Part shown: in pieces, positions 1-64,000 of the stretch
Numbering within the stretch: the first letter of the stretch is position 1
How the letters are laid out: each line of letters starts with the position of its first letter
From: Callorhinchus milii
Lineage: Eukaryota
Reading direction: 5' to 3'
NCBI RefSeq assembly: GCF_018977255.1
Contig: NW_024704744.1
Location: 36,332,001-36,396,000 of the forward strand
Length of the DNA stretch: 64,000 nt
The notes under the pieces: generated by a model
Told to the model about the DNA's origin: nothing
Seen by the model: only the letters and a program-made list of their open reading frames with translations
Databases searched by the model: none
Translations under genes and position numbers: made by a program

Positions 1-450
1 GTGACCCTATCACTCCCACCCTCGCCCGACTCCACTGGCTCCCCATCCCCCAGAGGATCGAGTTCAAGATCCTCGTCCTCATCCGTGGCCTTGCCCCCTC
101 CTACCTCTCTGACCTGCTGACTCCCTACCAACCTGCCGGCTCCCTCCATTCAGCGGGCTCCGGCCTGCTCTATTTCTCCTCCCGGGCTTTCAGCCTCTCT
201 GCCCCCACACTCTGGAACTCCATCCCACGGTCCCTTCACCTCACTTCCTCCCTTGCCTCCTTCAAGGCCGATCTCAAGGCCCTTCTCTTCGACCGTGCCT
301 TTGGACTCCCTCCTACCACTCTGCCTTCCCTCACCCCTACACCACCCCTCCCCCATGCTCGGGCCCCAACACCTTCAGTGTTCAGTGCTTTGGGACATCC
401 TCCCAACGTGAAAGGCGCTCTCTAAATGTAATTTTGTTGTTGTTGTTGTT
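1..450 (+). mobile_element. L2-type LINE 3' end
   Basis: Encodes the ITPTLARLHWLPIPQRIEFKIL motif of the L2 ORF2 C-terminus; ends in gtgaaaggcgctctctaaatgtaatttt(gtt)n. Confidence 0.85.
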
Positions 451-2487
451 TTGCTCCAGTCACTATATTTACTAGATGAGTGACACCGTGTCCTCTTAAG
501 TAACCATAATACAATTTTATATGTTTAATTTAGCTTAGAATTTATCATGGAATTTTATATATAATTTAAAATTCTATTAGTTATTTACAAGAAGACAGTC
601 AAAAATATCCTAAATGTGGCAAGCGGGGCACAATAGCCCAGAGCCCACATCAACCAATTGGTATTATTTAGCAAGCTGAGCAGAATAACCCCTGTTGATT
701 TTCAAGTTGTTTATCCTCAAATGAATGCATGAACAGTAACAAACACACTAAATTATTTAATGTATACAAAAATTATTTTGTTGAACATACATAAGGTCAC
801 ACTACAATCATCTCGTATAAAATAGACAAAAGGCCATAAAATTCAATCAATAGTCAATTGGACCTGCAGTCAACTTTAATTTTGGTAAATGAATAATCAA
901 TGTACTTTTTTTTAACAAATATATTCATACAAGCAAAAACCATTATATTTTCTGCTAGGTATCCAACTGTGGTTTTGATACGCTGTTTGCTTCTTTGGTA
1001 CTTCCAAGTGTAAAATCTTTTTATTGCTGCCCAAGGCTATGTCTGAAACGAAGCATTTAAATAATGTAACATTTATGGAAATTGGCTTCTTGGTTCAATT
1101 AGAAGGGTAGCATTAACTCTGCTATGTCTTTTTTACACTTTGCAAAGATTAATCTGTTAAAGAATCAATTATTAATGACATCCCACCTGTAATTTAAACT
1201 ATGCTAACAGCCATGTGCTGAATTATATCTTATTTCTTTTTGATCATTATTAAGGAATGACATAAGCAATTCAATGTGGGTCCATGGAAGTCTGGAAAGC
1301 TTAAAGGCACAGGACCCTTTTGACTAGCCTGGTATGCTCATGCTTCAGAACTACTGAAATCTAAGCTAAAACACCCCCTTCATAAGGCTGAATGATATTT
1401 CTTGACATCTATAACATGTATGGCTCATAAATCTTTGTCTGATGATGAACCCATATCAAAGATTCCATTTTTAATATTCATCCTCCATTAACCCTCCAAG
1501 CACGAACACTGGGCAGTGTTACATACTGGGGTGAGCTGATCAGTATAGTTGTTCAGCAGCTCTCTTGTAGATTTGATGCATAAAAACAAAATAAGATTGA
1601 CACCATTACATACATGAAGTGTCCATGTCAAACTTCAAAGTCTGGGGTTTTGGTGGGAAAGTATGCACCATGGCTTCCCGTGGGCGGACAGAAAGTGTTT
1701 GGCAAAAGTATATAACAGAAAAAGAAAAAGGAACACACTGAATGTTTTATAACATACATCAAGTTAAAAAATACATGACACTTATACATTTTCGTAAGTC
1801 TGCAGCAACGCAAAAAAAGTATGAGATAAAGCTGTAGTGATAAATGTCTAATACCCAAGCTTCTGCATACAACTAAATGTCACTGTTTTATTAGTTAAAT
1901 AATTTAATTTTATGGGGTTTTAAGGACGAGTGATTCAATCTAAAATCTCCTTTTGTAGTTTCCTTTTATCTCAGCTTCCTCTCTGTTGCTCCAAGACCTT
2001 CTCCATTCCTGGGAGGGTTAGTGGTTAACCTGCTTCCAGACACACTTTGGCTATGAGGAAACACATGACAACAACTCAATGTTGAGTTTGGCACTGCTCA
2101 GATTGTACACATTATTCATTTATATGTGTGCCAGCCTGGTGCAGCTGGTTTCCCTCATAGGCATCCGTGACATACCTGGGTGCGACAATTCAGGGCTGAT
2201 TCGCGCCTTGAATCTCAGGACACCTGGGACACTGCACGATTGATTGGAGATCGCAATGACCCAACACTGGTCACAAGAAGTAATGGTAGTTTGTGTAGTA
2301 CTTTGCAGGTCTCTTCCTCACCAGCTGTCTTCACTATGCAGGAAAATTCTGCAGCGTGTTGTTCACGCACAATGATACAGCTCTTAGTTTTTAGAATCTT
2401 TTTGCTCTGTAATGCTCTCTTCAGGGTCATCATTAATGTATTTATGTGGAAAGTTGCATATGTCAACTCATTTCATTTATATTGTGG

Positions 2488-3615
2488 ACAATTGTCCACG
2501 TGTGTACTATTGGTCAGTAAAATAAAACAGCATTTTTTTCAAAATGACTAGGTGACTAAAAAATTGTTTGTCCCTTTTAAAGATCTTGAATATGCAAAAA
2601 AAATTATTTGCAAATGTTTGCTAAGCAAAGGAATATGAAGCAATGTGAACAATTTATTTACAATTATTGGACTTAGATAGTGTGTCGGAAAATCTTTTTT
2701 TGCCCTAAGGAGACCATTGCAAATCAACATTTAGTTTGTATTATACCGAGACCTGAAAATGTTTGTAAAAGTCACACAATCATAAAATTATACAGCACAG
2801 AAGGAGGCCATTCAGCTCATTGTGTCTGTGCTGTTATTTGAAAAGAGCTATCCAAATCAATCCCACTCCCCCGCTCTCTCCCCATAGCCCTGCAAACTTG
2901 TCCTCCCAAAATATCTATCTATTTCTCTCTTAAAAGTTGTTATCGAATCGGCTTCCACCACCCTTTCAGGCAAATGCATTCCAAATCTGAACAACTGACT
3001 GTGTGAAAATAATTCTCATCATCTCCCCTGTGTTTCTTTTAACGACTATTTTAAATCGGTGTCCTCGGGTTACCGACCCACCTGCCATGGACATAGTTTC
3101 TCCACGTTCACCCTATCAAATCCCCTCATTATTTTGAAAACTTCTATTCAGTCTCCTCTTAACCTTCCCTGCTCCAAGGAGAATAATCCTAGCTTCTCTA
3201 GCCTCTCCTGATAACTGAAGTTAAGTTTCTTAAAAACAATTCTTCATTTAATGTTGCAAATTACGTCTTTTTTTTGTTGAATTGGGACATCAAACATTAT
3301 TGACTTAAGCATGTTGTTGGTAATATACTCTGGCTTGAGACTGATTTATAGTTTGTTAGGGTAACGGTTCTTAATATTGGAAAATGCTAGATTTAGTAAA
3401 GGGACCTTTCCTCCCCACACAATTGCCTTTAACTGAGAAGCAGTAAACATTATATTAAATCCATAGCAGGGAAAAGGACATCAGTGAAAAGCAGTCTTAC
3501 TAGCTGAAGTACAATTGTCCACTTGTGTGCTGTTGGTCAGTAAAATAAAACAACATTTTGTTCAAAATGACTAGGTGACTAAGAAAATGTTTATCCCTTT
3601 TGAAGATCTTGAACA
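2488..3615 (+). repeat. Local ~105-bp direct duplication (2488-2592 and 3511-3615)
   Basis: acaattgtccac(g/t)tgtgt...ttggtcagtaaaataaaaca...caaaatgactaggtgactaa...ccctttt(a/g)aagatcttgaa occurs twice, about 1 kb apart. Confidence 0.9.
2778..3220 (-). mobile_element. CR1 LINE 3' fragment
   Basis: Contains acagcacagaaggaggccattcagc...ttccaccaccctttcaggca...tgtgtgaaaa...ctccaaggagaataatcctagcttctc, the typical antisense CR1 ORF2 end and 3'UTR. Confidence 0.75.
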
Positions 3616-4404
3616 TTTCACCTCTAAACCAACCACTGTAATCCACTTTCTGTTCCTTATCTTATTCCCAGTGGCATGCTCACTGCATGTCATGGCCCTG
3701 TGGTTGCTGAATACATAAGGCTGACAGACAGTATGAGCTTGGTTTGATAAATGTATGTGTTCAGAAAGCAAACTCTAGGTGGATGTTAGGATATTAGAGA
3801 TTTAGTGGGTTCAGTAAGTCAAGGTTTTAGCGGAGTGTGACATGAGAAGCAATATATCCTCACTATTTTCAGGGAAAGTAGTTGCCAAGTAGCTATTAGA
3901 AAGGGTTAAGCTATGTTTAAAAAATTGTCATAACATGCCAAAAGGGTCAGAAGCTCAATATCCTAAGAACTTAATTGAAATGATGTTGGAGCACGTAATG
4001 TAAAATATTCAAACTGTTCTAAGTGTATTCAAATTCAACTTACTATATTTAGAAGTAGAAATACAGTGTTGTTTACTTGCTTATTATAAACATTTTACAT
4101 GTGTCTAGCCATCATTCCATTTTCTGAAGCCCATTTATGTCACACCAATCCTTGACTAAATAGGCTGACAGATATATTTTACCTTGTCCCATCCAGGGCT
4201 AATTTATTGTTTGACAATATGGAACCTGGTATTGAACGAGTTCAGTTTCACTGACAATGGGCAGTATGGACTTACCAACCAGCATAAAATACTGGCATTA
4301 CCTTGACACTTATTCTGCAATGATCTGAGTGTGTGCATCATCTTAATATGTAAACATTTCAATAGATGAACACTTTAAATGATATATTAAATCCTCCTTC
4401 AACT

Positions 4405-4782
4405 ATTATCACACTTGCATACAAATCACTTTATGCTCTGGTATCTCCCTACATCTCTGACTTGCTTACACCCCACTCCTCTACCCGCCACTTTGCTGAG
4501 CTAGCTCCGGCCTCCTACACATGCCTCGTCCCTTCCATTCTACCATCAGCGGTTTGGGTTTCAACCACTTTCCCGAGATTCTTGAACTTTCTGTTTAAAC
4601 TCTCCACCTTGTCCCCTATTTGTCTATCTTCAGATCACACCTGAATAGCTTCCTCTTCAACCGTTCTAACAGTGACCTCCCCTCTCTCCCTGGCTCAGCG
4701 ACAAGCTCCACCAATGTTAAACACTCTTGAGACATTCCCGCATGTGAACGGTGCCATTTAAATGCAAGTTATTGTTGTTATT
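4405..4782 (+). mobile_element. Decayed L2 3' end
   Basis: YKSLYALVSPYISDLL motif; tail gtgaacggtgccatttaaatgcaagttattgttg. Confidence 0.7.
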
Positions 4783-5184
4783 ATGAGAACATAGTGTCAA
4801 GTTTCATCATTTTGTTACGATGCATTCTACCATAGCCCTAAACATAAAATTTATGAGCAATGAGAATTTGTATGTGAAGAAAATGGATGTCTATAGTATT
4901 GAAATAAATTGGAGAATCTATTGAAAGCCTTTTTTTCCCTAATGGGCAAATTGAGAGCAGCAGAAACTTTCCACTGTTTCTTCCCTAACTAACAATTTAT
5001 ATCCGCTTGAACAGTGAAGCAGCGTAGTTGACAGTTGTAGCAGACATTTTCTGTTGGAGATCAGGTAAATACATTGCAAAAGAGGGTAGTAACATAACTG
5101 CCCTCTAGAAATTTCAAGTTGTGCTCCTTAATCAATAAAAGAGGAACCAAGAAGACTAACTGGTCCAAAAGGAAAAACTGTGAA

Positions 5185-5850
5185 TGATGGAAATCTGAAT
5201 TAAAAACAGAAGCATGCTGGAAATACACAGCAGGGCAATCAGTTTTTGAACAAGAAATATAGTGGAGTCCTGTAGCATAATGGTTAGAGGATTTGCCTTG
5301 CAAATAAAAGGACTCGGGTTCGATTACTGGGTGAGATGAAACTATAGGCAAGTTTCCTTACTCCACATACTTTGGTTTACCTAGTTGTTAGTTGATTGGG
5401 AGATTGCTTTTCTGGGTGTAATAATTAATTCAAAAAAAATAATAATTTGGTCACTCAATCACCGACCAGTTGTGGGACACTGATGTGCGCAACTGGCTGC
5501 CGTGTTTTGCCCGCAAATATACAGTCAATTCATCTTACAGTATATTCTGTGAAGGCGTCTCATAGATGTGATAAGATGCTATATCAAATGCAAGGATTAT
5601 TATTATTTTTATTATATATAGAATTTAGAAAGATTTACGAGGAATGTACAACATGGAATCAGGCCACTCGGCCCAGTCTGTGGTCAGTGTTAAAACTTCA
5701 CACAAGTCTTCACCCATTCTTACTCCCTCCCATACCTTTCTATTCCCCTCTCTCTCATGTGAAAGTCTAGCTTCTTCTTGAATGCATCTACACTATCTGA
5801 TTCAAATGATACGTTAATATTTCAAGAGAGATTCTTTGTCAGAAATAGAA
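5185..5850 (+). mobile_element. Penelope-like repeat end, split by a SINE and a CR1 tail
   Basis: ggaaatctgaattaaaaacagaagcatgctggaaatacacagcagg...gaaatatag (5189-5262) appears to resume as gttaatatttcaag...ctttgtcagaa (~5814-5845). It resembles a common chondrichthyan Penelope-type terminus; the family call is from memory. Confidence 0.45.
5264..5608 (+). mobile_element. tRNA-derived SINE, full length
   Basis: Head ggagtcctgtagcataatggttagag...gggttcgatt with A/B boxes, body ggcaagtttccttactccac, tail tcaaatgcaaggattattatt. Confidence 0.9.
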
Positions 5851-7195
5851 TGATTGGTTAGGTGAAACTCTTTCACAAGGTTCAGGAAAACAATTAGCAA
5901 AAAGCAAAGAAATCAAATATGCTAATCCACCAAATACATTCACAAGGAGGTAACCAGAGAACCATTATAGTTAGTGAAATGTTGGAAAGAGATGTTAAAG
6001 TTCTGTAAATGATACAAAGGAGTAAGACAAGAAGTCAGATGACACAAGGAAGGTAGAATGTACAAGGTAGATATGTACAATTAAAGCCTGCTGAACTTCC
6101 ATCTCTGGCATAAACATGGTGTAAAAGGGATGCCAGTATTCTCGCCTCCATTGAATTTACCTTGCAATTAGAAACGTTGGAGAACAAGAACAGGATGAGG
6201 CCATTCAGACTTATTGGCTACTTTCTGAAATTGTGAAAGCAATTGCCAAGGCTTGGGGACACCGGAGTATATTTAAGGTACACATGGAATTTAAAACCGC
6301 ATTCATCAGTGATAGGTACGAAATGGCAAATTTTGGTCAAGAATGTGTGGATAGATGAACCAAAGGGCCTCTGTCCTGTCAGCTTGCGAAAGTTACAGAG
6401 GTCAGTCTGTGACACCAACCAAGCAGACAATGATGAGAAACAAATCAAGTTATAAAAGGAGACAAAATACCATTCAACCAATTGGAAGAGAACAAGGTTG
6501 TTACCTGTAACAACATATGCAAAATAATTACCCTCTTGAAGATGAAAATGTCTGAGAAACTGTTCATACCTGAGTTATTTGAAAGAATGAGTCGATTCGG
6601 GCTGTAATTAGGACTTTTGTAAATCAAATTGCTGATCTGAAAGTATCAAAACAGCCAAAGTCTAATGGTTCATCAATGCCAAGGAGAAAATACAGCTAAT
6701 GACAAGCTGTCAATCAAAAAGGGTAGCATTTCATTGGAGCTTTCTCTGCTTCTCTCGCCTATAAAGGGAGGCCCTGAATAACTGATGTAGCGAACTACAA
6801 ACAGCTATATTAATGGGGTGTTCTGTTCTATCTTATGTGAAGGGCGCTATATATATATCCAAGTTGTTGTTGAGCAACAAAAGCAGATTGAAAAAATCAG
6901 CACAGGAAAAAAGAGAAACGTCAGAAGAATGAAGGAGACTACTCAAAGATAGAAGGCAGAGAACTGTCAATGAAACAATTGAGGGAGAAAAAACAATGGA
7001 AAAAGAAAGAATATAGTCCAATAAACAAATAAATAAAACTACCAACCTATACTGTCAATCCCTGTTATTAACCAGGACAAGTAAAGTGAAGCTATCTGAA
7101 AAACAATAAAGAACAGGGACAGTACAAGGAAACTCAAGAAAGAGAACATTCCCAAGAAATCAGTGGAAGAGAACAAAAGTCACCATAATAACAAC

Positions 7196-7552
7196 AATAA
7201 TAATCCTTTCATTTGATATAGAGCCTCATCACGTCATTGAGACATCTCAAAGCACTTCACAGAATATATTGTAAGGTGAATTGACTGTGTATTTTGTGGG
7301 TGAAACGTGGCAGCCAATTGCACACAGGAATGTCCCACAAACAGTCATGGATTGAGCAACTACTTATTTTTTGAGAGGGATTGTTACCTCTGAAAAGCAA
7401 TCCTCCAATCGACCAACAACCAGGTTGCTACTTAGGTAAACAGAGACATGTGAAATAAGAAAACCTGCCCAAGATTTTGTCTCGCCAAGGAATCAAACCT
7501 AGGTCCTCTCGCTTGCAAGGCGAGCATGCTAGGCACTCTGCTATGGGACTCC
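7196..7552 (-). mobile_element. tRNA-derived SINE, long subfamily
   Basis: Reverse complement of the same head, body and tail. Confidence 0.9.
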
Positions 7553-7604
7553 ATGATTGTCCAAGTCAGTCAACATGTGAGAGAGGAGACAGAATGGATC
7601 ATCA

Positions 7605-8330
7605 GTGTCAGGCTGGCTCAGTTGTAGCACTCTTTGCTCGGAGTCAGAATATTGTGAGTTAAAGCCCCACGTTGGGATTTGGAATCACATAGCCTAAGCT
7701 AACACTCCAATGCAGTGCTGAGAATGTGTTACATTGTCGGTGGTGCCATTGTTCAGATGAAAGATTAAACTGAGGTCCCGTCTACCTTCTTCGGAGGATG
7801 TTAAAGATCCCATGGCACTATTTGAAGAGAGAAGAGAGTTACTCTCTTCCAGTGTCCTGACCAATAATTCCCCAAATACAATTGGTCACTCACTCCATGG
7901 CTGTTTTGGGACATTGCTATAGGGAAACTGATTGCCACGTTCTGTCCACAATAAATAGTCAATCCACTTTATAGTGAAGTGCTTTGATATGTCTTGATGA
8001 TTGATAAGGTGCTATATAATAATATAAATGCTTTTCACATCTTCTAGACATCTCAAAGCGCTTCACAGAATACATTGCAAAGTGAATTGACTGTATATTT
8101 GTGGGCAAAATGCGGCAGTCAATTGTGAACCGCAGTGTCCCACAAACAGTCGGGATTGAAGTGACCAATTTATTATTCTTTTTTTTTGAGGGATTATTAT
8201 CAGACGTGTGGAGTAAGGAAACTTGCCCAAGGTTTTGCCCTGCCTGGAATCGAACCCAGGTCTCTCGCTTGTGAGGCAAGTGCTCTAACCACTGAATTAC
8301 AGGACTCCTCTATCAAATGCAAAGATTATA
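7605..8330 (+). mobile_element. Older Deu-type SINE, with its tail interrupted by a younger SINE
   Basis: Head tgtcaggctggctcagttgtagcactc; Deu-like core gatgttaaagatcccatggcactatttgaagag; tail gataaggtgctata (to 8016) resumes as tatcaaatgcaaagattat (8311-8329). Confidence 0.75.
8017..8308 (-). mobile_element. tRNA-derived SINE, short subfamily
   Basis: Reverse-complement head ends at acaggactcc; lacks the ctgtttacctagcagtaagtaggaacc...tttctggggg segment. Confidence 0.9.
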
Positions 8331-8999
8331 TAATATTAATCTGTAACAAAGGCTATATTGTTTTGTTCTTTTTCTCTAAGTTAATACATAGATCCACATC
8401 AGTAGATATTCAAAGGATCTCCCTCACCAATTTAAATTCTAGGGATTCTTCATAATCATTCAGCATCTAAAAAAAATAGAAATAACCAACACATATCCAA
8501 TCCCTATGTTCTTATATCCTGAGCATTCTTCAATATAGAACTTTTTATCACAATTTTGGGATTGTTCTAATAATCATTTTCTTACATCATCAATATTTAG
8601 GATACATGGAACTCATTTTCTTTTAATTGCCAGCTAAGTATTTAACTTCTATATCAACTTTCCAGTTACACAAAAGTACCAAAAACAAATTGAGGAAGAT
8701 GTTTTTATGCCATTTGCTGATTGTTTGGTCTTAATTGCTGTTGATAATATATTTAGTTGGACTATGTTTACTTTCAGAAATTTAAACTACTATTCATGAT
8801 CCAACCAACACTGGCAATGAGTAAAATGATATATTTAATTACCCATGCATTGGGTGACTTTCTGCATTTCACTATTACTTTGTTTCACCCTAATTTTCAC
8901 TTCATCAGTTTTGTGCAGATCTAAATCTATAAGCTGCAGGACTTCAGACTTTGATTATTCTCTTAAACCCATGGATTCCTCAGCTCTACCTCCATATGG

Positions 9000-9362
9000 T
9001 AGTCCTGTGGAGTACTCGCCTCACAAGTGATAGACCTGGGTTTGATTCCCAGCAGGGTGAAATGTTAGGCAAGTTTCCTTACTCCACATGCCTCTATTTA
9101 TCTAGCAGTAAGAAGGAACCTGGTTGTTAATTGATTGGCAGATCGCTTTTCTGGGGGTAATAATTTCTTCAAAAATAAATAATAAGTGGTCACTCAATCC
9201 ATGACTGTTTGGGGGACACCGCTGTGTGCAATTGGCTGTCGCGTTTTGCCCACAAAATATATAGTCAATTCACTTTACAGTATATTCTATGAAGCTCTTT
9301 GAGACGTCTCGAAAGTGTGATGTGGCGGTATATCAAGTGCAAGGATTATTATTAATATTATA
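9000..9362 (+). mobile_element. tRNA-derived SINE, long subfamily
   Basis: Partly deleted head, B box gggtttgattccc, full body and tail. Confidence 0.9.
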
Positions 9363-10964
9363 TCCTCCTTCCTGCTTGAAAAAATATCATATAATATAAA
9401 ATATATAAATAATATAAAATAATATTAAAAACACACATAATACTGTGATAAAGGAAGTTGTAAGTTAATTTTCAGACTGAGATACCCATTTTGGGGTTGG
9501 TGGGCTACTTTATTGTGAGAAGGTCATTCATATCTTTGTGACTTCATTTGTGTTGAGGCTCGTAAAATAAATTCCTCATTATTATGCACGCTGTAAAAGT
9601 AACTCATTCTAGTTACCAGTAGAATTTCACACAGAAGAAGTGATTCATTTCATTGTATTAATGTTGATATTTCCCCTTCCAATGGAGCTTTCTATTCCTT
9701 GTTCTTTTGCTGTACCCTCTAATATCCCTTTGCCACGTGTGCTTATCTATTTCGCTTGCTTAGCTATTTATACCTGAGATCATCTCTTCTCCAAAAGCTT
9801 ACTCTTCAGGTAGCTAGAGAAAAATCTTATCAAAACCTATCAAGTAATTCTAATTTCTGTCTTTAAACGTTTCATTACCTTAACATCAGTTGTATTCAAA
9901 AGTCAAATTCTTTGCTGCTTCTTTTGCTAAGTATTTGATATTTTAGCTAGGACATTTTTCTCAAAAGTGATTCGATATGAGGTATCAAATTACAGTGTGA
10001 ACAATAAACACATGACAATAAACTTAAACACAATTACATGGTATTAAATGTGGCCTTTGGGAAGATGACTGTTGTGAATGTCTCTTATTGCAGAAACAGA
10101 AACAGATATAAAGTTATTTTTTGTCAGTAAATTTATTGAGTTTTGGCAGTTAGTGTTTATCTCATTATGAGTGAACAAATACAACATTTTATAACAGTTA
10201 ACACATCAAATCCATTTATGAAATGTCACACTTTTCAATCCTTTAATCGCACACCCATAGCTCTGTAAATGTACAGATTAGAGGAGAATAATCCCTTGAG
10301 TGCTGAACCAAGGCAAATTCTGACAAGGAGAACATCACATGCTATGCATGCCCTGCTGATCCTTCCTACCACCCAACTGGAGGTGAGGTTGCTGTATCTT
10401 GCATTGAAGGTTCTGTCATGCAAGACTACAAGAAATATTGTCACCAAGTAGACACATCCTGCTGGCAGAAACAACATGCATTTTGAATTCATTGGATTTT
10501 TCTAAAGTGTATTGCATCTAGCTTCATATAGCTTCAGTAACCACCTCTCTACACTGAGTTATTCATACACCTTACCACTGAAGAACGCGTTATAACTCTG
10601 GGTCTATCACAGCGGATATCACAGGCTTTGAGCACTCCGTTGCAAACAGTTGCTTTTTTGACCCCAATGTGTAAAGTATTCATCTCTCCAGAATCTCCTC
10701 ATTGCCTGAGTGGGATATTCTTGGTACTTTATATACTTCAGCAGGCTGACAACATAACATCATTAGATTTTTTCTCCACCAGTTGAGTCTCTCAATCTTG
10801 TCGGAAGCCTCTCCCCTTAAAGCATTTTATGGCTCACTCTTGGTCACCTTCAGACAACATTAAAACAATTGTGATATTCTTCTATTTCCTTGTGGAGCTG
10901 TCCTATATTGTTTAGTTTCATGCATTGCTTATGTAGAATTCTCAGTCTGGTTTAAACACTCTCA

Positions 10965-11130
10965 ATAATAATAATCCTTACATTTGATGTAGCACCTTTC
11001 ACATTGTCGAGACATCTCATTGCACTTCATAGGATATACTGTAAAGTGGATTGACTGTGTGTTTTGTGGGTGAAATGTGGCAGCGAGTTGCACACAGCAG
11101 TGTCCCACAAACAGCCATGGAGTGAGTGAA
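10965..11130 (-). mobile_element. SINE 3' fragment
   Basis: aataatccttacatttgat...gtcccacaaacagccatggagtgagtga. Confidence 0.8.
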
Positions 11131-13671
11131 TGATTTTTTATTTGGGAGATTTGTTGGCCAAGACTACTCTTTTCAAAGAGTCAAATAATCCCATGGGATC
11201 TATAACTTCCATCTGAACAAACAGAAAGCATGATGATGGGTGATAGGTTTTCACAAGTGTCAGACAATAAAAAAAATTAGTTACTGGGCAGCAGCTTATG
11301 ATGTTGTTAGTCAAGGCCTCTCCTTCCAGTGAAGAATATGAGCTCAATGTTAATTCCCAGAAATACCACAGGCTGCACTTTCCAATTTGTAAATAATACC
11401 AAATAGAGTGCTAATGCTTCATACATTTAGTTACTTATTTAATCAAAATAAATTGTTTCTGCATCACAAGCTGACTCTGTCAATAGTGAAAATCTCGAGT
11501 ATGTGCACTCTCTCTCGTGTGAAATACCATGCTTACCTAATTCTAGAGAATATTAGGCCCAGGTTGGCATGAGCCAAGGTTTGCAGACCCCACACTGTGT
11601 GTCAGGGTACTAACCACTAAAACTGTATAGCTTTCCACTGAGCGCACTGTATGGCAAGCTTCCCGTTGCATGCCCAGCTAGGACCATTCTACACATTATG
11701 GCTTTGGCTTATAGGGTTAACAAGAGCTGACTGGAAGGATGTTTTCACTAAGTAAAATAAGAAGTTCAGTATTAAAAGGGTTTGCATTTATAATTTTTAT
11801 AATGCGCTCCTTATTAATATTTGGTTAATCAAATACTTCATGGATGATGTATCTCTGCTTTTGTCTGTGGCATAATTAAGTTAGACGAAATGTACTTACC
11901 ACATCCTGAGATTTGCCTTACATTTATAAGTCTGTAGAAGAACAAAAAAAATTCTTCACCATTTTAAGAATGGAGATAAGTTGGGTAACACATTTGTGAC
12001 TTGCTCATTGCAAAGAATATCTTGAATTCTAAAATTACTTTGCTGCTGCAAAGCCATGCCAGTGGTTGATTACAAAACTGCATAACTCTCAATGTTCAAT
12101 TTCCCTATTACATTATTATTGTTTCTTAGTAACGTGCTCCACAATCTCTAACAGGTTTTGCCTCCCTGAATATAGCTTTAGCGATAACAGCATGTTCAAG
12201 TTACTGGCTCCTCGGCTTTAAAGCATTATTTCCATTTGGATCTGCCGATTGCTTTGCGCAATCCATTTGTTGTTTTACATGAATAAAAAAAATTGGCAGA
12301 GGTTTACGGCCCATTCTTCCTTTTCTTACGTCAGTCCTTTTAAATTCATGAAGCCTTTATAAAGCTTATCCTAGTCTTCTGAGTTGGCCTTTGAAATAAG
12401 AGGACTAATTTGAATCTTTTATATGCCTATCAATCTACTTTTCTAACAGTAATTCAGTGGTGATTCAGCATTGTGGATGCCAAAAAGAACAGTAACTCAA
12501 TGAATACTATATTGAACAATATTACAATACAATGTGCTTTACATTTTTATATGCAGTATGCAGAATATTAAAACAAAAATCTATCCAACTCTATATTTCA
12601 TATAAAAAAATCACTATGGGTATTCCACCCTTTCAGTGATATTATCATTGATGATACTTATCACATTGACTAAAATTGTAGTTAACAGCAAGCATTAGTT
12701 ATCACTAGCTGGCATGCGGGGTGAGGGGAGATGACCAGTGTTAACTGGAGTTAGTGATAGTGACAGTTGAGATTGTTTAACTTTGTGTGCAACAACTTCA
12801 CATCAACTGGAGCAATCAATATTAAACTCAAATCCTTTTCTTTCTCTACCTCTGTTAATGTCATACTTTCATCATGTAAACATTTCTGTGTGATTATAGT
12901 AATTGTGCTCCAAATAAATCAGGATGCTTGAGGCTGTCCAAACAATTCATATAAAGTAATGATTGTCTTGCCTTGTGCAACAAAATTTCAAAATCTGTCG
13001 CCATCAAAACATTTTAGTTAATATCAAATGATTCATCAACCTAGAGATCCCCTAAAGGAATGCTCAAATTAAGCATTTGACAAAGATACAAAAAGTATTG
13101 AGTACAGTACTGGCATGGATAACTATATTCTAAGTCTGTCTAATGCCAAATGAATTGAATGAAAGTCTTCTTTCTCTGCTTGTCCGCTTGAACAGTATTT
13201 GGGTGGTGTCATCTTACTTCCAAGATGACAATATCCACAACATTGTCACATGGTGTTGTAAATTTGGCTTAAATTGATGATCTCTTTCAGAAAGACTATA
13301 ACGCTAGCCTGTAAGGGAAATGAAAATTTATATTTGCACTTTAAGTTGAATTACGGTACAGTACATTGTTGTTATAATTTAGAAGGATGTATTTTGCATT
13401 TCCCCTGTGGTATATCTCGACTGGGAGTATGTGATGTTGACATTTGGTGCCAAAAGAAGAAAAATGTTTATTGCTCAGCAATAGTAAGAAAGAATGACAG
13501 AGGCTATTTGACCCATGATACGTTTACTCCGAATTGATATCCTGGAAAAAATGAGTTACGTGTCATCTTGATGATCTCAGAAGCTAATGCAAAATGTAAA
13601 TTTATAGTTTTTTAAAAAAAAACTATTCCTCGATGTAAGCTTGATTGTAAAACTCCCACATGGCACTGAAA

Positions 13672-13897
13672 TAATAATCTTTGCATTTGATTTAGCACCT
13701 TATCACGACTTTGAGACACTTCAAAGCACTTCACAGAATATACTGTAAAGTGAACCACAATATATTTTGTGGACGAAATGCGGAGCGAATTGCGCGCAGC
13801 AGTGTCCCGCAAACAGCTGTGCCACACTTTTTTATTATTCTATTTATTTTTGAAGGGATTATTACCCTGGGAAAAGTGATCTGCCAATCGACCAACT
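13672..13897 (-). mobile_element. SINE, 5'-truncated
   Basis: Tail and body up to gatctgccaatcgaccaac. Confidence 0.85.
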
Positions 13898-14588
13898 GTA
13901 ATCCCTTTAATACTCAGATCTATTCTTTGATTGGATGATACAGTCAGAAGGTGATACCTAAAGTAAATAAAATCTAGGTGATGAGTTAGTTGCCTTCAGA
14001 AAATTAACGCTTCCTCCCAAAAAATATTTTTTGCATAAAGCAGAATGTTGATAGTGTTACTTTGTGCTGGGTACTTGATTACCAAGGTGTCATTTCCAAA
14101 GAACCATTGCAAAATATTGTTTTCGTCCAATAGTTTAGGGCAGAAAATACAGCACCACCCAATAGACTCCAATTACAGAATATTGGTGCTGTAATGCAAC
14201 ACAAGTCTGAAGTGATCTTCTTATCGACTGTCTGGTTCACATTACAACAACAACTGGTTATAATTAACACACCACACACGTAGGCCAAATATGTGATTTA
14301 TCGAAATACTGCACAGGCAATGGAATACAGCAACACCACACAGTAACCTCCATGTTATTTTTACATGTATTTTCCCTGAATCCACAGATAGCGGATCTTC
14401 TTTTCAAACAAGTATGTTACAATTTTCCTTCTGATTTTTATAGGGAAATATTTTTTGGGGGTATCAATGGATCTCAATAATGCATCCGGAAAGTAGAACT
14501 ACATGGAATGATAAGGCAGACAAATTGTTTTACAATCTCAAACACTACTATTAGGTCCTCTCTCGTTCGTCTCAACAAACATGGGCAT

Positions 14589-14951
14589 GGAGTCCTGTAA
14601 TTCAGTGGTTAGAGCACTTGCCTCACAAATGAGAGACCTCGATTCGATTCCCGGCAGGGCAAAATGTTGGGCAAGTTTCCTTACTCCACACGCCTGTTTA
14701 CTTAGCAGGAAGTAGGAATCTGGTTGTTTGTCGATTGGCGGATCACTTTTCCGGGGGTAATAATTCCTTTTAAAAAAAATTGGTCACTTCAACCCATGAC
14801 TGTCTGTGGGACACTGCATTGCACAATTGGCTCCCACGTATCGCCCACAAAATATACAGTGAATTCACTTTACAGTATATTCTGTGAAGCGCTTTGAGAC
14901 GTATAGAAGATGTGATAAGGCATTATATTAAATGCAAGGATTATTATTATT
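14589..14951 (+). mobile_element. tRNA-derived SINE, long subfamily, full length
   Basis: ggagtcctgtaattcagtggttagagc...gattcgattcccggc...aaatgcaaggattattattatt. Confidence 0.92.
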
Positions 14952-16342
14952 AACTAAAGAAAGTTACATCACAGAAGAAAGCCTTTCCACCCACCTTTAG
15001 AAGGAGAGTACAACAATTTCTATGTCGTCTTTTGTCATCAACCATGTGTCTACATTTGGGTTATCTGTTCCTAACTATAAACCAGCACAAGTGGCAGGTG
15101 AACAGACGCATAAAATTGAACAAACTACAGCACACCACATTAGACTATAAACTGTAATTTTTGTGTTGATCTAGCTTGTTCCAAAAACATTTAGACTTCA
15201 CATTTTTACTCAAAATATACCCTAATATTTAAGTTTAAATATTTAACGTTCTTCAATATACCGCAAGCATAAGCACACTTTCCACCCAAGCTGTATTAAT
15301 CTTGACAGTTTGCTTTTCTATTGCTACTAAACTTGATCAAGGGACCTGAGTGGCCACATATGAAAGTCTATAGTTCCCATTATAAACATGCATTGTGCTT
15401 TTCCTCTCACAATAAATTTTTACTTAACAGTAAGAAAGAACTAGTCAGATTTGCCAATCAGATATTCATAAAGCGATTTGTATTCATCATAAATCTATAA
15501 TCAAAATCGTTTTCTGAATGAAATCTAGACCACATGCATTCATACCTGTTTAATTTATCTATAGCTATCTAAACCTTGTCTATCAGGAGAATATTTTCAT
15601 GTATTTTTCCTGAATCCATACATAAGCAAGTGAAAGCCTTGTGAGATCCTGCAATGTAACACACAAAGGACCACAGTACCTGCATTCAATTAGAAGGGAC
15701 AAGAATATTCTGACAGTTCCAGGGCATATTATCTTCCCTCATTTGTCTCTTCCCATGTGTCTTTGTGGGATTCATAGCCGCGGCTGAGCACTGACAGTGA
15801 TTGTACTTGGCACTGCTGTTAACTCTAGGCACTATACAAATCTAAATAATTTGTAGAAGGGTGTCAGTTCCCAGTTTCTTCCAGCCTTGTTTTCTGACAC
15901 AAATTCATCCTCTTTTGCAAACAGTCCCATTTGTTATTCCCTTAATTCATCTGTAGTATCTGAATCAGAGATGCTTCAGAGATCCTTACGGAATACATTT
16001 ATTCATTGTTTTCCTGGGATTCTAACTGGTTACTTTGGCAATCAAATCAAGCTATTTCCCAACAGATCAGTTAAAGTCTGACCTCAAATTAAGAGCTTCA
16101 TGGTTCAGGTGCCTTGAACCTCAGTGCATACTTGAGTCCTGCCAATGTTGAATGTAATGGAGCTATGCAGTTTTTCTCTGCATCCATGCAGAAATGAAGC
16201 TTGTTACTTACACAACTCTTTCTCTGATATGGTTGAACAAATATTCAATCTTACACATCTTTCACTGAATTAAACTCAGTTCTGTTAATTAGAATAATGT
16301 CACCAATGCATTATCTATATGTTATTTTGATACTGTTGTAGA

Positions 16343-16720
16343 ATAACAACAACAAATTACATTTGTATAATGCCTTTCACGTCGGGAGAACGTCCCAATG
16401 CACTGGGAAGTCAAGGACTTGGACCCGAGCAGGGGTTGGGATCAGGAGGGCAGGAAGAGTAGGGGTAGGAAGGTGACCAAAGGTGTGATCGAAGAGAAGG
16501 GTCTTGAGATGTGCTTTGAAAGAGGCAAGGCAGGAAGCAAGCTGAAGGGACAAGGTTGGAGTTCCAAAGAGGGCAGAGAGTTGAAGGGGATGTGGAGCAG
16601 GCCAGAAATGCTGAGTGGAGGGAGCAGATAGGTTGATATGGGGTTAGAGGGTCACAGAAGTAGGAAGGAGCAAGGCCTCAGAGGCCTTTTAAGGCGATAT
16701 TCAAAGCCCTCCAAGGCCAT
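16343..16720 (-). mobile_element. L2 3' end
   Basis: caacaacaaattacatttgtataatgcctttcacgtcgggagaacgtccc is the reverse complement of the tail at 390-450. Confidence 0.8.
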
Positions 16721-19700
16721 GTCGATAATAAGATCAATATCTGGCTCTACCATACAAAACCTTATATTTGTATTCATATTTTTATGGTTGATATTTTTCT
16801 GGCAGTATAAAAGTGCCAGAATAGTTATAGTAAAACAACCATTTATTAAAGGATGATTCTCATGACTCACACAGCTAAACTCTGGTATTTTCCAGGCTTC
16901 ACACAGGCAAAGTGCATCAGGCTTCAAATTTAAAAATAGCTCTGAAATCAAATTCATTGTAAGCAGAGAAATCAATGTTGTAACCAAATGGACAGAATGT
17001 CCCCACTCTGGGAAGGATGTCACTAGAAATGTATATGTGGCCAAAGTGCAATTGTATTGTAATTGATTTGTGGCCAACTTTCTGTGCATTAATGCCATTT
17101 ACAAATTGGATGAAAATTGCCTTTAAAAAGACTTGAAGTTTACTATCCGGTAGTCTGTCAATCCAAACGAGAATGACCAGGCTATTTCAGGTCAGTACTT
17201 GAAGCAGAGAGAGCACATTTGTATTATTTTATTCTTTTGCACAAAACATGTGGCTTGAGCAATGCAAGTATTGCATATGTATAAACATCCTGTAGCAAAC
17301 TAAGAAAGACGACTTGTTTTAACTTCAGTGCTTCCAGGCTGCCTGTGCTTTTATAATTGATAACGGCCATTAACAATCCACCTACATGGGTAAGATACTG
17401 TGAAATGTTAGATGAATAAAAGGTCAAGCTTTCATTTAAAAAAAAATCCTGCTGCAGGAACTCTTAGTATAGACCATGAAGGGAACATAAGTTTTACAGT
17501 GCATAATATTCAGTGCTACCAGAGTATGCTTCCTAAGCACCCCCTCTGGACATTCACATTTCTGCAGAACCAATGACTCTCTCAAAATAACAAATGCAAC
17601 GCTATTTCTCCACAACTTTAAATAAAACCTGGTACAGTAATGCTATAGTTACAAACCTAAAAGCCAATTTCACTTAACTCACTTGAATTAAATGAGGATC
17701 TTGCAGCTGTTACTTATATAGCGCCCTAAGAGCGCCGTGTAGCGTCCTGGAACGCTTGAAGCCAGATGGTTTCACCCAAAGAAACCAGACGGCTCAGCTA
17801 TAAAACTCAAACTGTGCAGTCCCTGCACTCTACCATAAATAGTGTAAAATATTTTGAAATATCCTCCTGATGTGAAAGATACTATATCAGATTAAAAAAG
17901 CTCTTTAACCCTTTTGATTATTTTGCTCCAGAATACCCACTTTACCAATATTCCCATTGCAGCATCAAGTTATTTTTTCAAAATGGGTCTAGTATCCTGC
18001 CCCCAACTACCCTTCCTAGGAATCCAATCCAGTCATTAATTACCATCTGATTCCTTTTTGAAAAATGTTATCAATCTTTGTTGCACCAGAAGAATGTGAT
18101 CTGGACGACTAGGGACACTCAAACGTTATCTATCAATGGCGCAGTTCAGTCAGAATGTTACACAAGAGTTTCCATTGTGTTGAAACCAATTCTACATGAG
18201 ATCTCGATTCAACAACCTTTCCCATGGGCTCTTGCAGACAGACCCCCAACCCTCTTCTCCAACAACATACAACAACAGGCATCATTATGGGCGCTAAAGC
18301 CATCTAACAAATTACTGGCTCACAACCTTGACTGAAATGATGACACTCTTAATTGTTTATTACTCTACTCAGACCACAATTAAATACTCCATGTTCAGTC
18401 AGCCTTAGTTAGAGTGGAAAATTATAGATGTCCCTGCTTAAGTTTGTGAAATCAGTGAAATAGCATTTCAGAATCTACTATCCAACAATTGTACTATTAG
18501 CTGGAAACTGCAATTTTCTATACTTAAATCACAAAATGTCTATATAGCTGAAACTCTAATTTTCTGTCACGCAGATACATTTTTGTTCTAAAGAGGTGGG
18601 AGGGGAGAACATTGCCCCCCGAGTTTTTACAGGCTTTCAGTACAATCCTGTTCCATCCAATGACACTTAAAAATGTAAAAAGACAGTACCAGCTTGTGAC
18701 CAGTTTAAGTTCATAACTATTTAAACGTTCATTAAAATTCAGTTTGCAGTGCAAGAGGCATCAGAACATATTTGTGTATGATGCTTCACATCTAAAATCA
18801 ATTACCTCCAAAATGTCTGAATTTTTAAATAAGAAAAGTCTTTGAGATGTTTGCGATAATGTTTGATGCATAATTTTAAAATATGCTTCCAAAATGTTCT
18901 AAATTTCAATTGAAATGCACACAAACAAATAAATCATCTCTGCGGCATAGGCTGTATTGAGCAGGGCGGGTGACAGCCATTCACTGTCACAGAGGTATAT
19001 TTAATATTGTGCTGGAAGTGACACCACTGAAACATTAAACAGAGGAGAAGCAAAGCCAGCTACAGCAAAATGACATTGAGAGCTTTCAGAGCCTGTTACT
19101 GTCTTCATGCTCCAGAAACTCTTAAAGTACATTAAGCCACAACATTAGCTTTGGAAATTTCACTGTGCTTGAAAATATATCAAGAAACCATTAAGGAAGA
19201 TGCAAAGAGCAACGCAATGAATTTTGCAGAATAATATTTGGAAACAGGGTGTGTAAGGATGTCATTGGTCTATGTTGTCTTCAGTGTAAAGTGATAAATG
19301 GTCATCGCTACAAAAACCTTTTGCAATCAGAAAATCACTGTGTTCAGAATATCGCATTCTCTTTCTACAGATCTAATGGTGCTCATGGGGAAATGATTCA
19401 CACAATGTAAAACATGTGACTTGAATGATTCTTATTGAATATTATTTCTCCAAACCACCCATGCTTTGGGTTCTATGCGCAAGTCAATATTTTATTCAAC
19501 AGCCTCAGGTGTACATCCATAAACATTTCCAATAATGAAGGCAAAACACAGCAAGATTTGATTTCCTGAACACAGGTGATCATTTTTTTTCAAAGTCACA
19601 TTTTCAGACAAAAATTCAAGCACCTCATACAGCTGCAAAAACAGTATCTGGATGAAATCATTTTCAAGATGCCTGCAATGTGGCCCAACACCCAGTATTG

Positions 19701-20574
19701 CTCCAGTGCAGAAAAAGAATATTTAGGAAATAATGAAAAAAGTAATGTTTACATGCACAGTGTTGCTTACTTTTGTCGGGAGAAAGAGGTAATTCCTAAA
19801 GCATTCCCTGGCACAGTAAAAACAGATAAATCCACATCATCCTATTCAATATTGCTATTAGATCTGATTGAAAGCATAATTCAATGTATTTTGAAGTTAT
19901 ATTGCGATATTACTTAATGGGATTTCTTAATAAGGGATTCCTTCCTGCAAACAGGGATTCCTTCCTAAACCCAGTGGTAAGTTATTCCAATGTGAACTAC
20001 TTCCAAGGTGAATTTTGATCGGAATTCTAATGGGATTCCTCATTAAAAAATATTGCAAATTGGACACTTTTTAAAAAAATTAAAAGTCTAAACCTCTAAT
20101 AATGGATGAAAGATGGCAGTTGTGTCAGTCGACGCCAGCATCATTATGCAGAGGACAAAATTGAACTCTAAAATGACTGTTCTGAGTGAAAATATCAGGG
20201 GGTTTTACAAAGAGCCAATCCCAGCACTCCTATTGATTCTACAATGATCTATAGAGTCCTTAGCACATAATGAAGTGCACATTAATTGTTTTTTTTGGTT
20301 ACACATCTTCAATTAGGATGAATAGTGTGTCTTCCTGCCCTAATCCCTGAAGTGGCAACACACAACACCTACAAGGCACATACCATATAAACACTGCCTG
20401 TCAATCACTCTTCATAGTTGATCAACATTACTAAACTGTGACTAAACAAAGCTATTCAAACATTAGGTTAGCTGTAACAATACCCCTTACCCTTTATCTA
20501 TTAAAGTATATACACAGAAAAATTCATCCATGCTCATCCCGACACCCCATTTTGTTCAAAGACCTTTTCTCACA

Positions 20575-20938
20575 TAACAACAACAACAACTTGGATGTAT
20601 ATAGCGCCCTCCACACCGGACGGCGTTTCAGAGCGCTTCACAGTAATGGATCCTGGGGCCAAGCCGGGGGAGGGGGAGGAAGGTGACCAAAGGCGCGGTC
20701 GAAAAGAAAGGTCTTCAGCCGAGACCTGAAAATAGGAAGAGAGGGGATGAGGCGAAGGAAGTTTCAGAGCCTCGGGGCGTAATGGCTGAAGGCGGAGGAT
20801 TCGGGGAACAAGAATGAGGCCAGACCCGGTGGAGCGAAGGCAACGGGCACTGTTGTGAGGAGAAAGGAGGTCAGAGAAGTAGGGGTTGCAGAGGAGTGGA
20901 GGGATTTGAAGACAAAGGTGAGGATCTTGAAATCGATC
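20575..20938 (-). mobile_element. L2 3' end (second tail type)
   Basis: IDFKILTFVFKSLHSSA motif on the minus strand; (caa)n tail; closely similar to the copy at 55380-55925. Confidence 0.88.
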
Positions 20939-22856
20939 ATAATGCCTTTTGGGTTCAGAATTAGTTGTTTTGTGAATCTCACACTTCAAACGGTTTCCAA
21001 CGATCACAAACTGAGAGTTGTGATTAATCAAGAAATCTGTTTTGTGGATATTGCTCATTGAATCCCATCACCTTCATTCAGCTGCCACTTGATCTACCCA
21101 CAAGGTGAAGCAAAACAGGGTGAGGAATGTGCATCTACAGCAGCAATGGGCACTTACTACCAGTGAACAGTTGCTTTCTAGGGTAAGGAGTCTACAGTGT
21201 GTTTTATTGCAGTGAATATGGTATGAGCTGCTACCAGATTCTGCACAGGCCATTCTCTGAAGGTCTACAGTGACAGGTGAGACGATACATCAAGTAGATT
21301 TATGAAGCATGACCTATTGCCAATATGTTGACAGCCCCACATAGCCACTATGGAAATAACACTAATATAGTAGCAACAAAGCTATTAGAGATTGTTTTTT
21401 CTTCAGCTATAATGTTAACTCTATTCAAATATTAAACTAAATACAATAAAGCTACACATATGTTCCTCCTGAAACTCCATTCTTCCTTATATTTTCTCTT
21501 TTTTCTCCTATTTTTATTTAACCCTTTGTTCAAAAGAATAATTTGCACCTATTTTAGCTTTAAATCTTTCTTCTTCCCCTCATCAAATGATTCATTTTTG
21601 GAAGTGGAAGTACCCTTATTTACAATATTGTTTTCATTAGAAAATGCCTTTAGAGGCAGGTTCCTCAGCCAATATAAAGCTGAAAAAACAAAGATTGACA
21701 TGATCACATCTATTAATCTTTGAAATCAAACTTGAAAGTAGGATGCGTGAATAAATAAATTAGTTGTCAGTGCCCACAGATAAATTGCAAACACTGATAG
21801 ATAGACTAACCCAATGTTTGAAAGTTTAACCTAAAATATCCAAACCATCAATATCTTATTTTGGGTATGGCGTTAATATATATTATTTCCAACATTTATC
21901 AGTGAACTCCATTATATGGCTGTAATCAATTCTCACAGTTTTTCAGTCACCCATTATTCCTTCCTTTGTTCCCAATTTGTACTTTCTATTAAATCTAAAA
22001 TGTAATTATATTTATTATGAAGCTTCTTTATGCAACAAAATGTTTACTTTAAAATCCATAAAGCATTGTGAATCAAAACACTGTACAACACACTCAATTT
22101 AGTTACTTTTTACTGCTAATCCACGAAGTTATATAGCACTTTGGGGAGAAATTTATTGTAAGGAATTTCTTGCCTCTTCATTCATTTGGTGTGAAGTTTC
22201 ACCTATTTCGCCTGTAAAACTAATTTGTCTCAAACTTTAAGATTGTCCAGAATTGTAGAAAATCCTTCAATTTAACCTTAACGTGTAAAATCTCAAATTA
22301 AGATTGAATTTAATCATTTTCCATAATTCAGTGATCTTCTAAAATTTTAACCCAAATTTTAAGTAAACACACAAGAATGCAGTCAGAACCATCTGAAAGT
22401 TAGTAAACAGTTAAAAATGGAAGTGAACATCTTCAGAATAAATGGATTAATTCTTGATATGTTTTGATCATTATTCATTTGGTTGCATGTAGTTTCTTTC
22501 AGAGAAAGCAGTTTAAAATAAACTTAATATATTTTAATATATTAATATTATTATTATGAGGTAAAAAGCATGTTTTTCAATTTTAGTTTATTTTTACCAC
22601 AAAGTGTCTTGGAGATATAAAAGAAGCACATTTCTCTAAGACCAAATGTTCTGAGACAGTAACACATGCTGATTTATGCAAATTTTATCAGAACTTATAA
22701 CACCAAATTCTGTTCAATAACTCATAAACATATCAACAATCATAACTGATTTTTTGAGATAAATTACTTAAAAAGAGAGTTTGAGAAACAAGATGTGCCA
22801 ATGATCAGCTGAACTGAAACTACATGCTATTATACTTGATCTTTACATCCAAGAGA

Positions 22857-23262
22857 ATAATCCTTGCATTTCATATACCACCGTATCATGTTGTTGAAAC
22901 ATCCCAAAGCACTTCGCAACATTTATTGTAAAGTGCAGTGACTGCTCCTTTTGTAGGCAAATGTAACCGCAAGTTTGCACACAGCAAAGATAGCAAACAG
23001 CTATAAACTTAATGATTAATTTTAATGTTGGGCAATTGTTGGATACCAACATAAACTCCCTTCTCGTTTTAAATAGTGCCACAAGATCTTTAATGTTCAG
23101 GCAAAGAGAACCTTGGTTACATGTCTTACATAAAGTACAGCACCATCTACAATGCATCACTTCCCCAGCATTGGAGTGTCAGCCCCTTCTATGAGCTCAA
23201 CGTTCTGATGTGGGGCTTTAACCTACAATCCTCTGGACAAGAGCGCTATCAACTGAGCCAGG
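22857..23262 (-). mobile_element. Older Deu-type SINE
   Basis: Reverse-complement tail, core aaatagtgccacaagatctttaatgttc, head ctatcaactgagcca. Confidence 0.7.
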
Positions 23263-23412
23263 CTAATGATGTATTATAACTAATGTTATACTTTCGGCTC
23301 TTATAACTGGTTGTAGTGGACTTTTGTGCCTCGGTATTGTTGAGGTTGAGATGACCACTAACTAACAGAAAATGTGGATGTTTTAAGTCCACGTTTTAAA
23401 ACTTGGGTGTTT

Positions 23413-23719
23413 TAATAATCCTTGCATTCGATATAGCGCTTTTCACGCCGGGAGGATGTCCCAAAGCGCTTCACAGAACACACTGTAAAGTGAATTGACT
23501 GTATATTTGTGGACGAACGCGGCAGCCAATTGCGCACAGCAATGTCCCACAAACAGTCGTAGATTGAAAATGACCAATTTATTAATGTTTTGTTTTTTGG
23601 AGGGATTATTATTAGGCGTGCGGAGTAAGGAAACTTGCCCAAGGTTTCGCCCTACCTGGAATTGAACTCAGGTCTCTCGCTTGCAAAGTGAGTGCTCTAA
23701 CCACTGAGCTACAGGACTT
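23413..23719 (-). mobile_element. tRNA-derived SINE, short subfamily
   Basis: CpG-rich, near-identical to 51921-52240; intact A box TAGCTCAGTGG. Confidence 0.92.
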
Positions 23720-26689
23720 CCACAAGCTCTCCTTCTGGTATCATTCTGTTAACCAACCTGGAGTGGGCAACCTGTTCCCAGCCGTCTGTTAAGACCACTC
23801 TGCAACCAAGTAATAGGAGCTGCATGAGAACGTTTGGTTGTCTTGTGTCTTGTAGAGCACAGAACAGTTGGTTCAGTGTCTTATGAAGATCGCCCAATTC
23901 CCAACATGCTGCTCCCAGCCTCTGTTCCCAGGTATCTGCTGCTCTTCTTTGCCAGCTGCTTACTTGCCAAGAAAACAACTTCATATATTACAGTTGGTAT
24001 CTTGATATCTAGCTGCTGGATCACAGTTGTAAATCCATATAAGGAATTTTTACATAGGATAAGGGATTTCCTAAGTTACTAATTGACAAATTATCAGGAG
24101 TGGGGAGTTAAACATATGTATAAATACAATAGATTAAAAAATTTAAAAATGTGGCCAAAATATTGACAGCATGATGACTGAAGTGGTAGTGATAAGATAA
24201 ACTATGGTTGAGTTATCAGGAGGTTACTGTATTTTCTACCTCAGGCCCATCCACTTGATACTACACATCCTTATCTGATAGGAGATTATCTGAGAGGGGC
24301 CAGACTTTTTATCAGGTTGCATTGATACCACTTTAGAACTAGTTATTGGGACATGCAGCCTCCTGAGTTTTCATCCTCTATTGTAAAGAAACACTCAGTT
24401 CTCCACTATGTCTCACCAACATATCGTCTAGTTTAGATTAGTCACTCTGATGGTGGTACTACCATCCCATGCAGCTGCATTCTGGATCTGTGCTGTCTCC
24501 AACATGATATTTGGATATTAATTTCAGTAATCCTGAAATAAAAACCCACTGATGCAGATCAAATTGGATGCAGCCTATTTGAAAAAAATAAATTTTTTGA
24601 GCAGTAAAAACTGAAGCTGAAACTTCTATTGAATATGTTTGTTGCAATTAATTGTTTTTGTAAACATTATATGTTATCTCTGATTATATATAGACTGTGG
24701 CATTTTGCAAGTTGTGCTGAAATAAGTTATACATTCGATTAACAATTTTTAAATATAATTTCCATATAACGTCAATCCTGATCGCATACTTTGTATTTAT
24801 TATTAAACGCAAACATTTTATTTGAAGAATTATTTGCAATGAAGAGATCATCACTTTAACACTGACAGACTAACTGACTTACTGACTGAAAAATGCATGT
24901 CAGACTAAGGCTAGACAGGAATGTTAGATGGGGGAGCAGCAGGAAGAATCTCTTACTCATAAAAGCACATGAACAGCATTAGAGATTCACTTCCCAGTCT
25001 GTATTATTACCACATGGCAGTTAATTGTTGGAAGATGTATGAAAGGCTCCCAGAGTAATTCATCCTTCAGCTTTTCACTCTTACTTACAAGAAAGCATCT
25101 CATCTCTCCACAGTGTCTTGGCACTCGGCCTAGCCGAGATTGCAAACTCCCACTGTGTGGGGAAGCAAGACCATCACTTCATGATGCTATATTCTGGAAC
25201 CAGCTGTGTCAGAAATGTTACTTGTTTATTAATTATCGAATACTGTGCATAACTTTACAAACTGCATCCAATTACTGGCAATTTTTTTTGAATACTGAAA
25301 ATAACAGATAACGTTAAAGATTAGAGAAACGTGTTTCATTAGGCATGGTATGAGGGGAAACTAACTGTGCTGTCTGTAGCAATGTAAAACTAAGCTGATT
25401 TAGAAGGTCACAGGACAAGAAATATGGTTGGTTACTTCTGCTAGCTGGAACATTCATAGGCATATTTGAAGCTTTCGTGCACACGTGTCTCTGTTGAACT
25501 GTTGAACATTTGCCTCACTCACATTCTACAGAGAGCTGCTGCAATAGCTAAGCTATTTATTTGATGGAAGTTTAGCATCTTGGAGTAGATATGAAGCCAT
25601 CGCTCACCTAGGAGTGACTAGGATATGACGCCAAATTACAGTTCAAATCCTCAAAAAGATCATAAGAGTGGTTCGGATGAAATCCTTTTGGCTCATTTTA
25701 TCTCATTCTCCCAGAATACCCACCCCACGCTCTGCCCTTAATACGTTGTTGTGTGCTAGACTATGTGCTGCATTGTGTATCTATTTCACTGAGCTATGTA
25801 GAACTGGTGAACTTTAAAAATTAATCAAAATCAAATGAACAGTCTCTTTCACTTTATAGCCTCATTGTAAAGTTGTGCCCTCGAGCACTGAGCTTTATTT
25901 GTAGCTTTCATCTTCATTTTTTAATGTAAGTTCAGCAAAACTGGTAATTTTATAAATGGATGCTTTTCACTCAGCTGAATGAGCGACTTGCATTCAATGA
26001 TAGAAAATTGCTTCTCTTGCAGTAGTCACTGATTAAACTAAGAAATTGCAACAAAATGAAATTGCATATTTGCTACTTTTTCTTTGAATGTAAAATATAA
26101 TTCCAGGATGAAAAGTGTGATGTGCAAAATGTTCATTAACATAAATGGTCCATGTTGATGTATCAGTTATTAACTGTACACAGGTATGCTGGACTCTATA
26201 CTACCAACTCTCCCCCTCCCCCCCTCCCACCCCCACACACCACAACGACAAACACTGTTAACATTGGTTTAGCACAGAAACCATAATGCCACTTATTGGC
26301 CCTCCAGCTTGCAGATGCTACATCAAACTCCAAGTTAGTGTCTTGAACAACAAATTCAGAATTAATTGGTTAGAATGGAGGATGCATATCTCTTCAGTTA
26401 ATCCTGGGAAATTTAGTTTCACAAAACATCATACTGGATAGATGACCTTCTACTTGGTGGAAAGATGACAGTATTACAGATGTTCACATAACCTAATTGT
26501 TGCCTGAAAGGACAATGACAACACTTGCAGAGAATGCAAGCGACCGCAGAAGTCAATCTGAGTCTATATTTTCCCAAAAGACCTACAGAAAGTAAATCTT
26601 TTGTTCACCTTTTGTTGCTGCAGCACACTTTTTTCCAGTGCTGAGATACCTATAACACTACTACATTCCTAAGGAGCACTTTCTCAGGC

Positions 26690-27030
26690 TCCAATTATGA
26701 AGGGTTTTGATAGGGTAAAATGAGAGAAGCAATTTCCACCAGTTCGGGAGGACCATTATTATAAGATAATCATGAGAAGAGCTAAAGAAGAGCTTTTTCT
26801 CTCCGAAAGTTGTTGAGATGTGGAATGCACTGCCAAGTAAGGTGGTAGAGGCAGTCCATTGTGGGTTTGAAGATGGAAGTAGATTGTTACATGAAGAATG
26901 GTGACTTGAAGTGGCATAGGGGTAAGACAGGATAATAGGATTGGATGAACATCTTCCTCTGAGAGCTGGTGCAAACCTGATAGGAAGAATATCTTCCTAC
27001 TATGCTGTAAATTTATTTCATTCTATGACC
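26690..27030 (+). mobile_element. Decayed CR1 3' fragment
   Basis: attatgaagggttttgatagggta...gtggaatgcactgcca...cttcctactatgctgtaaa. Confidence 0.65.
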
Positions 27031-27885
27031 CTATGATGTGGATAACTCTGGCAGCACCAGCATTCATTCCAACCCTTGATTTCCCTTAGAAGGTGGTAGT
27101 CCCCCTTCTTTTTAAACTACTTTGACGTAACTGAAGCCTTCAGGGTGCCTTCGATGGGAGGAAATTACCATTGAAACCAGCATGTCATTGATCTGCAGCA
27201 GATCATGATTGCAGAAATGCAGAACCTAGGTTTAAAATTAATAAACTCTCCAAGGAGAGGAGCAGATAGAAGGAATTTTTCCTTACAGTTGATCTGCGAA
27301 ACAGACCGAGCAAAGCAATACATAAATAATGTTTCATATTTTTAAAACAAAAATTGACAATCATATGACAAAAACCTTGAAAAAAAGCCTACAGCCTTCT
27401 CAGCAGATAGAATAGCAACTGCTCAACTCTAATATGACTGCACTTCACAGAAACTTATTTAAAGATACTTTTTCAGCTTTGAATCTTTTTTTAAAAAAAT
27501 GGGCTTTCACTGAAGATATTCTAACAGGTAACTCACTCTGTTTGTAAATGGGTCATGTGATCAAGTTACCGTTGCATTGTTAATCATGTCCATTAAAATT
27601 TATATATATTTTAACCGGATTCTCTTGTGGCGGGATTTGACGAAACATAGATGGAAAGATCCTGCTAAATTCCTTGGCTTTTTTTTATGCATTGCCAGTT
27701 TTGCAAGTGGTTCACGTCAATTCTGTACTGCAATTGAACCTAGATAAGCTGTCTAATATTACTCCATGATCCGGGAAGCTTCTCTAACCCTATTCTTGTA
27801 CTTGTGGACAGGAAGCAGAGATTAAAAAGAGGATCCTTCCTTCACTTCTGTCCCTTCACTCATTCTACTTTACCCTTTCCTATAC

Positions 27886-28160
27886 TGTCAGCTTGGCTCA
27901 GCTTGGCTCAGTGGTAGCATTCTCGCCTCAGAGTCAGATGGTTGTGGTTCAAGCCCCATGTACGGACTTGGAATTATATAGTCTAAGATGACACTCTAAT
28001 GAGGTGCTGGAGGTTTGTTGCATTGTTGGTGGTTCTCTTTTCAAATAGTATCAACAAGCAGATCAGACCTTTGTTTAATGTCTAAACAAAAGGATGGCAC
28101 CTCTGACAATGTCAAGCTTCCCCAGCAATGCATTGGAGTGTCAGCCTAGACTATTAGAGT
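27886..28160. mobile_element. Two Deu-type SINE fragments in opposite orientation
   Basis: Plus-strand head ggctcagtggtagcattctcgcctcagagtcag; minus-strand core tttaatgtc...aaaggatggcacctctgacaatg...ttggagtgtcagcctaga. Confidence 0.6.
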
Positions 28161-29114
28161 ATCTATGTTTTTCATTAAGAATAATTTACTCTGGTTGCAG
28201 GGTTACAACTCTCCTTCAGCAAAAGAAGATGAATAAGGTAAAGGGTTGCCAAGTATGGTTCTTATCTTCGCTCATGTTTGACAATCACATATCCAAGCCT
28301 CTCAAAATTAGGGGAATATCCCTTGATGAAGTACATTATGTAAAAATGTATAATTATTCATAATAATCCATATGGAGAGTGCACATTCAGAGAATTCCAT
28401 GGTGGGCACCTGTTTTCTTAATTGTGAGCCAGTGGGAAGTTGGAGAATTAAATATGAATTGATGCAATTCATTTTTGTGGTTTGCCTGAACAGTAATGTC
28501 TTTTAACTCTGGTCATTATAATGCTAGCATCTTAGTACACAAGAAAATGGGTATTTAATGTTTGGTAACTTGAAGCAGATAGTGCTTATATTAAACCTTT
28601 CATCATGGTGTTCCTGATGCAGGCCAGCCAAGATTTTTTTCAGATATACATTGTTCAAGGTAAAGAATGAAAAAGTCAGAACAATTATATTTTTAAAAAT
28701 CCACAGTACAGAATGTATGAAAGTCACTTTCTTTGGTCTAGGTTTGCTAGAGAGCTGAAATGGCCTAATTAGGGGCAAATTTTGTGCAGTGCACTCCTGT
28801 CCTTTGAGGACTGGTTTAACACAACCAACTCTCAAGCCATTTGTGCTTCTTAAGTGTTGTCAATAACTGCTGACATCCATCACTTCTTCTTGGATTAGGC
28901 CAGAATCGGAGTCTCTAGTGGTAAAAGTTGCTTGCTGAGTGCTTAGCACAGAAAATATGAATCATAATATTTAGAACATTCTTAGAATCGTACTTCTGAT
29001 GCAAAATGAGAGTGCTATTTAAATAGCAAACCCATCGGGGCACAGCAGACTGGAACGCAGGCTAAGCAATGGAAGATTGCGGCTTTGTACACTCTTAGAA
29101 TTTGCTCTGCAGAA

Positions 29115-29550
29115 GAGAGCAATGTGGTTGATCCCCAATGTTAGAGGATTGAGCTACAAGCAATGATTAGACAAGCGAAGGCTCTTTAGTCTTGAAAGAT
29201 GACATCTCAGAAGGGACCTTATAGAGGTATATAAAATTTTAATTAGGACTGAACACTGAATAATACTTTCAGTTCCGATAAGACACTAACACACTAAGTA
29301 TTATTCGGTGTCCACATTTGTCCTTTGCAGCTTTAAACCCATGTCTTTCAAGACAGTTACCAGGAAGAATGTCTTTACCCAAAGCACAATTAACAAGTGC
29401 AACAGGTTACCAGGAAGGGTGGTTGAGACCAGGTTGTTGGATTAGTTTAAGAGACAGCTTGATGGTGTAACGGGAAGATGGTAGAGTGGAAGGATGAGAT
29501 CAAATGAGCCAAAAGGCCTTCCTCATCTGAATGAACCTTGTAATTCGTAT
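29115..29550 (+). mobile_element. Decayed CR1 3' fragment
   Basis: ttagacaagcgaaggctctttagtcttgaaag...agggaccttatagaggtatataaaat; similar to 63090-63480. Confidence 0.7.
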
Positions 29551-30414
29551 GAACTTCTGCTATGGGTGTTTGGGTTATGAATTCAGGCCCTATTGGTAAT
29601 AAGAGATGGAAAGATAGTCATTTGACATACATCAGCCTAATCCAGCTGTGCAACCTGGACCTATCCCAATTCACAGAACACACTTTTACTTTGTCTGTTT
29701 TAGCATTAAACAATAAATAATGAACGTTAATCGCTGTTTCATATTGGATTTTCTAACAGTAGTTAATATTCTCTTCCACATCTCTCCAAAATGTAATGTC
29801 ATTAGGATGCATTAAAACAGTTGCTTATTTTAAAGATCATTTAAAAAAGGTTGCAACTAAAACAACATAATGAAGAAAAATAAACAGATACCATTACAAA
29901 ATAATGAGATTCCTTTTTTTTTCTCTTTACTTCCAATAACAACGATGGTATGACCTTGCTTCTGACTGTCCTTTGACCTCCTCCCTCCCCATTCTGATTA
30001 TTATAGCCATGCTTCATTATGATGGTATGGCATTTTGCCAGTCCAATTGGGCTCAATTACTTCAGAGCCCATCAATGACAATCCCTGTGACAACTATTTC
30101 CCCTTGTCATCTGAGGTTGGGAGTCAGCAGTGCCTTCAAATATTCTATCCCTTATTATCTCTTTCGCTTGCAAGATCTAAGTTTGCCAGCTGTAGGTATG
30201 CCAAAGTACATAGTCGAGCAATGGAATAGATCAAGCGATCTTGCAAATCATATCCATGTCCATTGAATACTAATTTACCCATCGATTTGCAAGTGACTTC
30301 TTTTAGCATGGAATATCTACCGTAATACTATTGCTCAGAATTAAAACACTGAGAAAATGTTTTACAATGAACAACATTAGTAGGCATATCTTTATTCGTT
30401 ATGTAAGGTTATTA

Positions 30415-31000
30415 AACTTGGTCTGTGTTCCCTTGAATTTAGAAGATTGAGGGATGATCTCATGGAGTGTTTAAAATGGATTTGATAGCGTAGCTACAGA
30501 GAAACTATTTCTTCTGGTGGGGGAATCCAGAACAAGGGGGCATAATTGTAAGATTAGAGCTAGGCCATTTAAGAGTGAAATCAGGAAGCATTTTTTCACA
30601 CAAAGGGTAGTGGAAATTTGGAACTCCCTCCCAAATTGTTGTAGATGCTGAATAGATTCAAATTTCCAGACTGAGCTCAACACCCTGTAGTTGGTCAATG
30701 TGGCGGATGCTTTCTGGGGCTAATTATCCCTTCAAAACAAAAAATAATTTGTTTACTAAATCCATGACTGTGTGTGGCACACTGCTGTGTACAATTGGCG
30801 GCCGCATTTTGCCTATAAAATACATACTCACTACATTTTACAGTTTATTCTGTGTAGTGCTTTGAGACATCCCAACAATGTTATAAGGCGTTATATCAAA
30901 GACAAAGATTGTTATTATTATTATCAGCCATGATCTAATAGAATGGTGGAACAGGCTCGAGGGGTTGAATGGCCTATTCCTATTCCTATGTCCCTATGTT
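30415..31000 (+). mobile_element. CR1 3' end with a nested SINE fragment at ~30690-30923
   Basis: gaatttagaagattgagggatgatctcat...ttcacacaaagggtagtggaaatttggaactc; after the SINE tail it continues tcagccatgatctaatagaatggtggaacaggctcgaggggttgaatggcctattcct. Confidence 0.85.
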
Positions 31001-31284
31001 CAATTCAACTTTTAGAAATCTTGATTTTCAGAAAAAAATGAGGACATTCAGCTCCTTTTGCCTCTATAACCCAAAGGGTTAATGAGCAGGGGAAAGCTTT
31101 ACCAGAATTTTTTTCAGAAAATATCAGAGATAATGTGAAGATACATCAGAAATTTGAGCCTATTAAGGTTTTATTCCAGGCTTCTCAATTTCATTTACTT
31201 TAAGAATTTTTCATTTAATTAATTTAATATTTATTAATTAATTTCATATTTTAGAAGCTAAGATCCTAAATTACTTCAGGGGTT

Positions 31285-31790
31285 TCAATTTGCCTCGGTA
31301 GGCAGCACTCGCCTCTAAGTTGGAAGATTATAGATTTGACCCTCATCAGAACCTGAACTCATAGTCCTGCCTGATACTCCAGTGCAGCACTGGAGGAGCA
31401 CTGCATTGTTGAAGGTAACATCTGTTGAATGAGATGTTAAATGGAGGATCCATGTTGAAATGGACACTAAAGATCCAATGCTTTCCAGAATTAGGTAAGC
31501 AGGATGCATCCCTCAATGAAGAGAGTATAAATTCCATTCCAATGAACATCTCTGGAATTTCCTTGTACATGTGGGATGCATGGAACTATCTGTTTGGCTT
31601 GGATACTCTTAAGCATGGTGATGGGCTTCCCCATATGTCAGATACCCAGCTGACCAAAACAAGATCCAATGATGTTACTCATCTCCTAATGTCCAGGCCA
31701 ATAATCCACCAGATAGTTTGATCATCCACCTCATTAGTGGGACCTTGCTAAGATAAATGGCCACCACATTCGCCAACCAAATTTATTGGC
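31285..31790 (+). mobile_element. Deu-type SINE split by an unclassified ~180-bp insertion (31488-31670)
   Basis: Head and core run to aaagatccaatg; the Deu-like part resumes ctaatgtccaggccaataat...gtgggaccttgct. Confidence 0.55.
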
Positions 31791-32333
31791 TTAAAAGAAT
31801 TGATGAATCTTTTCATCATGTCCCTAAATCAATACGTCAGTTATCATTTGAGATGGTCTTTTACTGTGTACAAGCCATGACCAAATGTTCTAAATAGTAA
31901 GAAAAGTCCTGATTTTCAGCAATCTTCTCCTTTTGCGATGAGTATCTATTGTTGGGCTGAGGGATATACTTAATTCTATTTTATATTATGGTTGAAAATT
32001 TGATATGCACAAAGTGGAAGTGGTTGTGATAGTGGTGGCTGAAATTGCACAGATTTGCCTTCAAATTTGGTAAAAAAAATCAATGAACATAAATTCAGAA
32101 ACAATCATGATATTGAAAGGATATTTTGTGACTGTGTTTTTGCTTTGAAATCTTTTGTCAGACCTATTAGACATTTTTTCATTTGAGAAAGGTGCTGAAA
32201 ACAAAACTTCAGTTGTGATCGAAAACTGGAAGCCATGATTGTGACGAGCAGTTTGCTGCAAAACATAGTAAAGTGGAGAGTGTCTGTCTATAAATCTCAT
32301 AGAGAAAAATACTAGCTTTGCATCACCCTAGCC

Positions 32334-32552
32334 CAGGGTGGTCCAACTGGTGGCCCACGGGCCGCATCCAGCCTGCAGGCTAATTTCATCCTTCCATCCC
32401 CCACTCCATTTCATCTGGCCCACCCACTCCCTCCATAACCCATAAATGTTATGTTTCTGGAAGGAAAACACAAAAATATTTCTTACGCAGCCTGTGGACG
32501 TTTCTCAAATAGGGCATCCAGCCTTCAGCTGCCAAAAGGTTGGACCACCTAG
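32334..32552. mobile_element. hAT/Charlie-like MITE remnant
   Basis: Terminal inverted repeats cagggtggtccaac ... gttggaccacctag and subterminal tggcccacgggccgcatccagcc; no matching 8-bp TSD. Confidence 0.6.
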
Positions 32553-35419
32553 CTAAAGGGAGACAATCCTGTGTCCCATTACCTATCTCTAGCCACCTCT
32601 TACTGTTCCCGCCAGGCAAAGCAAAGCCCCCCTTTTCTGGATAGTTATTATTCACTATAGAAGGTGATAATCCTAGCCAACCGTAAGGGAGCTATCATTG
32701 TCTTAATTGGCCCTGAAATTTGAAAGAGGCCTTTGTGTGCTAGCTGATCACTCACCAACCTCTCAACACCTTCCGGAGAGGAAGGGGGAAGAACATTGGA
32801 GAAAAACATAATTGTAAAAAAGGTAGTTCACCTAACATTGTCTATTATTTTCTAGCCTAAAGTAATCAAAAGCTTACCCAATACCAAAACATCCAGACTA
32901 ACATTGATAATGGTGTTTAGAGTTGTGAAACTCTAACACAGCTCTAGGATTGTAGTCAGGTTTCCTATATTGAAGTTATTAAGCTTGTTAATTTTTTATA
33001 AGTGAACTCTGCCTGAAAGAAGTCGGTGCTTAGCTGCCTTCTCCTGTCCATCTGTCAGTGTATTGCTGTGTATGTGACAGTGTTGGATAATAGCTCCGGG
33101 GTATTTGATATTCTTTGTAATGGTGTTAATCTGCTTTTGCACCATGTGAAGTATCACAGAGGCTTATGAGTACCTAGTACAAATACATTCATTCCTTCTG
33201 AATTCAGCTTTTAACAAAAGCACAGAGGGTTTGCACTTGGTGCTTCAGTGAAACAAAACTAAAGCAGAACGGTTTACAACCACGTTTGTTTATATAGCAC
33301 TTTCCACATGGGAAGACATTCAAAGTGCTCCTCACAGTTGACTGGAAGCCAAGCTGATGAGGAGGGGTGAAGCTAAGGAGGGTGGGAGGAAAGGTGATCA
33401 AAAATATGGTCAACCAGAGAGACTCTGGGATAGAGTTCTAGCAAGTAGGGCCTGACCTAGACAAAGGGGTAAAACAAGTAGATGCAACATCTAGTCATTT
33501 AGTTAAATATTCTTTTATATACATTTAGTCCGATGCCATGTTGTCTCAGGTAGTATCATGCTTGTGAAAAGATTGAAGGTCCAAACTCCAAATCAAGATG
33601 TAGGTTCTCAGTCTACCAAGAAAGCTTAACCTGGTGTGCACATGGGCTGATAACTGGCAAACAAAGTTCAATCCAGATAAACGTAGGTCCTGAATATAGG
33701 AATTAAAACTAGAAGGCAGAAGTAACCAATGGGATAGAACTTGCCAATTGGGAGTTCGAAAGAGAACTTAAAGTAGTAGCTCAATCACACACCATGTTAA
33801 AAAAAGTGTGCTGTGTACAAAATAGTTACAGCATTAAGAACAGCTATTACACTGTAGTTTTTACTGCAAAGTGCTTTTCAATGTGATAAGCTGCAAATTA
33901 TTTCTACTGTTGTACACAAGCATATATTTATAACAATCTTTATGGAATTTTACGATTTCACCCTGAGAAATATAAAATAATAACTATGAAAATGTTTGAG
34001 GGAACATTTAAACAGGGCTGTGAACTTCATCTAAAGCATCTAGAAAACAGATTTTGTATTCCAGCATGAAATGCCACGGTTAGCAATGGAGCAAATAGCA
34101 TATGCAAAATAGGGCACTCTTACAAATGTCAATTTAGATTAATTAAATATATTAATAGAAATAAATGGCTGAGTTTAAATTTCAGATCATTCTTATTTCG
34201 GGAGCAGTCAAAATGAAACATTAACATTTGAGCTGCACACATATATTGGGTTTTTATCATATTATGATGACATTAGTACAGTTAATATATATTCAGGAAT
34301 GGAGCTACTTTAAAATAATTAGTTTAGCAACATAAAACGACCAATTGTAGTGTTATGCATTCAGCAATAAATCAAGTTTGTATTATAGAATGAGCCCTGA
34401 GCTGAATCAGAAATGCAACCTTTTTTGAACTTGACCAAATTGGAGTGGTTTGTTATCCCTAGCAGTTAATGGTTTGGGTTGTTTCAACCCTTTTAAGTTC
34501 ATGCTGAGAATGATTCAGATGTGTGCAATTACATCCGTTTTAGACACAGAAACATTCAAGCACCCTTACAAACTGCAATGTGCCTTGTTGTAGCGAAGCA
34601 AAAAAAAACTAGGCTGCTTGCTTGAATCATTCTTAATTATATGTTAGGCCTATTTTTATTCAGCTCATGAGTGAGATCGCTGGGGGTGGTAATAGTTGAA
34701 TTCAGTGTGAGTTGGATAAATTTGACACTTACATCTTTGAGATGAAGCAGTGAAAGAAAGCTGCTGTTTCTCTTTCTCTCAGGGTGGAAGCGACAGGCTT
34801 ACAAAAAAGGGTTGGCAGAGGGCAAAGATCCAGCATAGTGGTTGGATTTGAGCAGTAAATGAGGGGAGAGATCTGCAGAGGCTGGTCCAGTGAGAGAGAT
34901 ACCAGGAGCACTGAAATACCCAAGTGGCATAAAAAACTGAGGAGAAGTAGAAATAAAATAAAACTAATTGCTCTTTGAGAAAGATGGCATTCCATGGAGA
35001 GTTCCTTTCCTCTGAATGATAAAAAATGGTAAGAATCCAGGGAAGAGAAAACAGTTCATAGAAAATATTGATGGCTGAGAAAAATCACAAAGACAATTGC
35101 ATAGACGTGTTCTACCTTATTTTTATGAACGGCCCATTGTAGTGTTGATGGTGACGTGTACAACACCTTTCACAAAGGATAACATGTCGAAAGACTTAAC
35201 AGTAGTATAGTAATAATTTAATAAGAAAAAGCCATTCCAGTAGCTGGGATTGTAAATCTCAACTCTTGCTTAAAAATTAAAAAAGCAGCCAGAGGAAGAA
35301 TCCTACTCCTGAAGGTAAGAGGTTGTTGAGTCCCAATCCTGACATTAAGGTCAGCTTACAATTTATTGAGCCTTCTTTAATTATTCCTGATGATAACAAA
35401 CTGCATTTGGAATATTACA

Positions 35420-35700
35420 ATTTTCATGAAGAGAGAGGACTGGATGTGTTTGACAATTTAATCTTCATCTTGCCATCAAGGCTTTTCTTTAATGAGTCCA
35501 GCATCTTGGTCTCAACCACCCTTCCTACTAACTGGCTCCAGGTGTTAATTACCCTCTGTGTAAAGAAATACTTCCTGGCTTTGAAATTGTCCTGCTCAGC
35601 TTTAAACCGTGCCCATTTTTTTTTACTGCCTTGGTGTATCTGAGAGTGTTGTTCTGGATTTACTTTTGAATCCTATGTAGCATTTCATCTACCTCTAAAG
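35420..35700 (-). mobile_element. Decayed CR1 fragment
   Basis: tcaaccacccttcc...ccaggtgttaattaccctctgtgtaaagaaatacttcctgg. Confidence 0.6.
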
Positions 35701-38700
35701 ATTTTCTCCACACAAATTGTGCTTGTGACTATCACATATCCACTACAGCATATCTGTACTTACACACAACTAGGATTTTTGGCATCCACCTATGTTTTAA
35801 CATACTATATCTGTCATTTTCTTTCTTTACAGAGGAACTAAGTCCCTCTACAGTTCAGAGTACCACAGTAGTATAGGTCATACCAGTCTGTGTAAACATC
35901 CAACATTTATGTCTCTGTGTCTCCACAAACTAATGAATCACACAAGAACTTTGGAAAAGAGAGATATTATTTAGGGGACCTAATTGAAATTTTCAAGATT
36001 GTGAAGGAAATTAAGAAAGCTGATTCAGCCAAATTATTAACTAAGATAAATCTTTCACATGTTAGCGGCACAGGTAAAAACATAGGAAGTTAGTGGTAAG
36101 AGGGAGAATCAGTAAAACTTTTCCACTCACAGGGAAACAAATTTGTGCAAGAAGTCATCAGTAAAGGCCACTGAAATGAATAGTGTACTTGAGTTCAACT
36201 GTCAAGTGGATGTGTTTCTGGAATGGGAAGGGATTAATCTGCTTGGTTTAGGTTGTAGCATTTTCACCTTTGAGGCAGAATGCCCCATTTGAGACATTTC
36301 AACTGACGCTCCAGTGTAGTTACAGAAGTTTCTTCCAATGTCCTGGCTAACAATATGCCAGATAAAATTGGACATTCATTTCATGGCTGTTTGTGGGGCA
36401 TTGTTGTGTGCAAATTGGTTGTTGATCTCATCTCCAAAATACATAGTCACTATACTTTACAGTAAATCTTGTGAAGCACTTTGAGACATCCACCCAACAT
36501 TAGTATGGTCTTGTCAATTTATCTTCAGGTGAATATTAAAGATCCTATGACACTAATGGAAAAGAGAAGGGAGAATATTTTATCTGACAAACAATCCAGA
36601 TAATGATGGTCCTATCCTTTGTTCACTTACAAAGCATGTAGAATTCCCACAAGCTGTGGGTAAATTGTGAAGCTAATGAGAGGTTGCAATTCTTGCCTGA
36701 TTTGATGAATAGAGAGGTATAGAAATCGATGGGGAAAGTCTTGATAATTGACTGTTAGAGATCAAACAAGATATCGGTAATGTTTTTTTTCAACCATGTA
36801 CACTATGATAGAAAATACGTTGGAAAGAGTTGGGACTCGAAGAATTGATTATACACCTGAATCTTAGATCATGTCTTGTACCAATAAATGTTTGCACAAT
36901 GGTCCACAGAGGAAGAAAAGGCATAACATATAAAATATACATTTATATAGTATCTTTCCCAATAAGTCTAAATAAAGCTTGAAGATCAGATTTGGAAATT
37001 CTGAAATATTTTAACTTTAATCTCTTATTCATGACATTTGTTGCATATGCCATTGCATTTTCCGAGTGATTGACACAATTAGAAATGTTTATAACATTAG
37101 AGCTTTTACCTGTTATCCTGTTAACGAACTAAAACAAGAATAATGTTAAGATAGATTTCCAAGGTTGGGGTTCTTACCTGGTTCATGTGCCCGCATGAAA
37201 GGTGAATGTAAAACTAAAGATGTCTTAGCATACATCAAAACAAGAATGTTTCAAGCATAAATGTCATCAGTCACCCTGGTGCAAAGCTCATTGAGCAATA
37301 TCATATAGAAATTGTAATGTGCAACCCCATTTTCTGTAAGGATTAGGTTAGTAGTCACTAGATTTATGACCCAAGGTAAAGCCTACATGAAGTAATGAGG
37401 ATTCAAAGTAATTAAAAAATGGAGTTTGTTAAAATTAAAATCTTAATATGACTCAGCATGAGTAAGAATTCTCTAGTTATAATGAGATATTAGTTATGCT
37501 ACTGTCATCCAAAATAAATATAGCAGTACAGGTGGATAGAATTAAGGAGCACAGAATCTCAGGGTTATATTTAACTCTTGCAGTGTTATTTTATTTGGTC
37601 AGTCAGGTGTTTGACCCATGAAACCCATTACCATACTTATGGGTAGCCAACCAGACTGAGAGTTCATATGTATGCCACCGACACATAAAATTTTTACCAG
37701 TGTCTGGAATAGATTGTACACTTTCTCCCTGGATGGATACACTCTGCTGACTTAATTCTGGAGAATATTAGGTGCAGGTTGGCAAAACCTAAAGCATGGA
37801 GTAGGGGTTGTATACCATTCCCTGATTGGATTTCGGGAACGCCATCACCAGACAGGATCCCAGGTTTCTGGGGTGCTGTATGGTAATGGTGCTCCCAAAA
37901 TTCCAGGATTGCAACCGTTTACATGGAGACCCCAAGAGAGTACATTGGGGCACTGCTGGAGTTTAACCATGCAGCTTGCCATTGAGGGCAAACTTCCTGC
38001 TGCTTGTCCAACTAGGACCCAGTCAGCACCTTGGGACGTCATTGTTGTTGTTGTTGCTATCAAATAGGGCTTTGGCTTGCAGGGTTAACAGAATCCGAGT
38101 GAAAAGAATCCCTGCCCCTTGACTCGACTGAGCATGCTGACTGGTCTGTCATTAACAGTGTCCTGGAGTACCTCTGACCTGCTTTCTCAGGAACCGGATA
38201 CCAAAACAATGACAAAGCATTGACTCATTCCTGACATTTTGTTCCTGCAATTTCACAGCCAGCTTCACTCCAAGGAGACCCTGCTTACTTCTCCTTATTC
38301 CCCCACCCATAGAATAGTATGAATTTCTATAGAAGGTTACTCTCCAAATTCCAGAATTGAGCAGGATTATTGGCCCAGAGATACATGATCATTAGAAAGA
38401 TCAAATGAAGATAGAACATAGCAAATGAAGCCAAATGTTTGATACAAGGCTTGAAAATATTAGCTTGTTATATTATCTAAGGATGGCACATATTAACTAT
38501 ACATCTAAAGGGTGAGAAAAGAGACTGCCAAAGAACAGAGGGAAGGAGAAGTATCAAATAGTCAAATAGCTGAAAGCTTGAAAAGAATAAAATATTGATG
38601 CCGTGTGAATGGGGAGAAAATGAATTAAAATGCTGCAGTGATGACCCATGCACTTCAGTGTTGAGAGCCAAAAAGAAGGTGCAAGCCTTAACATTGGCCC

Positions 38701-39272
38701 TCCCAACAGGAGAGGCAGAGCATATAAATTCTTGTAATTTATTGTGTTTTTATAACCAGTCTGTAGTACAGATGATCTTATTCTGTTAAGTTCAGCAGTG
38801 ATTTAATTGTGGCTGTGTGATAAAGGACTGCTGCAACTTCTATGGAATATTACATTTCTCCAAATTTCGGCTTGCCTTTTCCTTTTCAAGAGCATGTTTA
38901 TTTTTTGGGTGCTGAAATACACAAAATGTATGAAACATGTGTATATAAAAGGAAATGTTAAATTATTAGTACTTCTTAGTATTCAGATACTCAGCAGTTG
39001 GAATTAGAAGTGAGAGCACTTGACATACACACACATACATGCATACTTCCTACCTGGGGACAACTGGATAGCATTCGACAAGTTTCCTGGTTTATTTTTT
39101 CATCCCTCCCTAACTGAGGCACTAGAGCCAATTGTAGATCCCCAACTTCTATTCTGGTTGATATTAAGTACCTCAACACAGAGTGAGAAGGAAATCTCGC
39201 AACCTTCTAGTCTATATGACTCAGTATTACATTGGACAGTTCCATGACCAGCTCAGTCATCGGGAAAACTCT

Positions 39273-39985
39273 TACAACAACCACAAAATTATATTTGTAT
39301 AGCGCCTTTCACGTCGGGAGGACATCCCAAGGCACTGGACAATCAGTGTTTCAGACTCAAGCTGGGGGTCGGGATCGGGGAGGGTGGAGAGCAGGGGGGG
39401 GGAAGGAGGTTGACCGAAGGCACGGTCGAAGAGGAAGGTCTTGAGACAAGTCTTGAAGGAGGCAAGAGGGTGGGGGGCGAGGTGCAGGGACTGTGGGATG
39501 GAGTTCCAGAGGGTGGGGCCAGAGTGGCTGAAGGCCCGCCCGCCAATGGTGGGGCGGGCAAGGCAGGGGATGTGTGAGGCATGAAAGACTGGGCAGAGGA
39601 ACCAGTTGATGATGAAGAAGAGGAGCCTGGGGTTGGCCGTGGCCTCCAGGATTGTTTTGGAGTAGAAGGATGATTTAGTAGAGCCGAGAGCAGAGCGGTA
39701 TGATTTGATAAGATCCAGCCAGATCTGCTGATGGACTGTTAAGTTGGATTTGAGCCAGGTGCGTTCAGCGATATGCAGCTGGGCCTTAAGGGAGCAGAGG
39801 TTGCTGGTGTACCAGTCTGACTTCCATGAGTAGGAGACGGTTCTGGAAGTGAGGGGGCAAGAGCATCAAGAGTGGTGTAGAGGGAGTTGTGGAAGAGAGT
39901 GACTGAGGAGGATAGGTCATTGCGGGAGGAAGCCCAGAGTTGGAGGTGTTCAGATGACTCCAAGGCAGTGGAGAGGGGGGAGGGT
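39273..39985 (-). mobile_element. Internally deleted L2 (3' end fused to an upstream ORF2 segment)
   Basis: 3' tail at 39273-39580; 39590-39985 encodes LFHNSLYTTLDALAP and QIWLDL...FYSKTILE-like EN/RT linker motifs. Confidence 0.75.
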
Positions 39986-40887
39986 GAGATTTTTACAGAT
40001 TATATACCTGTTTTTCCAAAATTTGCTTTTTCCAATATTTCCCTTTTCTGTTTCTCCCAGAGATAGTTGCTCTTGCTGCAGTACTCCCATGCTATACTCA
40101 ACCAGCGAGCAAGCAGGTCTTTCTTATGAGCAACATCAATGCCCATCTTTGAATGACTTGCCAGACATTCTGCTTGAGTAATAGAAAATGAAATTCACCT
40201 AATGTTTCTTTTTTTCCCAAGATAACCATCATTCATTTGTAAGTTCAGGTTATGGAGCATCAAAGAACACCTCAAGATAAAAAGAAAACATAATTCTTTG
40301 GAACAGATTCACAGTGCATTGATCTGCTCGTAGACAACCTTCACTTTCAACAGATGCTTTACTAAGCAGTTTTGGCTTAATACTTAATAAATGTAATCTT
40401 TTATTTTTACTTTGTTTATAATCAGAAACCACATTTGTGTTACGAATTTCATTAAGCTTTACAGAGGTATTGCAAGTGTTAAAGCAGAGCACAATAAAAC
40501 ATGTTGCATGAAATTGCATCATTCATGTAAGTGCTGTGGGGATTTGGATTACCTCATTTTGCTGTTATCCATTTATGTTCAACTGTCTAGATGTAGATTT
40601 AATTTTTTTGGGCAAGTAAGTTTATAACAATGAGGATTTTTCATCCATAGGAATATACATTACCAGAAAGAACCATTGCAATGCACACAGCCAAAGCCAA
40701 TAACAACTTTTAATAAGGATTATAGTGATGCTGTTTGCTGCTAAATTGGTTTTCAACTTCTATTCATTTGATATTTTGTTTACAATATATTATATGTTAG
40801 AGTTTCAAAAAGATGTGTGCTGACACTTCATTACGTATACTTAAAACACTTTCAAAAAGTGTCAGCGTGGCACATTTGGAAGCATTC

Positions 40888-41212
40888 TGGTTCGATTCCC
40901 AGCAGATTGAAACATTGGGCAAGTTTCCTCACTCCACACGCCTCTGTTTACCTAGCAATAAGTAGGAACCCGGTTGTTACTCGACTGGGGGATTGCTTTT
41001 CTAGGGGTAATAATTCATTCAAAATAAATAAAAATTATTTGGTTACTCAATCCACGACTGTTTGTGGGACACTGCTGTGCGCAAATAGCTGCTGCATTTC
41101 GCCCATAAAATATACAGTCAATTCACTTTAAAGTATATTCTATGAAGTGCTTTAAGATGTCTCGAAGACATGATAAGGTGCAATATCAAATGCAAGGCTT
41201 ATTATTATTATT
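40888..41212 (+). mobile_element. SINE, long subfamily, starting at the B box
   Basis: ggttcgattcccagcag...ttgggcaagtttcc...tcaaatgcaaggcttattatt. Confidence 0.88.
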
Positions 41213-44200
41213 GTTGGGATAAAATGTGTATCAAGATGCAATTTAAAACCAGACAGAACAAACCTGGTCTTGAGAATATCGACAGAATAGTGCTCTGTCA
41301 CTCCCGAAGGCATTTGACTCATTTTCCCCCCCAATCTGCCAGGTATCTTTCTACTCCAACTAAGCTATGGGTTCATTAGGTACCAAGCAAGTCACTAAAT
41401 AGCCTTTATTCATGTGTGAGCCTTGATAGTACATTCTAGTAGGCTATTCAATCATAGAACCATGGGAAGCTATCACACCCAAGCCAAACCATCTCATGAC
41501 CAGACATCCATGTATACACAGCTTCCAGCACAGGTCCTTGGAGAGCAGTCAGCAGTAGGAACTTTGGCTGATTTCTTTCTCTCTGATCCAGAGGTGCCAA
41601 GGCCAACTGTATCTTCCCAATTGCCCTGACTGTGATGATCTATCTCAGCATGGATTGGAATTCGAAACAGACAATTTCTTGTCTGGATGATCTACTGCTG
41701 CACCATGTCATCGGGGAGCTGGAAGGATATCTATTTTTAGCAATCAATGAAAACTGGACCCTATTGGAGTCTAAAAGCATTGCTTTACAAAATAATTCAC
41801 CAGCAGTGACTCAGTCAGTACTATGAAATCCAATGGATAGGGAATTATCCTTTGACCAAGTGATATTCTATGACCAAGTTTTTGATTTGATTTTTAACAT
41901 TGTCATTGGATATCAACATTTATTTTCTCATTTTGTTTTGGACTTTAGTGATCTTTTCAACAACAAAAAGGGTCAAGTTCCCATCGGCACAGCACTCAGG
42001 AAGTAATGTCCTTGATGACTCGGACATGGGCCTTTTTTGTAGTTTAAAATGATAAAAAAATGTTTTAAAAAATTGTTCAATGATGCAATTAGGTTTCTTC
42101 GATTTGGAGAATCAACGTTTATCATAAGTTTAATTAATACCAAAGATAGGTGTCAGTCTGGCTCAGTTGATAGCATTCACTCTTGCCTCTGAATCATTAT
42201 GATTGTGGGTTTAAGCCCTATGTCAGGACACTCCAATACTAAGTGGATGGTTGATTCAGAGAGCCGACACAAATACAGTGTACCAAATGGCCTCCCTATG
42301 CACTGTAAACTTCTGTGATTTAATGATACCACTGCTGAGAATTTATAGAGTACCAACATTAAGTAATGAAATGGAGGCGTGCTAATGCAAATTAGCATTC
42401 CTGTGTAATTTACTAGACTGCCACTGATCTGCAAATTACTACTGTATGTAGAACGGAATTACAGGAATTTCAGACTCCTGTTATTGACCCACAAACAGGA
42501 TATGTATTACATCAAATTGCCATTGATTTATTTTAGAACTGCTGTGATTTCTCAAAAACACAAACAATGTTAGCATGAGAAATCACACCCTTTAACCTCC
42601 GAGAATAAAAATGCATGGAAGTTGATTTTCACTTGGGAATTGAATGGAACGTACTGCTCAAATATTTTTAGGTTCATGTCAGATTCTTCGAGTCTAGGAG
42701 ATCATTGGCTTTTGTCCACTTCAATGCATGCTGTAAACTTTTTGGTCCTTTAAGGAACATTATTTTCCTCAAAGGTTTCTGAGCTTATGCCATACCCAAA
42801 CTCTTTTGTCGATATGATATGGACCTCTGTAAAAACTCTGAGCTCTGACTTAAAAGTAGATCCTAGCCAAGCAAAAAATTACACCTGTGTATTACTGAAG
42901 GCTATTTTCAAATACATTCAAATGTCCTTAATAATGTAATCAACCATCAATGAAAAATATTGCAGAGAATTCTGTAACCTATTTCATTGTTAACTACACT
43001 GTTAAAGGCATCTGTAAACATGTACCTCGGAGTTGCACTCTGAGACGCTGTCCTGCATGAAGGGTACAACTTAACTGCAAGTTGTTGTTGTTGGTGTATG
43101 CGTCTGAATATTGTTAGCTTATGAGCTGTTAGTTCAACTCACATTTTAAACCCTATTGTTAATTGTTATTTGAAATTTCATGAAATTGTGAGCTGTGCAA
43201 CTTTAGGTTTCCCATCTCTTGGAGCATGATTTATCACTGCATTGCTTTTCAGAATCAAATAAATGGAACATAACACCTGATAATTTAAAGGCATTGAATC
43301 CATTAAGGTATTTAATCCATTGAGCCTTCTTTAGACAAATATGCAATATTTTACTCTATTTTGTATTCCACACAATGTATTTCATTGGCTCACACAAATT
43401 GCTGTGAACTTTCTCCTTGATCCAGAAAGATAATCAAGTGCAACTCTAGATTTTCAATGTAACCAGCTATCTTTCATTATTCAGCCTTTGACCAGTTGCT
43501 TCCCACAGATGGCATTTTGTTGGTCCCAGCAGCATAGGAACTATTATGTTCCACAAGGTATTCAATCATCTCTGACCATGCTTATCATTAGAGCCTTCAA
43601 TTATGCCCGTAACAAGATATTCATCGAGCTCTTCTAAAGGAGTTAATCAACACAAAAGTTGCTGCTTCTGCTGGGGGTCTACTCCATGTATTCAATGCAG
43701 TGTATAAAAATAATATTTTACTACCTTCTACTTTGGTTTAAAACTTATTAATTTTAAACCTTCATCATCTTGTTCTGTGTTCGCAGTTCAAGAAATAGAA
43801 ATAGGTTGTTCTTTTCAATGTCTCTTGGTATTTAAAAGCCACAAATTATATACCTTTATCATCTTCTCCAGAGTAAATGCAGTTTAAATTCTGAATTCCC
43901 TTAGGTAATCTTATAATCCTATGTCTTGGAAACATGCTTGTATCCCAAACTGCAAAAGTTGCAAAACTTTTTTAAAAAAAACAAATGTAGTCTCACTAAT
44001 GACTGATACAGAATTAACATAACTGTTATGATTGACACCCAAGTTGTCTCAACGACCATGCAATAAAACTCTAATATTGTTGTTGATTTACGGAAGTGAA
44101 ATGGATTTGCAGTTAATAAGGAAAACAATTGCAGGGAGCTTTAGCTTATATCAACCTGCATCACAGAGATTGCTTCACGGCTAATTTGTTTCTTTGCCTG

Positions 44201-45004
44201 AACCTCTTACTTGAGGACCTGGATTATGCAATCGGTGTCCAGCAAACTTGGTCCATGGCGTTTGATTTCAACCTCAAGGCCGAAGGTCATGAACTAAACT
44301 GCAAAGGCCTCCTATCATACTGAAGGTAGGCTTTCATCAAAAGATTAGCACGGAAATTCTGAGGCTTGGGACAGAAGCTGCCCACAGACAAGACCTGTAA
44401 TGTAAATTCATAAACACATTTGTAGGTGGATCACTGAGCTAATATAGCTTCTGTTTCACACCTCTGACTGGGAGTCATTTTCAATGGGTTACAATGTGTA
44501 CTGGTTATAGTTTGGGTGAGAATTAAGTCAGACTCTTTATGTACAGCTCTATTGTTCACTGAGTCACTGGTACCGACTATTTGTCTAGTTTGTCACTTGT
44601 CAAATATCCAAACTGTGACTACGCTCAACTGGGCGGGAGGAAGAGGATGAAGAGAGATGAGCAGAAATTTTTCTGGAGTGTGTTTCTGAGTCCATTATCT
44701 ATTGTGATTTGATATCTGAGCCAGGCAAGTTTGCAGTACTGCAGAGTATTGTTGTTGAATGTTTAGACTGCCTAACCTATCAATGGGAGAGTTGGGACAT
44801 TTTAACTACAGATTGGAAGATGTACAGATCTGTTTCTTACTTGGCTCCTAATAATCCCTGAAGCTATTGCCGAATGGATATGGTAGTCAGAATTGGACAA
44901 AAGAAAGGAAGTATACCATTAGCAAGTTGTGTAGTTTAGCTAGTTGTACTCCAACAGCTTCCCCCAAAAGATATTTTGGGGTCCTAATACTAGATTCTGC
45001 CAAT

Positions 45005-45360
45005 GTAACAACTTTATATTTATATAATGGTTTTTATATTGGAAGTATGTCTCAAAGCACTTCAAGCAGTTGATTGGAAGCCAAAGTTGGGGTGGGATGC
45101 GGAACCTAAAACACAGTTAAAAAGAAAGGTCTTCAGGCAAACTCAAAAGATGGGAAGGGAGTTCTAGAGAACGGGGCAGAATGGTTGAGAGCTTGGCCAC
45201 TGTCAATGGTGGTTATCAGGTGGGAGACAGGCAGCAAATCGGTGAGCTGAGCAGAGGCAACGATCAAGGCGATAAGTTTGCAGGAGATCACAGCGATAAG
45301 GGGAGGCAAGACCAAGACGGAATTGAACATGAGGATCAGGATCTTGAATTCAAATGCACT
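45005..45360 (-). mobile_element. Decayed L2 3' end
   Basis: FEFKILILMFNS motif; tail acaactttatatttatataatgg. Confidence 0.7.
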
Positions 45361-46782
45361 CCTGGGTTCTCTGAGCATAGACAAGCAGAATGTGTTTCCT
45401 CTTCGCTTTTCAGAGAGAGTTGATACAGTCTATAAATGTCAATCTAAAACTTTGCTTTTCTGCATTTAAAGGCAGGAACTGGACACTGTAACCACAGAAA
45501 AGGTTTCCATATGTCAGACACCTGGCTGACCAAAAAAAAACAGATAATTGTAAACCTGTATAGCATTCACTCTTCTTTTGTATTCATTGTTCCTTGCTGT
45601 GTCCATGCTCAGGCTTCTGGTTGACCAGATACATTGGGTTTGACTCTCAGCAATGTTTCTTTGCTGGCTAACACTCTGAAATATAATTTGATGTCCTACT
45701 CTTCCAGCAAAATAGGGGCTGGTTGCTTAAGTTGGTGTCAGAAGGGTCAAAGGTTATGTATGCTCCTGACTTCCATAGATTTATTTACAACTTCTAGTGA
45801 TCTGAAATGTAGGTTTAAGGTCTGTGAACTTGGAGCACATCATCTGTTAGCTGCTTGTGGGGTAGGGGATAATTCCTTTTTTTTCGGGATTTTGTATTTC
45901 CTCCGAGCTCATTGTTTACTTGAGACATTAATGCGTTTTGTGAGTCAGACATAAACACTGGCTGATGATTTCTGACTGGAGCTAAGGAACAGTAAATATT
46001 TAAAACTAAGAAATAAGGTCTGCTTGAATCTGGCACTGGCAGAAGTCATGCTTTGGCACTGTCCCTTTGACTGCCTACAGCTACATTAACATGTCTTGCT
46101 TCAGCTTCATTTTTGACACCAGCTTGGGACATAGTATCTAGGCGTATTGTGTTTCTCAGGTGACAGATGCTCTTGTCAGGTAAGCATGTCCTGTTCTCTA
46201 ACAACAGCAAAGGAAGATCAAGCATGGCTTCTATCAAATATCAAGCTCTCCAAATGTCTTGGGATTACAAAAAAACACAACTCAACGGAGACTGAGAGAA
46301 AAAGAGACAGCTTATGAACAGTATGAAAACAGACCAAACACTCTGACACCACTACCAGGAAGCAGAGTGCTCCAAGGGAAATCTCCTTAGCTGACACAAG
46401 CCAAATACATGAGATTTTATTTGTTCCATGAAGAGGCTCTCTAAAATATAACTATTTTCAAAATGAATTGCTAAAAAAAGGCTAGCTGCTTTTGACACCA
46501 CTAGAATGGTTTGAGATTCTAAAGGGAACTGAACAAACCTGTTGAAACAAATGTTTTAGATAGCAGTTAATGAGTTGGAAATGTGTGAAACATATTTACC
46601 CTCGCCTGCCTTCTTTAGCTCCATGCATGCAAACATGGCAGAAATAATCTACCAGAGAAAGGCTCAGCTAAGCAGCAGTCACAGGAACAATTATAAAGGA
46701 CCAATTTCTGCAATGCATATGATGTGACTTGAAATCACAGAATTGAATATTTCCATATTAGTATTGTTATAACGTTAACAAT

Positions 46783-47016
46783 TCAGCCACTATGCCCTGA
46801 ATCTCTGGAACACGCTCCCTCAATCCCTCCGCCTTGACCCCTCTCTCCCCTTTTTCAATTCCCGCTTGATGACCTTCCTTTTCAACCATGCTTACAGTCA
46901 CCCAAACCCCCCACCCCTCCACCCCCCCGGCTCAGAGTCAGGCTCCCCCACTGTTAAGCGATCTGAGACACTACTCTGCGCGGAAACCGTTATATGAGTG
47001 CAATTTGTTGTTGTTA
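46783..47016 (+). mobile_element. L2 3' end (third tail type)
   Basis: tcagccactatgccctgaatctctggaac...cactgttaagcgatctgagacactac...gcaatttgttgttg; similar to 56320-56720. Confidence 0.8.
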
Positions 47017-49099
47017 ATATTCTACCACCTTAAATGCAATTTTTTTCGAGATTATTTAGAAAATGGGGTTGCCAAAATACTCCACAAACTTTCTAATACA
47101 AGTTGTGCTCGGAATGATTGTGCAAAGAAGCTACAAAATGTAATGACTATTCATTTATGCTTCTTAAATTTACCTGAAAGTGCCATTTTTGAATTGCCAT
47201 ATAATTCTTGTGTTCTATAATGTAAACATTTGACAAGTCGCAAGTGTAACTCAAGTCAGCTCCATTAAAAATTAAGGTGCATTGGTATTCCCCAATGCTT
47301 TTTTATTTTAAAAAATCTGTATGTAAAACTATGTTGTGCTTGCCTCATGGGTCTTAAATAACATGTCATTGAAAACTCCCTTTTCTCACCTATTGTCCAG
47401 TATGTGTCCCTAAGGTTTAATTATATAACATAGTAGTTCTTGCCAAATTGTGAAATTATCATGTGGGTTTTTTTCAGGGTTTAACATGGCTTTCTGTCTG
47501 CAACTTTTACCTTACGTGAATAGGCTGAGCAATATAATATTGTTACAGATTCATGTGGCTATTTAAAGCCATTAGCTTAATAAAGTAAAAATATTAGTGT
47601 GATCTGTATAAAAAGCAGGTTAGAAAAATAGGTTATAATTGCAGCATAACACTGATGTAGCCTACTAAGTGTAGCTATGTGAAAACTCCTCATATAATCT
47701 AGACATTATTTTCACTGTATTATGACAGCTTTCGCAAGAATTGTTGGATTTTTTTTAAAAGAAAGGTCTTATTTCTATTCATATTAAAGTGAGAGAAATT
47801 ATTTTGTGTGGCAACATAATTATAGTCGTTTGTAAGCATCAAAATCTAATGTAATTATGTTGTCAAATGCCAAATAATAATTAGGTTTATTGTGTTAAAA
47901 TGCAAGAAAAGGGTAAGTGACAATTTAATTTTAGCTTTATGAGTCAGTTTACCATTGCAACAAGGAAGCTTGTTAAAAATGTATCAAGAAACCGACATTT
48001 CTTGCAGGATATTTTCAGATAAGAACTGTAGAGTTGTAAGCACTGAATAGAGCAGATGTGTCCAGGAAAGTCTAAAGCTTTTGCCAAGTTCCACAAAGAT
48101 TGCTTAATCATCGAACATAATATTGAGGAAACTTTATTGTTCAAGATACTGTTTCAAAAAAAACCCTGTTTTGTGATTATAAGCAAATGCCTTTTGTTCT
48201 GCTTAATTAATGTTTGAGTCAGCAACTGAATAAAAATGGTTGGAGTGAGCCTTCCTTCATAAAGTGGTAAACACCGTTAATTGTGTCTGATAATGTGCAA
48301 TGTCCTTTGAAAGTCAATTCAATTTTAAAAGGTGAATATGATGGTTAAAACAATACTGTCTTTGAATGGATTCAAAAACATTTTACAATTTTTAATATAT
48401 TTTGAAATCGAACGCAAAGGAGTACAATATGCACAATATGCAATTGAGATGATTCATGGCAGCATTACTTCAGAAGCAAGCAGCACACAACAGAATACTC
48501 AATAAAATTTTCTGTGGGAAATTAAACAGCTTGCTGTTTGTATGAGGAGTTGAAATGAAATTATCTGATGTTACTAATCCCTCTCCCTAATATGTCACTT
48601 GATTCCATGTTCTTCTAAATGTAAATTCTAAGATTTATTTTCCAAAGGGGACTGTATCTGTTTAAATGTATGTCAAATGGTCTTTATTTTAATGGATGAT
48701 TTTATCTACATTATTTGTGTAACACAAGCTGCAGTTATATTAGTGAGAGTAAAGCTGCTTCAATCCCAGCTGTATAATTTTGTGGATATACAGCAATTGT
48801 AGTTTCATGCTGCCTGCTCCACATCACTTTCAATTGGGGATGGAAAAAAGGCAAAGGCACAATTTGTGGCATTCTGTGTGACCATCTCTTTTTAAAACAC
48901 AGTTCTTTCAAGACCTAATATGAATCACACAGCTCCCCAAACCATTTTCTCCAGTTGGTATCGGGAGTACAGCTCCAATATGATTTGCTTTGTCTCCGAA
49001 CTTGTTTGTACTGCAGATTTACCACAATTGCAGCAACTTCACAGCTATATATAGAGTATCACCGCAGCATTAGGACAGACATTCATTTCTATACAATGC

Positions 49100-50400
49100 A
49101 ATACAATTTACACTTATATAGTGCCTTTCATGCTGGATGGATGTCACAGAGTGCTTGACAATTCCGACTGGGCACCAGAACTGCAGATGGGAGCTGAGGG
49201 GACGATCAAGAGGTGAACAATGATCAAATGCACAGACTAGGAGATATTTTTCGAGTTGCATCTTGAAAGAGGCCAGGGAGGGAGAGAGCAAGTTGAAGGA
49301 ATTTAGAAATAAAGTTCCAGAGAACGGGCGGCAAATGGCTGAAAGTCTGTCGGCCAATGATGAGGCATATAGAGCAGGGGATGTGGAGTAGGCCAGTGTT
49401 GGCCGAGCAAAAGGAACAGCCAAGTTGGTAAGGCGGAAGGAGGTTGCAGAGGTAGGATGGGGCAAGACCCTGGAGTTAATTAAAGATGAGAACAACTGTC
49501 TTGACCTTGTCCCACTGGGTATGGGGGATATTGTGGTTCTGGGCTGGTTTCGCAAGTTAGAATGTTCAGCTGTGAAGGTTGATATTGTCAGCCCTTAGTG
49601 AGAAGGTACTAATGGGAGCATAGCATGAGAGCCTTAGTGTTGTCAACATTCAGCTGGAGAAAGTTCAAGCTCAAACAATGCTCACCAAACAGTCAGAACA
49701 ACAGAGTCGAGAGTGGAGGCAGAGAGATCTGTATACATGTGGAATTGAACCCCACGTCTGTGTAGGAAATTGCAGAGGAGGAGCTTATAGATATCGAAAT
49801 GAAAAATAACAAGCATAGAGCTGTAAGAAACACCACAGGTGACTCTGTGGGGCAGAATGAGAAGCCGATGGATGAGATAAAGTAGAGATGCTGGGATAGG
49901 TAGGATTGAAACTAGGATAGGACAGAACCATTGAGGTGGAGCATAGAGAAGCAGTGGAGAAAGATGGAGTGGTCAACAGAATCGAAGGTAACAGAGAGAT
50001 CAATGAGAAAAGGAAGCAGAGAGAGCCCTGGTCATAGATAGAGAGAACGGCATTGGTGTCTTTGACCAGGGTAGACTCGGTGCTCTGGATGGGACAAGAA
50101 CTGGACTAGAAGGGTTCAAACAGAAAGAGTGAAGCTGAGAGGCAATGATTCTTTCCAGTGCCTTAGAGAAGAAAGGCAGGTTAAAGATGGTCAGTAGTTC
50201 AAGAGCAAGCAAAGGTTGAGGGAACGTTTTTTTAGAAGTCAGGTGATGATGACAGTTTTAAAGGAAGCAAGAATAATGTCAGAAAGAGAAATATTTACAT
50301 TATCTGCAAGCAGGGAGCAAGGAGGTGAAGCTGGGAGGAAACAAGAAGTGGGTTTTATGTGGGAGATGAAGGAAGAGAGAGATACAGCAGAGATAGGATA
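49100..50400 (-). mobile_element. Decayed L2 with RT remnants
   Basis: NLPFFSKALERIIASQL and a frameshifted FEPF/QS-like segment; 3' tail at ~49100-49160. Confidence 0.8.
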
Positions 50401-51920
50401 GAAGGACATTAAGTTTGATAGTTATTTATGTACCCTCAGTATTGTAATTTGTCAGATGATCCCACTAACATTTAGTCCGGAAAGTACTCCAGGTGTTCTG
50501 ATTTGCCCAGTTTATTATGTTGTGTATTTGTCAATACGTGTATATCTAAATTCTTTTGATTTAATAAAATGTTTATATCTTGTGCATAATATTTCGCAAT
50601 GGAGGGTTGCATTGCTGCATGGAATCATATTAGCACGGGCATATACATTGTGTTACATATTTGAGTCCTGATCAGTTTGAACATGATCCATGAGTTGGAA
50701 ATTCAATTGGATTAGTGTCTGATATAGGCTCAAATTTAAGATTAGAAAGCTTCTCCCACATTCCCTACTTTAATTCCCTCATGAATTAAGTTGACATAAT
50801 TTCTATTTAAGATGTGAACTTTATTTACTTATTTTCCAGAACGCATTCCAGCTTAACCTTCCTCCATGCTCCAGTAGTAAGTTCCCCATTTCTACTGGAA
50901 GTGTGACAGTCTGTCTGTGAGTAACTTGAAGAAGTGAGATATCGAGCCACCTCCTCAACTTCTCAAAGGAGAAGAAAAATGTTCCCCCTGAGTATGTTCC
51001 CAACTGTGCAAATCCCATTATAAAGATGGAGCCATCTTATTAACTGTCAAGGTCAGGATTTCTTTCATAGCAATCTCTTGGGTGATTTGAATAGATCTGA
51101 TTTGGTTCCCATTTGTATTTCCTCCTTTTCAAATCCTCAAAATGCTGCCACTTTGTTAGTTGTAATAAGACCTTTAGGGAGATTCAATGGAATAATCGGC
51201 CTAAGGAAACATCCTTGAGTTTCCCTTCCAGCCCGAAACAGCCTAATGTTGGGATTGGTTGATAAACCAACATTGCAATGTGTGGATTTGAAAACAGGTT
51301 GCTGCATAAAAGGATTAAGATGACCAGCTGTCTTATTTTTATATCATTATAATTGAATTATTAACCTGGAAGCTCTATCCTTTAGCAAAAATATTAGAAA
51401 TAATTTGAAAATATTCTTAAGAATTTTGACTGATATGCTTGGAGGGTTCATCTTAAAAGTATAATTGAACCTGGGCATGATATTCAGTTTTATTAAATCT
51501 ACCTTCCTGGATAATGAAAGCGTTGAGTTTCAATCAGAATAGATAATCTCTATTTGTGCACTGCAGTGCCTTATAATTAAACTCTCTGATGTTAGTAGGA
51601 TGGGAACAATCTTAATATTTAAGTATGAGGTCTAAAATCCTTTGACGAAGAAATGTTCATCAACTTTTCAATGGCTAAGATTTAAATTATTCCTGTCAAT
51701 ATGTTAACCTGAAAGAATGATGTGAGGCAGCAAATTATCAAACTTTCAGATCTTTTATAAGTAGATTATTAGGTAGATCCTTGATCCCTAACATTAGTGC
51801 CCTGAATGTAATGATTTATCTAGAAAACTGGTGACGCCAACACTAAAATGCAGTAAACTACAGTAATTTTTAATCCTGAGATTAAAAGGAAAGAAACGTT
51901 CTAAAATAACTTGCACTTTG

Positions 51921-52206
51921 TAGTCCTGTAGCTCAGTAGTTAGAGCATTCGCTTTGCAAGCGAGAGACCTGAGTTCAATTCCAGGTCAGGGCGAAACTTT
52001 GGGCAAGTTTCCTTACTCCACACGCCTAATAATAATCCCTCCAAAACAAAACAATAATAAATTGGTCATTTTCAATCTACGACTGTTTGTGGCAATTGGC
52101 TGCCGCGTTCGCCCACAAATATACAGTCAATTCACTTTACAGCGTGTTCTGTGAAGCGCTTTGGGACGTCCTCCCAACATGAAAAGCGCTATATCAAAAT
52201 GCAAGG

Positions 52207-52240
<34 letters not shown>
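51921..52240 (+). mobile_element. tRNA-derived SINE, short subfamily, long (ATT)n tail
   Basis: tagtcctgtagctcagtagttagagc...gagttcaattcc; about 11 ATT units at 52207-52240. Confidence 0.92.
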
Positions 52241-52241
<1 letters not shown>

Positions 52242-52816
52242 TTGTCAGATGTCCTTTGACCATTTAATGACTATTCCTCTTGAGAAAGGTGGGGTGATAA
52301 GTGATATCTCCTTGGTGTTCAACTGACTCCAAGATATCATGTTTGGCAATGGAATATAGAAATCAAGTCAATCCTCTATGGTGGTCTTAAAGTGCGATTC
52401 CTGAGCCAGACAGATCCATAGCACTGCAAGCACTGCTGATGACAGACCGGCCAACCTGGCTTGTCAACAGATCTTGGAGGGGCAGACCAGTGGCAGAGAT
52501 TCTTCCCTCATCTTTTGTTAACCCTGCAAGCCAAAGACCTAATGGGTAGGGGGTCCTAGCTGGACAAGCAGAAGGAATCTTGCCAGACAGTTTCACAGTG
52601 GCAGCAAATTCAGTTTTAGCTGATTAAACTCCAGCAGTACCTCAACACACCCTTTGGGTTACCTAAGCCTTGACTTCTGTCAACTTTTACCTAATACTTC
52701 ACAGAATTAGTTAAGCAGGCTGTATCTATCCAGGGAGAAAGGGCACATTTCATTCCAAATACGTGGGTAATGTCCATATGTAGGTGATATACTCAATCTT
52801 TGACTATTTGGTCAGA

Positions 52817-52987
52817 TTTGGTCACTCAATCAATGACTGTTTGTGGAACACTGCTGTGTGCAAATGGCTGCCACGTTTCACCCACAAAATACACAGTGAA
52901 TTTACTTTACAGTACATCCTGTGAAGCGCTTTGAGACGTCTCAACGACGTGGTAAAGCGCTTCATCAAATACAAGGATTATTATTAT
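52817..52987 (+). mobile_element. SINE 3' fragment
   Basis: tttggtcactcaatcaatgactgtttgtgg...aaatacaaggattattatt. Confidence 0.85.
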
Positions 52988-53085
52988 ATCCATAGGTGGA
53001 ATTCTGAGCCTGGTTTAGATACTCTTAAACATGGCAACTGGCTTTTTGCATGTGTCAGATACCCAGCGGACAAAATAAGAAGTTG

Positions 53086-53520
53086 CTAATTTGTATTCAC
53101 TTTACAAAGTTGAGTCCAACAACAAACTTTTCCAGCATTTAAAACGAGCTGCTCCCACTCAACCCTGTCAAATCCCTTCTCTGCATTCAAACACAGTACC
53201 ATTAGGTGATTGCCTGAGATGCTCTGTGAATTAAGTGGAACAATCTGTCCATGCTTTTCTGGTGCCAAATATCCTTTTACTAATCCTACCTGATTCTTAT
53301 GTTAAGGCACTCTCTAACTGAATAGCTTTGGCAATTAATTTGTAATTAACATTTGGCAGCGGTTTAGGATAGTAGATTTTGTACATTTTGGCATCTTTCT
53401 CAGATTGACAGCATTTTAACAGAATGAAGGTTTGTGTCAATTTAAGACTACATAAGGTCCATTAATATTCTCTGTAATGCATTACTACCAGTGGGTCTGG
53501 GTCTATGTGGTGTAAACATA
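53086..53520 (-). mobile_element. Decayed L1/Tx1-type reverse-transcriptase fragment
   Basis: LMVLCLNAEKGFDRVEW resembles SLDAEKAFDRVEW; upstream YYPKPLPNVNYKLIAKAIQLESAL...NQVGLVKG resembles YRPISLLNVDYKILAK...DQTGFIKG. Confidence 0.75.
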
Positions 53521-54017
53521 TTTTTAAACCTACAAAACAATCATTATACTTCTTGTTCTGGCACACCCTTTCATTCTGTTCCAAGCTTTCCCTATTTAAT
53601 TCAGTGAAAAGGATTTATAAAGATTTGTATTTTGAATCCTGTCTGTTATGACATTTATAGAATCTTCAGAAAGTAATCTCTCTCTCTCTCCCTCCCTCTC
53701 CCTCTGCTTCTTCAGTCTTTTGATTTGTGTATTCTTGTATTCAATGAGTTAAAGGCTACTGATGGGAAAAAATCAGGGTCAGGTAATTGATGCACAAAGT
53801 GATCATATTTAGACTTTTTAAAATCATATTTAGTGTAAAGGTGGCCAGTATGTACATACCTTCAGCATTTTAACAGAATGAAGACACATACCTTTTCTGT
53901 CAATCTGAGAAACATACAAATTCCACTATGCTAAACTGCTGCCAGATACTAATTAAAAATTAATTGCCAAAGCTATTCACTTAAAGAGTGCCTTAACATA
54001 AGAATCAGGTAGGATTA
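53281..54017. repeat. Long inverted repeat, arms 53281-53411 and 53897-54017
   Basis: taatcctacctgattcttatgttaaggcactct... is the reverse complement of ...agagtgccttaacataagaatcaggtaggatta. Confidence 0.92.
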
Positions 54018-54044
54018 CAGCAATAATAATAATCCGAAATATTA

Positions 54045-54458
54045 ATTATTGCATTTTATATAGCACCGTTCACATTAAGAGGATGTCTCAAAGTGCTACA
54101 CAGCATTTATTGTAAAGTTCAGTGACTGCACGTTTTGTAGACAAATGCAACAGTCAACTTGCACACGGCAAAGTGCAATGACCTGAATGACCAATTTGAT
54201 TTTGGGGACTGTGGACTGGGATATTGGGAGGAACACCCTACTCATTTCAAGTTATGCCATGGGATCTTTGACACCCACCTGAATAGGCAGACAGGTCCTC
54301 AGTTTAATGTCTCATTTAAAGGACAGCAACAATGCAGCACAACCCACACTGCAATACAGTCTCAGCATAGACTATATGAGTTCAAAGTCCCGACATATGG
54401 TTTGAGGCCACCATCTTCTGACTCAGAGGCAAGAAAGTTACCAACTGAGCCAAGCTGA
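54045..54458 (-). mobile_element. Older Deu-type SINE
   Basis: Core tgccatgggatctttgacacccacctga; head tctgactcagaggcaag...ccaactgagccaagctga. Confidence 0.75.
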
Positions 54459-55379
54459 CCTCAAGAATCAAGTCAACCAAAAAAATATTTCCTGGTAAGA
54501 TTCTGGCAAACACAGCTGTGTCAGCTTTCTCATAGTAAGGGCACTTATCTCCAAAATAATGGTTGATGTGCTGACATTCTCTTTAAGGGGTTGTTTTTTA
54601 AAGCCATCATATACGAGCTATGTGTTCTAGAAATGTCTGTCAGCACTCACACTGATTCTTTCTTCCTCACTAGTGGTAGATTACAGCTCATTTGTGGTCG
54701 AATTAGTTAGACAGAAGAATCTTTTTTCCCAGGGAATTGTTCTGTTCCACACTTACTGATCTTTTGTTTATCATTTCCAAAGTTTCTGCCATTTGTGGCT
54801 CCAACCCCTTATGTCAGGCAATCACTTGCAGCTTTTTCCTCCACACTACTAATAATAATCCTTACATTGGATATAGTTTTCAGGTCAGGAGGACATCTCA
54901 AAGTGAATCACAGGATATACTCTAAAGTCGAGTGGCAATGTATTACATAGGCTAACGATTGTGCTCACCATTCTGACTGCTGATGAATTCAAAATTAACT
55001 TTCATTTGTTGCACCTTTTCTTCTGCATCTTGAAATGTAAGATAGGCTCATGTAGAGAATTCAGGGCTCACCCTTTTTAAAATGGGCACTTCCAGATTAC
55101 CAGAATTTGTACGAGCAACTTCTCAGTTTTCTCCCACAAAATATACCGTCAATCCATTTTATAATATATTCTGTGAAACACTTTGAGACGTTGAAACAAT
55201 ATGATAAGGTGTTATATCAAATGCAAGGATTATTATATATATATATATATATTACATTTTGTAACCATTGCTCCAAAGACCTCAGATGCTCACTTCCTAT
55301 GTCAATGATGTCAATGATGTCCCTATAGGTATTGTCTCTGTCCTGTTATATCTGGTCCATGCCTTTGTCACCTCTCAGA

Positions 55380-55925
55380 TGGATTAGTCAAATGCTCTCC
55401 TCGCCGGTCTCCCCTCCACTACCATCCATAAAATTCAGGTCATACAAAACTCTGCCGCCCGCATTCTTGCCCGCACCAAACTCCGCTCCCCGATTACCCC
55501 AGTCCTTGCCAGACTGCACTGGCTGCCTGTCCCAGAGAGGATCGACTTGAAGATCCTCACTCTTGTCTTCAAATCCCTCCACTCCTCTGCACCCCCCTAC
55601 CTCCTCTCTCTTCACAACAATGCCCATCGCCTTCGTTCCACCGGGTCTGGCCTCCTCCTTGTCCCCCAAGTCCTCCGCTCCATCCTCAGTGGCCATGCTT
55701 TCAGCCACTACGCCCCGAGGCTCTGGAACTCCCTTCCTCTCTCCCTTCGCCCCACCCCATCTCTTCCTATTTTCAAGTCTCGGCTGAAGACCTTTCTTTT
55801 CACCGCGGCTTTGGTTACCTTCCTCTCCCTCCCCCTCCCCCTGGCTCGGCCCCGTGAAGCACTCTGAGACGCCGTTTTGGTGGAGGGCGCTATATAAATC
55901 CAAGTTGTTGTTGTTGTTATTGTTA
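55380..55925 (+). mobile_element. L2 3' end
   Basis: IQNSAARILARTKLRSPITPVLARLHWLPVPERID...KILTLVFKSLHSSAPPYL; (ttg)n tail. Confidence 0.9.
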
Positions 55926-56317
55926 TCAACTATCCGATTTGGCCAAGACACAAGAATTTTAACCCTCTAGTAAGAGGTTGGAATGATCTGATCTATTTGT
56001 TTGAAGAAACAGCTTGATGCTGCAATAGGATGGATGTTCTGAAAGAGTGAGATGAAACGGGCTGAAGGGACTTCTTCATTCAAACCTTTCTTGAAATCTT
56101 GAACTGGATTAACTATTCTACATTCTCACATTTATATGCCTTGTATATGCCAGCAGTTTTTCATATGGAACTGTTGCTCATTTCCACAGAAAATACATTT
56201 CTCTTAATCAAAGAAACGTCTATTCAGTGTATGTCTCATATGGGCCTTTTGCAGCACTTCTGCTAACCAAGCCCTATATAACTTGACTGATTTTAGTTTT
56301 CTTTTGTCTGCATGCCA

Positions 56318-56720
56318 CGACTTCAAGATCCTCACAATCGTATTCAAATCCCTTCACTCCCTGGGACTTCCCTACCTCTCCGACCTCCTTGCTCCCCAAT
56401 CCACTACCCGGTGCATCCACTCGACTGGCACTAGCCTCCAGCTTGTCCCTCGCATTCTCCACCCCACCATCGGAGGTCGCGCTTTCAGCCACTATGCCCC
56501 GAAACTCTGGAACACTCTCCCTCAATCCCTCCACCTTGCCCCTTCTCTCCTGTTTTGCAAGTCCCACCTGAAAACCTTCCTCTTCTACCATGCTTACGGT
56601 CAACTCCCCGCCCCAAACCCCCGGCTTGGAGTCAGGCTCTGCCACTGTTAAGCACTCTGAGACACTACGCTGCGTGGAGAGCACTCTATAAATGCAAGTT
56701 GTTGTTGTTGTTGTTGTTGT
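56318..56720 (+). mobile_element. L2 3' end
   Basis: DFKILTIVFKSLHSLGLPYLSDLL...GGRAFSHYAPKLWNTLP; (gtt)n tail. Confidence 0.9.
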
Positions 56721-57675
56721 AGGATGTGTAGCTAATTATAAAGCCATGAAGCACTGCATGCAAGGTGACTACATTTCTATTCACCAAGAGGCTATTGTTG
56801 AGTCTTATCCAGTAGATTTAGATTTACTTGTCGATCGAGCTGGACTGATCAAAGCTGGATTTAATAGGCACTTATGCTGGAGCTCAAAGTGTGTCAGGTG
56901 TTCCCAGAATTGCATCAATATCATATCATATGGGAAAAAGTGTATTTTCTGTCTGATAGCCTCTGAACATATCAAATATTAATCAGTTCTATATCATTGA
57001 CAAATTCCTTCAGAGCTGTTTGTCATTACCCAGGATTGTCATTCAGAGCACAAATAATGGCTTGGAGGGTATTCCCAGTTCTGAAAGCACACACAGTTGT
57101 AATCCCTCTTCAACAAAAGTTTCCATGGTCATAATCCTTCTTTTCTAAACATGTTCACAGCTATAATCTCTTGTTATCAGTTATAATAATTTCAGGGTTG
57201 AAAGGATTCTGCATTGTTAGACGTGTCATCTTTCCAACGAAACATTGAACTGAAGTCTTGTATGCCAGTTCAGGTGGACGTTAAATACATTATTCATAAA
57301 TACAAGGGCATTTCTCCCAGTGTACTAGCCACCTATCCTCCAGATTACTGATCATTCACCTTGTGGGTTGTTTGTGGAATCGTATTAGTGCAATTGCTGC
57401 CATATTTGTCATATAAAAATCTATCACAATATTTAACAGTAATTACCCTTGCAGTTCTTTCAGACATTTCCATGTTATAAAATACAATAAAAGTGCAAGT
57501 TATTTTGTTCTTTTCTCTGCAATATGGATTCAAGTAGCTGCCCAAGTGCTGAGAAAGTTAAAGTGAAAGAACTCTGCATGTGTCAAATTAACACGCATTC
57601 AGATGTGATCCTTGTATTGACCCACCTCATAGGACAGTCTCAGTAATGGGTTGGGGAATGTCGAGTCTTCATTAG

Positions 57676-58408
57676 GTTGCTAAATTCTGCAAAAAATCTT
57701 GGCAAGATATTATGACAAGATTCTTACTGTTTGTTAATTTTAATCTGCTGAAGCATTGCTGAAATGTTACTCAGTAACACTGGACACTGTTGTCCACTTT
57801 CTTTTATACAAAAAAGCTTCACTTTGAATCTTGAGCAGCTCTGTGTAAAACCATTTTCTTTGGGTCAAGAAGCTGTTCACTTCCGTACATGTCATTAAGG
57901 GCAGGTATAAAGACAGGTCGTAGCATCTTATCACATTAAAATGCCTTAAAACACATCATAGGTAATTCCTGCCATGTATAGTCACTATTTTTGTAGGCAC
58001 AAATGGCAGTCATCTTTCACACAGTAAGTTCTCACAATTTTTTTTTTTTAACTCTTTCAAAAAAGAACTAGATTTCTAGTGCAGAATGAAATGAAAGGTC
58101 CTGTATAGCAATCTGGTGTAGGGTAAAACCAGATCTGCACTTACATTGTTTTGTATTTTTGTAAGTTGTACCATTAGTTGTTGTAATTCTGATCTCACCT
58201 CTCCCAAAAGTGGTTCTCTTATCTTTCTCTGTGTCAACAATATGTGACCAATGCAAGTTGAAAAAATATCACTGAATATGTCTCCTTAATATATCTCCTT
58301 AGCCAATAGAACCTAGGCACTTCAGCAATGCTTCAGCAGATTAAAATTAACAAATAGTAAGCACCTTGTCATAATATCTTGGCAAGATTTTTCGCAGAAT
58401 GTTGCAAC
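57676..58408. repeat. Long inverted repeat, arms 57676-57766 and 58318-58408
   Basis: 91-bp arms, about 8 mismatches by hand count, no gaps. Confidence 0.92.
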
Positions 58409-58489
58409 ACTATTTAGACACTATGAAATGGGATCACCAACGATTTCCATCAGGATGAAACTAATTATGAATATCATGTATAATGCAAT

Positions 58490-58849
58490 GGAGTTCTATA
58501 GCTCAGTGGTTAGAGCACTTGCCTCGCAAGCGAGAGACCTGGGTTTGATTCCTGGCAGGGCGAAATGTTGGGCAAGTTTACTTACTCCACACGTCTCTGT
58601 TTACCAAGCAGTAAGTAGGAACCCGATTGTTAGTAGATTGGTGGATCACTTTTCTGAGGGTAATAACTCCTTAAAAAAAAATTAGTCACTTCAATCCGGG
58701 ACTGTTTGTGGGACACTACTGTGCGCAATTGGTTGCCGCGTTTCACCAATAAAATATACAGTCAATTCACTTTACAGTATATTCTGTGAAGCGCTTTGAT
58801 TCATCTCAAAGATGTGATAAGGCACTATATCAAATGCAAAGATTATTAT
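58490..58849 (+). mobile_element. tRNA-derived SINE, long subfamily, full length
   Basis: tagctcagtggttagagcacttgcctcgcaagcgagagacctgggtttgattcc plus body and tail. Confidence 0.92.
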
Positions 58850-58864
58850 AGTGAGGTTTGAATT

Positions 58865-59152
58865 TAGATCCTCACCTGGCTACTCTCGCTCCCCATCCCC
58901 CGGAGGATTGAGTTCAAGATCCTCATCCTCACCCTCCATGGTCTTGATCCTCTCTATCTCAAGACCTATCTCTTTGACTGTGCCTTCGGTCATTTTCCCA
59001 CACCACCCAAGCCTATCCTCCACTTCTCTTAATTCCATTCCCCAGTTCGGGTGCAAACTCTTTATTGTCCAGTGCCTTGAGACATCCTCTCGATGTGAAA
59101 AGCGCTACATAAATACAATTTGATGTTTGTGGTGCTGGTGGTGGTGGTGTTG
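58865..59152 (+). mobile_element. Heavily deleted L2 3' end
   Basis: ctccccatcccccggaggattgagttcaagatcctc joined to the 3'UTR and tail gtgaaaagcgctacataaatac. Confidence 0.7.
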
Positions 59153-60941
59153 TAAATTGCCTAGCCTTGGAGCGTTGGTTTATAACTGGGCTGCTTATAG
59201 CATTATCAGGTAAACTGTACGTTAAAGCTCATTTGTCATTAGGAAAAACAGTTTTGCTTGCAGAGCAATATTGGTTTCTAAAGGCTGAGTTTGATTTGAA
59301 TTCAGCTTGTCAACTTTCTTCCCAGTTGTGCAAACTTTTTTTCGATAGGATCACCTATTACTGTGACTGAAACTGAAAATCTTTATGTTTCTTATAGGCT
59401 TATAAGTTCTGCGTACCCTACTTTGTCTCCCCACCTTTGGTTTATCAGCTAACTGACTTTTTTCACTCAGTTTTGACATTTAGTCCAACGGTGCACAATG
59501 GAGAAGAAACCACGTTTTAAGAAGTAATCTTTTTAGAGGATTAGACTAAAGCTACTTTCGTGCCAAGATTTTCCTTTTAAATTGCTTGTCTGGGCTTCTA
59601 ATAAGATCCCTTGGCACTTATAATCCGTCTGGTATATCAACCTTTCAGAGGGCAGCATTGTCCGGATGAATGATCTGTTACCTGTTCAGTGGATTCTCAT
59701 GTACCTGCGAGCACTCAAATCCATACTTATTTCTTCATTTCTGCCTTTGTTAAAACACCACATTTTACTCGAAATCTGAATTAAATAGTGTTTAGCATTT
59801 CAGTGAAAATGCATTCAATTTCAAACAAAAACAACTGTGTCATTTCATTCAAGTGTAGTAACTTACTTCTCTTAGGTTTTATCATAAAGTAAGGTATTAG
59901 TGATAAGTAGTATCATTCCCTGAAAAGATTATATACCAGGTAGAGATAGTAGCTAATATTATGCATCCCATTAATGCCTCAATTTTGGCAGTAGATATGT
60001 GTAAAGGAGATATGTATAATGAAAATCTCCTGAGTTGTAATTCAGATCCCATGGGCGGGGTGTGTTGGGGGCTGACTTGATATCCTGTAAGTGACCAAGT
60101 CCCATAATTGTAAATTATTTTCAGCTCTAAGATTGTGATATGTACCCTATTCTATGGCTCTTTATGTGTTCCATTTATAGCACTTGATGGCAAATAAATA
60201 AAATTATAAGAACTGGATGCAATATGTTAAATTATCATCAAGTGAATGAATTGTGGTTTGGTTTGGTTTCATTCACTGTGTACCCTTTATATCTACGTAT
60301 CATTGTAATCTTCTGATAAAATTGGTCATTTGCATCATGGCTGTTTGTGGGACATTGCTGTGCACAAATTGGCTGCTGGGTTCACCTCCAAATACAGTGT
60401 GCAGAACTTTGAGATGTCCTTGCAAAGTGAAAGGTGCTATCTCAAATGTAAGGATTACTATTATTATATGTGATACAAAAACAATCTCAGGGAGGAGACA
60501 CAAATTACCTTTTTCTTTTATGGAATTTATATTTCAAAACCAAATATGGTAAACTTTCCCAGGAGCATGTTCTGTTTGGCAGGATATAAACTGTCAGCAT
60601 TTTCATACCTGTAGATTTTGCACTTCCAATGATCAAAAACAATTAATAACAATTTCACAAGAGAGGTTCACAGATGAAAAAAAGCCGGTCGACCCATTTG
60701 ATCTCATCCTTTCAGAATACCCACTCTTCCATCCAGAAGGTATCAATAACTCTTGCAAACGTCCTGGTGAGGAACGCAGCTCAGAAGGAAATGCGTAAGA
60801 GCATTGGCACCATCTTCCTGCCCACAGTTCAGCCACAAATACCCATCCATTAAGTAATGGTTCCACCAGTTGGAAGCATGTAGGTTGAGCAGCAGCTGCT
60901 TGCATCTCTGCCCACCAATCAAAGTGGATACCATGCCCTAG

Positions 60942-60942
<1 letters not shown>

Positions 60943-60973
<31 letters not shown>

Positions 60974-61190
60974 CCTTGTATTTGATACAGCACCTTATCA
61001 CGTTGTTGAGAGACATCTCAAAGAGCTTCACATAATATTCTGTAAAGTGTAGTAATTGTGTGTTTTTGTGGGCCAAACACGGCAGCCATTGTGCATAGCA
61101 GTGTCCACAAACAGTTGTGGATTGAGTGACCAAATTATTATTATTATTATTATTATTTTTTGGAAGGGATTATTTACCCCTCGGAAAAAG
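60943..61190 (-). mobile_element. 5'-truncated SINE with (ATT)n tail, downstream of the MFSD2A retrocopy
   Basis: (taa)n at 60943-60972, then the reverse-complement SINE body to gaagggattatttacccctcggaaaaag. Confidence 0.88.
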
Positions 61191-61354
61191 TATCAGTCAG
61201 GTTCATCTGTCAAGTTTTGATTGATGTCGTTGTAGGGATGTGGTGCATGGCAGATAGACAAGAAACATGTTAATTCCTGTTTGAGTCTTATACTCATACT
61301 GTCCACAACTCCTGAGCTCAGAATTGTAAACACGTAAACATCTTGACGTATATT

Positions 61355-61670
61355 CTACACTGCTGCCGAGTTTGTACAAGTTTGTTCCAGAATCTTACCC
61401 ATTGTCTCGTAAATCCTCCAAAGGCACTTTTCTGTTCTTCATCCACATCTCTTCGTCGATGAGGTAGGGTTTGAAGAGGATGACTCCGATGACGATGAGG
61501 AAAATGGGTGCTGGAGCGACCAGCATCTTCACTGTGAAGTGCACGGTGTTGGGCTGGGTGCAACCCCTGGTCAGGTAGCCTGCAAAGTCAAGGCTTGGAG
61601 TAGAGATTCTGAGGGAGATCCCAGAGGCAAACATGGTGAAGAAGACATCAAAAGAATAAAATATTGCTTC
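61355..61670 (-). pseudogene. MFSD2A: 5'-truncated processed pseudogene (retrocopy) of the LPC transporter MFSD2A, C-terminal ~105 codons
   Basis: The minus strand reads EAIFYSFDVFFTMFASGISLRISTPSLDFAGYLTRGCTQPNTVHFTVKMLVAPAPIFLIVIGVILFKPYLIDEEMWMKNRKVPLEDLRDNG*DSGTNLYKLGSSV. This matches the MFSD2A C-terminus as I recall it (IFFSFYVFFTKFASGVSLGISTLSLDFAGYQTRGCSQP...YPIDEERRRQNKKAL...SETDSTELASIL). There is an in-frame TAA at 61395-61397, substitutions at conserved sites, and no upstream homology. Confidence 0.85.
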
Positions 61671-62499
61671 TAATATGGAGCATCTAATCTCAGTATTTAA
61701 GTCTTTAAGATGTTGAGAGGAATAATTAATATAGATGTAAGTAAATCATTTAATGTAAATAATGATCACAGACCTATAGGACATGAATACAAAATTAACA
61801 AGATTCAAGCGTGATTTGAATGAAGATGTTTTCCCTACAGATTAATAGATATATCATATTAGCTTTAACAGTGGTTATGATGTGAAGTTAATGAATTCCA
61901 GTATAAAATAACACTGCATAAAAATGGGTTAGGATTAGAAAGATAAATATAGAGAAAGATTATCGAATACTGTGTGGAACCTAGCAGTTCCTGTGCTGTT
62001 AGAACTGTGGAAATGTTTTCAGTTCAGGGCTGAATCTTGTATGTTGTACTGTTTGACTGACACATTGAAGTTTTGCTGGATTGCCTTAGGGGATCAGAGA
62101 GAAAATTCAAAGACTTTGACTTCCTGGAGTTTTATCTGTGATCAGATCATCTCCCATGAAGAGATTCAATAGCAGAGTGCATGTAAGGTACACTGTACAT
62201 CATCCGTGCAAAGAATTGGCTTGATCAGCTACATGTCCTTTTCTCCATCATAATTTTCTTGTATTCCGATGTTCTGAGCATCCAGAGTAATGGAACTACT
62301 GACCTGTGGCAGATACAGTTCTATGTTCACTCCCAAGGCAACAAGATAAAAGTAGCCATTAAACGGATTATAGCTGGCTCTGCCAAATATACTTTACAAC
62401 CTCTTTCTCTGCATTATCACCTTTCAAATCACCCTAGGAGGAGGGGGCAAATAATCACAACAAGTTTAATTCTACAGAGAAAGAGGAAACAAAATTACA

Positions 62500-62773
62500 T
62501 GCTTGTCATGTTAGGAGGACATCTCAGAATGCTTCGTCGGATTTTTACTGTGAAATGTAGTGACTGTATATTTTGTAAGGGAACATGGCAGCCAATTAGC
62601 ACACAGAAATGTCCCGCAAACAACAATGAAGTGAGAGATCAATTTTGTCTGGAAATTGTTGGCCAGGACACCAGGGGAAATTGCCTCCCCTTTTTGAACA
62701 GTGCCATGGGGTCTTCAATGTCCACCTAAACAGGCAGATGAGATATCAATTTAATGTTTAATCTGAAGGACAG
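62500..62773 (-). mobile_element. Deu-type SINE fragment
   Basis: ttgttggccaggacaccagggg...cagtgccatggggtcttcaatgtccacct. Confidence 0.7.
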
Positions 62774-63089
62774 AAGTAAGGTAAGAGAAAAATAAGGCAC
62801 TCATCAATTGCTGACACACACGCACAGTTACCTTTCATTTTTAAAAATTGTGTTTAACGACCATAAAAATTGAACAGGAAAAAAATTACTTGCAAGGCAC
62901 GATCAGTTCAAAGATGTAATAAAGTTGAAATGGCACAAAGGCAGGCAAAGGTACCCAACCAGTTATTAACATTTTATGTTGTGAGCAGCTGGAGGAAAAA
63001 TATGACTTAGAGCACTCCTACTCTACTAACACAGAGGTTTGCATTCATAAAGTGAGATCCTGCATTAATTGCTAAATCAGTTGAGGTTA

Positions 63090-63480
63090 GATCGCCAGAT
63101 GTCATACCTAGGCTCTATAGTGGCTCTGATCAGACTGCACTTTGAGTAATACACACTGTTGTGATCACCACAATGTACTCTAAAGGGGTTCTAGATGCAG
63201 TGCAATGAGGATGATCCCCAGAGTTAGAGTAATGAGTTCTGAGAAATGATTAGACAAGCTAGGGCTCTTCAGTCTTGAGAGAAGATGACTCGGAGGGGAC
63301 CTCGTACTAGTGTATAAAATTTTAAATGGGATTGAAAAAGTAAACTTTATGGTGCACCAAGATGGTAGACCAAGAGAACATAGGGTTACAGTTGTAAAGG
63401 TTAATTTCAAGACAGATACCAGGAAGGCTTTTTTTTTATTCAGAGGGTAATTACCAAATTATGTGGTACCAGCCAGTCAG
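63090..63480 (+). mobile_element. Decayed CR1 ORF2 3' fragment
   Basis: LY..LIRLHFE-like start; LDKLGLFSLERR*LGGDL..VYKILNG motif. Confidence 0.75.
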
Positions 63481-64000
63481 CAGTGACTGTTCCTGCGAGC
63501 AGTTACAGCAGTTGCTATGGACGCTACAGACACCAGGAGGCTTCTGTGCATGCAGATTATGTGCCGGAATTCAGCCAGTCAATTCTGGAAGCTGGGATTG
63601 TACTGTATTTTTGAGACAACAGTGTCAGCAACTGAGCCAGGTTAATAACTGATAACTAAATAACTAAAACACCACTGAATGGTCCACAGATATGGCATTT
63701 GCTCTCTAATTCTATCACAATGTTGGATTCAAATTTCGTCCTCAAAATCCAGAAAAATATTGTCACTTTACTCAAAATCCACTTTACAATATATTGTATA
63801 TTGTAATATATCGTAATGTTGAAGAAATAATTCAGTGAAAGAATTTATTTCAACCTCATATGGATCAGAATATTGATTGCACTTTTGTGCATCCAATCTT
63901 CAAAAGCTGTATGAAATGTTGGAAATGGCTAAGAGATGAATAAAGAAAGAATGTGCAGTTTCACAGACCCTTATCACATCAAAGTGACTCAAAGTGCTTC

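Follow-up and report, generated by a model that had tools for sequence, protein, structure and literature searches.

Can a cellular mRNA be copied back into a genome from the tail of a SINE, with no poly(A) involved? The question is raised by a locus on the minus strand of the window (here the whole stretch of 64,000 nucleotides that was analysed), where a fragment of MFSD2A coding sequence, about 165 bp of unique sequence and a 5'-truncated SINE follow each other in the same orientation and end in (ATT)n. This order had been proposed by a first-pass annotation, and tblastn, nhmmer and the terminal repeat agree on it. According to the standard view, CR1/L2 enzymes are restricted to their own tails, so that few retrocopies result (PMC5470649; scarcity also in PMC3747384), and in the literature searched, which covered few subscription journals, no report was found of an mRNA being retrocopied by priming at a SINE tail of the L2/CR1 type.

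The retrocopy and the SINE behind it

When C. milii MFSD2A (P0001) was aligned to the window by tblastn, residues 456-559 fell on 61670-61356 of the minus strand with 85/105 identical positions (E 1e-44), the homology starting at residue 456 and reaching the final residue of the parental protein. The closest homologue of this processed pseudogene fragment (61356..61670, minus strand) is the MFSD2A of Callorhinchus milii itself, with 82% identity, other chondrichthyan proteins reaching 71-72%, and the MFSD2A entry of the PDB also matches it (E 1.6e-29). The fragment consists of 315 bp of coding sequence, is 5'-truncated and isolated from the rest of the gene, and is disabled by a premature stop at 61397-61395 and by one extra codon; all of its 19 replacements can be reached from the parental codon by a single-base change, and 12 of the 79 columns invariant among six chondrichthyan MFSD2A proteins are altered. 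The single-base replacements and the lower match of the other chondrichthyan proteins make C. milii or another chimaera the most likely source of the window. It reads uninterrupted through residue 542/543, where one of 119 homologous gene models (P0066) ends and near which a second C. milii model (P0007) diverges. We take the MFSD2A introns to lie near residues 483 and 542, the literature searched having offered no exon map of the gene, and the fragment is likely intron-less. No further MFSD2A exons were detected by tblastn in the 64-kb window (next match E 3.2), which includes only 2.3 kb of upstream sequence. Genuine last exons and a segmental duplication were both rejected, because the fragment is likely without introns, carries disabling changes and is accompanied by no other exons in the window; it is a dead pseudogene in neutral decay, with no function of its own.

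Between the fragment and the SINE lies a spacer of about 165 bp (61189..61355, minus strand), unique in that neither the rest of the window (best E 0.75) nor Rfam offers a match to it. It comes after the site of the parental stop codon, and its start right after the last coding residue suggests that it may represent the proximal MFSD2A 3'UTR.

The SINE body (60974..61188, minus strand, with a 5' boundary fuzzy to ~61213) is CmiSINE-like and belongs to a tRNA-headed type, the tRNA-like head being absent from this copy itself and present in its full-length siblings. In an nhmmer search of the window with a model made from 12 further copies found there, the target being left out, it was matched at 61192-60957 (minus strand) over model positions 151-369 of 371 (E 2e-49). 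On the 5' side of the internal A-tract the SINE homology is secure as far as about 61188, and the stretch 61193-61215 alone is not significant as SINE, 214 of 2000 random stretches scoring as well. The tract, A6(TAA)7 (61135..61161, minus strand), is the expanded form of an A-rich tract that is shorter in the sibling copies; SINE homology stands on both sides of it and extends 26 columns past it, a result equalled by 7/2000 random stretches. Its interpretation as a decayed poly(A) of the retrocopy was therefore rejected. Towards the 3' end the SINE carries an L2-type tail stem-loop (60972..61035, minus strand), which the window's L2 3' ends also have, and a tandem (ATT)n terminal repeat of 10.7 units, 100% pure (60942..60973, minus strand).

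That no poly(A) follows the fragment, as had been noted from the sequence, was borne out, with A6(TAA)7 belonging to the SINE. Over 59500-61360 (1.86 kb) the minus strand contains neither AATAAA nor ATTAAA, and one A-run only, at 60519-60510, which was discarded as an L1-type end since it has no signal before it and no target-site duplication (TSD) after it. No long TSD was found within 5 kb, where 57 of 60 random junctions attained the best score of 8 and no such repeat followed an A-run. The poly(A) tail and the 10-16 bp TSD expected of an L1-type retrocopy were hence absent from the 1.86 kb and the 5 kb searched, with moderate power. A repeat pair around the SINE alone was found at none of the four boundaries tried, a search of low power. 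TSDs discriminate poorly here, because most control copies are without them, a 5-6 bp repeat having been seen in only three of eight full-length control SINEs.

SINEs and L2 ends in the window

The SINE model gave 28 matches in the window, six of them tail-only, leaving 22 copies per 64 kb (~1 per 3 kb), of which nine are full-length. Five of the 22 cluster apart, and eight of the 17 CmiSINE-like copies are 5'-truncated. The five, at 62646-62500 (-), 60319-60466 (+), 36364-36501 (+), 23021-22853 (-) and 54202-54019 (-), are older and have only the 3' part in common with the main SINE; they are probably a second family, similar to SacSINE1-CM. Within the window, three short-form SINEs, 23720-23411 (-), 51920-52240 (+) and 8308-8001 (-), lack ~60 nt of the long-form body, and two of them are the youngest copies, with end branches of 0.017 and 0.028.

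Four SINE heads in the main family were called tRNA by ARAGORN, three as tRNA-Ala and one as tRNA-Val, and the tRNA calls of ARAGORN and Rfam at 8235-8306, 23648-23717, 51923-51993 and 58492-58563 were set aside as SINE heads rather than tRNA genes. The CmiSINEs of Callorhinchus milii (SINE2-1_CM / SINE2B-1_CM) are described as tRNA-Ala-headed, with a tail common with L2-2_CM (PMC5499810), and the family found here fits this description, having a tRNA-Ala-like head in its full-length members and a 3' end shared with the second SINE family and with L2; the likeness is to the published description. The divergence of the target SINE also lies near the reported averages of 12.6-17.2% (PMC5499810). 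Unlike a typical CmiSINE, the copy at the locus is truncated and fused behind mRNA-derived sequence.

The assignment of the SINE tail to the L2 type held as well. L2-like 3' ends, all closing with (TTG)n, are present at 9-455, 55352-55920, 56320-56720 and 58900-59130 on the plus strand and at 16340-16680, 20570-20940 and 39270-39550 on the minus strand, and they match reverse-transcriptase/endonuclease protein (best E 4e-23). The SINE tail aligns to six of these seven ends, with scores equalled by no more than 8 of 300 random window stretches, and tail and L2-like ends fold into a common stem-loop of 12 pairs. Counting against an L2-primed insertion at the locus, the L2 ends in the window carry (TTG)n whereas the SINE carries (ATT)n, and the exact L2 partner is not pinned down.

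One insertion or several events

We consider it plausible, with a probability of roughly 0.55, that the MFSD2A fragment, the spacer and the SINE derive from one L2-primed insertion; the reading is unproven and concerns one locus. L2 proteins are reported to need a cognate stem-loop and not poly(A) (PMC4176376). A single retrotransposition would have produced 61670-60942, in which the L2 ORF2 protein would bind the stem-loop of the SINE tail, reverse transcription would be primed from an AT-rich nick at the (ATT)n repeat, and copying would proceed from the truncated SINE into ~165 nt of MFSD2A 3'UTR and then 315 nt of spliced coding sequence, where it would stop and leave the copy 5'-truncated. 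The new copy would have been dead on arrival and would then have decayed neutrally. We infer that both parts arrived together, as well as the route and L2 as the enzyme, and L2 would presumably be able to begin at a repeat within an mRNA. Two routes can be envisaged. The SINE may already have resided in the parental 3'UTR, the mRNA thus carrying the recognition signal internally, or the enzyme may have jumped from SINE RNA to MFSD2A mRNA. In C. milii, 104+34 mRNAs are reported to carry these SINE families, all in their 3'UTRs (PMC5499810). The resident SINE is favoured, since an older SINE would then be expected and no rare jump is involved, and we propose it tentatively; the template switch appears doubtful. 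These weights, like those given below to other explanations, are a matter of judgement and were not computed.

The first-pass annotation had proposed a single insertion, and two observations point that way without either being significant once slack in the boundary and effects of subfamily are taken into account. A TATTA 5-mer (61671..61675, minus strand) abuts the start of homology and is a candidate 5-bp TSD merged with the (ATT)n tail. It has the phase of the SINE tail repeat, which would occur by chance in 0.7-1.3% of cases at the exact position and in 3-7% once boundary slack is allowed, and a tail-phase 5-mer was seen at the 5' junction of none of 13 control SINE copies. It was counted for a single insertion, and its 5 bp fall within the peak of L2 TSD lengths, reported at 3-5 bp (PMC4245944); with boundary slack it is not significant and remains a weak sign. 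At 61676-61689 (minus strand) two codons could match the parental Ser-Ile if one codon was lost, and the 5' junction of the retrocopy may therefore lie up to ~14 bp further out than 61670.

The second observation is one of relative age. Divergence amounts to 20/158 (12.7%) in the SINE and 19/241 (7.9%) in the retrocopy (Fisher p=0.12), or, at non-CpG positions, to 13/140 (9.3%) and 11/~225 (4.9%), respectively (Fisher p=0.13). The SINE thus appears at least as old as the retrocopy, as would be expected of one already resident in the UTR, the difference being not significant; this gap is moreover biased upward, since the consensus was built without the target, which clusters with one other copy (85/88 support) and may owe part of its distance to a subfamily difference. 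The terminal repeat is unusually long and pure for a SINE of its age (32 nt, whereas 10 of the 11 controls that could be read have 3-15 nt and one young copy has 34 nt), but slippage can also yield such a tail and the internal tract of the same SINE is likewise expanded, which counts against reading it as a mark of a single insertion.

How much can be built by chance was judged from the density of SINEs around the locus. A same-strand SINE 5' end lies within 170 bp of a random point with p=0.029 when the 21 other copies are considered and p=0.010 for the seven truncated ones, and within 1 kb with p=0.16 and p=0.06, respectively; adjacency goes beyond chance only modestly, and the locus was chosen after the fact. 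A 5'-truncated SINE at 30684-30921 (plus strand) offers a nested control. It sits within a repeat 3' end at 30400-31000, shares the strand of its host, and has lost its 5' part up to almost the same point as the target SINE. Its flanks match, in order, an uninterrupted copy of the host repeat at 2780-3250, with ~75 nt of host missing; we take both host copies to be CR1-like. This copy is a nested insertion with the same layout as the locus, and against the single-insertion claim it demonstrates that chance can build the same picture.

The same copy, with its ~75 nt of missing host sequence, lends some substance to a later independent insertion, in which a retrocopy with a longer UTR came first and a 5'-truncated SINE landed in it afterwards, the UTR continuing below 60942 or having been lost in a target-site deletion. 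The dense SINEs, their frequent truncation and the p values of 0.06-0.16 for a same-strand copy within 1 kb agree with such a history, as does the possibility that 60941-60769 is UTR: these 170 bp beyond the tail have no assignment and are followed by an old repeat end, which neither proves nor excludes a UTR. We nonetheless consider a later insertion unlikely, as the SINE is, on weak evidence, not younger than the retrocopy, no poly(A) signal follows in 1.86 kb and no A-run with a TSD in 5 kb, and no repeat pair flanks the SINE alone, the latter search being of low power. The old repeat (60660..60768, minus strand) is interspersed, with four more copies in the window, and, to judge by its motifs, presumably represents a CR1-like 3' end; its copies share 57-77% identity with each other. 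It bears on a less likely explanation still, namely that the SINE was mere cargo in the parental UTR and that reverse transcription began downstream, either with an L1/Tx1-type enzyme at the true poly(A) or at the tail of a different LINE, for instance the CR1-like end at ~60660. The direction of the age difference suits such passive carriage equally well, the A-rich run at 60519-60510 would give an ordinary UTR length, and the CR1-like end lies on the same strand 170-280 bp beyond the SINE tail; in addition, LINE1 was reported from all the vertebrate lineages surveyed, elephant shark included (PMC4350176). However, the A-run is neither preceded by a canonical signal nor followed by a TSD, and the CR1-like piece is far more decayed than the retrocopy. 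Least probable of all appears a juxtaposition, either through a later deletion that joined the retrocopy UTR to the middle of a downstream SINE or through a cDNA patch captured at a break beside one. A single deletion would account for the absence of both the poly(A) and the SINE head, the junction at 61213-61188 is indeed fuzzy, and the SINE is as old as the retrocopy or older, but an extra event is required and the 5-mer in tail phase at the distant 5' junction is left unexplained.

Known chimeras, wider meaning and flanking sequence

Both parts of the locus, the processed pseudogene and the SINE, are of kinds already known. As in the processed pseudogenes of cartilaginous fishes, a multi-exon gene is represented at the locus by a 5'-truncated, disabled and probably spliced copy (bioRxiv 10.64898/2026.06.26.734816), which differs from them in having neither poly(A) nor an L1-type TSD, its 3' end, if it is an end, being a SINE tail. 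Small-RNA chimeras attributed to template switching have been described with L1, Alu, CR1-SINE and RTE tails (PMC4494074, PMC5729268, PMC7245038), including U6/U1/U2 fused to L1, Alu or pseudogenes (cited in PMC4494074), a tRNA-SINE switch that gave PittSINE under CR1 (PMC5729268) and a snoRNA-RTE chimera in platypus (cited in PMC5499810). They share with the locus a cellular RNA as 5' part, the same orientation and a retroposon 3' end, and this chimeric layout, with the parts in one orientation and the retroposon part at the 3' end, is present here. In contrast to them, the 5' partner here is an mRNA, probably spliced, the enzyme would be a stringent L2, the chimera is a single copy and not a family, and a SINE resident in the UTR would need no switch. 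The 5' extensions of SINEU-2, derived from a host multicopy gene (PMC4494074), likewise place host gene sequence 5' of a SINE, although SINEU-2 is Tx1-related and its host part has not been shown to be a spliced mRNA.

Cartilaginous fish genomes are reported to contain 14,081 retrocopies, amounting to 5.4% of loci (bioRxiv 10.64898/2026.06.26.734816), and the SINE-tail route, if true, would reconcile the tail stringency of CR1/L2 with this number. Under stringent L2/CR1 enzymes a sense-strand SINE in the 3'UTR might license a gene as a LINE template, its retrocopies would end in SINE tails and not in poly(A), SINE insertion would decide which genes retroduplicate, and a real share of the retrocopies of cartilaginous fishes could have this origin, the present locus being one example. 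Such a generalisation is speculative and at present rather unlikely; if true, an excess of sense-strand SINE tails would be expected at the 3' ends of retrocopies, and one of UTR SINEs in the parental genes.

The surroundings of the locus look intergenic or deep intronic. Of the 151 open frames of at least 70 aa, 146 were scanned with Pfam together with four shorter ones near the locus, and these 150 frames returned two sub-cutoff matches and no host gene, Rfam was empty near the retrocopy and SINE, and a phmmer search of one 3'-flank frame against 1.84 billion representatives yielded only three weak matches, to repetitive proteins. An exon-like stretch at 60710-60793 (plus strand), with a pyrimidine tract and CAG before it and GTAAGA after it, is probably due to chance, because the old CR1-like repeat overlaps with it on the opposite strand. 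In the 5' flank of the retrocopy, 62112-61939 forms an inverted repeat pair with 43402-43589, at 62-73% identity.

Follow-up and report, generated by a model that had tools for sequence, protein, structure and literature searches.

A dead processed MFSD2A pseudogene of the elephant shark, possibly copied by way of a SINE tail in the 3'UTR of its parent

The minus strand of positions 61670-61356 of the window (the whole stretch of 64,000 nt analysed here, from Callorhinchus milii, the elephant shark) encodes the C-terminus of MFSD2A, approximately its last 105 codons, in what we take, with a probability of about 0.97, to be a dead processed pseudogene. The introns of the parent gene are gone, the 5' end is truncated, the reading frame carries lesions, the junction of UTR and SINE is common to the copy and its parent, a second intronless copy is present in the genome, and the same insertion occupies the orthologous locus of two other species. 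The original prediction of a dead processed pseudogene, made from the letters alone, is borne out in its essentials, namely the lost introns, the 5' truncation, the stop and the changed residues. Its extent, given as 61355..61670, correctly located the pseudogene but took in less than half of the insertion, for it missed the 3'UTR and the SINE; we infer that the whole extends from 61670 through both of these to about 60942 (Table 1). The pseudogene itself is of an ordinary kind, and a dead copy changes nothing in biology; what would matter, and would be new, is copying by way of a SINE tail in the UTR.

By tblastn, the segment 61670-61356 matches residues 456-559 of the C. milii MFSD2A (P0002), its nearest full-length protein, with 81% identity (E 1e-44) and the same exon ends. 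The remaining seven of the eight tblastn matches of MFSD2A in the window have E above 2, and no other MFSD2A exon was found upstream in the approximately 2.3 kb that lie within it. The minus-strand read-through of the copy is EAIFYSFDVFFTMF...DLRDNG*DSGT, and the four solved structures that it matches are all of MFSD2A. This protein is sodium-dependent LPC symporter 1, an omega-3 lipid transporter (C. milii protein XP_007902454.1). An origin from MFSD2A rather than MFSD2B is indicated by the best match, a more distant paralogue-like contig aligning over only 50 nt. This paralogue, which we read as MFSD2B (X1 record 6, X14 record 17), matches 40 of the 50 letters on 61599-61648.

Table 1. Parts of the MFSD2A copy and of its surroundings (positions in the window)
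Feature	Position	Strand	Remarks
3' part of third-last MFSD2A coding exon	61588..61670	minus	truncation point 61670 mid-exon; Y>D, K>M (human K436), G>R, L>P
Second-last coding exon, whole	61408..61587	minus	parent contig X1 record 5, letters 48-224; intron-free joins on both sides
Last-exon coding part	61353..61407	minus	premature stop 61395-61397; native stop 61353-61355 lost
MFSD2A 3'UTR	61200..61352	minus	border with SINE approximate, ~61190-61205
5'-truncated SINE of tRNA-headed family, in mRNA sense	60942..61200	minus	L2-type 3' tail, (TAT)n at 60942-60973; proposed priming site
TATTA directly before 5' junction	61671..61675	minus	again at SINE tail end, 60943-60947; possible 5-nt target duplication, equivocal
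Old CR1 3'-end fragment	60654..60743	minus	~200 nt past SINE tail; taken as flanking sequence, alternative 3' end
AT-rich 5' flank	61671..62150	none	common to the orthologous locus of species B and C

The loss of introns was established from read contigs of four public runs, aligned to 61165-62150 at 80% likeness: X1 (DNA of the same species), X9 (species B), X10 (species C) and X14 (an RNA-type run). One X1 contig is the locus itself, free of differences, and as the possible source of the window lends no independent support; the parent lies on other contigs. The parent DNA contig of X1 aligns in two blocks, 61408-61587 and 61603-61670, with 291 letters between them, which after subtraction of 15 skipped exon letters gives a first intron of approximately 276 nt, and the parent of species B (X9) has the same exon end followed by a GT donor. 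The second intron shows as a break at 61408, where the alignments of the parent from X1 and from X9 (record 21) end, with 47 and 33 letters left unaligned; the parent protein model P0011 departs from the true sequence right after LEDLR, matching that exon end. The RNA-run contig (X14 record 15) runs over both junctions in one block, 61184-61617, with 58 other letters and 9 gaps. The search for the parental gene and the alignment across its last exons, proposed with the original prediction, thus found a parent and a copy colinear with its spliced mRNA; the introns that mammals have near SLD/FAGY and LR/DE, sites that are joined in the copy, both exist in the parent (SLD/F, LR/D), and the prediction, which a parent without them would have refuted, stands. 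It is hardly credible, then, that the locus arose by DNA-level duplication or is the end of a gene whose parent has no introns here. Nothing was found in favor of either, and parent DNA has both introns, the first with a measurable length and the second as an alignment break that two species share to the base, whereas the copy has neither. The second-last exon measures 177 nt in the parent and 180 in the copy, which bears a 3-nt in-frame insertion at 61424-61426.

The abrupt 5' start noticed originally is a truncation inside an exon, because past 61670 the parent DNA and RNA contigs stay coding and match P0002 while the window passes into a flank of 29% GC. A TAG before 61669 was considered as the splice acceptor of a real exon and rejected, being mid-exon in the parent.

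The five residue changes listed earlier (FYVFF to FDVFF, FFTKF to FFTMF, SLGIS to SLRIS, STLSL to STPSL and YPIDE to YLIDE) are all present against P0002 and 18 elasmobranch rows, and the in-frame stop, DNG*DSGT, is where it was said to be. The lysine of FFTK had been named as human K436 and as needed for LPC transport; it does align with K436 and is changed to M in the copy, and PMC10013850 names K436 as part of the sodium site. The copy is changed at 10 of the 72 columns that are invariant in C. milii and the 18 elasmobranch rows, which are not independent and include isoforms. Among elasmobranch-invariant columns the copy differs at 12 of 75 and the C. milii gene at 3 of 75 (Fisher p 0.027). 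Both counts exclude the partial rows P0016, P0022 and P0027, two C. milii models (P0008, P0011) and the two teleost rows. Residues 1-455, or four fifths of the protein, are missing together with promoter and start codon, and the Pfam MFS_2 match covers only profile positions 355-426 of 427. With these residues absent, a premature stop and the sodium-site lysine lost, all of which set it apart from the C. milii MFSD2A, the predicted product cannot work as a transporter.

The dN/dS value, another check proposed at the outset, sits less easily with decay. The pairwise ratio is 0.29 (12 non-synonymous changes over 148 sites and 10 synonymous over 41, in 63 scorable codons), a partial estimate from 22 changes without transition correction that draws on 40 of 116 difference rows; it lies below the roughly 0.5 expected for a neutral copy compared with a constrained parent, and is not decisive alone. 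As we read the contigs and the alignment, 11 of these 12 non-synonymous changes arose in the lineage of the copy, which gives it a dN of 0.078, close to the 0.076 that is half of the divergence of the flank from species C.

The low ratio, together with a frame that is open for 92 codons before the premature stop and has no frameshift, might be taken to mean that the locus is a live intronless or chimeric gene, in which a SINE-derived exon is spliced to the MFSD2A piece. UniRef indeed holds for it a C. milii entry of 127 aa, A0A4W3H1B8 (P0028, 'uncharacterized'), identical to the piece and mapping to the window, which confirms the elephant shark as host. However, this entry lacks a start methionine, and the stretch to which its first 31 residues map, 62615-62523, is a SINE piece, while the MFSD2A part has altered invariant residues, K436 of the sodium site among them (PMC10013850), and retains only the end of the Pfam profile; we therefore regard a live gene as very improbable, and A0A4W3H1B8 is probably an automatic mis-annotation that should be listed as a pseudogene. 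The model joins this SINE piece to 61685-61398 of the pseudogene, on the minus strand. No RNA data set was listed for 60700-62200, and none of the five contigs of the RNA-type run reached 90% likeness to the locus, which speaks neither for nor against expression.

A 596-nt contig of the same-species DNA (X1 record 3) aligns in one block, 61186-61423, across the second junction, and the exon goes on in the 30 letters that follow. It has neither the stop nor the insertion of the copy described here, and because it carries changes of its own, differs from the mRNA and crosses the junction without a break, it represents a second intronless copy of MFSD2A at another place in the genome. In the RNA-type run a similar contig (X14 record 16, 61186-61423) occurs at low depth, and could be a transcript or DNA carry-over. 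A further contig, X1 record 4, comprises 94 nt of the MFSD2A 3'UTR (61236-61329) and may be a third copy. In X1, contigs of 596 nt and 1004 nt point to two copies besides the one described here.

Beyond the coding end, X14 record 15 and X1 record 2 align over the 3'UTR part, the latter with 17 other letters and 6 gaps over 158 nt. The parent mRNA (X14 record 15), the parent DNA (X1 record 2) and the second copy (X1 record 3) all enter the SINE at 61184-61186, the SINE likeness of the loose ends of parent mRNA and second copy being judged by eye and that of the parent DNA being a loose end of equal length. As they enter it at the same place, the SINE lies in the 3'UTR of the parent, in sense orientation, about 155 nt after the stop. 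The parent is visible for only approximately 35-56 nt past 61184, its contigs ending at the A-rich middle of the SINE, where a high-copy repeat would halt contigs. The SINE differs by 13.2% from the in-window consensus (others by 10-21%), a divergence that makes it no younger than the copy, and its tail scores higher than every one of 200 shuffles when aligned to five of the seven L2-type ends that the window holds. It is presumably a CmiSINE; the C. milii SINEs are reported to share the tail of L2-2_CM and to lie in the 3'UTRs of 138 mRNAs (PMC5499810). The parent presumably holds the whole SINE tail, with the insertion ending there and an L2 element as the LINE that acted.

These features raise the possibility, which we favor by a modest degree over all others together, that the copy was made by an L2 LINE priming on the SINE tail inside the spliced MFSD2A mRNA. 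Since a sense SINE follows the stop by 155 nt, this mRNA would possess a handle for L2. The LINE protein would bind the SINE tail within it and, at an AT-rich target site that had been nicked, start reverse transcription from the (TAT)n repeat; approximately 730 nt would be copied towards the 5' end, past the UTR and across both exon junctions, before synthesis halted mid-exon. Without a promoter or a start codon, and with four fifths of the protein gone, the product would then have decayed. A product of 730 nt from tail to truncation point fits the route. [quoted passage not shown] Several observations nonetheless weigh against it. The parent can be followed for only a short way into the SINE, and the hairpin predicted in the tail is no stronger than in shuffles (z -0.12), though only one of the four tails tested stood out and the copy is old. 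The TATTA that precedes the 5' junction recurs not only at the SINE tail but also at 60648, the end of the CR1 piece, and at 61037, and its match is therefore not decisive between routes; any phase of the tail repeat is found at about 1% of positions.

Target-site duplications of the L1 type measure approximately 10-20 nt; none was found, for the end of the 5' flank recurs exactly further down over at most 6 nt, inside the SINE. An L1-type 3' poly(A) tail was likewise not found, as 60001-61356 on the minus strand holds no AATAAA, no ATTAAA and no A-run longer than 6, although an old tail could have decayed. These results bear on an ordinary retrocopy with a longer 3' end, in which the SINE would be a mere passenger of the UTR and priming would have occurred on poly(A) by an L1- or Tx1-type LINE, or on a CR1 tail near 60650. 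In its favor are the same-strand CR1 3' end (nhmmer E 1.4e-06, with a profile of six other in-window copies) and its TATTA, a short A-rich stretch near 60514, and the 14,081 retrocopies of cartilaginous fishes, which are ascribed to CR1 or Tx1 (10.64898/2026.06.26.734816). Set against the missing signal, A-run and flank repeat, and a CR1 piece that is short and some distance from the SINE tail, they leave this the strongest competitor, though an unlikely one. Priming on the A-rich stretch within the SINE (~61135-61160), or a switch of template in which synthesis passed from a free SINE RNA to the mRNA at the SINE sequence common to both, would agree with the end of all parent contigs at that stretch. 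The contig of the locus itself ends there too, however, although the window goes on, and the window stays in register with the SINE alignment up to the tail, so that we consider either event improbable.

The 5' flank, its junction with the copy and the end of the coding part are also present on contigs of two other species, B (X9 record 20) and C (X10 record 8). The flank differs in C at 51 of 370 positions (51 other letters, with 16 gaps, over 61655-62024) and in B at 16 of 144 (16 other letters, with 2 gaps, over 61655-61798); from junction to coding end both have 225 letters, the C. milii copy having 231 and 228 being expected from the parent. The 225 letters are a multiple of three, B has no premature stop, and the middle part falls below the 80% alignment. 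Being common to two other species the copy is old and, on these alignments, is to be placed before the split of species A (C. milii), B and C. The parental letter is still present in both B and C at 61382, 61387 and 61392 but in neither of them at 61368, which suggests an insertion shortly before that split. A rough rate of 1.0-1.1 per 1000 sites per million years (PMC5499810) would give an age of about 70 million years, which is a floor because only pieces of more than 80% likeness were compared. The shared insertion is usable as a phylogenetic marker.

Species B and C presumably represent other chimaera families. If so, the SINE family would be older than PMC5499810 dates it. That paper puts the modern chimaera radiation at approximately 167 million years ago and the SINE waves later, with a clock that it describes itself as rough, and in that case its dating would be hard to square with a SINE that precedes the split of A, B and C. 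This dating also counts against the SINE-tail route, as does the scope of the comparison with B and C, which is confined to flank, junction and coding end of the locus.

In its intronless, 5'-truncated, promoterless and decaying state, and in its origin from spliced mRNA including the 3'UTR, the copy resembles the processed pseudogenes made by LINEs (PMC5470649, PMC3747384), but it has no poly(A) and no long duplication of the L1 type, and seems to end in the L2-type tail of a SINE. With UnaL2 and UnaSINE of the eel (PMC1636434), ZfL2 of the zebrafish (PMC4176376) and CmiSINE and L2-2_CM (PMC5499810) it has in common the shared 3' tail, the short terminal repeat and the sense of the copied RNA; but where stringent L2 elements mobilise a Pol III SINE transcript, the RNA copied here came from Pol II and carried coding exons. 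In print, tail-driven mobilisation in trans has been shown for engineered constructs. The snoRNA-RTE chimeras of the platypus (Schmitz et al. 2008, cited in PMC5499810) are likewise host RNAs that gained a LINE-type tail and were copied repeatedly, but there a small RNA became an element of 40,000 copies, whereas here a protein-coding mRNA has left two or three dead copies. No report of a natural mRNA copied through a SINE tail in its UTR was found in listings and abstracts, which miss closed journals, and none of an MFSD2A pseudogene among the 20 listed of 67 matches.

It is conceivable, at about even odds in our estimate, that a sense SINE in the 3'UTR licenses a whole mRNA for repeated copying by L2 in chimaeras, and has done so since before the modern lineages split. 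Selectivity for the tail is considered to limit retrocopies, and tail-specific LINEs such as L2 and CR1 to be inefficient at producing them (PMC5470649), yet retrocopies are common in cartilaginous fishes (10.64898/2026.06.26.734816); a SINE serving as a handle in the 3'UTR would, if true, reconcile the two and may explain part of these many retrocopies. The route would also provide a genome-wide test, in the comparison of sense with antisense UTR SINEs.

The island richer in GC and CpG that drew attention to the locus is real but modest: its GC content is 47.6% against 38.2% for the window, with 8 CpG (o/e 0.45), and among 1261 other stretches of 315 nt, 6.0% have a GC value and 6.6% a CpG value at least as high. 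A true CpG island was considered and rejected. No further genes were found among the 8 other long ORFs scanned with Pfam (9 of the 62 ORFs of at least 90 aa were scanned in all). The four Rfam tRNA hits, at 58492, 51923, 23647 and 8235, are all SINE heads and not tRNA genes. Two types of SINE are visible in the alignment, with and without an internal segment of approximately 60 nt, and about 18% of the window consists of repeats found within itself (SINE, L2 and CR1 pieces).
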